Shown: positions 1 to 64,000, counted from the first letter of the stretch. The stretch is DNA of 64,000 nt from Eledone cirrhosa (GCA_964016885.1 OZ024740.1:187798001-187862000), one strand, 5' to 3'. Numbers and translations are program-made. Notes: generated from the letters alone by a model not told the origin.

Positions 1-67
1 GTACGGAACCAGATGGATCATAACGCACCAAAGTACTCAATACTTAGGGTAGTAGAGTGGGTAATAC

Positions 68-87
68 TATATATATATGTATATATG

Positions 88-135
<48 letters not shown>
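68..135. repeat. (TA)n/(TATG)n microsatellite
   Basis: Direct reading. Confidence 0.95.
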
Positions 136-136
<1 letters not shown>

Positions 137-1543
137 CAATGAGTATAGCGAGGAATTTAGCGTACAGGTCGGTGTCCATCAGGGCTCTGTACTTAGCCCT
201 CTCCTGTTCATCATAGTCCTGCAGGCAATGACGAAGTAATTCAAGATCGGATGCCCATGGGAACTCCTGTATACAGATAAACTCGCACTTATAGCTGAAT
301 CTATGGTAGAACTAGAGAAGAAATTCCAAACTTGGAAGCAGGGACTAGAAAGAAAGGGTCTCAAAGTCAATCTGACAAAGACTAAGATCCTTGTAAGTAG
401 ACGAGCAAACAGAACCCAGATCCCCTCAGGGAAATGGCCTTGCTCAGTATGTAGGAAAGGTGTAGGTAGGAACTACATTCTCTGCCCCAAATGTAAACAA
501 ATGGTACACAAGAGATGTAGCGGGATCTCAGGAAGCTTAACTAAGAATGTAGGCTTCACATGTAACAGCTGTACTGGGACAGTAAGCAGCAAACAGCTAC
601 AGGAATAAAGTACCACCAATCTCTGGGAAGGCGCTGTAGAGACAGTAGACATCTTCTGCTACCTAGGTGACCAAATTAGCAGCAGAGGTGGGTGTTCAGA
701 AAGTACAATAACTAGGGTAAGACCGGGATGGAAGAAGTTCAGGGAGCTACTGCCACTGCTAGCTGCAAAAGGCTCTTCCCTCAAAATGAAAGGCAGACAG
801 TATGATGCGTGTATACGAACAACAATATTACATGGTAGTGAGACCTGGGCACTGAATGTGGAAGACTTGCGTAGATTAGAAAGAAACGAACCCTGCATGC
901 CCCGATGGATGTGTAATAGTAATATACGCGAACGGCAAAGCATAGATGAATTGAGAGAGAGACTGAGCATAAGAGGAATCAAATGCCGTGTGCAGGAGAG
1001 GCGGTTGCATTGGTATGGACATGTGATGCATATGAAGGATGACAGCTGCATAAAAAGTTGCAGAGTACTAGAAGTCGATGGAAACCACGGAGTGGGGAGA
1101 CCCAAGATGACCTGGGATGAGGTGATAAAAGCTGACCTTAATTAATTACACCTCTCAAAGGCGATGACATACGACCGTGACCTCTGGCTTCACGCAGTAA
1201 TACAGAGTACCTGACCCCCCACGGGTACAAGCCGAAGCTGAAGCATATAGACAATATGCCCCCACACCCTCCCACTGCAAAGTGGTCATGGGGATGCCAC
1301 GGTATAAAAGCACCCAGCCCACACTGTAAAATGGACGTGTAGGCACCACGGAAAAAAGCACCCAGCACTAACTGTAAATGAGGTTGGTGTTAGGAAGGGC
1401 ATCCGGCTGTAGAAATCAAGCCAGAATCAGTTCCCGTATGAGCAAGACAAGGTCAGCCGACCGGACACTGCCCACAACAGGACAAGCTGTCTAACCCATG
1501 CTAGCGTTGAAGAACTGACGTAAAATGGTGATGATGATGATGA
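137..1543 (+). mobile_element. RTE-clade LINE, 3' part (decayed RT + 3'UTR + (GAT)n tail)
   Basis: Translates to VGVHQGSVLSPLLF, CPWELLYTDK (degenerate YADD), FCYLGD, ILHGSETW, RRLHWYGHVMH and GRPKMTW, all RTE RT motifs. In-frame TAA at 237-239 and 606-608. 3'UTR ends in GATGATGAT. The 5' side abuts (TA)n. Confidence 0.9.
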
Positions 1544-1627
1544 TATATATACATATGTATATATATATATGTATATATATATATGTATATATATATGTAC
1601 ATATGCATATATATATATGTGCATGTG

Positions 1628-1663
<36 letters not shown>

Positions 1664-1770
1664 CATATATATATGTGTGTGTGTATATATATATGTGTGT
1701 GTGTATATATATATATATCCATACATATGTGTGTGTATATATATATGTATATATACAAACACATATATAT
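1544..1770. repeat. Compound (TA)n/(TG)n microsatellite
   Basis: Direct reading. Confidence 0.95.
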
Positions 1771-2085
1771 TGGCCTTGCAATCGAAAGGTTGTGAGTTCA
1801 ATTCTCAGACCGGATGATGTGTTGTTTCCTTGAGCAAGACACTTTATTTCACATTGCTCCCGTTTACTCAGCTGTAGAAATGAGATGATAGGGACTGGGA
1901 TCCATATCATTCCATTGCAAAGTGGTTGTGGAGGTGCCACGGCAAAAGAGCACCCAGCACTCACTGTAAATGAGGCTGGTGTTAGGAAGGGCATCCAGCT
2001 GTAGAAATCAACCCTGAATCAGTTCCAGTCCCACCCCTGCAAGCAGGGAAAAAGCGGACGTAAAATGAAATGATGAAATGAGGAT
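1769..2085 (+). mobile_element. tRNA-derived SINE with RTE-derived tail (head truncated)
   Basis: B box GAGTTCAATTC, CORE-like TTTCCTTGAGCAAGACACTT, and a tail matching the LINE 3'UTR (GGTGTTAGGAAGGGCATCCAGCTGTAGAAATC). Closely similar to 9373-9718. Confidence 0.85.
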
Positions 2086-2120
2086 ACACGCACACTTATA
2101 TGCATATATATATAGAGAGA

Positions 2121-3633
2121 GAGATTACAATAATCAAAGTTCAGTTTAATTCATTTATTTGCTTACAATTGTTTCCTCCAAACCGAGGTTTGGATTCTTC
2201 GGAGCAACTATTTACTGATCTATAACATACTTGACCTCCTTTTCAACCCAAGAGACACATAAAACATATGCGCATATTGATCAACAGTGGGGTGACACTC
2301 ATCAAATGATATAGCATGGCAATTTACATGTAAAGGTTACAGGATAACAATAAAAACAAAAATAAAAATAAAAGCAAGAATGAAAATAAAGATAAACATG
2401 AAGCGTTGGCAGTCTATGAAGATAAAGCAAGAGGAAAGCTTAGAGTAGTCAGTGCATGAAACAATCTCACGTGTAGCATGCACGCGTGTCTTATTTATAT
2501 ATGATTAGAGTGCGTCAGAATGATATTTGCAGGGTCAGGCAGTTGAAGCAGGCAATCGATCTTATTATGTGGGCTGAATTATTAAGTCATTTATTCTCAA
2601 ACATCTGTATGATATACAGTCTCGGATGCAGGGAAACACCAAAATATCAGAAACTTTCAACATACTATAAACCTTATTGTATCGTAGGCAAAGCCGTACC
2701 ACTGTCTTCGCTCACACCACCACTCACATAATCCATTAGACGCAATATATAGAACACGTGTCTATCGTATAATTCGCGATGGTTCAGCATATAATCAAGT
2801 TATAAACCGTATCCAGTCGGTTCTTAATTAATAGATCATGCTGTCCAGATTCCGGAAGTGTCTGAATGACTAAGGGGAATTAATGCGTAAGGGGAGGTAA
2901 CTAGCTAGTTATCTTAGTTAAATTACTATCCTAAACTACATTAATGGTGATTCAAATACGTGCCTATCATATGAAGTTATAACTAATTTCTAGAGTATGT
3001 TTCCCAATTATAGGTTAGAGAGTTGTCCATTAAGAAGTACAAGGGTGTATATATTAAGATGATTACCATGCATTAAGGGGTGTCCTATCTGAACATTCTA
3101 TAAGAGGAGTCAGACTCTCAAGTCACTGTTCCATGCAAATGTAATATAACAGTAGGACCTGGTATGGTCCCACTATTATATATGCCCCCCGGTAAGCTCC
3201 GGGTCATTGCATGTCTGAATCTCCAGTAAATCTTCGGTATGGTCCGGAGATCTAATTTCACATATAAAGGCACTAGTCTGGTCGTCAAGGAATAGACAAC
3301 CCCCATCTCATATATAAATCAATTAAGTATCACATCTACAAGTTAGAGTGGAGTCTATTAATAGGTACTAAAGGAGTTCACATCAAGATGATTACAATCT
3401 GGAGATTAAATCTCTCATACCAGGGCACCTGTCTGGCCACCAAGCAATACATAAACTCACATCCCACATATAGATCGGGTATCCCATCCACAAGCTAGAG
3501 TGGAGTCCAGTAACAAGTACTAAAGGAGTTCGTATCATGATGACTACAATCCAACATGGGGTGCCACACCTGGCCAATCCATAAGAAGAGTCAGACTACA
3601 TAATTAAGTACATGGGTCTCACTATCAGTAATG
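2121..3633 (-). repeat. PLE pseudo-LTR / 3'UTR copy 1
   Basis: Near-identical to 6830-8343 (about 10 substitutions counted by eye). Confidence 0.95.
2159..2207 (-). ncRNA. Minimal type I hammerhead ribozyme, copy 1 (variant core)
   Basis: Minus strand reads TTGCT CCGAAGA A TCCAAAC-CTCG-GTTTGGA G GAAAC AATT GTA AGCAA: stem I TTGCT/AGCAA, stem II, GAAA, palindromic stem III ACAATTGT and a GUA cleavage triplet. Confidence 0.8.
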
Positions 3634-4136
3634 GTCTTATTATCATACATGACCTCCGGCGAGATTCAGGTCGTGGTATGACTGCACACCCGGTAAATTC
3701 ACCAGGGTGGTCCGGTGGCCGGTTCTCTCGTCAAAATGTGTCGGTCAGGTCACCAGGCAACACAGAGGCTCCTAACTCATGCATCTCCTGTGCATAATTC
3801 ATTGGACTGATCGTTTACAGTATATATTCACATAACAATACGATTATCTATCTAATCATCAATCTATCTCTTGGTGGGAATCCATGCACAGGACTATGTT
3901 ATCGCAACCAGTACCGTGTCCCCGGATTATACTAGTCTTATATTTGTGCAATGCAGATTAAGTAGTCCACGGTCGAGATATCAGAATTAGAGGTACAAGG
4001 GGGTATTCCCAGGGTAGGTGGTTCTAAAGTGCTGTCAGTATTATCTTTAGAGTATACAAATGGGTGTGGATGTGAGGTGTAAGGTGAGCTACGGATGTTA
4101 ATTGCTAGGGGTGGTGCCGGTTCCAGACCGACATTA

Positions 4137-6614
4137 TTATATATAGGGTTTAAAGTTTTGGAACGAGTGTCGGAAGCGGTGTTGGCAAGTTGCGAACACT
4201 TCTGATTTTTTATTAAGGAGATTATGATTAGAGAAGATGATAGTATGGGTCTCTAGTAGACAGAGGTTACAAAATTTATTAGGTGGTTTGTACGATGTTG
4301 TACTACCTACCACTTCCCATTTAAGTGTATATATTTTATTTTTAGTTTTTAGATAGTGTATGTAGCTAGATAGTGAAGTGGAGTTGGCTAGACTGTGTTT
4401 TTTGAAAGAGTGGAGGTGCGAATTGTATCTAGTTTTGAAGAAGTTAGAAGTAGAGCCTATATAGGTTTCAGAAGAGTTGTTAGTTGTGACTGTACATGAG
4501 TATATGATATCCTTGGTTAATAATTTGTTATCTAAAGGGCAGGTTCTACCTGATCTACAGTTACAATTACTCTGGGTGCTAGTCTGCCGGTTACTATGCT
4601 GTGTAGAAGTTTGGATGTTAGCTATAGGGTTATGGTTATGTGGGTTGTGGTACGCGGCGTTAATGTTTACACTAATGCTATTACTATTATTTCCATTGAT
4701 ATTACGGCTATTTGCTATAATGTTACTTTGACTGTTATTTTGAATGTTATTTTGAAGGTTTATCGACTTTTGTGATTTAGTTTGTTGGAAGTAAGAATTA
4801 ATTTTTCTTTTATTTGTACTAGCTATGTGGTATGCTAAGTTAGGCGTAGTAGAGTAAGAGATCTTAATAGTGTTTTTGTTTAAAAGGCCGTGGTACCTGT
4901 GGCCGGATGGGAAGTGTTTATCTAGTAGTGAGAAGAAAGCCCTAGGTAGGTTGGTGGAGACGTTTAAATTGAAAGGAGGGTTGAAAAATGTATTATTTCT
5001 TCTTCTATTTCTGTTTTTTATGTCTGGTGATTTCTTTCCTTTAATGTTCCTATGGTCATTTTTGTGGTGCGGGTTACTTTTGTTGTTACAATCCCTATTA
5101 GTGTGTGTGCAGTTGCTATTCCTATTGTTATATTTTCCCATGAACATGTGTGAAATGATGCTGTAGCTATGTGTTTTTGTAGGTAGGAACTCTATCCCTG
5201 TATTATGGCCTGATCTAGCTAATGCCTGATTATAATACTGAGAGTTATTGTTAAATGTGTTTATGTCATAGGATAGATTAGAGATTCTATTAGATACTCC
5301 CTTAGAGATAGAGTTCAATATAGATTTAGGGTGATTAGACTTGGTATCTACGTAGATGAGTTTTTCATTAGGTTTGTGGAAAGGTGCATATATCATTGAG
5401 TCTAGGTAGAGTGTGGCGTCTAGGAAGTTGACGTTGTTTGTGTTTTTGTCCATGGTAATACTAAGGTTAAAGTTTTTGAATGTTTTGTGCAATAGTTTTC
5501 TAGTCCTTTCTATATTGAATTTTTTATAGTCTATAAGTAGAAGTGCATCGTCGCGATACAAACCACCGCTGAGGTACGGAAGTTCCCTGTGGATTTGGTT
5601 AAGTAAGTATAGGCCAACTAAATCAGTGACCTGCGCCGAGTCACTAGACCCCATAGTAATGTCGAAGTTGTTTTGCGTGTCCTTGCGGGTCCATAATTGG
5701 TCTTCAAAGGTGATTATTGTTTTACGGGCCGCAAGTATGACATCAATCTGGGGTCTAGTCAAGTCACTATTGTCCATGGCCATTATAAGTGCCTTATTTA
5801 GTAGGATAGGGGAAATAGAGGTGTAGTAAGAGTTGATATCAAATTGAATAAATTTTTTTATCCTTGTTATCTATGATATTTTTGAACCATTCAATCACTT
5901 CACCCGTATTTCCCCATTGTTTAAGGTAAATCTTGTGTTTAATCTGTGGGATGATTTTGTCTAGAATTTTTTTACTGATAATGCCAATGTCAAACCTGGA
6001 GGGGCAGATTAGTCTAATCGAGGGGTTGTTAATGAAGTCTACCTTATGGTCCTTCAGAGAGAATCTAGGGGGGGGGTGTAAGGTTGTGTATGTCTCTGGA
6101 GCCCTAGTTTGGATACTATATTATAGCCTTCCATATTAATATCTTCTAAGTTTTTCATAGTGGTTTTCTTGTAGCTTTTATGTAGTTCATTATATATAAA
6201 CTTTCTATACGTATTATAATCTAGGCTGTATATGTTATTAGTTTTGTCGGCATGTACAAAAATGTTACTACTAGTTTTGAAGTCATTAATAGAGGTGCTA
6301 AGTTTGTTTAAGAAGGTGTTGTTTTTATTATGGTGTTTTTTGTATTTAATGTTTTTAACTAGTTTAATTAGGTCGTTTTCGAAGTGGTTTAGTAGTGTGT
6401 TATGAGGGGGGATTCTAAATGTTTTAAAGCCGAAGGAGTCAAATTTGTTGGTGTTATTATCCTTGCCAGATTTGTTTCTATCATAATGGAATGTCCTCCA
6501 TCTCACTCTATTGATAAAGAAGTTTACACTGTTGATCAACAACTTTTCATATGTATTTTTCGTTGGTAAAGGTATGTTCTTGGTTGACATAGGGAGTTGG
6601 TCTTTGATCAGCAT
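4137..6614 (-). pseudogene. PLE reverse transcriptase + GIY-YIG endonuclease (two compensating frameshifts; 825 aa if repaired)
   Basis: Motifs ADKTNNIY, LKDHK..IRLICP, FIQFDINSYYTSI, MGSSDSAQVTDLVG, GLYRDDAL, NFLDATL, CNCRSGRTCPL, IIYSCTV..TYIGST..FKTRYNSH, CNLCLLE, LLNKKSE..CQH. ORFs 6054-6614 and 4137-5783 share a frame; the ~70 codons between G9 (6068-6076) and T7 (5853-5859) are in another frame. Confidence 0.92.
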
Positions 6615-6829
6615 GCTGGTAATTTATGGTATATCAGCTCAACAAAATGGAGCAGTTATTAGTATTAAGGGTACTATTTATGGTTATGTATGTAATAAAA
6701 CCTTTAATGGTAATATATGATATATACAAACCTTAAATAGTGAAAGATAGTCATTAATTACTATCCTATTACCAGTAAGATAAATAGCTCAATGTAATAA
6801 CATCAGTTGTTTTACAGAGCAGTTATATA

Positions 6830-8343
6830 GAGATTACAATAATCAAAGTTCAGTTTAAGTCATTTATTTGCTTACAATTGTTTCCTCCAAACCGAGGTTT
6901 GGATTCTTCGGAGCAACTATTTACTGATCTATAACATACTTGACCTCCTTTTCAACCCAAGAGACACATAAAACATATGCGCATATTGATCAACAGTGGG
7001 GTGACACTCATCAAATGATATAGCATGGCAATTTACATGTAAAGGTTACAGGATAACAATAAAAACAAAAATAAAAATAAAAGCAAGAATGAAAATAAAG
7101 ATAAACATGAAGCGTTGGCAGTCTATGAAGATAAAGCAAGAGGAAAGCTTAGAGTAGTCAGTGCATGAAACAATCTCACGTGTAGCATGCACGCGTGTCT
7201 TATTTATATATGATTAGAGTGCGTCAGAATGATATTTGCAGGGTCAGGCAGTTGAAGCAGGCAATCGATCTTATTATGTGGGCTGAATTATTAAGTCATT
7301 TATTCTCAAACATCTGTATGATATACAGTCTCGGATGCAGGGAAACACCAAAATATCAGAAACTTTCAACATACTATAAACCTTATTGTATCGTAGGCAA
7401 AGCCGTACCACTGTCTTCGCTCACACCACCACTCACATAATCCATGAGACGCAATATATAGAACACGTGTCTATCGTATAATTCGCGATGGTTCAGCATA
7501 TAATCAAGTTATAAACCGTATCCAGTCGGTTCTTAATTAATAGATCATGCTGTCCAGATTCCGGAAGTGTCTGAATGACTAAGGGGAATTAATGCGTAAG
7601 GGGAGGTAACTAGCTAGTTATCTTAGTTAAATTACTATCCTAAACTACATTAATGGAGATTCAAATACGTGCCTATCATATGAAGTTATAACTAATTTCT
7701 AGAGTATGTTTCCCAATTATAGGTTAGAGAGTTGTCCATTAAGAAGTACAAGGGTGTATATATTAAGATGATTACCATACATTAAGGGGTGTCCTATCTG
7801 AACATTCTATAAGAGGAGTCAGACTCTCAAGTCACTGTTCCATGCAAATGTAATATAACAGTAGGACCTGGTATGGTCCCACTATTATATATGCCCCCCA
7901 GTAGGCTCCGGGTCATTGCATGTCTGAATCTCCGGTAAATCTTCGGTATGGTCCGGAGATCTAATTTCACATATAAAGGCACTAGTCTGGTCGTCAAGGA
8001 ATAGACAACCCCCATCTCATATATAAATCAATTAAGTATCACATCTACAAGTTAGAGTGGAGTCTATTAATAGGTACTAAAGGAGTTCACATCAAGATGA
8101 TTACAATCTGGAGATTAAATCTCTCATACCAGGGCACCTGTCTGGCCACCAAGCAATACATAAACTCACATCCCACATATAGATCGGGTATCCCATCCAC
8201 AAGCTAGAGTGGAGTCCAGTAACAAGTACTAAAGGAGTTTGTATCATGATGACTACAATCCAACATGGGGTGCCACACCCGGCCAATCCATAAGAAGAGT
8301 CAGACTACATAATTAACTACATGGGTCTCACTATCAGTAATGG
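6830..8343 (-). repeat. PLE pseudo-LTR copy 2 (upstream partial tandem copy)
   Basis: Direct repeat of 2121-3633; the ORF track shows the same short ORFs at offset 4709. Confidence 0.95.
6868..6916 (-). ncRNA. Minimal type I hammerhead ribozyme, copy 2
   Basis: Identical to 2159-2207; lies about 250 nt upstream of the RT start codon. Confidence 0.8.
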
Positions 8344-8568
8344 AGGAAACAATTGTAAGCAAATAAATGACTTAAACTGAACTTTGATTATTGTAATCTC
8401 TATATAACTGCTCTGTAAAACAACTGATGTTATTACATTGAGCTATTTATGTTACTGGTAATAGGATTGTAATTAATGACTATCTTTCACTATTTAAGGT
8501 TTGTATATATAATATATTACCATTAAAGGTTTTATTACATACATAACCATAAATAGTACCCTTAATAC

Positions 8569-8570
<2 letters not shown>
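8341..8570 (+). repeat. Inverted PLE segment (reverse complement of 6660-6889)
   Basis: TGGAGGAAACAATTGTAAGC...CCCTTAATACTA is the reverse complement of 6660-6889, with about 3 mismatches. Confidence 0.95.
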
Positions 8571-8606
<36 letters not shown>

Positions 8607-8667
8607 CTCTAACCACTTAGCCACACCGTTTCACTAGATATATATCTATATATATATATTTATATAT

Positions 8668-8707
<40 letters not shown>
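8569..8707. repeat. (TA)n microsatellite interrupted by a short minus-strand SINE-head fragment (about 8607-8640)
   Basis: Direct reading; the fragment's reverse complement contains GTGGCTAAGTGGTTAGAG (A-box-like). Confidence 0.8.
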
Positions 8708-8710
<3 letters not shown>

Positions 8711-8935
8711 TTTACATTCATTTAAATTATTAATTTATTGATATTTTTTATCTGAGTGTCCCGAATCTTCTGTTATCGATTTTTTATCGTGCGGTTGATT
8801 TTAGACTTGTTCTATGTGTGACGGTATTTTAACGATAGTTATAGCTCTGATTTATCTGAATTATTGAGCCCTCTGCCGCTCATTTCGAATTTTGTTTATC
8901 GTGAACTCGTGCGCCGATTTTTCGATACTCGATCA

Positions 8936-9372
<437 letters not shown>

Positions 9373-9718
9373 AGGCACATGGCTTAGTGGTTAGAGCATT
9401 GGGTTGGGCTTGCAATCGAAAGGTTGTGAGTTCAATTCTCAGACCGGGTGGTGTGTTGTTTCCTTGAGCAAGACACTTTATTTCACATTGCTCCAGTTTA
9501 CTCAGCTGTAGAAATGAAATGATAGGGACCGGGGTCTCTATCATTCCACTGCAAAGTGGTCGTGGAGGTGCCACGGCAAAAAAGCACCCAGCACTCACTG
9601 TAAATGAGGTTGGTGTTAGGAAAGGCATCCAGCTGTAGAAATCAAGCCAGAATCAGTTCCCATCCCACCCTTGCAAGCAGGGAAAAGCGGACGTAAAATG
9701 AAATGATGAAATGATGAT
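9373..9718 (+). mobile_element. Full-length tRNA-derived SINE with RTE-derived tail
   Basis: A box TGGCTTAGTGG, B box GAGTTCAATTC, CORE-like block, RTE 3'UTR tail, ATGA-type end. Confidence 0.9.
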
Positions 9719-9758
9719 ATTTATGTATACACAAACATATATATATATATTTATGTAT

Positions 9759-9847
<89 letters not shown>

Positions 9848-10212
9848 AAATCATCTTTATCATCGTTTAACATCTATCTTCCATGCTACAATGGATTATA
9901 TATATATATATATATATGGTAACATAAATATGTGATATCACTAAAATGATATATTGATATTTTTTTTGTCTACAAAATCCCTTTGTATATACCATGAGCT
10001 GATCAGATTTAACTGATATATAATTACTGTTGTTCTAATAAATCTTTTAAAATTAATTTTGGTAAATAAATTAGAGTATGCTGTGAGACATTTTAATTTA
10101 TAATGGGTAGAGTTATTAGAATGCATTGTTTGAAAATATATTAACTTGCATGACAGGTCTTTCTGTTTCTAGCCACTTTATTATGAAATAGGAGTGGCTG
10201 AATCTATCCACT

Positions 10213-10468
10213 TTAACACTTTTTATACCAAAACACCTGCAACCACCCATGATTTTACAATATAAATCTGTTTATTTTAAAGTTTTTATATTTATCTAAA
10301 AGCTTTCTACCATAATTTTATGTGTGAACCTTTATGTTCAAGACACCAAGAAAATAATGAGAAATTTAGTTGTATATATTAAAATCTTCAAATTCTTGAT
10401 TTTTTTTCAAAGTTATTTAAAACACTAGTCAGGATCTTTCATTAGAAATATAGTTACAAAAGGGTTAA
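10213..10468. mobile_element. Degenerate TTAA-flanked (piggyBac-type) MITE
   Basis: TTAA|CACTTTTTATAC ... GTTACAAAAGGG|TTAA; imperfect TIRs. Confidence 0.45.
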
Positions 10469-11309
10469 GTCAGATCATGGTAACTCAAATAATTTGCTTT
10501 CCTAACATTTGGGAAATAACACTGACAGCCAAGTTTGAGATATAATTTATTGGAAATAATTTGGTTTTTCAATCATCCAGTAAGCAGAAAATAATTTATG
10601 AAAATGCTTGCTGGCATCACTGACATGGTTATTTTAAAAAGAAAGAAAGTAGTATTCATTGCTGAATACCTTTTGGCAATATCATGCAAGGTGTTTATAG
10701 TAGGTGTTTTGTTTTTCTCATTTATATAGTATTCCATCATATAAATTTAATAGAGTAATTAGCTTTTTATACTGTAAAGATGTATTTTCCAAGAGGGTTT
10801 TTGTTTAAAGTTTATGAGCAATGAACAAGTAAAGTAAAGAAGTTCACTTAAGTGAGTATTTTCTATGCCTGTCAAATAATTGTATTCCTAATAGTTACAG
10901 TCAGATTCTCATTAAAAGCATAATTGAGAATTCTTTATACAAATTATGTTCATTACTATCTAATTAAAATGCAAGGTTCTATCAAATATAACTCAGAGTT
11001 TGTTCAGTGTAATTCTTTCTCAATTGCAAAAGATTTTCAATCACATTATTCATACGGTTTTCAATTTAAAAGCCAAATCTTGATGCTAAAATTATGCCTA
11101 AATTATTGTCCAATTATTTTGCAATTCTCTGAAAGAAATTAATTGAAAAGGTTTTACTGCATCATCTAAATGATCAAATTGAATATATAACCATTTGTCT
11201 TCTTCAAATGGGTAAAATTGTAAGATTTCATTTCACATTTTGAGCAATGGCATTTGCAAAGATTTCCCTCTTTTTAGGTATATGTGTTGCCTTCCATGCA
11301 ATTAAATTT

Positions 11310-11560
11310 TGTAGTAACTTATGCAATATTCGGTTTACCACCTCAACTCCTTGCCTAAAACCATCCTTCAGGGCACAGTCAGGGAATGGCGAAGGAGAGG
11401 CAGATAAACTCCTAGTTCAACATCAAAGACAGGACCGGTTGCAATACCTTTTACATATGATGGAGAGTAGAGTCCAGTGACAACGGCTGACTGTGAAATC
11501 ATTGAAAGTGGCACCCCACTGACTGGCTGCATCAATTGCAGGAACGTGATTGAGTGATTG
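11310..11560 (+). mobile_element. Old RTE/BovB-like LINE 3' relic
   Basis: Reads NSLPKTILQGTVREWRRRGR..NIKDRTG; ends in TGAT repeats. Confidence 0.65.
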
Positions 11561-13132
11561 ATGTAATATTAGTTTCGGAGAAACTTCTTCAGACCCCAAT
11601 TTCATCCTTATTGACATTAGTGTTGACATAGTAGTGATATCAATATCTGCAGCAATTTGTTTGATTAATTATAGCATTACAAAAAATATTTTTAATTTGG
11701 ATGAACCAATTTAATTGTCAAATTGACTTAATTCCATATTATCCAATCAAAACTACAAGCTATTACTTTAAATTATATGATATTCTTATAATAAAATTGT
11801 TTGTATTTATTGAAAAAAAAAAAAATGATCATTTTATTTGGGATGAGTTATCTTTCTATGAAAGTAAAGTAGCTTATGTATCAATAAATAAAGAGAGTGG
11901 GTTGTTTGTAGAAATAGAGTATAGTCAGCTGATCATTTCAGCATTTGTTGTCTGATCTCTTGGATATAAATTATGTTTAAGGGCCAATGTACACATATCT
12001 CATTCCCCTTAACTGCTTTTAGGGAGCCTAATGAAGGAGTAACTCAATAATGTATACCTCAGTTTGATTCTAAAATGATAAATGTTGTGTTAGCTTGCAA
12101 CACTGAATTTATCTCTTTCTGAATTCAAATATGCTTCCATAAGGATGAATATATGAGTATTAAACATTTGGTTTGTATACATAATTGTTTATGTTTGCAT
12201 GCATGAAATTCAATGAAAGAAATTTAAATCAGTATCAGTGGTGGAATTTGAATTTAAGAAAAACATAAAGGTAGAAACAATGCTATGAATGTTTAACAGA
12301 TTATTACTCCTACTCCTCTATTGAATTTATACCCTAAAATTATGATGAATGCATTTGTGAGTGTTTTTCATATTTTAAAATAAATTGAATACATTTCTGA
12401 TACGTATTCAATGAGACAAGTATACCCATATATTCAACAAAAATAAGCCTATATGTACATGCATCCATACACTGGCATGTATATACCTGTGCAGGAATTT
12501 TCAGAATTTGTAGTGATTTTATTTTACAGTTATATTTATATTGAGTTGTGTATTTCTATTCTTAGATTTTATATATATATATATCACGTGTGTGTATATA
12601 TATATATATGTGTGTGTGAGTATATATACTCACATGCATACACTTTTCTTTGCTTCAATTTCATTAAGAGTTTAAATACAAAGATGTGTTGAATTTTCAT
12701 TGCTGAATATCAATGCAGAAATTGAAAAATTGTATTTCCGGTTTTAGATTAATTTTGAAATTGATTATTTCCGCCCTCGTTACACTATTTTGTTTTCAAA
12801 GATTTAAAACAATCCGAGGAAGGGAAATAAGATATTCAGGATGACTAAAATCTCTAGATTTACAAAGGAAATAATCTTTAAAATCATTCTCACTGCCTAT
12901 TTAGATGATCACCTGCAGCAAATTAATATTATGTATCAAATATGAATTTAGATATGTGAAAATGTGTGCATCAGTATGTATGGGAGAAGGGGTTAGTATT
13001 TAGTTGAAATTTATTAAATGAAAATTGATTCGAACTATAATGAGTTTCAATAAGATAATGTGCATTTGTGAGTATTCTCAAAGATTTGTGGTATCATGCT
13101 TCAGATTAGAATAATCTAAATCCTATTCCTAA

Positions 13133-13163
<31 letters not shown>

Positions 13164-13353
13164 CCGTGTAAGCAACACGGTAAAAACCTCCCAGCCCCAC
13201 ACTGTAAATGTGGTTGGTGTTAGGAAGGGCATCCAGCTGTAGAAAACCCGCCAGACAGTCCTATGCGAGCAAGACAACCACTCTTGCCTCAAGTGGGAAA
13301 CTCCCGTCCAAACCCATGCAAGCGTGAAACGATGATGATGATGATGATGATGA
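13164..13353 (+). mobile_element. RTE 3'UTR tail fragment
   Basis: GGTGTTAGGAAGGGCATCCAGCTGTAGAAA...ACCCATGC...(GAT)n; matches the 3'UTR at about 1335-1543. Confidence 0.8.
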
Positions 13354-13625
13354 TACACACACATATATAAAATGTTATCACTTAATTTAAAGACGATTAT
13401 TCTGATGATTAAATGTTAATTATGTCCACTTATTTATCACCTATGATCAGATTAGGTATGAATAGAAACCGTTTGCCTCAATTAAATGATGTAAGTTTAA
13501 ATCAGAAGGCTTTGAATTAACATTATAGAATTTTAGACTATATCAAGAAAAACTAAAAATCATTTAATTTAAAAACAGTTAAAGATAATAATAGATTTGT
13601 TGTTATTATATAGAAACTACGTAAT

Positions 13626-13830
13626 ATGACAGCTGCAGCTTGATAATGTCTATCTTGTCTATTAAGTGGCTGTTGCTGTCCATACGCCAAGTTTGGGAGG
13701 ATGGGTGGTCTGTGATTGATTTGCCGAATGTGGAGGGTGAGTACAGGCTGGTTGGGCATGGTCATGGCTACAGGTTGGCATTCAGTTTAAGGTGTTTGCT
13801 GAGAGTTAGAAGCCTGATTAGAGCAATACA
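13626..13830 (+). repeat. Unclassified dispersed repeat (diverged inverse copy at about 37130-37310)
   Basis: Shared blocks TGACAGCTGCAGCTTGATAA and GGTTGGCATTCAGTTTAAGGT. Confidence 0.6.
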
Positions 13831-13894
13831 GTTCTTATTTATATATATACATAGTGTTGCAACAAAATAGAATATGTTTATTAATGATGTGAAG

Positions 13895-14010
13895 GTACAG
13901 AGCTTAGTGTTTAGGTAATTGGATTCATAATCGTGCGTTTATGAGTTCAATTCCTGGATTGGACAATGTGTTATGTCCTTGAACAAGACTCTTTTTTTCA
14001 CATTGTTCTT
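13895..14010 (+). mobile_element. Degenerate tRNA-SINE head/core
   Basis: GCTTAGTG..GAGTTCAATTCC..GTCCTTGAACAAGAC. Confidence 0.6.
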
Positions 14011-15379
14011 TCTGCTAGGAGTTGCAACTGGAAAGACCAAAGGAAAAATTGTTTAAAATGTCCAATTTGATGAGTCCCATCCTACTTGGTAAGCGATTGA
14101 GGTCTTGGATCTTGCCGATCATCTCTTTCTTTCATATTAACGATGAAAAAAGTAGAATCTTGAATCCTTAATACTTGTTTGTTTACCTGATAGGGGGGGG
14201 GGGGCAAGAGAGATGGAGGTGATGACAGTGGGAGTTTGGCTCTTCTGTGTTCGGACACATTGCACCTGTCATGTGGATCATGTGATATTTTTGGTGTATC
14301 ATCTTGATAATGTAACTTACACACACACAATGAAAGTAGCTTCATTTTATAAAAGGCATAAGAAAAAAAAAATTAAACGTTCGTATAGAGCTAGTAGGCG
14401 AACACAGACTAGGGGAGGTATCTAGTACTTCTTCCAGTTTAGAACCAAATAAAAAAGATAGACAGAGATAAGTGAATATAAAAATGAAAATAAAAATTTA
14501 ATGACAAAATTGTAGATAGGGAAGTTCATCAGGAGGTGGAATAATTGCATAAAAGAAAAGAAAGGAAATGTTTCTTTTTAAATGGAAAACAAGGGAAGCT
14601 GCAAAGCATCGAGAAGTTTCTGTTATTGAATCTTTTTGCAACCTACTCGAATATTTTGTTTATAATTGTTAGGTCTTTTACACTATATTGTATCTGCAGT
14701 CTTGATAGTTTTTGAATGATTAGCTTCAAGATACCGTCTCTCTCAGACTGGTAGTTTCTACATTGGAACAAATGAAAATGCTCTTGTTAACTAGTTGCAT
14801 ACGTTTTCTATGTGAATTGAGTAAATTAAAGTTCAATGCATCTGATTACAACACCTTTGATCAGTCTGACAGTATATAATTCTTATGCTTCTGAGCAAAC
14901 TGGGTATAAAGATGTTGCTTTTAAAGAGAAATGTATGATTTTACTCACAAGATGCTCCACAACTCCAGTCTGCATGAGGTAATTCAGGTAAGCATTGCAG
15001 AAAATGTAAATTATTATGAATTTATTGCATTCAGTTATGAAGCTCTGAAGAGAAATGGTTTCAAACAGTAAGATCCTAGGTTAAGCAGAATTACCAAGTA
15101 TAAAATGTGTTTTTATAAGGAAAAATCAATACATTGATTGGGATAAACTAAACCATTGTCATTTGAAAAGATTGCCAATGTTGATCCTGTAATCATAGCT
15201 ACCTTAAGGTAAGGAAATGTGATTGACTTCCTCTATATTATAAGGAGACTGTAAAAATGAAACTGAAAAATGAAATGAGATAAATATGATGCCATAAATA
15301 TCCATAACACATCAAATCGATGGTGGGAGAGTGGTGGCAAAAGAGGTATACAAGTGCACATGATAATTAACATCGACAG

Positions 15380-15410
<31 letters not shown>

Positions 15411-18400
15411 TAAGGTTACATGTTTATGTGTGTGTATAAATGCATACATTTGTATGTATGTATATATATATATATATATATATATTTGTGTGTGTGTGTG
15501 TGTTGTAACCCCCGCCTTTTGGCAATAAACAGGTGGTACATCAATAGGGTAAGATCTCCAATACTAATTGTTTTTTTTACTATGCTTTAATCTTCTGGAT
15601 GGTCATAACCTTCAATTGGTCTTAAGGCTTATAACTGGTCACTTAATTGGGTGCCATACCTTTTTTATAACTTTTCAAGTAAAAGTTGTTTATGTGTTGG
15701 CATTTATATAACATTACTATCAGTATTTGACTAGTATGTTGTTTGTGTTAAAAGGTTTCTACACTATAAATAGTTGGCATTGTTAATTTCTATTCATGCA
15801 TAGCATGCTGTGCTGAAAAATCAACTAGTTGATGTCAATAAAGATATTTGCTCATTGTTTCTAAAATCATCTAATTCAGTCACAAAGATAGGCCCTCTTG
15901 AGATATTTGCTTATACCATTATGCAACCTTTTAACTCTTAATATTAAATGGCATTAGTGAAGTATTAAAACAGCTCTATGATTGCATCACATTAAACATT
16001 AAAGTTTTACTCTATTATTTCAAATGTTCACAATGATTTAGCCTCTAATAAATGCACTATAATCATTTAGATTAACAAACCCATTGTTAGATATTTTCTG
16101 CTAAATTATTGTATATTTCATAATTGCCCTATTATTTGATAGTATTTGAGTAATTTAGAATAATTTTGTTAGGTTTAAGTTTGCTTGTCCATAATTTTTA
16201 TAGAAGTATATTTCTTAGTTAATATAAAATGATTACAAAAATCTTAGTGGATATTTTCTCAATTCTTTTTAATTTTGAGATTCTCTTAAAAATAATTTAA
16301 GAATTTCGTAGTTTTGTCTGTTGCCATTATATAACATTCGAGGATATTATTTGTAAACAAAATAGCTTGTTTTTTTTCACTATAAATTACCGATTAACAT
16401 ATCGTAATTCAATCCTGAAGACTCTGTAGTTGCATTAGAAAAGTAATATGTACAACTAAAACATGAAACAGAAAGCATACAGCCGGTTTTGACAGATACC
16501 TAATCACTAAACAGAAATGAACTCTCTTGTTATTATTGTACTGAAAAATTCTTAAGAATTCATGCCAAGAGGGTTAAGGCAATTTTTTTTCTTTATTAAC
16601 CTGTCAATTTATCTTGTTCAATCTTATACAATATAGCATTTTGTTTATTAACTGGAAGTTATGTTAATTTTCCCAGTTTTGCAATATATATTGAAATAGA
16701 GAAAATATATTTTATATTTTGTTATTAGATATTCCTTGTCAGCTATTACATTTTTTCAGTATGTTGAGGTCAAAACCCTAATTTGTATACACTTGTGAAA
16801 TAAGTGGGTTAATTTGTTGCTAAATATTTCACCAAAAGGACAATAACTTTTAAAACTAAATTTTGCATAAAAAGTTTCAGCTTTCTTTATTGATACTTGA
16901 AATTCAGTTGGAGCTAGTCCTTTGATTTATGTAATAAAACAGACCTAGTTTAGTGAGCAATTGTAAAATGCAATAATTATATCTAAGTTATATTTATATT
17001 TTTCTTGTATAATTCAAAATATTTCAACCGGATAATAGAAAACATTTTACCTCTTTTCCAGTAATATTCAAATATATAATTAGTTAATTGTTCAGGTTTA
17101 CTAAATTTAAGATATATCATGTTTGGTGTTTTATTATGTAAATTAAATTCATAAATAATGAAACCTGAAGGATGCATAACAGTTATGGTGTATATGTGAT
17201 GTCTGGATGTGTGGGCATTTGCATGGAGAAAGCAAAGGGCCTAAGTATGCATAAGTATGAATCTTTGCATAGAAATTTTATCTTCAAAGTGCAGGTCTGG
17301 ATAAGGTTTTCTATTAAAATCGCCTATGTGTCCATGAAAAAAATGAAATAAAATTTACAGCTCACATATATGCAGGTTTTATTACGATCATATAGTTATA
17401 TCTCATAGAAGGTTTGTTGGGTGTTTTAGTGATAGGTACCCCCATCTTTTCATGAAAGGCAATGTGAAATTAAGTATCTTGTTCAAGAACACAATATGCA
17501 AGAACAATATGATCATAAATTTAATACCCTAACTATTAGGTAACACATGCAGGCCTCACTTTTCCACATTACTGGTACACCTTGAAATCATTGTCCTCAT
17601 AAGTACTGCTGTCAGAATGAATAAAGCTGGAATAGATACAAGAAATCCCATCTCACACTCTAACATTTCTACCAATCTACCAACTTAGAATGGTATTTTA
17701 TCAATTCTAAAGTATGTAATACAAAGTTGACATCAGTGAACTTTAAACCAGAAACCAGAGCAAATACCACAAGACATTTCATTTGATGCTCCAACGTCTC
17801 AACCAATTCCCCTTTGCAGCTTTTCTTCAATAATTTTACGAACATTATTGATATTCTCTCTCTACTAAACTTGATTTACGTCTTACTATTAATAGTAGAA
17901 GATAATGTATCACTAGTCTCTTCACCTTATTAAAAATAATCCTTTGATTTCAGTTTACAATGAAACAAATTCATTTTTAATTGTAGGAAAATAGTTTTAA
18001 TGGGCCATTTTCTAAATGACAATATTTAAAAAGAAGATTAAATGACGTGAACTGAGAAAATTAAAAGAAAAACAGTTTATTGCAGAAAGAAATAAGAAAT
18101 AAATACTCTCTGTGAAAAGATATGGCCTTTTTATTTGTGCTCTAAAAAAAAAAAAAAAATTTTTTATCAACATTGTTTGGAGGTTTGGGTTCCATTGATT
18201 TATCCATAGACAAATATGTTTTTACGTTTAAGGTCAGATTATATGCAATTATATGCATGATATTACCGTAGTTTAATAATATAAAGTCTTTTATTATCTA
18301 TGTGTTTTCAAAATGAAATATATTTCTTTCCAGTTTCTAACATTTAGATTTATTAACACTTTACGACTATATTACTACAACTAACATTATGCTTTGCTCA

Positions 18401-21400
18401 GATTTATTTTATGTCATTTGTGTTTATTCGTGGTGCTTGTATTTTATGTTGTTTTCGTTTTTGTTTTTAAAAGGATATACACATCTTCTCAATTTTCATT
18501 ATATCAAAGCTTAGCGTTGCCATAATCCCTGTTGGAAAAAGCTGGAAGTAAAGCAACTGTCCTTGCCATTACTTAATTTTGCCATAAATCAAGAAAATCA
18601 ATATTTCCCTTCCAGTTATTGAACTGTCATAATGCTAAAATATTCTACTGATTACAAATAAAATCTATCTAGGTTCAGTAACAATATCATAGATTAAGAC
18701 ACAATCTGCTTATATTAGCAGCGAAATCTGACAGCTTAATTCTTTGCAGAAGTAAATCATGAAATAATGTTTCCATATGTTTTTAGGAAATTTTAATATA
18801 CTCATAAATGAAAAGAATTTCTTGTGGAGAGCAAGTTGTATCAGTTTCTTTTAATTACAATTCCTCTAAATATTAATATTAGTTTATTTCATTTCTACAG
18901 ATTTTCTTGCCTTTCTGGCCTTTGAAAATGTGTGTCCATATAGATTTCATAATTATCATTATAATGATTGATTTTTGTCTGATTTTCAATATGTATCTTT
19001 TTAAATTATTCTTCGAACAACGTTTTGGTTTTCAAAATCCTATTTCAAATCAGAATTTATTTCTTCATTCCAATCCTATTTGAGTTTACTTATGTTATAA
19101 TTACCACAGTATTTTGTTTTGTATTATCAGTATCCAATCACATGTCTATATCTATTAATTTCACACCTTTGCAAATGTTTGAATCATTTCAATTTAACTC
19201 ATTTAATTCAAGGTTTAGCTTATTCATCATTCTTTCCCTATTTAGTTTTTTTATTTAATTTAATTAAAAATGTTTTTTTAATATTCCCTTATGTCTGTAT
19301 ATATTGTCCTTATTTGTCTTTCAAATGTACGAAGTACTGTACATTTCCAGTCTGTCATGGCTTACTAGCTCTATACGGAGGTTTATATTGATTAAATAAA
19401 GGAATGGATATACCATGTTCAATACTAATCTGATTTATTTAATTGTAAATGTGCCTACCATATACCTTTCTATTCAATAATATGTGTATGGTTGAAACGT
19501 TCGCAACAATGTGGTTTCATTTATCATCCTACTCTTTGACACAAATATTTTTTTCTGCCAAAGTCTTGAGTTGATTCATAATGTATTAGCAACATTTTGT
19601 AGATGGGGACTGTGCAGAAGCACATCATGTGGCTGTGTATGCCTGTATGTTTATATCAGCATGGGTGTCAACCAGTATATTTGAGAAGAAAATATACTGG
19701 TTCATAACATTACACTACAATACAAGAAATGTAGATTCATTTTTATTACAAAATGACTAGAATGATTTTACATATATTTTTATGACAATTATTTTGAGTC
19801 TTGTATATCAAATTCCAACACTAATATATATATAGTATTAATTCATTGTATATCAGGTGATTGTAATATCTATTAACAGTTTTTAACCAAAGATGCATTT
19901 GTCTTTTTATAAATTGTTCTATTATTCATCAAGCTTAGATATTTGATATACTAGTCAATACACAATGTTGTGTTTATTTGTAGCTGTTACAGTCTATTCG
20001 CTTATTTTTCTACACCTTTACTGGTTGAAATCATTTGTGTCAACATTAAACATGAAAGTAATAGGACTTAATATGTTCAAAGTTAAATGATTACATAGGT
20101 TTCTATAAACACAAGGGAATCAAATTGTTACACATTGGTTTTGGTGAGAAGATATCAAATACTTTCACAACTTTTCTTTCAGTTATTAAATAATTAAATA
20201 TCTACCAGTCAAGTACTGGAGTCTATTCATCCTTTATATTTCTTTCTCACTTTCTCTCTCTCACTTTGTATCCCTCTCTGGAAAAACATCTGCCGTGTTC
20301 AAACCTGTAGAGTCAGGTTTTAAATGCCCGAGGAATGCCTTATACCACTATGTAGCTCCTACCACTCCATCATGAGTTACAGGAACATACCATACCAAAT
20401 AATTTCTGGTATTAGATAGAAAATGTAGCTTCAAGCAATGGTCTAACTCTAAGACATTTGTTTCAACTTGACTTTTCCTCTGCTCTGAAATATTTAGCAA
20501 ATATCTAAATTTGCAGAACATTTTAATAAATGTCAGCATGAAATAATCAGAGACAAAATGAAAATAAAAATACATCATATCTAGAAATAATTATATTAGG
20601 ATTTGTGTTGGCTTTCGTTATTTTCATTCTTTGTCTTGATAATTAATTGATTAACTTGTGTAATATTTCCCTGTCAAATTTCGCTATTATGCCTTAAAAG
20701 TAAATTTTATTGAACAATAGGAATAGTTATTAAATTGGACTTAACTTTAATTAAATTATTGATTTTATTTTGCTTCTTAATTATTCTTAGAATTTTTGTG
20801 TGTATACATATACAATATTTTTCTTGGTTTTGGGAAAATAACTGAAGCACAAAATGCTACTGGGCATTTAAAAAATTTACTTCAGACATCATTGGCATTT
20901 CTGATTTAGTAAGATATTTCATTTCGCTTGATAGTTTCATTGTTTTGAATTTCCACTTCAAATGAATAATTTTATTTTAAATAATTTTTAAAACACATTT
21001 TGCCAAACAACAATATTGAATCCAAGCAAATGTATATTATTTTATGTGTTTTTTTTGTTCTTAAAATTATTTAAAATATTTTCTTCACATATTTTCAAAA
21101 GATATATTAAATCTGTTTCATTTTATGCAGAGAACAGTTTTTATTAATAACAAAGGAAAAATTTGATTTATTCATTAAAATGTCTGAATTAAACAAATGC
21201 AATTTTCGATCTAACAAAAGTATTGGAGAATGTGGTTTATAACAAAAGCAAAAGTTCAGCTAAGAGTAATCAAGAATTATTTAAGATGTTTATTATTAAA
21301 AGTTTTTATCCTAAATTATTTTGAGATTATTTTAAAATAAAAGAATATTATTTCTGTAAATATATATCTAAAAACACATTGTTTCTTAGCAGTTAAGTCA

Positions 21401-21777
21401 AATTTGCCTTCATATGACGAGACTTGAAATATAAGCAAAATACTTGGTTTAGAACAAAATATTTTACAAAACTATAATACAGTTCTACGATATGTTTCAG
21501 TAATTTTGAAAACTAAAAAGCATTAATTTCAATCAGCAGTTTTATGTCAATATTTACCTTTATTGCTCATCCAAAATGTATTTACAAAAATAAGAGAGTA
21601 CAATGTATATGGGTCATTATGTAATTTTGTAAGTTTATATCATGGTATATTTTGATAGATGGCGGAAAGTAACGATATTATTTCATTGAACTTCTGAATA
21701 TTTTAGATACAGTCTGGATACGTTATTCAGACTTGCTGCCTGTAATATATTTTAGTAGAAAGTAAGTCCTGTTATTA

Positions 21778-22943
21778 TCTATATAAAACAGAGGATGTCT
21801 GTCTGTGTAGATGCCTAAAACTCGAGAAGTACCTGACAGATCTTTTTCAAACTTTACACATGCGTTACTTATATTTCTTGACATGGAATGGCTAAAAGCA
21901 TCTTAACTTTCTCTGCCCAAGGGCCTGTATTAGACGAAAAACCGCATTTTAAATGCATTTTTAGGCTTTTCTGAGGCGTAACTTAGATAATCCAGCGGAT
22001 TTCCTCGAAATCTGCAGCACACATTAGTTAGTCCCCTCACATTGCTGTGGACAAAGCAATTTCCGATTCCATTAATGGTTTCTAGGAAATTTACGAATTA
22101 GCATCGGGCATTACATGCCATTTTCATTTTCAATATAAACGCTACTTAAACATCGTAAGTAGCGCATAATATTTCGTAAAAAATTTGGTTTATTTAACAG
22201 AGGACACAACACTTACTTACATTTAAGCAGGAGCATTTTTGGGAGATTGAGGAAATGAGGATGACCTTAAAATTTTTGTTGGCGCCCTGTTGACGCTTCT
22301 TGCTTTCATCACGCGCAAATCTGGGCCCTGTGTACATTGTCGTGTTATTGACACCGTAAAACTCACGTCTGTGTTACTTCTACTCAAACCCCTTTTGTTG
22401 CACCTACACTGCAGTATGAACGCCCTGCGCAAGTACGCCGAACAGCGATTGTGCAAATTTTGCAGTGACCCCTTTTGTCACACCTTTGTTGCTGTGTAAA
22501 CGCAGTGCAACCAGTGCTGCCCAGCGTTTGTGCTAATTGCACTATGACCCCTTCTACTGCAGCTGCATTGCGACGCTGATTTCGTCATCTCAATATCCCT
22601 ACTTAAACGTTCATCCTTACTTGGTTTTCATACAATTGACTAATTCGCTCCTTCAGACTGACATGTGTGCCCCATCCGTGACATAATTCGTGAACAGACT
22701 TATGACATACATCGCCCCACAACACTTACTTACTGATTTCGCATACAGGATTTCTGCAATTAGCCCACTGACACTGCTACTACTGGATTCAGCCTGCTGG
22801 TGTTCTACATTTCCAAAAGATGAACAATCATTCCCTGAGAATAAGGGAATTCAAAAAGTACACAGCTACATTCCTCAATCTTTGCATATGCGTGTTGCTA
22901 TTTCACGTTTCCTACCCCGTGCAACGCCGTGTCCTGCTGCTAG
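21778..22943 (+). mobile_element. Non-autonomous Helitron A
   Basis: A|TCTATATAAAAC start; subterminal CCCGTGCAACGCCG; CTAG|T end; inserted between A and T with no TSD. Confidence 0.8.
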
Positions 22944-23429
22944 TAAGGTATAAGTTCATGATTCATTTGAAATTCTTAATATTTGATGGTGTTGAAGTTC
23001 ACTTAATAGATTATTTCAGAAACATTACAACTATTTTCTTGTGTTTAATCAAGCTATTTATACATATGATATACATAAATAGTTAGAGATAAATATACAG
23101 TTTTAATTTACATCTTCAAATATCTATATACTAGTATAGACCGGCGTTGCTTGGGTTTGTTCATTTTCTATGAAAAGGTACATACAGGTAAACGTGACTT
23201 GAAAGCGAATAAGCTTATCAATTAAGTGCATAAAGCAGTTGAACCGGTTAGCATTTTGGACAATCAATGATGGGTTAATAATCTTCCAATAGCGAATTTA
23301 GCATACCAAAGTTGCAAGATGGTGGCCCTGATGCCGCTGGGTGTCAGATCTGTCCGCCATGGGTGACCCTACCAGGAAATAGTTTTCCAGACGGCATAGC
23401 TCCAACACGTCCAACACCTGTACCAACAT

Positions 23430-23700
23430 CTATAGCACCTCTTTGTTGACGATATTGCGTGTCATCCCTTGAGGAATGTAAGCAAAACGTCCATTCCTGC
23501 TCCCTACGCGGGAAGAAGCAACATAATGTTGGCCATGGAAGAAGCATGGCTCCCCAAAATGGATGCCCGCCACCGACAATGTTTGCCCTTGTAACTTGTT
23601 AATAGACATGGCAAAACATGGTCTCACTGGGAATTGGGATCGCCGGAAATCGAACGGGATATCTGACGCTGAGGGGAAAAGGTTCATCCTTGGCAGTGTA
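23430..23700 (-). pseudogene. Helitron RepHel Pif1-family helicase C-terminal fragment
   Basis: FRRSQFPVRPCFAMSINKLQGQTL..PCFFHGQHYVASSRV..TRNIVNKEVL (Pif1 motifs V/VI and the typical Helitron C-terminus). Confidence 0.9.
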
Positions 23701-23920
23701 TTCGGCAGAATTGCCAGAAGTACAACACTATGGGTGTTGTCATATTAATATTTAACCAATGAAAGTCATAAAAAATAAATAATTTCAACATTCCGATTCA
23801 TATGTCTATAGCATTAATCTGTTACATGAAGTGTTATTTTGCGGGTTGTTATTTGCAATAAGCCGATTTAAAATACCCCATAAAAACCGTATGTCAATAC
23901 GGAACTCCAATGACTCCCCC

Positions 23921-24243
23921 AGCAGTTAAATTATAGAGAGGGGAATAATCTATTACAGAGAGAGGGAAGAGCGATCGAGAGAGTAAAGCTAAGACACTAT
24001 AGGAAGGTGTGTAAAACAGTGTTGTCATATAGAGAGTGAAGAGCGACAGAGAGAGTAAAACAGTTAAATTATAGAGAGGGGAAATAATCTATTATAGAGA
24101 GAGGGAAGACCGACGGAGAGAGTAAAGCTAAGAAACTATAGGGAGGTGTGTTAAACCTCAAAGCATGAAGAGAGTAAAGCAGTTAAATTATAGAGAGGGG
24201 GAATGATCTATTATAGAGAGAGGGAAGAGCGATGGAGAGAGCG
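23921..24243. repeat. ~120-140 bp tandem repeat (about 2.5 units) inside Helitron B
   Basis: CAGTTAAATTATAGAGAGGGG..TCTATTA.AGAGAGAGGGAAGA.CGA recurs at about 23923, 24061 and 24180. Confidence 0.85.
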
Positions 24244-24771
24244 TTATGACTATGTTTGTTGTTGTATAAAATAATGTGTTGCTTAGTTTTCAATGTTTAT
24301 GTCGCTGTTGAGAGAGTGAATAAGGTTACAGCATGTATTTAGTTTTATCGATTGTTTTCATAGAAGCAGGAATGTTTTGGCAAAGTTTATTACGCGTTGA
24401 CCATCGTTGGTAAATTTGGAGCACATTGGAAAAGAATCATCAACATCGGTAGAGAAATGTGGAAATGCATAAAAATCATACACACACATCCGTTTTATAT
24501 ATATATAGATAATTATTTATGTATTCAATATTTGTATTTCTGTTGGAATTAATTGCGTTGAAAAGAGTGTGATGTATCTCAAAGTAGTTGTCAACTATAC
24601 AGAATATTATTACAGAATAAGGCAACAAAGATAGCAACAATATTGACACTTGACGAAGAGAAGATTAAATAGATACATAAAATCTATAAACATACACTCG
24701 TAATGGAATGTGTATTGAGTTACATATATACATCTTGAAATAAAACTGAACATTATTACGTCCATTTACAA

Positions 24772-24893
24772 TCTGAGTTCAAATTCCACCGAGGTTAACT
24801 TTGCCTTTCATCCTTACGGGGTCGATAAAATAAAGTACCAGTAATGTACTGGGTAATTGCTGGCCTTGTGCCAAAAGTAGAAACAATTATTAT
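24772..24893 (+). mobile_element. SINE family 2 fragment (ATT tail)
   Basis: GAGTTCAAATTCC..GCCTTTCATCCTTACGGGGTCGATAAAAT..GTAGAAACAATTATT; near-identical to the copies at 49910-50340. Confidence 0.85.
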
Positions 24894-26702
24894 GCTTACA
24901 TTCAACATCATTATTATGGTCTCCAGTAAAACAAATAACAAAACAAAGAAACACAAACACTACTTATTTCAAGAAAACATCATTGCACCTCACACTCCTT
25001 AAGAATGAATAATGTATAACTAAAAATCTTGTGGTCACAACCTTCAACACAACTAGGAATGCATCTCATTGACTGGCCCTTCTCTCCATGATCAGAAAAT
25101 GTTTCAAATCTCTACAGTTGTGCTTCTGTAGTTCATAATGCTTCCAGAGAAAAGATACAGTCACTCAGCTAATCAATATGTCACTCACTGACACTCTCCA
25201 AACTCTGATCCAAAGGCAGACTGTTGTCTTTTCTACCACATTTTCAATTGTATATCAGTAACTAGTATGTTTGCATTAAATGTAAATGAGTTTCTGAGGA
25301 ATTTGTGTGAACATATATAAAATGTAATTGAATATTGTGAAAAAATGTATGTAAATATTATATTTCAAGTGAAGTAGTAATGATTAAAGAAAATATGTAA
25401 ACAAATGAAAGATATAAAGATGGACAGCATCATACAAGCAGTTAACTGTATTGGGACAGAAATCCAGTCATGATTCTAAATACAATCAATAATTTGCTAA
25501 TTATACAGGCAATTAGGAGAAATAATCCCTTCTTCGAAAAATTATTCCAGTTTCCATGAAGTGAAGCAAATGAGAGAACACAACTTCCCCTTCGATAGGA
25601 CACCAATCTATTGCAGTGTTAAATTTCCAGCTATTTCTGGTACTCATTTTCAGCTGTGTATACTGGAGTAAAAGAAAATGGGATAATCTATGCAAATAAG
25701 TCAGATGAATTGTTTCTGACTTGTAAAAGAGTAAAGTACTTGCTGTGAGTAATTATGCCAAACTTATAATATATTGATGGTTTTCACACTTGTTTGTATA
25801 TCACAACTATCCATTTTATTTATCCAACTAACAGAATGTAATGTTTATTCTGGAACTAACTGACCACAAGTTATTTGACAATATATAATTTATAATGGTT
25901 TATTTATTTATTTATATAATTTATAATGACGCTTAAAACATCTGGTCTATTTCATGACCATCTGCTCTGAGACTGTTAACTATGACAAAAGAGAAAATAG
26001 TGAAAGCAGAAAGATTAATAATGATCTGTTCATAAAAACTTTTTTTTTTATTTCAAATTTTAGTAGCTGTGAAAATTAGCAGTACTGGGAAATGACATAA
26101 GATTAAAGATCAATACCATTTACTGATAAATGAAATCTTGCTTTAAGTATGACAATGCAATTAGGCAATGTTAGTTGTCATGTATATTAAATATTAACAT
26201 TAAAAGCATGTTTATATGTAACCTTTAGAATGATTACATAAAATTAACATGTCAATCAAAAAGAGGATAAAAAGCATCTATCAAAAATTTTATGATCAAT
26301 ATCAATAAAAATATTAATTAAAATGTGTGTATATTTAGTGTATTAGAATAATATATCTCTAATGAGTTAAATCTTTATTGATTTAAAAGATGGAAATATG
26401 AACCATAAATTGAAAACTTTAAAGCTGTTTAAAACAAAAATAATGCTTGAAATATCAAATGACAAAAACAAAATGAGAATTTAACTATTATTTCTCTGTC
26501 ATTTATTTAATTTTGAATATAGAGGTTGTTGAAATTGTGTGCTGAAGAAACTCGATGATATTAGACATTGTCGGAGAAATAATTATTAACACATTATTTA
26601 TTAGCTTTAGAAAAAACTTATTTTTCTGTATCATTTCACAATTCTAATTTCAAGCTGGTTGTAAAGTTTAGTCTTGTTTCTGATTATTAGTGACATTGTA
26701 CC

Positions 26703-26882
26703 AAACCCTATTCATGGGATGGCCGAGGGGGCAGAGCCCTCAAACACTCCCTCTGGCAGGTCCTGTCAGGAACAACCATCTCTAATTGATCCCCAAGCAG
26801 GACAAGACCAGCCAAGCTCATGGATGTTATCCAACCATCTTGTTCAGGCTCAACCCCAACTCTCTTGCCAGTTGGTTTTGTC
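26703..26882 (-). mobile_element. RTE-like LINE 3' relic (related copies at about 48730-48853 and 51865-52035)
   Basis: Three minus-strand copies share GATGTTATCCAAC, CTCCAATTGATC and AAACACTCC; the 51.9 kb copy reads TRWLDNIRELSWS. Confidence 0.6.
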
Positions 26883-28260
26883 CTGCAATTATTTCCCGAG
26901 AGACATTCTAACCACATTTCATTCTCTGCTAGTGAAGGCTTGGAATTAATATTTTGTAAAATCTGATATTTCATTTGTTTGTCTGAAGCTTATTATTGAA
27001 GCTTTATGTCAAATCATGTAATAACTGATTCATTAAAACATAAATATAATAAAAGAAAAGAGATTCTGTATGTTTGTGATAGAATTACTTTATCTCTATG
27101 TTGGTAACAACCCAGTATTATCATATAATCCTTGCGTAATCTTAAATTTGTATAACTAGTTGGGAAAGTAGATGCTTAGCGATGATGATGATCATCATTT
27201 AATTTTATAAATATTAAAATTAATGTGGAAAAAAGATAAGTGAACGAATTTATTACATTTTCATGTCATGACTGTTTAATGTTTATTATCAGTATTATAC
27301 TAAATATTGATTATGAAAAATTATACATTAACCATTAATGAGTTTTGGGTCACCATTAGTGTCATCTTTTTAACACGGCACATGTTCATTACAGCTTAAT
27401 TTTACCATATAGAGAACTAATTTAGAGAGGTTTTTCATTACAGAAGGATTTCACAATGACACTATACTAAATATTGATTCAAAACATAAAGTGTGAACAT
27501 AGAAAATACTGCTATTTATTTTGTACCAAAATGATAGCAAATCATTTATTAACTAACATTATTTGAAATAAAAATTATTTAAAGAAATAAATTACTTTTG
27601 ATCTTAGACTTACATTCAACTTATTCTCTTGGTTGTAATTTTTCATTTTGGCATCTATCCAATGTCTGTTAATTTTTATAGTGGAGAAAACAGTAAAACA
27701 TTTTTCTCTATAGGTCATGAAATTATGATATATATATAAAAATAAGCTGCTTTCTGGGGTAAAAAAAAAACTCTGTTAATATAACTTACATTAACTAACT
27801 GGTTTACACTTATAAAAGTTTTATTCTGTAAAAACAATGTATTGAAAGAAGTATTATGCTTTGGAAGAATAATCGTTGCCAATAATTAAACATATACACT
27901 TATTGATATATATGTTATTGTTTTTTATCTTTATTTTATAAGTATCACAAATTACAGGACTATGATAAAACATTTTGAGACAAGAAACATAAGAATAAAG
28001 ACTTGGATACTATTAGAGCATGTTTTTATGTTTATTTTTCATAGGTCAGCCTGATCAATCAGACCTTCTATCAAATGCATTCCTGCATTGAACATCATGC
28101 CTTTTTAAAATATATTTTTAACTACATTATCCAATGTATCTTTTTCAACTATTTTGAAAACAGTAGGGTATGTGTTTGACAAAGATGTTTCTACTATTTC
28201 TAGCAGGTTGTGTGACCATACTGAGGCTCCATCAACAGCTAAAGTGTGTGTGTTTAATTA

Positions 28261-30849
28261 CACTGTGTAATATATTTCTTGTTCCCCGGTTCTAAGTATT
28301 ATTTCCTGGTTTTATATATCCCATTATTATAAAAAAAACACTATTATTTAATGAGAAGTTTGGGTTTGTATTCAGAAGTTTGATATTTCAAAATTTTCAT
28401 ATTTTCAAGAAAAAACACATTTTTTAAAATTTATCAGTTCATATAATTAAATCAACAGAGTATATATTTATTTTATTACACAAGCTTATCAAAAGCAAAC
28501 AAGTAAAAACAAATAACACTTATAAAGCACTTATACACATCAGAAATCACTGGATTTCCTGGATTTGCGGTTGTAGCCCATGTCGCATTCCCGCACTAGC
28601 CCCCAGATACCCCTGGTACCTCTGCTCTATCTGTTTCACATCTTGGTGGAATCGTTCACCTTGTTCTTTTGAGTAGGCGCCCATATTGTCCTTGAATTTT
28701 TCCAGGTGGGCGTCCAGCATATGGAGTTTAAGTGACATCCTGCATCCCATGATGCCAAAAGCCTTTATCCGATCCTGCACCAGTTGCTGGTAGTTTTCAG
28801 CTCTGTAGTTGCCAAGGAAGTCCTTAACAACTGCTTTGAAACAGTTCCATGCTGTTCTCTCAATCCTATTAAGCTTATTGGAGAACTCAGTAGACTCAAA
28901 CACCTTCTTTATCTGAGGTCCAACAAAAATTCCACCTTTGATTTTGGCTTCAGATAACTTGGGGAAGAACTCAAGAAGGTACTTAAAAGCAGCTCATTCT
29001 TGGTTGTGAGCCTTCACAAACTGCTCCATCAACCCCAACTTAATGTGCAGTGGCGGCATGAGCACAATCCTGGGATCAACCAGTGGCTCCTACATGATGT
29101 TCCGGGTCCCAACTACAAATTCTGTTTGCTGCTCCCAGTTCTTTCTTTTGTAGTGGTCAGAGGTGGCTCTGCTGTCCCAAAAGCAGAGGAAGCATTGGAA
29201 TTTGATAAAACCTCCTTGGAGTCCAAGCAGGAAAGCCACCATCTTGAAGTCTCCAATGATTTCCCAATTGTGCTGGTTGTATTGCAGAGCTTCCAAGAGG
29301 ACTTTCACACTGTAGTAATCTTTCTTCATGCAGACTGAATGAGCTAGGGGCAGTGTCGGGAACATGTTTCCATTGTGGAGGAGGACAGCCTTCAAACTTG
29401 TGGTGGAGTTGTCTATAAATAGCCGCCACTCCTTGGACACAAACGGCATCCCAATAACATCAAATAGTCCAGGCACGTCATGGCAGAAGCAGAGGCCATC
29501 TCTAAGAGTGTAAAAGCCTGAGAAAAGTTTGTATCGACTTCTTTGACTTGTCACCTGCACTTCCTCCTTGACCAAGTTCCACTGCTTCATCCTGGAGATG
29601 AATAGCTCTGATTTGGACTTGGTCAGACCCATATTCCTGACCAAGTCATTGACTTCTTTTTGGTTTGGGAAGTGAGGAACTTTTTCTGGTACCTCAGGCA
29701 GATAATCCAAGTCCTCAGCATCCATCTCCTCCTCTTCATCAGAATACTTGTCTTGGACTTCATCTGGAGCAGGTGGCACTGGCACGGGATATTTGGAGTA
29801 GTGAGGAATTGGAGCAATTGATGATGGAAGATCTGGATAATTTACATCAGCAGCATTCTTTCCTTTCCGCCACTTGCTAACATCCACCATGCCAAAAAAG
29901 CAGTTTGTGGCATGGTCTGTTGGCTCTAACCAGACCCGTCGGTTGGAAAATTTCAGGGACCTTTTCTCACCTCGCAGCCACCCTTCCAGCGTCTTCTTAC
30001 AGTGCTCACAACAGTAGTGAGGGGCCCAGGGCTTGTCCTGGTCCCCAACTGGCATCCCAAAGTACTTCTGGTAGGCTTCACAAACCTTCACTGACGTTTC
30101 CAAGGAGAATTGTTTGCCTCTCTTCTTTATATACTGACCTCATATAAAACAGAAAGAGTCAGGGTGGTGCCGGCAGCCTCTTAAAGCCATTCTAAAAATA
30201 TGGAAATACATGCAGTCAGAAAATATAGATCTTATAGATTTGAAAGTATAAATAAAAACATGTTAAATGAACATACATGTATAAAATAAGTAGGGTAATT
30301 CAGGCTAAAGTCATCAAATTTTGAAAACAAAAATTAATATTTAGCCCCAAATTGCAGTGCAGTTCAATGAAAGAAATTTTTAGTTACAAGTCTAATGTCA
30401 TGATCGAAATCTAAAATGCAAAATAAATATTGGAAAGGTAAATAGATATTTAAATAATATAAAAGAACATTAATCATACTAATGAAAATTTGTGCTTAAA
30501 ACACAACTTACCCTTTATTCAGGGTGCGAAAATCCAGTATCAATAAATCTCTTGAATCCACTTTTTAACAATTTTTTACTTTACTGCACTTTTATAGTTT
30601 TCTTTATTTTATCATTTTAATTTAACCTGAAACATATATTAAAAAAATCATTTAACATACGCAAATTAAACTTACATACAACGTAAAATCCAGCATACAA
30701 ATAATTCTAGTGAATAGCTTAGAATTTTTACAAACCCCAATTTTTAACTGTTTAAATAGCACTTTTTTTTATTTATTTGGGACCTAAGCAACACAAAAAA
30801 GTGATTACAAGCCAGGAACAGAGAAAAAAAATGTTTTTGTTACACAGTG
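28261..30849 (-). mobile_element. Chapaev3-type (CMC superfamily) DNA transposon, full length 2589 bp
   Basis: TTA|CACTGTGTAA ... TTACACAGTG|TTA: 10-bp perfect TIR, further imperfect pairing and a 3-bp TTA TSD; single transposase gene inside. Confidence 0.85.
28540..30190 (-). pseudogene. Chapaev3-type transposase, inactivated
   Basis: MALRGCRHHPDSFCFI*GQ, GDQDKPWAPH, WRLFID..SLKAVLLHNGN, GDFKMV..CFLCFWDSRA, PPLHIKLGL, MSLKLH, EQGERFHQD. Stops at 30140-42, 29090-92 and 28994-96; deletion/frameshift near 28610. Confidence 0.88.
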
Positions 30850-32004
30850 TTATTGACAAAGATGACCCTAACTAATTGTTACTAATATCTAAGAATAGAA
30901 TCTTTAAATAGATGTATCTAATTTTAATTAGGATAGTATTGATATTATGTGTATAATAATGTAGTATGTGATATATACAAGATAAATGCATTGGTAATTT
31001 GCCTGCCAATCATTTAATTATATTAATTATATATATAGGTGGTGAATCCCATTATCCATTTGATTAAGGGGGCACCAATACAGACTTTAAAGTCATGTAT
31101 CCATGTCAATTTAACTAGAGGTGCAGTCTTCATCAATATATATTTATGATTGGAAGGAACTCAATGCTGCATGCCAACAAAATACCTACTTAATACAATA
31201 TCTCTTTTTAATTTGAAAAGTGATTTGTAGTTGATTTTTTCTTAACATTTTGTAAAATCTATATTTTAATTATTTGTCTAAAGCTTATTATTGAAGCATT
31301 ATGATAATTCTTTTAATAAGAGGTTCATTGATAAACAAATATGGATACTCTACAAAATGAACTATAACCTTTCTCAAAAATAAACCATTATTTTATTAAG
31401 TCAGAAAGTTATAATTCTTAGACATTTCCTGTAACTTTAACACAGCATTAGGTCGCCATCAATTATATTTGTTCATTAAGGGAAAAATTAAGTCTCAATG
31501 GAGTCAATTAACTTCTGAACTATTGACTATAGCTTTGAGATGCATGCATAAAAAGTAAGTTATAAAATGGTGTTATTTGCAAAAGAAATTATATAGCTCA
31601 ATTACACTCATCCAAATCTTACCACTTCATTAGGCTATATTCTTCTTTGAAGTGTTAAATTTCATTAAAAATATTATAATTAATTTACAATATAGTTATA
31701 ATTAACAATGTACTTATAATTAATTAACAATTAATCTTTTAGATTAAAACTATTAAATAAAGTAATAAATTTAGAAGAATATGGGTTTTAATAATGAGTC
31801 CACCTAGTGTGAGAATATCATTTTCAACTGTATTCCAAAATACAAAATATCATTCATCCTCCACTTACTACAATCTACCTTTGATAATATTCATTACTTC
31901 CATCCATATTCAATACACTCACACTTCCTCCTTCGAATTTGAAACTCTTAGGTGACATTTATTACTTTTTTTCAGTTGCCCCACTCACTCTTTCATGCCA
32001 CGAT

Positions 32005-33659
32005 ATCACAGCAGATACACTCAATAAAATATTTTATTGCAGCTTAATATCTTAAACCTTCCTGTTATGTAATAATGAATATATTTGTATCTTATCATAT
32101 TTCTCATCTTACTTCCCACCATATCCTACTCAACTACACTATTGAACTCCCTACTCACCACTCATACTTTCCTTTCTACCCAACCATTCCTCTGTTTCCC
32201 TCTTCACACAGAAATAATACACTCTCCTCTTTCAATTCTTAGTCAGCACCCTCTTAGTCCTGTTTTCCTTTAAAAAATAGAGAGTGCTTGGTGTGGAGGG
32301 GTTCTATTATACAAAGCAACCTCTTTATAGTACTGGTGCCATGATAAAATGCATTTAGAACTCTCTATAATGTGGTTGGCATTAAGCAGTAGAACCAGGC
32401 CACATGCCAAAATTTGACACCTGAGCAGGATGTGATCCTCTGACCTGTTTAGGAGAGTAGTAACTCCAAATAAGAAATAACTTTGACTGTGGAAAGCTGA
32501 AGTGAAATGATTATTGTGAACATGATCATCCATGGATAATTTAACCTGTAAAGTCCATATTTTTGAATGAGTAAATTCCAAGTTTATACCAACTCTGAGC
32601 TGCTAATCTAATTATCATAAATTTCTTTTCAAAAAAACAATGTAAGTAAAGTAAAACTAATGAACGAGATAATTTTTGTTTTGTTGAGTTGAGGGTAATC
32701 CCTTTAAGTTATGTTCATAATCACAGTTGAAATATATTTAAAAATAAACTAATTAGTATTAACAGCATAGGGAGAAATATTTTGACAATAAGATGATTCT
32801 ATTCACTCAAAAGTATAATGAAACATATCAAGGTGTAGGAGGCAATAGTGATTGATATAGAATGTTTGATGTACTAAATTAATATTGCTGACACATCAGC
32901 ATTTTAGATAAAATAATACATTTCTGAAATTGTTCTTGTTTCCTTTTCTTGACGAATATTTTCCTATTTGAATTTCGACTCAAAACGATTTTGTCTATAC
33001 AGAAACATTTAAAATCATTTATTCCATGGCTCCATCTGTATGTAATTTTGGCCAACATAAAACTTTCGGATACAGGAGGAGATAATAAAAGTCAAACAAT
33101 AAAGTATTGGTTGACTTTTATGAACAGTGTTTTCATGGTATTAAAACTATTATTTTGTGTGTAATATGTATATTTTCAATACATTAACATTTTTTCTTTA
33201 CTTCTATGAGTTGAATAGCTTTTTATCCTAAGAATAGCAACCTTATCTTAAGAATAGCATTTTCCTTTTTTCTGAAAGATTTTATCACCTATACACTGTC
33301 ATTGTTAGCCATCTTCTATGCATTAAAATGCTAATGTTCACATATAACAACTGTACATCATCTTTCATCTTCTTTATGTTCCTTATGTTATGTGTAAGGC
33401 AATCCGTCTGAAGAAAGCTCACCATAGAATAAAAGGAGGCTTTAATTATACTGGAAGCAGTATTTCATAATCAATACAATATCTCTATTAGGATATGTTT
33501 GCAAGGACCACCGAGCTGTTATTATCAGCCAGAAAACTATAATGTGCTTTGCAAATACCCAAAGAAGGAATTACATCAGAATCACAGCAGATTCACTCAA
33601 TAAAATATTTTATTGTAGCTTAATATCTTAAACTTTCTGTTATGTAATAATGAATATAT
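32005..33659. repeat. ~80 bp direct repeat pair (32005-32084 and 33581-33659)
   Basis: ATCACAGCAGAT.CACTCAATAAAATATTTTATTG.AGCTTAATATCTTAAAC..CTGTTATGTAATAATGAATATAT occurs twice. Confidence 0.85.
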
Positions 33660-36249
33660 GTTAAGACACATAATATATTAAAGTTTAAGAATATTGTATT
33701 GGAAATGCTTTGAACATTTTATTTAGTTAGAAAATGCTCTATTAAAATGACAGAATGTGAAACAATAGGAAACAGGAGTGATTTGTACATTTTAGAATAA
33801 ACTTGTCACCCACACTAAATATAATGCATTTCATTGAAAAGATTAATTTCAAATCTAGCTCTAGCAAAAAGGCTTTTTACCTCTGAAAGTGTCATATTTT
33901 TCAAAGATGATTGCTTTATATATAGATATACAATTTACACATTTATGATATGAAATGGTCATAAAAGATAATAAATTTGGCTTAAAAATCATTCAGTTTT
34001 AACTGATATACATTGCAGTTGGAATTTTGTTTTTATAAGTATTCCCATCAATCAAAATTAATGTTTAATAAATATATGTTTTCATATTGTTTTGTTGTTT
34101 TTTAACAGACAACATCTGAAAGGGGCATTTTTATGGACTTAAAATTGACCATCCCTGTCTTTAAGTTAAAAAATTTAAATCATTATTCTAATTTAAAAAT
34201 CCCAGAAAACTGCAAAATTTTAGAAAAGAACTGAAAAAAGTTAGAATATTCTTGGTCATATGAATAATTTAACACCTTTCTTTAGCATATAAAAATATGA
34301 GGTAAAGTACAACAAAATATCTGCGACATTTATCAGAATTTTCCCTATTAACATTTCTTAGGACATATTTGTTTATTGAACCCCTGATTAATATGATTAA
34401 TTAAATTATTGCTCATAATTATTTAACATAAACATAAAATTTTGAATTAGTCAATTGCTGGAAATACATATTGTTTTTCTTAAATGCTTTGTCTACTCTA
34501 TATATGCTTGTTATAACACAATAATTAGTTTAATATAATTACTTATAATACCATAAGGGCAGTAGGTGCATATGTGTGTGTTTTCTGAATTCAAAAGAAT
34601 TGGTTTAACCTTCCATCCTTGTTAAAGAAAATACTGAATGTTTGTATATTGAAATATGAGAAATGTTGTCCTTTTAAGTACTATGAATATATTATTCTTA
34701 TACTAACATCCATTATTCACTAAAAACTACGAAAACCTTCTGAGCATAAGTAAATAAGCATTATATCTATTTTACCTGATAAAGAAATAAAATGTATAAA
34801 ATATTTCAATGTTTGTACAAGTATTAATTCAATGTAAACAAAAGTGACAGCTTTATATCAGGTAGTTTTTCTATAGTCAGAAATATTAATTGTATTTGCC
34901 TTCATTAATGTTGCTCTCAGATATAGTTACCATATCTTTGGGGGTTGACATTCATTGATAGATTGGCATCATATGCAGTGGCAATTTCATTCGTCTCTAA
35001 TAAACATCAGTGATGATATTTCTTGTCTAGTCCTCTTGGAATTTCCTCCACTTTTCTACATTTTCTTTTATCTAAAATAAATAGACAACCTATTATTACT
35101 TTCCATATGATCTTTACTACTGTAAATATGTTCAAGAAACCTTTCAATATTGACAACTTTAAGAATACTTGCCTTTAAATGATAATTTATAGTTTTGTCA
35201 TTTAACATTCTAATCTTAATTTGTTGCCTTATATAATACCTCTGACATTTGGGCATCATTAGTGGAGTCTATTCTATTACAAGCTTTAATTCTGGGTCAT
35301 TGGTTGAAAGGTATATTTATTCCTCCCACTTATCTCAGAGGCCTTGATAAGGAATACTGCCCAACCCTTATTGACTAAATAATAAAAAGAAATTAATTTT
35401 CAAGCATCCTTAAAATGAATAAACTTTATAATTTACTTCTTTCATACCTAATATTTCAGATGTTTTGTTTTTAGTTATATCTTCCTATAAAAGTTATTTA
35501 ATCAATTTATTTCAAGAAAATAATTTGTCATATATGTTATTAATCTTTCCAGTATGGAAGATCACAAATTCAAAATACTTTAACATTTGGACCTTAACAA
35601 CATAGATATCACTATATCACTATAACATCAATCCAATAACAACATAGTTTGCTATTCAAATAAAGAATATTTTTGACGTCTTCCTTTCATTTCCTTTTTT
35701 TATTTAATTTCTAATAGTATAGTTTAAACTAACTTTGTAATTAGCACATTCATTAATAATACAATGATAGCAAAGAAAAGAAAAACCAGGTTGTAGAAAA
35801 ACTAATCAGATGGTTGTTATGTTAAACATATTTTTGCACGCTTATTGTATATTGCAATATAACACCTTTTCTTCCCTAAATATTATTGGTTTGGTAGTTC
35901 AATATATTTTTCTTCTTACGAACACCATTGCATTTTCAATAGATTTTCTCTGTCACATAACCTTTATAATATTGACTGAAATATTAATGCATAAACATTC
36001 ATAAAACATCTGCCTGCTGATGCACAGTTTAAATACATAGAATATAATCATTTTGTGAAGTTTTTTCCTGGCTGCAATTGGATCTTCAAATTGCTGATAT
36101 TGTTAGTTTGAAGCAGTTTTTCCAATTTAACTAAATATTACATGAAGTAAATTTGAAGTGTATCAAAAACTATCTTCATCTTTCAAATTCATTAGGAGTT
36201 TAAAAATCATTTTCGTCACTACCACTAATCTTTAATTTTTACCTACATG

Positions 36250-36880
36250 AAGACATGAAAAAAAGCACCCAATCCAACCTGTCAGTTGGTTGTTTTTGTG
36301 CCATGACAAAAAGTAACCAGTCTGCACAGTAAATATGCTTGGTGCTTGGAAGGACATTTAGCCATCGAAACCAAGCCATAAATAGTTCTGTATAAGCAAG
36401 ACATGGTCACCTAATCTGACTTGTTTCACAATGGTTTAACTTATTTAATCCATGCTGGTATAGAAAAATGAACGTTAAATGATGATAATGATCTCTATAG
36501 TAACGTACTGTATATTTCAGTTGACAGTTCTTTTGAAAATTAGTTGTTCAAATGTTTATCTATTTTCAAGTTGCAACTGTTTGAGGATAAGATGTTGATT
36601 GTCATTATCATCTTTATCATCATTTAATGTCTATTTTCCCATGTTTGCATATGTTAGACAGGTTGTTCCATTTTAAGACAATTCAGGTCCAGAGATCACA
36701 CCATGCTTATACGGATCTGTATTTGGGCTTGGTTTCTATTGCTGGATGCCCTTCCAAATCTCAACTATGTTAAAATGTGGATTGGGTGCTTTTTATCATA
36801 GCACCGAAATGACCACATTACAGGGTGAATTAGGGACTTTTTGTTGTGTCACCAACATGACCACTTTACAGTGTGGACAG
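36250..36880. mobile_element. Two diverged RTE-tail/SINE relics in opposite orientation (about 36250-36492 plus; 36605-36880 minus)
   Basis: AAAAGCACCC, CCATGCTGG..AACGTTAAATGATGA, and the reverse GCTGGATGCCCTTCC. Confidence 0.6.
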
Positions 36881-37483
36881 GACATAGAGTATTGTTAAAT
36901 AGCATTTTTTCAGAGGGATAAATGGCTAGCAGAGTGTAATGCAATGTATTGAAACAACTCTAAGAACTGTTCTAGTATCAATTCAGATGAAACACTAAAC
37001 CTGCAAAACAAAATCAAAGAGCATGGTACATTAATACTGCTGCTCAAACGTCTTTTTGAACTAATGTAGAGAATACTAATTATGCATACCCATATAGCCT
37101 TCTGAATATATATATATATACACTCAGCATATACCTTAAACTGAATGCCAACCTCCATTCATGTCTACTGCCAAACCAAACTGCAACCCACCATCCAAAT
37201 TTGGCAAACCGAACACAGACACCACACCTTCTAAAACTCGGTATACTGAACCAGACCACAAGAGGCACCAAATGGAGAAGACAGATGTTATCAAGCTGCA
37301 GTTGTCATATTTCTGTCTTTCTCTCTCTCTCTCCAGCTCTCTCTATATATATTTTCATTTTATTAAAATTAAATAGTGAGTATTGTTACTCTGGAGTTTT
37401 GCCTGCCTCTTTTCTCTCAGCAATCAGCTACATATGGATATATATATACATATATGTGTGTGTGTGTGAGTGCACAATATACA

Positions 37484-37519
<36 letters not shown>

Positions 37520-40500
37520 AAGAGAAATGAAAATATTCAGAAATTATATATTTGTTTGGAAATAACTGTGCCTGTAAGTGTTTGTATTTGTATGTGATCA
37601 ATATTATTAGCCTTCAAGTATCTTCTCAAAACATTCTCAAAGACAATTGCTTATTTTTAATACATAGCACTCTAATAATTGTTATTCTTTCTTTATTGGA
37701 CAAAAATATTCAGAAAGATAAATAAATAAATTGATAAAGAGACAACAAGGATAAAAATATGACTTAAACAGTTTTTTTATATTAATATGTTTCATTTTGT
37801 GGACACAGTTCTTTAATAGATTTCTATGGAATCATTTGCTTAGGTTTTTACTTAATAAACATGAAACTTTTAAGTTTAAATTATTTGTTATAATTTGTAC
37901 TGTTCTGGTGGTACAATAGAACTGTCTAAAAAGAAAACCTTGTAAGTGTGATCCTTCAAAATATAATAGAAAAAATTCTTATTTTGGTATGTGAAGCTTA
38001 ACCACATTCAAAGGAAGTTCTGAGGTGTAAATAACAGAAAGTATAGTCAAGAACACGGCTCATACAAATCCAGAGTCAAATATGACAGTTAATAATAAGA
38101 TAATAATTATTATAATTGAATTTTTCTAGCTTTATAATCAGTACTGAATTAGATAAATATTACATCTTATATATGAAATCATCCTTTTGTTAAGGTTTAG
38201 AAAAATATCCAATATATGTGCGTATGTTTTTTTGTGTATATATTTGAAGAAAGGTAATGTTTAAGATTTATTGATTTCCTAAGGTATATTCAATTATATT
38301 GCACTTTCACTATCTCTTGCTCTCACTTTATTTAAATTTCTTTCTCCCTCTTTTTCTATTTGCCTCCCTTTTTCTTCCTAGCTCTAAAACCATTTTTAGC
38401 TTCATGAAACAACATGTAATTGTTTATATAAACTTTTGTGGAATTAAATGTGTTCATATGTGAGTGTACAGTTGTGATTTAGGAACAAATATATATATTT
38501 GTTAAGCATGAGTAAATAGTAATTTTAAAAGCTGTCTATTGATAAACAACCAGCGTAAAATATAGAAGTAACAATCTAAATAAAATATGATGTAGTCATA
38601 AAATATAAATAAACCATATTTGCTCACAACCAGTTACGTTTTCTGTTAGTTTAATATCTGTTTTTCAAACTGGTATGGGTTGAATAAATATTTGACTTGG
38701 TAAGGTTTTTGATGGCTAGATTTCTTTAGTTAGGCCAACTAGTTTGACAGCAAATGATTGCATTTATAATTTCACCATGCCATACTAAAAGTGTCATCCT
38801 TGCTCTGTAGCATATTAGATTTATTTTTCTGTTTTATTGCTTAAACGTCTACATCCCTTCTTCAATGCAAGGGTAAAAAATTAAATGGGTATGATGTGAA
38901 TAGAAAATGAGATATATAAAAATAGTTTATGTATGAAAGAAAAATCTAGACAAAACTGTGAAGTAACATATGATGGAAATATTGCATATGATTTTGTATC
39001 AAGGGGATCAACTGGGAAGATTACTGACCCCATTTATTTACTGATTTGGGATGGAGTTCGTCAAATTGGACTAAGGAAACAATGTTTTCATTGCCGATAC
39101 TATCTACTGGTCACAACTCCTGGCAGAAGAAGCAACATGAAATAAATTGGCTCGCATCAATTTGTCTGGGAATCGAACTTGGAACCTCGTGATAACAAAT
39201 CTAATTCTCTAACCACCATTATATTAGTATAATAATATATTTACTTTTTATATTGGTACAGATAATGTTATTCAATTAATGATGGTTCGGTGCCAGAAAT
39301 TATAGTTTAGTTAAATAATGTAAACTCAGGAAAGCTACAGCAGAATGACTTTTTTTTAATAGAAATTCAATACCTATTTCTCTGTTATTATCAGAAACTA
39401 TCTAGTGCAGCCTCAACTCATTTATTAACAGGCCACTGATTCTTGAAAGATTGCTATATTAGATAAAATGTGGCTGCCAAAGAGACAAAATAGCTATAAA
39501 TATGTGTTTTGTTTTATAATAGAGAAATATATTACTCATCAAGATAATACAGAGATGCGTAAGACTGGTGTTGCTAATGATGAATCAAAAAGATAGGTAG
39601 AATTGTAAATAGGATGTGCATGGAAGAGAATTATGAGAATATAAGTTGTTATACAGTTGACATGTTTTAAAGTACACAAATTGGAAGCAGCTACAGTTAT
39701 TAAAAAATATTATAGCTATTTCCATGACCACAAAAGAAATTATGGATAGAAATTGATAAAATTCTTAATGACTGATAAGTCATGGTACCTGTGTTTTTCT
39801 TTTTGGCTGAAATGCTTTGTGATACTTGTTCCAGCTGTCTGTACTCCAAGTTCAAATTCCATCAAGGTTAACAGTACCTTTCATCTTTTCAAGATTGGTA
39901 TAGTACCGATCACGCACTGGAGTTGATATAATCAAGTTTCCCCTTACTTCAAACTTGCATGCCTTGTGTCTAAATGCAACAACATTTTTTTGTGACAAAA
40001 AAAATACCCATTCATTGTCAAGAAAGATGCTTACTAAGTTGATGCCATCTTTAAAAAACCCAAACAAGCTAAAATCCTTCTTTGTATTAATACTATGCAG
40101 TTAAAGTGTAATGCATTTGAGAATTGTGAATTTAGTCATTTTTATGATGAATGATTGATATCTTAACGCAGTAGGTAATCTAGGAAAATAATAATATGCC
40201 ATTGTAGAACTGGGGTTTTGCTAATAGAATACAAAATAAGCAATCTATATTGGTGCCATTACTGTATTTTAGCACTTGCAGCACTTATGTATCCACATGA
40301 TCACCATGACAAAAATTCCTGGCTACACTAAATATATGCTTCAGTATGTTGTCTACTAATACAAACACAAAACATCCCCACAAATTGAAATAATTTGATA
40401 TATGCTCCCATATATAACTCAGAGCTCCTACTGATTTTCACTCATACATGTGTTTATGAATATGACCTGATTCTTAGAAGTTTATGTAACATCTGTAAGA

Positions 40501-43500
40501 CATGTGCTTTAGTGGTTCTCATGATCCTAAGGTCATGAGTTTGATTCCCATTGTGTTCTTGCAAGGCATCTCATTTCACATTGCTCCAGTCAACACATGC
40601 GAAAAAATTAGTTGTAACTCTATAATCCAGACTTGTCATAGAATCTCATTGAATCCCTCTAAGAATTATCTTAATTGTACATGCCTATTGAATGTACATC
40701 CATTTCATCAGTAGGTTGTCTCATTGATCAAATTGACTAGAAGACCTGTGTTTGGAACCAATTGAAGTCCTACACACACATACACATACAAGATATAGTT
40801 GCACAGTATAGTTGTTAGTAATGCTGTTTTAAGTTTCTTGTGTAATAATATTTGTAGCAAATATTTTTCTGGTCAATATTCATCAGTAATTTATATCAGC
40901 ATTATAAAAAAATTAATTTAATGCCCTCATTATGTTCAACAGAGTGAAGATAAATCTAGTTAGTCCATGACAAATGGACTCTTTAATATAAATTTAGTGT
41001 TTCTCTTGAAGTGCAAAACTACTCTTCACTAGGAAAACTATGTAACATGACATTAGTCATGTTAATGTAAGAATAAACTATATCAGAGTAGATAAAAACA
41101 TATAATTAAAATAACTAGTAAACTATCTGAAAATAAGACAATAATAAAAAAAAAATTATAAATCTCATATGTTGTACACTGCAAAGTCATGATAACACTA
41201 CACCAGGGGGAAATCTGCCACTCTTTTTCATATATTTAAAGTTTATATATTTCAGCTAGAATGTTAGTATGTTAAAAATGAAATTAAGGCACATGAAAAT
41301 TGAAATTCGAGAGTATGTTTTGCTTTTTGCAAAGGCTACTCCTAGTTTGTATATTTACTTGTAGTAATCATACCATGCCACTGCTGAATGACAGTGAGTC
41401 TTTCACTATTTCGGCCAGTATATTTAAGGTTATACATTGTTGAAGAACTCAGAATATGATCAAATTACTTTAGAAGTTGTCTCCTGTACAAGATTGAAAT
41501 GTGAAGACAGGTTTAAAATAATCAATTATTAATCTTAATATCTACAGATATATTTGTAGTTACCTTTTTAATATTCTGGGTAATAAACATGTTCATAAAA
41601 CTTACATGAATTTTGTTTTTTGGTTTGTTGTATATTATTTTTATTATTAGCTTATATATATATATAAAATATAATCCTTCAAAAACCCCTGGTTTGTGTA
41701 TATTATATTGTTAGCTTATATATAAAATAACATAAATTACTGGCATCATGAATAAAAACAACGATGGAATTAATAATTGTGAAGGGAAGGAAACTATATT
41801 TCAATTTTCAATAGTTTAATTATTTTAAAAAACAAAATTATTTAAAAATGTAATCTAATGACTCGTATGTATTTGTAACATCAAAGTTTGTGAAAATGTG
41901 AATCCTGCTTTTGTTTACTTTTATAAACAATTCTCCTGAATATTTACATTAATTCGATGCCATGCAGTTTATATTATAGTCAGAGCTTCAGAAATTTCTA
42001 CTTTTTTGCACCAGCATGTTATTTGATTTTATCTGTTGGAAAACAGTATCTGAATATGATTGCAGTTCACAAGGTGTTACTACGAGAAAATCGTTTGTCC
42101 TTTCTGAGTTGTAACCCATTTCTAGGTCAATGATATATTCACATACATGTACACACATACATCCATTCATGTTTGAGTATAACAAGATGTTAATAAACAA
42201 CCTGAATATCTGTGAGGTAGTTTTGTCTCCAGCATTGTTTAAGAGTGGAAGATGGAGTACTGTACATAAGATGTGTGTGTGCGTCTCTGTGTAATATTTA
42301 GTATCTACCTACACACATATATTACTATGTTTTGTTGCATTTGATTACAAATAATCGGGTCTTTCCAGAATTTCCAAATAATGCGTAATGCCTTAGTGTT
42401 ATTGTATTGTTCTACTTTTGGATAAAAGCTGCTGTCTGTTGAAACACTTAACTCTAATTAATTTTGCCTTTTTATTTATTTCCTTTCTTACTTATGTATT
42501 TGTTTATTCGTTGCAAATACAATTTAAAATTTCTTTGTTGCACTCATGGAGAATAACAGATAAAAGAACAAACTCTCTTTGTAGTAGAATCAATGAAATT
42601 AAATATTCTGATTTTCTGTTTGTATGTGAGTAAATTTTAATATACTTAGGTCTAATTATAGGAACCTATTCCTGTGCCAATTTGTGAATGTATATGTGTG
42701 TATATACGTTACCTATTGCAATGTGTCTCTTATTTTAAAAGTTGTTTGTGTGTAGTAGAATTGCAAACATATAAATTGAATAGATAAGTTTCTAATTATA
42801 TAAACATGCATGCATACGAGTATACATAGATAGAAAAGCATTTCTATGTGTATGTACATTTAAAAGCAAGTACGTGCATATTCCCACACAAATATAAACA
42901 TATTAACGTGCAAACTGTTAGTTTCATTTTATTGGATTTATGAAATAGGTTTTTAACAAGTGACCAAAATTGTCTATCTCAGTATTTGGACACAGATCTA
43001 ACAAATAATACTTTTGTATTTAGAAAATATGTTCCTTCTGCTGCAAAGGATCTGATTTATTATAAAACTGTACTTGATGTATTTATAGAAAAACTATTCA
43101 TGTTTGATCATGACACAAAATATTCTCTTCTTTCTTTTACTTTACTGCCTATGCTATTCCTTCTTTTCTTTTAAAATCCAATTCCTCTCTCTATCTTTTG
43201 TCCATATTTGTTAAACAAATTTTATCACAAATGACCAGCTGAAAATTAATGTTGCAAAACTGCACAACTACATTTCATGAAATGAATGAACACTATAGAG
43301 GTTTCGATAATAAAAGTTGCCTTATCAAATTTCCAGTTCTATCACTTGAAAACAAGTAAACAAGTTATACCAAATAAAATTATTTCAAATGTTATTTACA
43401 TATCAGAAGACGTAAAATTACCTATAAGCCTTAAACAGGGTTTTGGTATATTTCTTGAAAGTTAAAATTAAAATAATTTCTTCTAACTAGACAAATGTGG

Positions 43501-44583
43501 TTTTATGTTTCTGTATATGCTTCTGTGACCTACTTTTGAATTATCTTATCTTAGAATAAATACCTCAGAAACTAAAACTAAACAAAATGAAATTGAAAAT
43601 AACGCCTCAAAACAAATCAACAAACAACCATCTTGTAATATAAGTTTGAAGGGGAAAACAAATTTATTTTCCAAAAATAAATATTTCATGCTGTCTGTCA
43701 CCTCTATATTTGTGAAAGCACAACTTTATCATATGTATTGAAACTTACACAGCAATATTTCATCTAGTTTCTATTAACAGAAGAATTAAACTTACGTATA
43801 AATTATTGTTCACTAAAAGAATACAGACTTATTCTCTTTGATAAATTAATCAATTTTAGCTTCTTGTAAAGATAGATATATAAACTTTGTAAAATTTAAG
43901 AGTAACAAAAATAAATTTGTTTTATATACACAGTATTGCATATCAAATAGAAAGTAGTTTTTAATGCAATAAATTTACCTTCAAGAATACAATTAATTGC
44001 AAGAGTAATTTTCTCTTATTTACTTATTGATTTGTTTAGAAAATTTTCTATAATAAAATAAAGAATCTATGTTTACATATAATCAGCAATATCGCATAGA
44101 TAGTACCTTGCATTTCAATTTGTTTTCTCTCTGAAAATAGATTTACATTCCTAATGAGCTTAAAACATTATCATTCCATTCAGGGCAGCGTGGTTTCTGA
44201 TGAGCATGATGAAAATTTTAAATGTTAGAAAAGCGCTACATATTTGTCTTCTTTCTCTATTTCTCTATCTTCCTTATTTTGTTGCCCCCCCCCCCCCTCT
44301 TCTTTCATATTAAGATATTTAGACAAAGGGTTTCTTCTTAATTCTCTGTATACTTGGCTTTGTACTACTATTACTATTGTAAAAAGATGTTTCAATATAA
44401 AATTGTTGCATTGTTATTTTTTGTAGTGTTGTGTTGTGCTTGCAGGCATATTTGTTGCATTACTTGAGGTTTTCACATTATAGATTGTGGATCCCCCAAA
44501 TTATTAGTCAATAGAACAATATACAGTTGTATTCTATCATTCCTGTATCATTAATACATATGCTGCTGATATACTCCAGACAG

Positions 44584-44781
44584 CATCATCTTCGTTTAAC
44601 GTCCATTTTCTACGCTAGCATGGGTTAGCCGGGAGTTGTCCCACTTGAGGCAAGGCTGGTCGGGTGACCGTGTCTCGCTCATATAGGACTATCTGGCAGG
44701 TTTTCTATGGCTGGATGCCCTTCCTAACACCAACCACATTTACAGTGTGGAACTGGGAACTTTTTACCGTGTTACCTACAC
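44584..44781 (-). mobile_element. RTE 3'UTR tail fragment
   Basis: Reverse complement resembles 13164-13353. Confidence 0.8.
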
Positions 44782-46774
44782 ATATCTTTTATGTTATTAT
44801 TAACAATTGACTTTTTTCAATAAAATATCTTTCGTTTGCCTACAAGTTTATATCTTATTTAAACTTTCTCAAAACATTCACTACAATATTTCATACAAAA
44901 TTTTGCTTTATAGATTTTTCTCAAATTTTGTAGAACATTGAAGAATTGATGTTAAAATTAATTGCTGTATCTCTGCATGGTGTAAGAGGTGATTAAAAGT
45001 GTTTGAATCAGAAAAGGCATCCAGTTGTAAATAATTGCCTCAATATATCCTGTCCAACCCATATCAGCAGGGAAAAGAGGACGTACAAAAACAATGATGA
45101 TAATGACGTTATATTCCTTTCCTTATCAGTAACATAGCATTGTGTTAATATAACTATTTTCAAGTTTTGATCATGTAAATTCATTTTATCTCTTCGATAT
45201 TTTAGGTCAAATGTATGTGCCTTTATGTCATTGTTGAGGGAGGATATCAATTATATTTTTTATTTTATCATAATTATATCCTACCAAATAAATAATACAC
45301 AATTTTGTGGAATCTAAATGTTTTATGTAGACCTCTCCTAGCATGTGTGTGTGTATGTGTGTGTGTGCCTGTGTATGTCTGTGTACATTTGTGTGTGTAC
45401 GCATGTGTGTCTGGATGCACATGTATGCTTGTGTGTTTATAGCTGAAATTGAAGTAAATTATTAAATGTTTGTGGAGATGGAAATCCCCAAATTCAAAAT
45501 CTCATTTGACACAAATTTTAATTAGTTAGACATGTAGTTTGTAATAATTTCCATTTGTAGAGAACAATATTCGTTAGTTGAGAAAAGATTAATATATACA
45601 AATCAATTGTATGTATATAAATGTATTTATTCTTCCATGTTTTTCACCTATAGTGTCGGTGACAATTATCCCACCACTTGACTAAACGTAGTCAAAGTAG
45701 TTGGATAACTTTCAAGAAAAGTTACATAAAACTGTAGTTTAAATTAATGTAAGACATCGACACATTGGGTGATAATATTTTTCAAATTGTCAACATTGAT
45801 AAAAGCAAAATACATAAATGCATTACATTTTTAACCTCATGTGTAAAGTTTTATATAAGTTGTGTGCAACAGTTTCTCTTAAAGTGGTATGAAAAAGGAG
45901 TGAAAATAAACATACTTTTATAGAAACAGGCTGAAGTTGTTTTATTCTTTAAATATTCATTTAGCTTAACTGATGACTGGGATAAAACTAGCTGAGATTA
46001 TTTTGAAGTAGAGATTCATGGGAGGAAGAAAGATATATAACAGGCAGCATCAAACGCTGCATTGGCTTATAATTTTAAACTGTGGTTGTTAAAAGTTATA
46101 TAAGCTGCAATGGCTTGCAACTGTAAGCAGCACAAACCACAATGGTTCTGTACAGCTAAAAGCAAACTATGTGATGTTTCTACTAGCAACATGACTGTCT
46201 GCAGGTGTGAAATTGCAGTCTGTAGAGGAACAGTAAGCTAATTGACTATCTAGAATTAAGCTACAATGAAGTTGTCATATATTGTGTGAGTGTTTATGGC
46301 CACTGGTAAGAATGCTGCATGGGCTTGTATTAAAGATGTTTGAATGTGAAATGGTTAACTGTACTGATCATGTGACTGCCTGCAGCCAGTGTGTAGAGAA
46401 GAAAAATTGAATTGGTTATTTCTTTTATAGTGTTCTACATTTACAATAGTCCGCAGATCAAACCATTCCTTGGATAATCTTGAATTCCATAGCAATATGT
46501 TGTAATTTTCAGTGAAGAACAGTGCTGGTTTTAATCTGTGTCATGGAACACCATTGACAATTTTCATTCAAAGAAAGCAGTTTTATAGCAACGTAGATAT
46601 TATATTTACAACTATGTAGGCAGTGACATCCATGATTGACACACTAGCAAATTGACAGATGTAATGTTGCTGTTAACGCTGCAGTCAACACATAAGCATG
46701 TGTTAGTATTCAATTAAAAAAAAACATAAATCAAATATGAGGTTAAGAGTTAAAATCACTGTCATGACCCAATA

Positions 46775-46910
46775 TGAGGCTTAGTGGTTAGAGTGCTTTG
46801 CAATCATGAGGTTGAGTTCAATTCCTGGAACAAGCGATGCATTGTGTCTGTGAGCATGACACTTTATTTCACATTACTCCTGTTCCCTCAGCTGTACAAA
46901 TGAGTTGCAG
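46775..46910 (+). mobile_element. tRNA-SINE head and core
   Basis: GGCTTAGTGG, GAGTTCAATTCC, ACACTTTATTTCACATT, CAGCTGTA. Confidence 0.7.
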
Positions 46911-49616
46911 TTTTATTTTCCAATGTCAGTTAGCTAGGCTGCTAATGGAAAATAAACCTGCAAACAAATACAAACTACAATAGTAGCTTGTGTATAGGAG
47001 GTTATACAGAATCTATTCTATTATATTCCAGGATTAATATTATAATCTAACATTTCTTTTCAAATGAAAGGAAACAGTTGAATAGGATATAATATTAGAT
47101 TTGTCTTCTTAATTTGCATAATATTTAAATGAGACTGTGATTTATACTGAAATAAATGCTAACATGATGTTTTATACAAGCTTCAAGTTTTGAAAAAAGG
47201 CGAAACATAGATTTTCAAAGGGACTAGTTATTACATAAATAAAATGAATCCAACAGAGAACTAAAACAAAATTATAAATTTAATTTGATGAGAACATATA
47301 TTTTATCCATGGTGATTGCTTTAAAAATTATGAAAACACTACATAGTAAATTAATTCTAAATATTTAGTTAAAATATAAGAATAAATTAAAAAATATCTT
47401 GATAATTGTTATTATCCTTACTTTTTTGTCAGATTATTTTTTTTTAAATGCCTGTTTTTGCTGAATTGATATAATAGCAGCAAACTGAAGTGTAATGAAA
47501 ATACAGGAAAATAAAAAGAATTCTTCAACAACTATCTGTTAGGAATATTTGTTATTTTGTGATGACATTTCAAGTTATCAACTAAATCATAAAAAATTCT
47601 CATATATTATTATATTTATTATTCTTGGTTCGAGAAATACATCAAGAATTTCCTTCCTTGAAACTAAAATTCTGTAAATCTTAGAAAACTTGCATGGGAG
47701 TATTCATGGTGTATAAATGGTTAACAATGATGCTCAATAAAAAACAGTCATTGAAGTATTCAGGGTAACTCAGATGTATAAGGTTAATGAGTATGTTTAT
47801 GATTAACAGATTATTGAAGGTTAAAAATTCCTGTGTAAGAATACATAATATTAAGAGACCCTAATATTGCTATATCTCATGTCTGTCTTTATAGGTTATT
47901 TGTCATTACCTATAACATTATTACAAAGTTTGTTGTGACAATTACAAATGAAATGATAAACACATTTTCTTAAGTGACATAAAGTTTTAGTTCATCAGCT
48001 AGGTCAGTGGAAAATCTTTGCTTTTCAGTTCATAACAGTATTGACATTTGTTATTGCTATATCAATAATTCATATATCTCTGTCATTTCTATCAAAGAGA
48101 ATGATGTCAGATGTACATGTTAATTAGTGGTTTGTCTGGAATTTAAAGGCTATAATATTGTTATCATTTTTTAAAACATATGGACGTTCATATGAGTACC
48201 TCAGAGGGTTTTCTTGAAGCAGTTGAAATTTAGTGGCTTGGTGTATGTAGAACAGCTTTGCTAGTCTGTGTCTCTAAGTATATTTTATTGAAACTAGTGT
48301 GGAACATGCTGATGAAATACACCCCAATAGTGACATATGTTATCTATATCATAGGAGTTGTAGGTATTCCTTTCATTTTATCTTGTTCTGATTACCTGTT
48401 CTTGTTTTGTCGAATTGTTGCTTCTGCTGTCCCATTTAGCAAGCCAGAAATAGTATTTTATTTATATATAAAACAAATAGCTGAATAAAGGAGTATGTAG
48501 CAACAAGCTAAATTAAAGTCATTTCCCCAAAGCATTACAATATCTAATTTCAGTTTTGCTCTAAACAGCCTCAGTATCTGGAAAATTCCTAATATTAAAA
48601 ACATTCAAACATTTTGGTGTTTGTTGTTTGACATAATACATTAACATGACCATTCTAGAGGCTCTGTCAATCTTGCTTAGATGGCTGATTACTGGTAGGT
48701 CAACAATGATCCTAAAGAAAGACCAAGAAGGGAAGGTCATAAGAGTGGAGTCCTTAAACACTCCATCCAGTAGGTCCTGTCAGAAGCAGGCATCTCCAAT
48801 TGATCTGGCTGGATCTCCAAGCAAGACCAGCTGAACTCAGAGATGTTATCCAACAAAGGTTTATCTTCTGTTTAATAGTATAGGGTACATGTTTCTGTTA
48901 TGATTTATAGAAGTGTTATATAAAGTTTTGTGGGTTATTCTACTTGCTTCATTCGATATGTAGAATATCTCTCCTATATTTGAATTTACTTTTCCAGATA
49001 TCTATTCTATGTTGATACCTTCTGTCTTTTGAAATGATATATAATTTATTCTATCTTTCCTCATCTATTGTGAGAATGGAAGTATATAGGAAACTGCTTA
49101 ACTGAGTAACACAATAGGGTGTCATAAACAGTATGGTAACCTCTATAGTGTTGATAATCTACATGATAAACAAACCCAGTAATGTGTCTTTTAAACATAT
49201 GGCTACATTGTATTGGAATTACTTCAGTATGTTGTAAGTATTTAAGAAAGCCATTGATATATAAATCATCACTATCTTCTTCAGCTGATAGGAAATTTTG
49301 TTGAATTCCAGAGGTCAGATTTGTTGTCACTACAGAAATATGTTGACCAGAAATGCTAATGTCTAGACTTAACATTGTTATAATTATGGTCACTGATAAA
49401 AGTAATATTTCTATCACTATTATTACATTTATTATTACTTTTAAGATTGTAACCAACAATTCTCCTGTTTACAGCATTACCAAATAAATTGTGACATTCA
49501 CTCTTTACAGCTTCTAACTCTACTGTTGTCAATCAATGTCTTTGGTTGTTTATCTTATCTTATATGGTTAAATATTTTTAAAATCTGCTATTTCTTGTTC
49601 ACTATATGTTTTATCT

Positions 49617-49674
<58 letters not shown>

Positions 49675-49909
49675 CTAGAATCAATGCATTGTTCACTTCT
49701 CTGATGTTGGAGCATTTGTGACGGCTTGAAAATGGCTTTTGACAATACTGGAATTTATTTATCTTATACATCTTGTTCTTTGTCTTATTGACAAAGAAGA
49801 CAGAGATAGTTGTAGTAATAGGCATTTCTATAGTGTTTATTTTAGTATATTTTCATAATTTCAAGTCAACTCTGTGGTAACCAAATCTGGCTGGCAAGAG
49901 ATCTTGTCT

Positions 49910-50091
49910 GTGGATTGGCAGTATTGGTAGAGAGTCGGACACCATGCTTTGAAGCATAGAGTTACGTCTCTTTATGATCTGAGTTCAAATCCCGCCGAGG
50001 TTAACTTTGCCTTTCATCCTTACGGGGTCGATAAAATAAAGTACCAGCAATGTACTGAGTAATTGCTGGCCTTGTGCCAAAAGTAGAAACA

Positions 50092-50134
<43 letters not shown>

Positions 50135-50308
50135 GCAGTATCGGTAGAGGGTCGGACGCCATGCTTTGATGCATAGAGTTACGGCCCTTGCTATTCTGAG
50201 TTCAAATCCCGCCGAGGTTAACTTTGCCTTTCATCCTTACGGGGTCGATAAAATAAAGTACCAGTAATGTACTGGGTAATTTCTGGCCTTGTGCCAATAG
50301 TAGAAACA

Positions 50309-50340
<32 letters not shown>
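49910..50340 (+). mobile_element. Head-to-tail dimer of SINE family 2, each unit with an (ATT)n tail
   Basis: Units about 49910-50133 and 50135-50340, with B box GAGTTCAAATCC and the block GCCTTTCATCCTTACGGGGTCGATAAAAT. Confidence 0.88.
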
Positions 50341-50341
<1 letters not shown>

Positions 50342-51660
50342 TCTTCAGCATTATGTTGTACTTCTGCCAGTATTTTGATAGTGAAATATTAAGCTATCTA
50401 TTGCAGCCATGGTATCTAGCACTTTTCTTATGGTTTTGCTATGCCAAACAAATAAGCTTTCTCTAGAGTCAGGAAATACATTTATATATTCAATATCTTC
50501 AATCAACCATTCGAACTCCCTAAGGCTCCTATTACAATTGGGATAGCAATTCTGTGGCAGTTCCAAATTCTCAGAAGTTCATCTTTCACATCTTGGAATT
50601 TTTCTATTTTCTCGTGTTCTTTTGTCTACCATTGTATTATCAAACAGGCAAACAAATCGATGATTCAACACACATTATCCTCTTTATTGAGTATAACAAT
50701 ATCAGGTTATGATGCTCCATTCACTTATCCATTTGAATCTTCATGTCCTTTGGTACATTTCCATGGTTGTTTTCAAAGACACAGTTTGGTTTCTGGTCAT
50801 ACCTCTTTTTCACATTCAAATACAACTTTTTTCGTGCATTCACAAATGTGAAATTGTACCAACTGAGATTGCTTCTTTATGTTTTTTCTGCTGTATCTCA
50901 TTTTGATTGCTTAATCCTACATAGTTAAGATTAGAACAATCTTCTTTAGACACTGGAAATACTTCTTATTCCAATGCCCTTCAGTATTTTGGAAAAACAT
51001 TACATCTAAGCTTTCCTGCTCATATCGTTACTTTCTAAATTTCAGTACTTCACTTTTTCCCTTTCCTTCACTTAATATCTCCTCTTATAATCTTGCTGTA
51101 AAAAGTTCCTTTTCACTATCAGCAATATATTTCCTCAGCCATTCCCCTTCTAGCCTCACATAATCTTCTAAATTTATCAGGCCATGTCCCTCTTTTCTGT
51201 TAAAATATAGCTTGTTGACATCTGCCTGTGGATGTAAAGCTCTGATAATTTCTTTACCTTCCTTGTCATCCTTCTTTTTCTAACTAACATCGCAAGATCT
51301 CCCTTTTTAATTTAATTATTCCCCTACTATATCTGATGATGTGCTGTGGAGTTTATGGTATTGGTGGTATTTATCTCATTGTGTTTGGATTTTAATGTTC
51401 TCTTTATCCTTTGAAAATACTCTTTCCAGATGTTCTTTCTTTATTCCATCCCTTATACAATCAAACCCAAAGCCCCTAGTTATTTATATACATCATCTAA
51501 GACAATCCTCCAGATATTTGTTTTGTTTGGTAGATTTATCTCATCACTTTTATGGTTTTTGCCTCTCTTCAGCATAAGAAGTTCATATTTGGAAAATACA
51601 CATTATTGTTGTTACCCCTCTTTTTACAAGTACATCCCAAGTACTCTCCATCAAGTTATA
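50341..51660 (-). mobile_element. R4/Dong-like RLE non-LTR retrotransposon relic
   Basis: Minus-strand peptide remnants HPQADVNKLYFNRKEGHGLINLED, YDQKPNCVFEN, PDIVILNKEDNVC*IID, IEKFQDVKDELLRIW, IPIVIGALG, TIRKVLD; followed by (TAA)n. Confidence 0.75.
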
Positions 51661-54600
51661 TGAAACCAGATAGAGCATACTTTGTGCAGAAAGTTGGCTG
51701 TTTGAAGAAGTGTTGATTTTTATAAATATACAATGTTAATTGTTATATTTGGCTCGTTGATGTATGTTATTAATTTAAGGATGTACTGTTTCAACTTAAG
51801 GACAATTTTCCTGCACAATTTTAGTCCTTTTGTTTCCTAATATTGAGATTTCTAACTTCTTCCTCCTCCTCCAACTTATTCCTGAGAGGGTCATGGAAGA
51901 AAAGTTCTCAAACACTCCATGGGTCCTGACTGAAGTCACAATCTCCAATTGATCTGGCTGGATCCTCAAGTGAGACCAGCTAAGCTCTCTGATGTTATCC
52001 AACCATCTTGTTTGGGGGCCACCAGTTGGGTTTGCACATATAATATGTTCAGCAATTCTTTCCAAAGACATTATACCCACACAACTGTAAAATCAGAGTT
52101 GGGATCTCTTCATTCAGAGAAGTAACAGCTCTACCTATAGTAGTGCTTTAATCTCTAAGCTACATTATCAAGTAACATTACACCAAATATTCTTCGGAGG
52201 AACCCCATTTCAGCCAGAGGTCTAAATAATTAGCAAATTCTTATGATATAATAATGTACAGTAATATGTGACATAGTATTATTCGTTTCAGTTCCATGTA
52301 TAAATCTAGATTGTGTGAATATCAAAAACATGTTGTATATTATCTCTGTACAGTGTCTATGAGAGAAAAATGTATTACAAATATGGATAGGAAACGATAC
52401 TGATGGACCAATTAATCAATATATTGATATCGTTAAATAATGCATACATTATGCTTTCATATCTCGATTATTGAAAGATAAAAGAAGCTGTCTGAGTATC
52501 TATCATAAATATTATAGCTGTTTCATTCTAATAATCACATTATGGACAAGATAAATTACAAAACTAGATACATACATGCTTTGTTCAATGATCTATTATT
52601 TGATGAACACCTTAAATTATTCTTTTAAATGCTTCTTTAAAATCTAGTTATTAAATTTCCTCAGAAGGTAGACTTCACTGAAACTTCAATGACAGGTTTA
52701 GCATATAAAGTTATTTAATGAACAGTTTCATGTAATCATGAGTTTATAATTTAATAAGTAACAAAGAATATGCTTTGAATTTACATGAGATGAAAATGAA
52801 AATAATTATATTCTCTCTTTTCACAATTAATTAATGAATAAGCAAAGACACTGGTTCTTTATAAACTACCACTGTTGGCACAGATATTGTCATCATAAAT
52901 GTTGATTATAATGGCTATAAGTAGGGAGTATAACTATCGCATTTCTTGACATTGGATAAAGACATACAGAAATAAATCTCTGACTTTGGAAAATCAAGCA
53001 ACATAGTTTACATAGATATATTTGAAGTTGAACTTGATCTGACAAGGGAAATAGTAGAATCTAGAAATTTGCTCCTAAAAACAAACCACTACATGGCTTG
53101 GTGAAAAAATTGTACCACAGATATTTACGCAATGAAAGCCAAAATATCAGCTAACATTTATTTGAAAGCTTACATACATATATAAATATATAATTTAAAT
53201 TATATTGAAGAATTGCTTGTTCTTTATGAGACAAACATGTATTTCTATTATTCTGGGTATCACCATTCCACCACATCCACATAAGTATTTAGTTTCACCC
53301 ATATAGAAAAAAGATTCAATGTTCATGAGTGGAATTATAACTTTGCTCAATCAATAACATTTTCACCCAGGTTTTAAAGTAAGAAACCTACCTTTAAGAA
53401 CCGTTTAGAAACAACTAAATATATTTGTCATACAAACCATAAAGTATTGCAAATAAATTTTGTATGATTTTTAATGATGGTGGTTGTCAAAAATATGGTC
53501 TGATTTCTTATTTAGCTTGAATATTTTATTTCAGTTTCCTTTTTTGACTAGCCACCTACAAAAACAAACCAATCCTTTTGGAGACACCCATGGCTTGTGG
53601 TTATGAAATTTGATTCCCCCCTCCCCCCACACACACTCATGACTTCAAGTTTAATCCTAATTCACAAATCTACTACCATAGTTAACCCCCATTATGTGAG
53701 TAAAATAGAAACTGCAAAAGCTTGTTGGGTGGACTTTACCTGCTTTGGGTAGTAGACGTAGCATGCCACCCATTTCAACATCACCACCTGCATTTAACAG
53801 AGTCTATAGTTTTGCAAGCTTTTATATCAGATGGCTTGTCTTAGGGTATCTTAATTTACTGCATTCCTACTGCAGCAGTATATGATCATGGTTACTTCCT
53901 CCTTTTGCCCCCACAAAGTTTGAAGTCCTTGCAAAAGGCCTTGTATTGGAGATAAAATAGCTTTGACAGAAAATATCACAATAGATAATATCTATCTTCT
54001 ATCTGTTTATTAGTATAATAAAAAATGCCTTTCAGGATTGCATAAAATCAAATAGATTATTAGTATATTAAAAGAGCTTATTGGTTTTTACTTTTGTTGT
54101 TGTTCTGTTATTATAAGATAAAATACTTCAAAACATTGTATAAACTAACATTTTCAGCTCTAATTGATGAATTAATAAAAGAAAAATTAGATAATAATAT
54201 TGAATTATTTCCTTTGTTTTGAAATTTTAGAAGAGAATTTAATTAGAATTTTATTAAGTGATTTTATTGTTAAGATTAATTTTATGATAGTAAGTTCAAG
54301 AGTTGAAGAAAAGGACTCCACAAAACAAATATCACTAGAAGATGATAACTTCATTTTTTATATTATTCTTGGTTTAAATGTTAGTGACCCTCAATAATAT
54401 TTCAAGAAACAGATCATACTATGTTAAATTAGATTCATTTGTAAAGAATCATTCCAGTATTTCAGAATCCCACTGAAGACATAAATTTCTTTCTTTTCTC
54501 CATTTTGTTTCAGAATAAGTTTTCAAATACTACACTATTACTGTTCGAGTCTTAATTTGGCAATTTGCCTAAATTTACTTGGTACGACCTAACATTAGCT

Positions 54601-56220
54601 TTCTCAGAGAATGTATCTATATCACACTTTCTCCCATTTCGCTCACTCTCCTCATATATATATATATACATATAGATATATATATATAAAGATAATTTGT
54701 AATATATAATGAGTCAATTATTAATTGTAAAGAACAAAAACAAAACTTTTAGAAACAGCTGAACTGTGAAAAACATTATCTATATTCTGTCAAGACAAAA
54801 TCAAAAAACAATTTGTTTTCCCAGGAAAGATGAATTCTTTTCACAATAGAAGACACAAAGCACCAGCCAGTAATCACTAGCGTTACCATTGTAGTATTTT
54901 TCTATGTATACTAAGGTCATGTGCTTTAATAGCTATATTGAGAGTTTTATGACCTACAATGTTAAGACAGACACTCATTTAGATTACAATAACATCTTGC
55001 TGCTTTCAATGAAATATTTCAGTTGCCATTCTTGCATTGGTTATTTACCAAAGTTATTATTAGCAAACTATTATTATGTTCTTTATATATTTAGATTTTT
55101 ACATTTTCTGAAATAGAGTACATTAAAATAGTTCAGTTGAAGTTTTTTTTATAATGAAATCCAACCCTTCGTTTTACATTATAAACTAAAAATTTGGATG
55201 AGTGTTTATATAAATTATTTTATTAAGGTAATCAATGTTCATAGACAGTGGTAAAATAAATTTTAAATGTGGCATATATCTTTGTAAATGTACATTAATT
55301 GAAAAAATTGCTAGTATTTCAACTCTGAAAAGTTAAAAACTTTTCCTCGAAACACAAACTAGACAAATTAAATAATAATTAAAAATAGAAATATTTTTTA
55401 AAACTTAAAAATGGAATAGGAGTTTGGATTGAATAAATAGAAAAATGAAAATACTCTTTTGAAGTCAATAAAAACTAAATGAAAAGAATTCCTGTTTATT
55501 TTTTAAAAAAAACAACAAACAAAAGTTTAAAAGGTAAAAGAATTCTGAAATAAAATGTTTGATTTTAAAGCAATTGTTTAAAACCATTAAAAACTGAAAG
55601 TAAAATGTATGCATCAATATTGTATTTTTTTTAGTAGCATTTTATAGTACGTTAGTAATTGCTTTTGTATATTGGTCAATTTTGAATGAAAAATATTTGA
55701 TATTAGAATGGGTTTCGAACAAAATGGTGGATTGAAGAAAATACATGCTTTCAATTTTGGTTGAATACACATAAATTGTACATAACCAATTTGTTGTTGT
55801 TGTTTTCATGTTACATCAAATGTTTTGATGGAAGTAATTTGGAGGCATTTTGATTCTAATTTAATATAATTTTATAAAGATACAATATTTTATTCTTTTT
55901 AATATTCAAGTAAAGAAATTTGTGTTTTATCAATACAATATCTCAATGCAGATTAATTCTAGCGGATTAGCATTCTTTATTCTTCTCCTAATCAATTTAT
56001 GGAGTATACCTTGTTGCTGTTAAGGTCATCAAGGGGAGAATAATAGTTATTTACAACTACAAAAGTGAATTAACCTATGTTCTATTATTCATATTAATAA
56101 ATCTCACCTATCAGTCTACTGCTTGTGACAAAAATGGTAAAGCAAATCAAATTACTTATCGATAGTCTTTTAGATTTTTTGTTTCTGAATTAGCATGTAT
56201 GGCAAAATCTCCCTCACTTT

Positions 56221-56230
56221 CTCTCTCTCA

Positions 56231-56315
<85 letters not shown>

Positions 56316-56350
56316 GATAGATATATATATATAAATATATATATATATAA
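56221..56350. repeat. (CT)n + (TA)n microsatellite
   Basis: Direct reading. Confidence 0.95.
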
Positions 56351-57764
56351 GTATTGAAGTTTCCGTTGAAAATTGAAAAAGTCATAGGAGTGAAGAGTGC
56401 TCTATGTAAGTACCAGAGCTAAATTTAATGTATAATAAACAATACAATATAATTACCTCATTACCAGAGGTTTCCCGAATAAGATGAATACGAAAAACGT
56501 CCTCATTTGTTCATCGAACAAGGCAATTTAAAACATAGTGAAATATTTGAAAAATCTCCTCAAGAAAGGCAAGAGTTTAACGGGCAAAAAAAATAAAGCA
56601 AGAGATATATAAAAATAAGGAAATATAGTTAGGGTATGTGTATAAATGTGTATATATTCACTCACAAATGTACATATGTGTGTATGTACAAATGCATGTG
56701 TATAGTGAAAATGTGTGTGTGCGTAAGTACGTATATGAGGGCAAGCATAATAGTGTATGTGTGACCAATACGTATATAATATAAGTTGAAAAATAATGTA
56801 CATCCAGATTTATGTATTAAATATATACACATACAAGTATGAAAGCACGCGTATAAACACACATGCTCAATCATTTATATGCGGGAGATAAAAAGGGAAG
56901 GGAGTGTATTAGTAAAAAAGAGTGTCATATTCGATACATATAAAAATGAAACAATATATGAGAAAGAAAAAACTTTTGTTTAAATCAATTAACACTAGAG
57001 AATAAGAAAACAAACATAGGTTTGCAAGTACGCACATATACATATAAAAATATATATATATGAATACGTACATGCAAAAGCGCATGCATACGTACATACA
57101 TACACACGAAGCACACATATATATATACATATATCGGCACACTTATATCTAAGCACATGTACGTACGCAACTATATACATACATATATGCATACACACAC
57201 ATACATACATATTCATATATATATACACATACTTATACACATACGTTCACCCACCTACACACACTCGTATAAATATAGATATAAAAACACACATGCTCAC
57301 ACATATAGACACGCACACATACGGAGGCGCATGCACACTCACACTCATAGATATAAAATATAGACCAGCCATATGAAAAAAAAAAAGAAATACAAATATA
57401 AAAGCGGCTGCGAAACAACAGAATATATCTGGATTTGAAAACGCAAGTGACATGTGATATCAGGTAATGAAAGAAAATGGGGAAGTAAAGTGTGGAATGT
57501 GAAGATATTAGGTAAGTGAATAAAAATTAGGGGGGGGGGGGGGGGCTTTCACTGGTGGATGTGAAGTGAAAATAAAAATGAAAGTAAATCAGAAAGAGAA
57601 GTCTGTAAAGAGGATAATTTAAGGAAAGTGAAGAACAAGAGTTTATGGAGGATAAGTATCTGAAATGAGTTAAGTTTATATTAGCTGGAAAGCAAGTGTG
57701 ATTTCATGTGTGGGCAACTGGAGAAAATTTCTGTTTTTGTATTTAGGCAGGTATTAGTCAACAC

Positions 57765-58067
57765 TCATCATCATCCTCATCATCATTTTACGTCCGCTTT
57801 TCCCTGCTTGCAAGGGTGGGACGGGAATTGATTCTGGCTTGATTTCTACAGCTGGATGCCCTTCCTAACACCAACCTCATTTAAAATGAGTGCTGGGTGC
57901 TTTTTTGCACCCAGTCCCTATCATCTCATTTCTACAGCTGAGTAAACTGGAGCAATGTGAAATAAAGTATCTTGCTCAAGGAAACAACACATCACCCGGT
58001 CTGAGAATTGAACTCACAACCTTTCGATTGCAAGGCCAATGCTTTAACCACTGAGCCATGTGCCTCC
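57765..58067 (-). mobile_element. tRNA-SINE with RTE tail (internal ~45 bp deletion)
   Basis: Reverse complement of the 9373-9718 family, starting GGAGGCACATGGCTCAGTGG. Confidence 0.9.
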
Positions 58068-58751
58068 ATCTACAAATAATATTGTGCCTCCACTCTACAA
58101 ATAATATTGTGCTGGACACTGCAAAGCATAAAATAATATACATTAATTTTTTTCTTGAACTTGAAACACAAAATCATGATATTTAAATCATTAGTAAAAT
58201 AATAATTATCTCACAAAATATATTGATTTATTTAAAGACAGTTGATAGTTTGTTTAATTGATCTCAATATATTTTGTTGTATTTTTTACTGTTTGTAGTG
58301 ATGATGGTAAAATTGTTTCTTGTGGGAATGGAACTTAGAATATAGGGAAACAAAACTAAATGTTTCAAAGGATGCTTTTGTTTTCATAGTAGCTTCATAA
58401 GTTAAATACTGATATTATTTCATTGGTATGTAATTAGGGGGTTTGAAATTTTTATCTGAATATTAAACTCCATTTTGAGGGTTAAAAGAAAAATGATTCA
58501 AAATAATGTGCTGCAACATAGCTGGAACTATAATGGTTCCATAATTAAATAGTATCATTCAGTCTTTACATGTTTGTGTTTATATGGACATATGACTGCA
58601 ATGATAAATGTCCATTTAATTTCACTTTGTAAAATGCACAGGTCAATATAATTTAATATTTTTGGTGTTAACATGTTTTCCTGTTCAGGTAATAGAATTT
58701 GCTCAACAAATATATAGTCTGTTTTCTTTATTTATACTGCTGTGTTTAATA

Positions 58752-59068
58752 CAGGTTCACAATCTTTTATCCGAAATTCTGAAAAGCTTGGAAAACCGAA
58801 CATTTTTTCCAGGATGTCGTCTGCACACCAAAGTTCACGTTAGGCACCAAACTTGACCCAAAACGACCCACAGTCAACCCAGGTCACACAGTTATGTCTT
58901 GCCACCACGAGCTGAGAACTCTATCACTGAGCCACCCTGTTCCCTGGAATTAATTTTTCTAAAAACTTTTAAATCTACGTTAAAAATCTTCCATTCCAAA
59001 ATCTGAAAAATTCCGAAATCCACAAAGTGTCCGGTTCCAAGATTTTTGGATAAGAGATTGTGAATCTG
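58752..59068. mobile_element. Tc1/mariner (pogo/Tigger-like) MITE, 317 bp
   Basis: TA|CAGGTTCACAATCTTTTATCCGAAATTCT ... AGATTTTTGGATAAGAGATTGTGAATCTG|TA; TIR 25/29 match; TA TSD. Confidence 0.85.
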
Positions 59069-59111
59069 TAGTTTCAATTTTATCATCACAACAGTTAGGC
59101 AGCTTAACTCA

Positions 59112-59315
59112 ATGTTGGTAAAATGTATCAGTCAGTTATCTGATAGGTTTGTGGTTGAGCCTGTGGCAGTGGGGACTTCATCCCTGCTCACTGCTATCAG
59201 AGCAGAGCTGGCTACCTACAAGTGCAAGCCTAACAAGGTAGAGTGGCTGTTCCAGAACATCTCCCCCACCAGCCTCCGGAACAATATCTTCCCCATCCTG
59301 TTGGCTGGGACCATG
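59112..59315 (+). mobile_element. CRE-like RLE retrotransposon 3' relic
   Basis: LSDRFVVEPVAVGT..VEWLFQNIS..LRNN..IL resembles the CRE C-terminus (F.PVAVET.G..WL.QRIS.A..RGN). Confidence 0.55.
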
Positions 59316-60642
59316 AGACAAACTGTCTTAACTCCCAAATTCATTATTTTAAGAACTGAAACAGGTATTTGGTTTTGCTTTCACTTTCTCTTCCTTTCTT
59401 TTTCCTTTTCTTCCCCATCTGTTAAACTATTATTCAGTTTGATTTGGTTTACAGGTGAAACACTACTCTTTTTGTAAGTGAAACAGTTGTTCATATTACC
59501 ATGATATATTAGTTATTATCGTAGGATAATAACTATTAAGCTTTCAGCCAGAGTGAGTTACACAGATTTGGTGACCGCTTGTTCAGCTGCCAGACGTAGC
59601 TCAAGCTATTGAAACAGGCTGGGAGTGCATGTTCCTAAACTCCAGTGTTCAAGTGTAATTGGGTAAGCATGGAGGAATTACATGTATCATAGTAATTATT
59701 ACCATACTCTTATTGTTACTATTACAACCAATGTTCTTGTCTTTGCTGTCAATCAAGTTTATATTTGCTGTGAAATATAATTTAAGGGTTAAAACGTATT
59801 TGTCTAAACTGAAGATTGTAGGAGTTTGATTCAAAAGAAAATAGTTGATACATTTCCAGAATGAAAACTGATGAAAAACTCTTAAGTTGAATTGTTATTG
59901 GAATGCTGGATTTATTTATTTATTTATTTGCTTATTTATATCACTGTCTGAGAAAGAATGTTTAATGAATACATTATGATGTTAAAAAATATATAAAAAG
60001 ACACACAGATTTATTATGAACACGCATTGACAAAATACTTTCTGTTTTACTATATTTTTATATTAGAAATTATGTTGAGATTTTCAAAATAAAGCAATTA
60101 GATTATGATTTTGATCTACATAAGCAGGAATATATGTGCCTCTTGAAAAGAAATATTGCAATTGGAAGCAGCCAAATTAGTATAAATCTTAAAATAAGCA
60201 CGGACAACAATAAACTTGGTGCCAAATTTTGTACTGCATCTGTAATGTAATTCTGCCAAGGAATGAATTTACTCAGACAAAAGCAGATTCAGTTTCATAA
60301 ATTATCTCATGAACTCTATAGTTACATTGTGTAGTAATGTGTATGTGAATCGTTTGTGTTCTGTTTATATTCACATAGAAATAATTCATAAGTGTAAATA
60401 TTAGGGTACACAAACCTACGCATATGGTTGTGTGTATGCCTGGGTATTGGTTAGCATATATATATACATATATACACCTATATACATGTGTGTTTATGTG
60501 TGTGTGTGTGTATGTATATGTGTGTGTATGTGTATATATATATGTGTGAGTGTGTGCATGTGTATATATATATATATATACTTGTTATAGTTAAATACAG
60601 ATTCATTAATACATATACACAAATATATGAAAATAAAGAGAT

Positions 60643-61683
60643 ATGTGTGTTATGGCAAAACTCTCTGCAATGGGTGTGAAGGATGATCTTTTTAACTGGT
60701 TGAAGTCCTTCATTCTCAGTCGAAGAGAGGTAGTCACGGTTCTGGGACAGCATTCCTCACAATATGAGATGTCATCTGGTGTACCACAGGGATCTTTTCT
60801 TGGCCCCCTTTTGTTTGAGGCATATATTAATGACATAGATGCCAACTTAAATAATGCCATGGTACTAAAGTACGCAGACGACATCAAGCTGTACCTTGAG
60901 ATAAAAAGGATAGATCCTGAACACTATAGATCTTGCTTGCAGTCTGACCTGGACACAATGCAACAATGGATCTCAGACTGGCAACTCAAGCTAGCTGTGG
61001 ACAAGTGCACCACCATGCATTTTGGGAGTAAAAACCCAGCGTCCACATACTTCCTCCACAGCACTAATATCAAGAAGTCTTCTTGTGAACGTGACCTGGG
61101 CATTACGGTCAGCAGCGATTTGCGTTGGACGAAGCACGTCTCTAAAATTGTCAAGAGGGCTGGGGGTGTCTTAGCATCACTCAGAAAGAACTTTGTCAGC
61201 CACTCTCCAGCTATCTATTTAAGGCTGTACATGGCTATGGTGCAACCACACTTAGAATTTGCATCACCAGTCTGGAACCCCTATCTTGCTCAGAACATTG
61301 ACCGCCTGGAAACTGTTCAGAGACGTGCAACCAAGCGAATACCCTCCATCAGGCATCTACCATACTCTGAGCACCTTGCTTCCCTGGGCATGGATACATT
61401 GAAGCTCCGACGCCTGGCAACTGACTTGGTAAACACCCACAAAATTGTTAACTATGTTGCTAACAACAACCCTGAGTACCCTTTTGATTTCCATGTGTCT
61501 AACACATGTGGACATGCCCACAAAGTAAGAAAACAGCACAGTTCCCATGACTTTCGGAAACATTTTTTCACGCTCAGAGTTGCTGAAGCATGGAACAAAC
61601 TACCTGCATCAGTTGTTAGCTGTCGAGACACTGCATCCTTTAAGGCCTCCATGCTTCCCGACATCCGCCAACACTACAGCTAA
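60643..61683 (+). CDS. CR1-type reverse transcriptase C-terminal half (open frame, N-terminally truncated)
   Basis: SGVPQGSFLGPLLF, YADDIKLY, LQSDLD, ERDLGI, PHLEFASPVWNP, LETVQRRATK, FFTLRVAEAWNKLP. Confidence 0.88.
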   Translation: MCVMAKLSAMGVKDDLFNWLKSFILSRREVVTVLGQHSSQYEMSSGVPQGSFLGPLLFEAYINDIDANLNNAMVLKYADDIKLYLEIKRIDPEHYRSCLQSDLDTMQQWISDWQLKLAVDKCTTMHFGSKNPASTYFLHSTNIKKSSCERDLGITVSSDLRWTKHVSKIVKRAGGVLASLRKNFVSHSPAIYLRLYMAMVQPHLEFASPVWNPYLAQNIDRLETVQRRATKRIPSIRHLPYSEHLASLGMDTLKLRRLATDLVNTHKIVNYVANNNPEYPFDFHVSNTCGHAHKVRKQHSSHDFRKHFFTLRVAEAWNKLPASVVSCRDTASFKASMLPDIRQHYS

Positions 61684-61848
61684 TGTTCCCCCTCCATACA
61701 CATACACACATGTATACCATGACACTATTCACTTCCCTGACATTTGTGTATTATTCTATGTACTATACATACACCTTTGACGAGTTGTAGTGCACCTGAG
61801 CACTTTACACAATCATTTTATTATTATTATTATTATTATATTATTATA
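60650..61848 (+). mobile_element. 5'-truncated CR1-group LINE with (ATT)n tail
   Basis: RT ORF to 61683, 3'UTR with GTTGTAGTGCACCTGAGCAC, then (ATT)n. Confidence 0.9.
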
Positions 61849-62614
61849 TGTGTGTTTAAAAAACAGTGGTTAAAAAAATACTGGAAATATATTCTGTAGT
61901 TGTTCTTAAATATAAAACAGTTTTCTTTACAGAATACTATTTCATTAACAAGACAGGCAAGTTGACCACCAATATTGAAATAGTAAAATTAAAAAAAGTT
62001 AAACAGGAAGCATTTTAATTAAATGAATGCATGCACATTTTCACAAACATGTAGATGCATACATAGCACATTTGAACATCTAAAATACTCTTTAAAATTA
62101 GTTTTGTTCAGTCTTAATTCAATTATTTATATGTATGTCTTTTAGTTGTTTGTTATCTTTTGATTCACATTACAGATAAATACACACATACACTTATGTA
62201 TGTTGCATTGATTGAAGAGATTAGGTTACAACAAAATATTTTCTTTCCATGTAGTGAATATAATGTTATTTTGATAAGGCATTATCTGTTTCTTTTTTCA
62301 CTTAATAGAAATCATTCAAGTCTTTCTATAACTCTAATATTGTTATCTTTCAAGATATGTCTTTAGAATAATTTTGTTTAATGCTATACTGCACTATAGC
62401 ATATATCTACAGATTTGTAGCCAGCACAGTATATAATAGAGAGGTGTATTACTGTCTTTATACACATTATTTTTGTTGACAGAAATAAAGGGATGAACCA
62501 GATTAGTTTCAATATTTGTCTTAAACACCCCCTTTAATTTCTGTGGTATTGTCTGTAGAATTAGTTTTATTCTATATATTTAGATCTGCCAACCTGATCT
62601 CATTACATGAGCCA

Positions 62615-62830
62615 CAAACCCTCGTAATGCAGCATAGCAGAAGATAACCAAATACCAGAATTTGACTGACCACTTCCTGGTGGTCAGTGTCGAGACCTCT
62701 GGTGTCCCCAGACTAACACTTTCCTCTGCAAAATTGGGAGGAGTGCATTGTACGAAGGAAACTCTGTGAGGTGAAATGGCTGAGGAAGCAAGTGTTGCTG
62801 GCTGTTTTCTATGGTAATGCTTTCACGTTA
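62615..62830 (+). mobile_element. CRE-like RLE retrotransposon 3' relic
   Basis: QKITKYQNLTDHFLVVSVETSGV..KWLRKQVLLAVFYGNA. Confidence 0.6.
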
Positions 62831-63710
62831 GAATTATTAGTGAGGTATTATTATTAATTTCAATAATGAAAGAAGAGAAAAAAAGATTAAAATGATAAAC
62901 AGGAAGAAAGAAAAGAGAGAAAAATAGGGTGAAACACAAAACGCAAATAGTAATAAAAAAGGAAATACACACACATATAAGCAGGAAGAGAAAAACAGAG
63001 GGGAGGCTGTTTGATTGGGGGGAGGGGGACATTTGCCCCTACCAACCCCTCATAAATCTGGCCCTGCAAACTGAATACTTTGGGCTGGGTGATGTATCTC
63101 AGCTGCACTACACTATGTTTAGGAAGCTATCACTGATGTAGCTTTTGACTCAGTCGCAATTTCAATGTATTTCAAGTATATTATTTTCAAAGTGTATATT
63201 TCATTTCTTTCGAAATCCCATTTTTCGTTCACTCACTTCTCTGTTTTTTGCCTCTTTCAGTGAACAATAAGACTCATCATTATTTAACAACCATGCTAGG
63301 AAGTGTTAGATGGGTCTTCACAGACTGAATCAATACTCACATAAGGCTAAGGGACCTCACATGGGCTAAGGGACCTCATTTCACTTGCATATGACCTTGT
63401 ATTCTGTTGAATGCATTTCATTGTGATACCTGCACAAATAGGCCATCATATTGCTGACATAAGTGAAGGGTCCTCCCAACCCTTTGTTTGATAAGCTTTC
63501 TAGTTGTTAGAAAAAGGTTAAAAAAATGTAACTGAGAGCAATACCATCTTGTAAAAGGAGAAATGGCCTTAAGTAATTTCTCTTATTGAATTTCTACTTA
63601 ACTGGAGGTAGAAATAAAATTACAATACTATTTTATTTTAAGGAGAATTGTATAAATGCATGTTGATAAATATAATAATTTCATTGAACTCTCTCTCTCC
63701 CTCTCTTGCT

Positions 63711-63833
<123 letters not shown>

Positions 63834-64000
63834 GTGGTGCTGGGACCTGGGAACTACAAATCAGTGAAATAGTCTATGCATGAGTATAAGCAGAGTGGGT
63901 ATAGATGAAACCTGACCATGATGTGTCTTTCCAAAACCTATCAGTTATTTATTACATATCTCATGCTGCTTCATATTAATTAATATATGTATACACACAC

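Follow-up and report, generated by a model that had tools for sequence, protein, structure and literature searches.

Variant hammerhead motifs and candidate priming hairpins in a Hydra-clade Penelope-like element of Eledone cirrhosa

The window, i.e., the whole 64,000-nt stretch of Eledone cirrhosa DNA that we analyzed (GCA_964016885.1 OZ024740.1:187798001-187862000), contains a minus-strand retroelement in the Penelope-type setting that the initial annotation had proposed: an open reading frame (ORF) for a Hydra-type reverse transcriptase (RT) with a GIY-YIG domain lies between two pseudo-LTRs (pLTRs). The order at the locus is inverted copy, pLTR, ORF, pLTR, within a (TA)n target. The upstream pLTR (6829-8343, minus strand), a 5′-truncated repeat of the 3′ UTR with the hammerhead motif, and the downstream pLTR (2120-3634, minus strand) differ by 10 mismatches over 1515 nt (99.34% identity), and the element is a young insertion. 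Self-comparison revealed a further 5′-truncated copy of 230 nt in inverted orientation (8341-8570, plus strand), equivalent to 6889-6660. Starting in the 3′ arm of hammerhead helix II, it extends across the cut site, includes leader hairpin 1 (8410-8443), finishes in (TA)n, and is joined to the upstream pLTR by a 3-nt overlap. Both outer ends of the insertion run into (TA)n, the flanking sequence being (TA)n/(GA)n at the main 3′ end (2098-2119) and (TA)n at the end of the inverted copy (8571-8607). The 3′ UTR up to the predicted cut (2164-4136, minus strand) has an imperfect duplication with a 152-nt period at 3243-3551, and its 1973 nt are unusually long (90-1138 nt in relatives, with a median of about 190; n = 60), which accounts for a unit of 4709 nt. 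The insertion as a whole measures 6224 nt, or 1.32 units.

The ORF (4137-6614, minus strand; ATG at 6614 or 6590) encodes an RT whose YRDD motif is invariant in the alignment, followed at its C terminus by a GIY-YIG endonuclease (PF01541, residues 462-519) with an E value of 0.0032, below the curated cut-off. RWR and DKT are found in the N-terminal piece, RWR being shared with the relatives P0002, P0003, and P0006, and the linker CNCRSGRTC (CxCX5C), CNLC..E (CxxC), and CQH (CxH) are also present; CCHH is missing from the protein, as judged by eye from the alignment. As had been claimed, the ORF lies fully inside the 4709-nt unit; it is, however, broken by two frameshifts, at a C9 run (6068-6076) and an A7 run (5853-5859). 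Because other copies in public read runs show indel differences at both places, these frameshifts represent either an assembly error or recent decay.

These features match the Hydra clade of Penelope-like elements (PLEs), as far as the consulted parts of its description go (PMC8557442): RW(R/K), DKT, the CxCX5C linker, CxxC and CxH around the last E and N, a C-terminal GIY-YIG, the (TA)n target found here at both flanks, a pLTR with an inverted copy and a tail, and a hammerhead near the 3′ end with a palindromic helix III. The element differs from that description in its unit, 4.7 kb against a general size under 3 kb, which is typical of the clade rather than diagnostic, and in its tail of 169 nt against 30 to 40 nt. 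The closest proteins, some of them from Argonauta, are 35 to 39% identical. In a quick tree of 38 rows, built without named Hydra references and with a distant outgroup, the window protein grouped with 8 proteins (3 from Argonauta) apart from 28 others, with a support of 100. On its protein motifs, the element is a Hydra-clade PLE. A Naiad/Chlamys PLE was ruled out by the C-terminal, not N-terminal, position of GIY-YIG, and a non-LTR retrozyme by the 4.7-kb coding unit versus a small non-coding tandem unit. No Hydra relatives were found in the viral contigs searched.

The pLTRs contain two 49-nt motifs on the minus strand, at 6868-6916 and 2159-2207, in which no letter differs. The type I hammerhead topology attributed to them was confirmed, with three helices around the core and an NUH triplet in both. 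In the upstream motif, helix I has 5 bp (6916-6912 with 6872-6868) and is followed by the core CCGAAGA (6911-6905), with C at position 4, and by A (6904) and G (6885) facing each other as a mismatch at 10.1/11.1, and helix II has 7 bp and a 4-nt loop. After G11.1 come GAAA, the palindrome ACAAUUGU, and the GUA triplet; helix III would have 2 bp in a monomer and 8 bp in a dimer, according to the folding. Thus, both reported deviations, U4C and an A.G pair closing helix II, can be read directly from the sequence, and the consensus core CUGANGA...GAAA is not matched in either motif because of the C at position 4. An AG at 6918-6917, directly before helix I, recalls a Drosophila intron end and is expected by chance. 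Recomputed coordinates agree with the earlier ones: the predicted cuts lie at 6873/6872 and 2164/2163, exactly 4709 nt apart. The two motifs do not form an independent pair; they are one sequence duplicated within the 1515-nt direct repeat, and that they are identical therefore says nothing about conservation.

A relaxed descriptor with position 4 left free, composed after the motif had been seen, matched only the two pLTR motifs in the 64-kb window; of 2000 dinucleotide-shuffled versions of the 4709-nt unit, 2 gave a match. The search with hammerhead models at relaxed thresholds that had been suggested as a check gave no match: the Rfam models detected no hammerhead and nothing else relevant on the element at E ≤ 10. 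They were equally silent at E ≤ 1 on seven related loci with mostly CUGA-core motifs, so the miss on the element was not caused by C4.

Taken alone, two hammerheads in two pLTRs are ordinary and form the textbook PLE layout. The minimal PLE hammerheads described by Cervera and de la Pena (2014; PMC4209133) are likewise of type I, with a long helix II, a short helix I, and a palindromic helix III, and occur in both pLTRs; that paper gives a dimer and circle model and low in vitro activity. In the passages retrieved, the variants described for them are a U3-A8 core and a bulged base that precedes G10.1-C11.1; C4 and A.G are not among them. Release of an exact 4709-nt unit by the paired hammerheads is plausible on this model, and the idea is already published, since dimer cleavage followed by circle formation was hypothesized in the same paper for all such elements. 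The element thus belongs to a known clade and carries a known ribozyme class, and the dimer and circle ideas are in print.

To place the two deviations, we compared 90 related loci (78 metagenomic and 12 genome contigs), several of which were near duplicates or from a single assembly, and all of which, where they entered the tree as Hydra-like, belonged to another, larger subclade. With a relaxed scan, 75 distinct motifs were obtained, two of which had C4, one behind a canonical-type PLE ORF (L154) and one behind a Hydra-type fragment (L159); with a stricter scan, 2 of 68 had C4. None of the 75 had A.G at 10.1/11.1, and none combined C4 with A.G; U.U at these positions was found in 33 of the 70 CU-core motifs. 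Judged from these sequences, 1x1 mismatches at 10.1/11.1 are commonplace in the clade and only the A.G identity is unusual, so the claim that the closing mismatch itself deviates stood in part. Likewise, in the part of File S2 of PMC8557442 consulted, every Hydra row has CUGA and many have U.U; here, the core is CCGA, and A.G is absent from that table. A diverged contig in the public run X2 keeps CCGAAGA and seems, by eye, to have C rather than A at 10.1. A scan of viral contigs for the CCGA pattern returned 120 loci, none with a hammerhead fold. In a read comparison over the whole element, none of the 40 base differences listed out of 1362 fell inside either motif, a weak result that is not counted as support, and its read depths are not copy numbers. 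The begin and end peaks of run X8 come from a RAD DNA library and are uninformative on RNA ends.

A third hammerhead remnant was found at 56451-56528 (minus strand), with an 11-bp helix I, the core U3 C4 GAUGA, A10.1.G11.1, and a GUA cut after 56462. It is followed 42 nt past the cut, a spacing like that in relatives, by its own leader hairpin (56396-56419, minus strand), which scored 34 bits (E = 6e-9) with the clade model described below, and it terminates in (TA)n at about 56350. Hits with an 11-bp helix I occurred in 0 of 200 shuffled windows. The motif is decayed, with U at position 3 and one mismatch in helix II. Helices I, II, and III all differ in sequence from those of the pLTR motif, and blastn of 56341-56700 against 6591-6920 gave no match; on this comparison, the remnant is unrelated to the motif of the Penelope element. 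Both hammerhead families in the window (2/2) therefore carry C4 together with A.G, which favors a lineage variant over private decay, and C4 with A.G looks like such a variant, although the sample is small.

The U4C change itself is known from viroid-like RNAs. According to the passages available, in a viroid it "considerably decreases activity in vitro" and leaves enough for infectivity (PMC3088659), it has been described as without effect on cleavage (PMC9608096), a deep scan measured low activity for single mutations within the CUGA region (PMC9901934), and U4C has been seen in several viroid-like RNAs (bioRxiv 10.64898/2026.09.16.752053). Peach latent mosaic viroid and these viroid-like RNAs thus share the substitution in a form compatible with function (PMC3088659, PMC9608096, bioRxiv 10.64898/2026.09.16.752053); they are, as far as these texts go, RNA replicons, and the bioRxiv cases are of type III, whereas here the motif is of type I, lies in a genomic retrotransposon, is accompanied by A.G, and occurs in two unrelated families. 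Searching the literature for a U4C or CCGA hammerhead in a PLE yielded no case, in passages that cover the work on PLE variants incompletely. A common C4/A.G variant looks new, and an earlier report may be hidden by this incomplete coverage.

Predicted folding gave a mixed picture of the claim that the two copies could pair within one transcript. Helix II formed in all predicted folds (P about 1). When two bare 49-mers were joined by a 20-nt placeholder, which is no model of the intervening 4.6 kb of RNA, the double hammerhead was the minimum free energy fold (-28.4 versus 2 x -11.6 kcal/mol), and it was nested, with no pseudoknot. With 13 to 14 nt of native flank, however, another fold won, in which C4-G11.1 and C3-G12 pair (P 0.93). 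In these flanks, the active monomer costs 4.3 and the double hammerhead 3.3 kcal/mol, and restoring U4 lowers these costs to 3.1 and 2.0. Unusual misfolding through C4-G11.1 was ruled out, as the cost was equal or higher in 40 of 66 relatives for the monomer and 43 of 66 for the dimer (medians, 4.7 and 4.7 kcal/mol; n = 66).

These folds bear on whether the variant motif cuts at all. It may no longer do so, C4 and A.G being drift, transposition being independent of the ribozyme, and the fold being kept as a protein-binding or pause structure. The predicted misfold with native flanks sequesters C3, C4, G11.1, and G12, the core mutation carries a known rate penalty in the passages cited above (PMC3088659, PMC9901934), the core of the third motif is altered at one more position (U3), and Naiad and most Chlamys elements are successful although they lack canonical hammerheads. 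Set against this, GA-N-GA, GAAAC, and GUA are all retained in two families with unrelated helices, and U4C is viable in a viroid, as the available text reports (PMC3088659, PMC9608096). We consider a motif that has lost cleavage to be improbable. In the reading preferred below, C4 would reduce cleavage but not abolish it.

The second kind of RNA feature lies in the leader. Leader hairpin 1 (6787-6820, minus strand), composed of GCUC, an inner helix, a UU bulge, and GAGC, lies 52 nt past the cut and has a z score of -2.6; leader hairpin 2 lies at 6637-6653 (minus strand). The two 3′ ends at the locus fall beside them. That of the main copy corresponds to 6829, which is 44 nt beyond the predicted cut and just 5′ of hairpin 1; it lies in (CT)n/(TA)n and has no leader hairpin of its own, and the inverted copy ends at the equivalent of 6660, 213 nt past the cut and 6 nt 5′ of hairpin 2; the 169 nt between them (6660-6828, minus strand) form the tail, which only the inverted copy has. 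An identical 10-mer follows both 3′ ends and each time opens the GCUC-(inner helix)-UU-GAGC hairpin. When position pairs were drawn at random, 24 of 200000 from the unit matched as well as this, as did 36 of 23005 pairs from the leader.

Among the 47 related loci that had 120 nt or more available, 41 contain a hairpin of this kind upstream of the ORF; the control counts were 27 in 2350 shuffles, 3 in 164 ORF windows, and 4 in 47 reverse strands. In relatives, it usually finishes with GAGCACU and often comes in two copies; the hairpins of the element finish with GAGCU. Among 91 distinct hairpin copies, chosen on their outer letters only, inner pairs 1 to 3 were paired in 86/90, 69/87, and 44/62 (permutation means, 66.5, 35.6, and 24.9); pair 1 was C-G in 57 and U-A in 27, and 0 of 5000 permutations reached the observed pairing. 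In an alignment of 41 of the 82 shorter copies, the four outer pairs were invariant, 92% of the cells were paired, and the covariation was 0.296 versus 0.116 after shuffling. With a covariance model made from the relatives, the window excluded, the hairpins of the element itself lay near or at background: hairpin 1 scored 8.3 bits (E = 8.4) and hairpin 2 scored 14.7 bits (E = 0.044), the best of 19 phage control loci reaching 13.5 bits.

Repeat ends in relatives agree with those of the element. From 20 hammerhead-containing repeat pairs, we dropped 4 that were cut by contig ends and 2 in which both copies stop, and 12 of the 14 informative ends, counted by eye and partly from a common family or assembly, lie 2 to 6 nt before a hairpin; those of L179 and L202 do not fit. 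In 50 of 84 cases, the 12 nt that precede the hairpin include TATA or ATAT, compared with 5 to 11 in neighboring windows and 23 after shuffling. The spacing from ribozyme to hairpin is 22 to 61 nt in 49 of 85 motif copies; none of the 7 motifs of the A-bulge type has a hairpin within 75 nt. By analogy with the Anolis system discussed below, the leader hairpin likely positions internal priming of reverse transcription. The hairpin can be seen in the consulted data of PMC8557442, at the start of the Hydra-1_Ajap consensus and where the record just ahead of Hydra-1_Obim ends, and the retrieved main text of Craig et al. (2021; PMC8557442) mentions no hairpin or stem-loop. The PLE literature covered by the search held no leader hairpin beyond the stem-loop of PMC11167929. 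A clade-wide GCUC...GAGC priming hairpin thus looks new, and it could already figure in PLE literature outside that scope.

The copies at the locus also constrain the template. The main copy runs uninterrupted through the cut site at two places and the inverted copy at one, and all three junctions are exact, with no base gained or lost. A template that was intact across both cut sites and 1.32 units long is not a cut linear monomer. The same geometry would be compatible with a linear 4709-nt unit that was excised and copied by an RT which, on reaching the 5′ end of a monomer, jumps to the 3′ end of another, giving cDNA longer than a unit with no ligation. Non-LTR RTs are capable of template jumping; the exactness of the three cut-site junctions speaks against such jumps here, and we regard them as very improbable.

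The reading that we prefer, to which we would give an even chance, is that the variant hammerheads cut slowly with the help of a partner or protein, the 4709-nt unit becomes a circle, and the RT starts beside the leader hairpins. The protein would dock on a leader hairpin, as we infer by analogy with the Anolis element, and the nicked (TA)n target would prime on the UA-rich stretch 5′ of it; use of hairpin 1 would give an end without a tail and use of hairpin 2 an end with a tail. Since the main 3′ end lacks both hairpins, hairpin-guided priming on a linear transcript of this locus would be unable to give a copy that contains the ORF, whereas on a circle it could do so. Given an active ribozyme, a ligated circle would be the simplest intact template, and its use falls just short of an even chance in our estimate; an uncut tandem transcript would agree better with the Anolis data, and we lean slightly against it.

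Those data come from Poseidon PAc of Anolis carolinensis, a reconstituted PLE (Frangieh et al., 2024; PMC11167929). In the passages seen, PAc likewise has an AT-rich target and two internal start sites past the hammerhead that delimit a tail; its start site, which shares no homology with the target, sits in an AC-rich stem-loop inside the ORF, whereas here the ends fall in the 5′ leader, next to a UA-rich stretch and a bulged hairpin that occurs more than once. PAc cleavage needed the element's protein, and the RNA-seq described there gave no reads ending at the cut. Ribozyme-dead RNA was still inserted, ribozyme mutants inserting normally, and uncut RNA was the main substrate, which favors hairpin-guided priming with no circle. 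Uncut multi-unit transcripts would then be copied, tandems would be renewed by insertion into the TA-rich site of the leader, and an active ribozyme would serve only in RNA trimming or turnover or in defining a 5′ end for translation. The tendency of PLEs to insert into or beside existing copies, as stated in the portion of PMC6765202 consulted, is in line with this, as are both products at the locus, which span uncut sites, and the relatives L134, L136, L158, and L179, which keep hairpin 1 at their 3′ ends and could be linear donors. Priming without a circle, however, depends on a donor that has two or more junctions, loses a hairpin in each round unless self-insertion restores it, and leaves the constant ribozyme-hairpin spacing (22 to 61 nt in 49/85) unexplained. 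We hold it to be a real possibility, although we clearly lean away from it. Non-LTR retrozymes offer a parallel for the circle, with tandem type I hammerheads and circularized unit-length RNA (PMC7229834, bioRxiv 10.64898/2026.07.22.740005); as far as the consulted passages tell, those units are 170 to 400 nt and non-coding and their circles have been demonstrated experimentally, whereas here the unit is coding and 4.7 kb long and the circle is hypothetical.

Combined in full, the preferred reading would comprise a co-adapted C4/A10.1.G11.1 hammerhead held off through C4-G11.1 until a partner or protein refolds it, telomerase-like priming by the hairpin and UA-rich stretch, and a 4.7-kb circle whose copying over more than one turn builds the pLTRs; we think it unlikely that all of these parts hold together. 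PLEs are the closest relatives of telomerase RT, and their template choice and the building of their pLTRs and tails are still unsettled in the field. A covarying hairpin at mapped ends gives a direct handle on these steps, since mutant versions of it can be assayed for priming in vitro, and the presence of the hairpin predicts which genomic copies can reproduce without circularization. In addition, CUGANGA descriptors would miss the C4/A.G class; hammerheads in such genomes may therefore be undercounted, and some statements that an element has no hammerhead may likewise be wrong.

A second Hydra-like family was represented in the window by a 5'-truncated remnant at 56350-56528 on the minus strand, which carries a variant hammerhead, a leader hairpin and a (TA)n end. 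Its hammerhead has U3, C4 and the A.G mismatch, and is followed 42 nt downstream by the leader hairpin, with the (TA)n end lying 69 nt past the hairpin start. The covariance model also identified further leader-type hairpins. One of these, at 30-68 on the minus strand (26 bits), has an A-U instead of a G-C as its first outer pair, with both sides altered, and a (TA)n run lies 10 nt away. It has no hammerhead upstream, and its sequence extends past the edge of the window. Another, at 8834-8874 on the plus strand (20.5 bits), had no hammerhead detected upstream and sits in a 230-nt segment that is bounded by two (TA)n runs and adjoins the inverted copy, and this segment is possibly another short insertion. 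A weaker match (14.3 bits) was found at 50383-50425.

Other repeats include pieces at 240-1145 on the plus strand, which we take to be of a LINE-like RT/3' region, and what is presumably a SINE-like family, recurring at 1352, 1944, 9578, 13182 and 36307.

Among the related loci, CCGA-core hammerheads were found behind the PLE ORFs of a canonical-type element (L154:2427-2471, plus strand) and a Hydra-type element (L159, near 2464, minus strand), and position 4 is G in the L141 hammerhead. Hydra-type PLEs with hammerheads were also present in contigs filed as bacterial MAGs (L199-L210), probably due to contamination by host DNA.

The 3' UTR of the main element (2164-4136) is approximately 10 times the median length of its relatives and contains a duplication with a 152-nt period and approximately 75% identity. 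In the element region 2120-2519, many reads of the RAD DNA library X8 depart from the element near 2514-2519 and 2580. This pattern suggests that there are further subfamilies, or non-autonomous elements, whose similarity to it is confined to the final 400 nt.

The inverted copy starts (8341) 1 to 4 nt within the 3' arm of hammerhead helix II, and a contig from sequencing run X1 shows a fold-back centered at the helix II loop (joint 2190/8341). The helix II hairpin may be a point where the RT stalls or switches.
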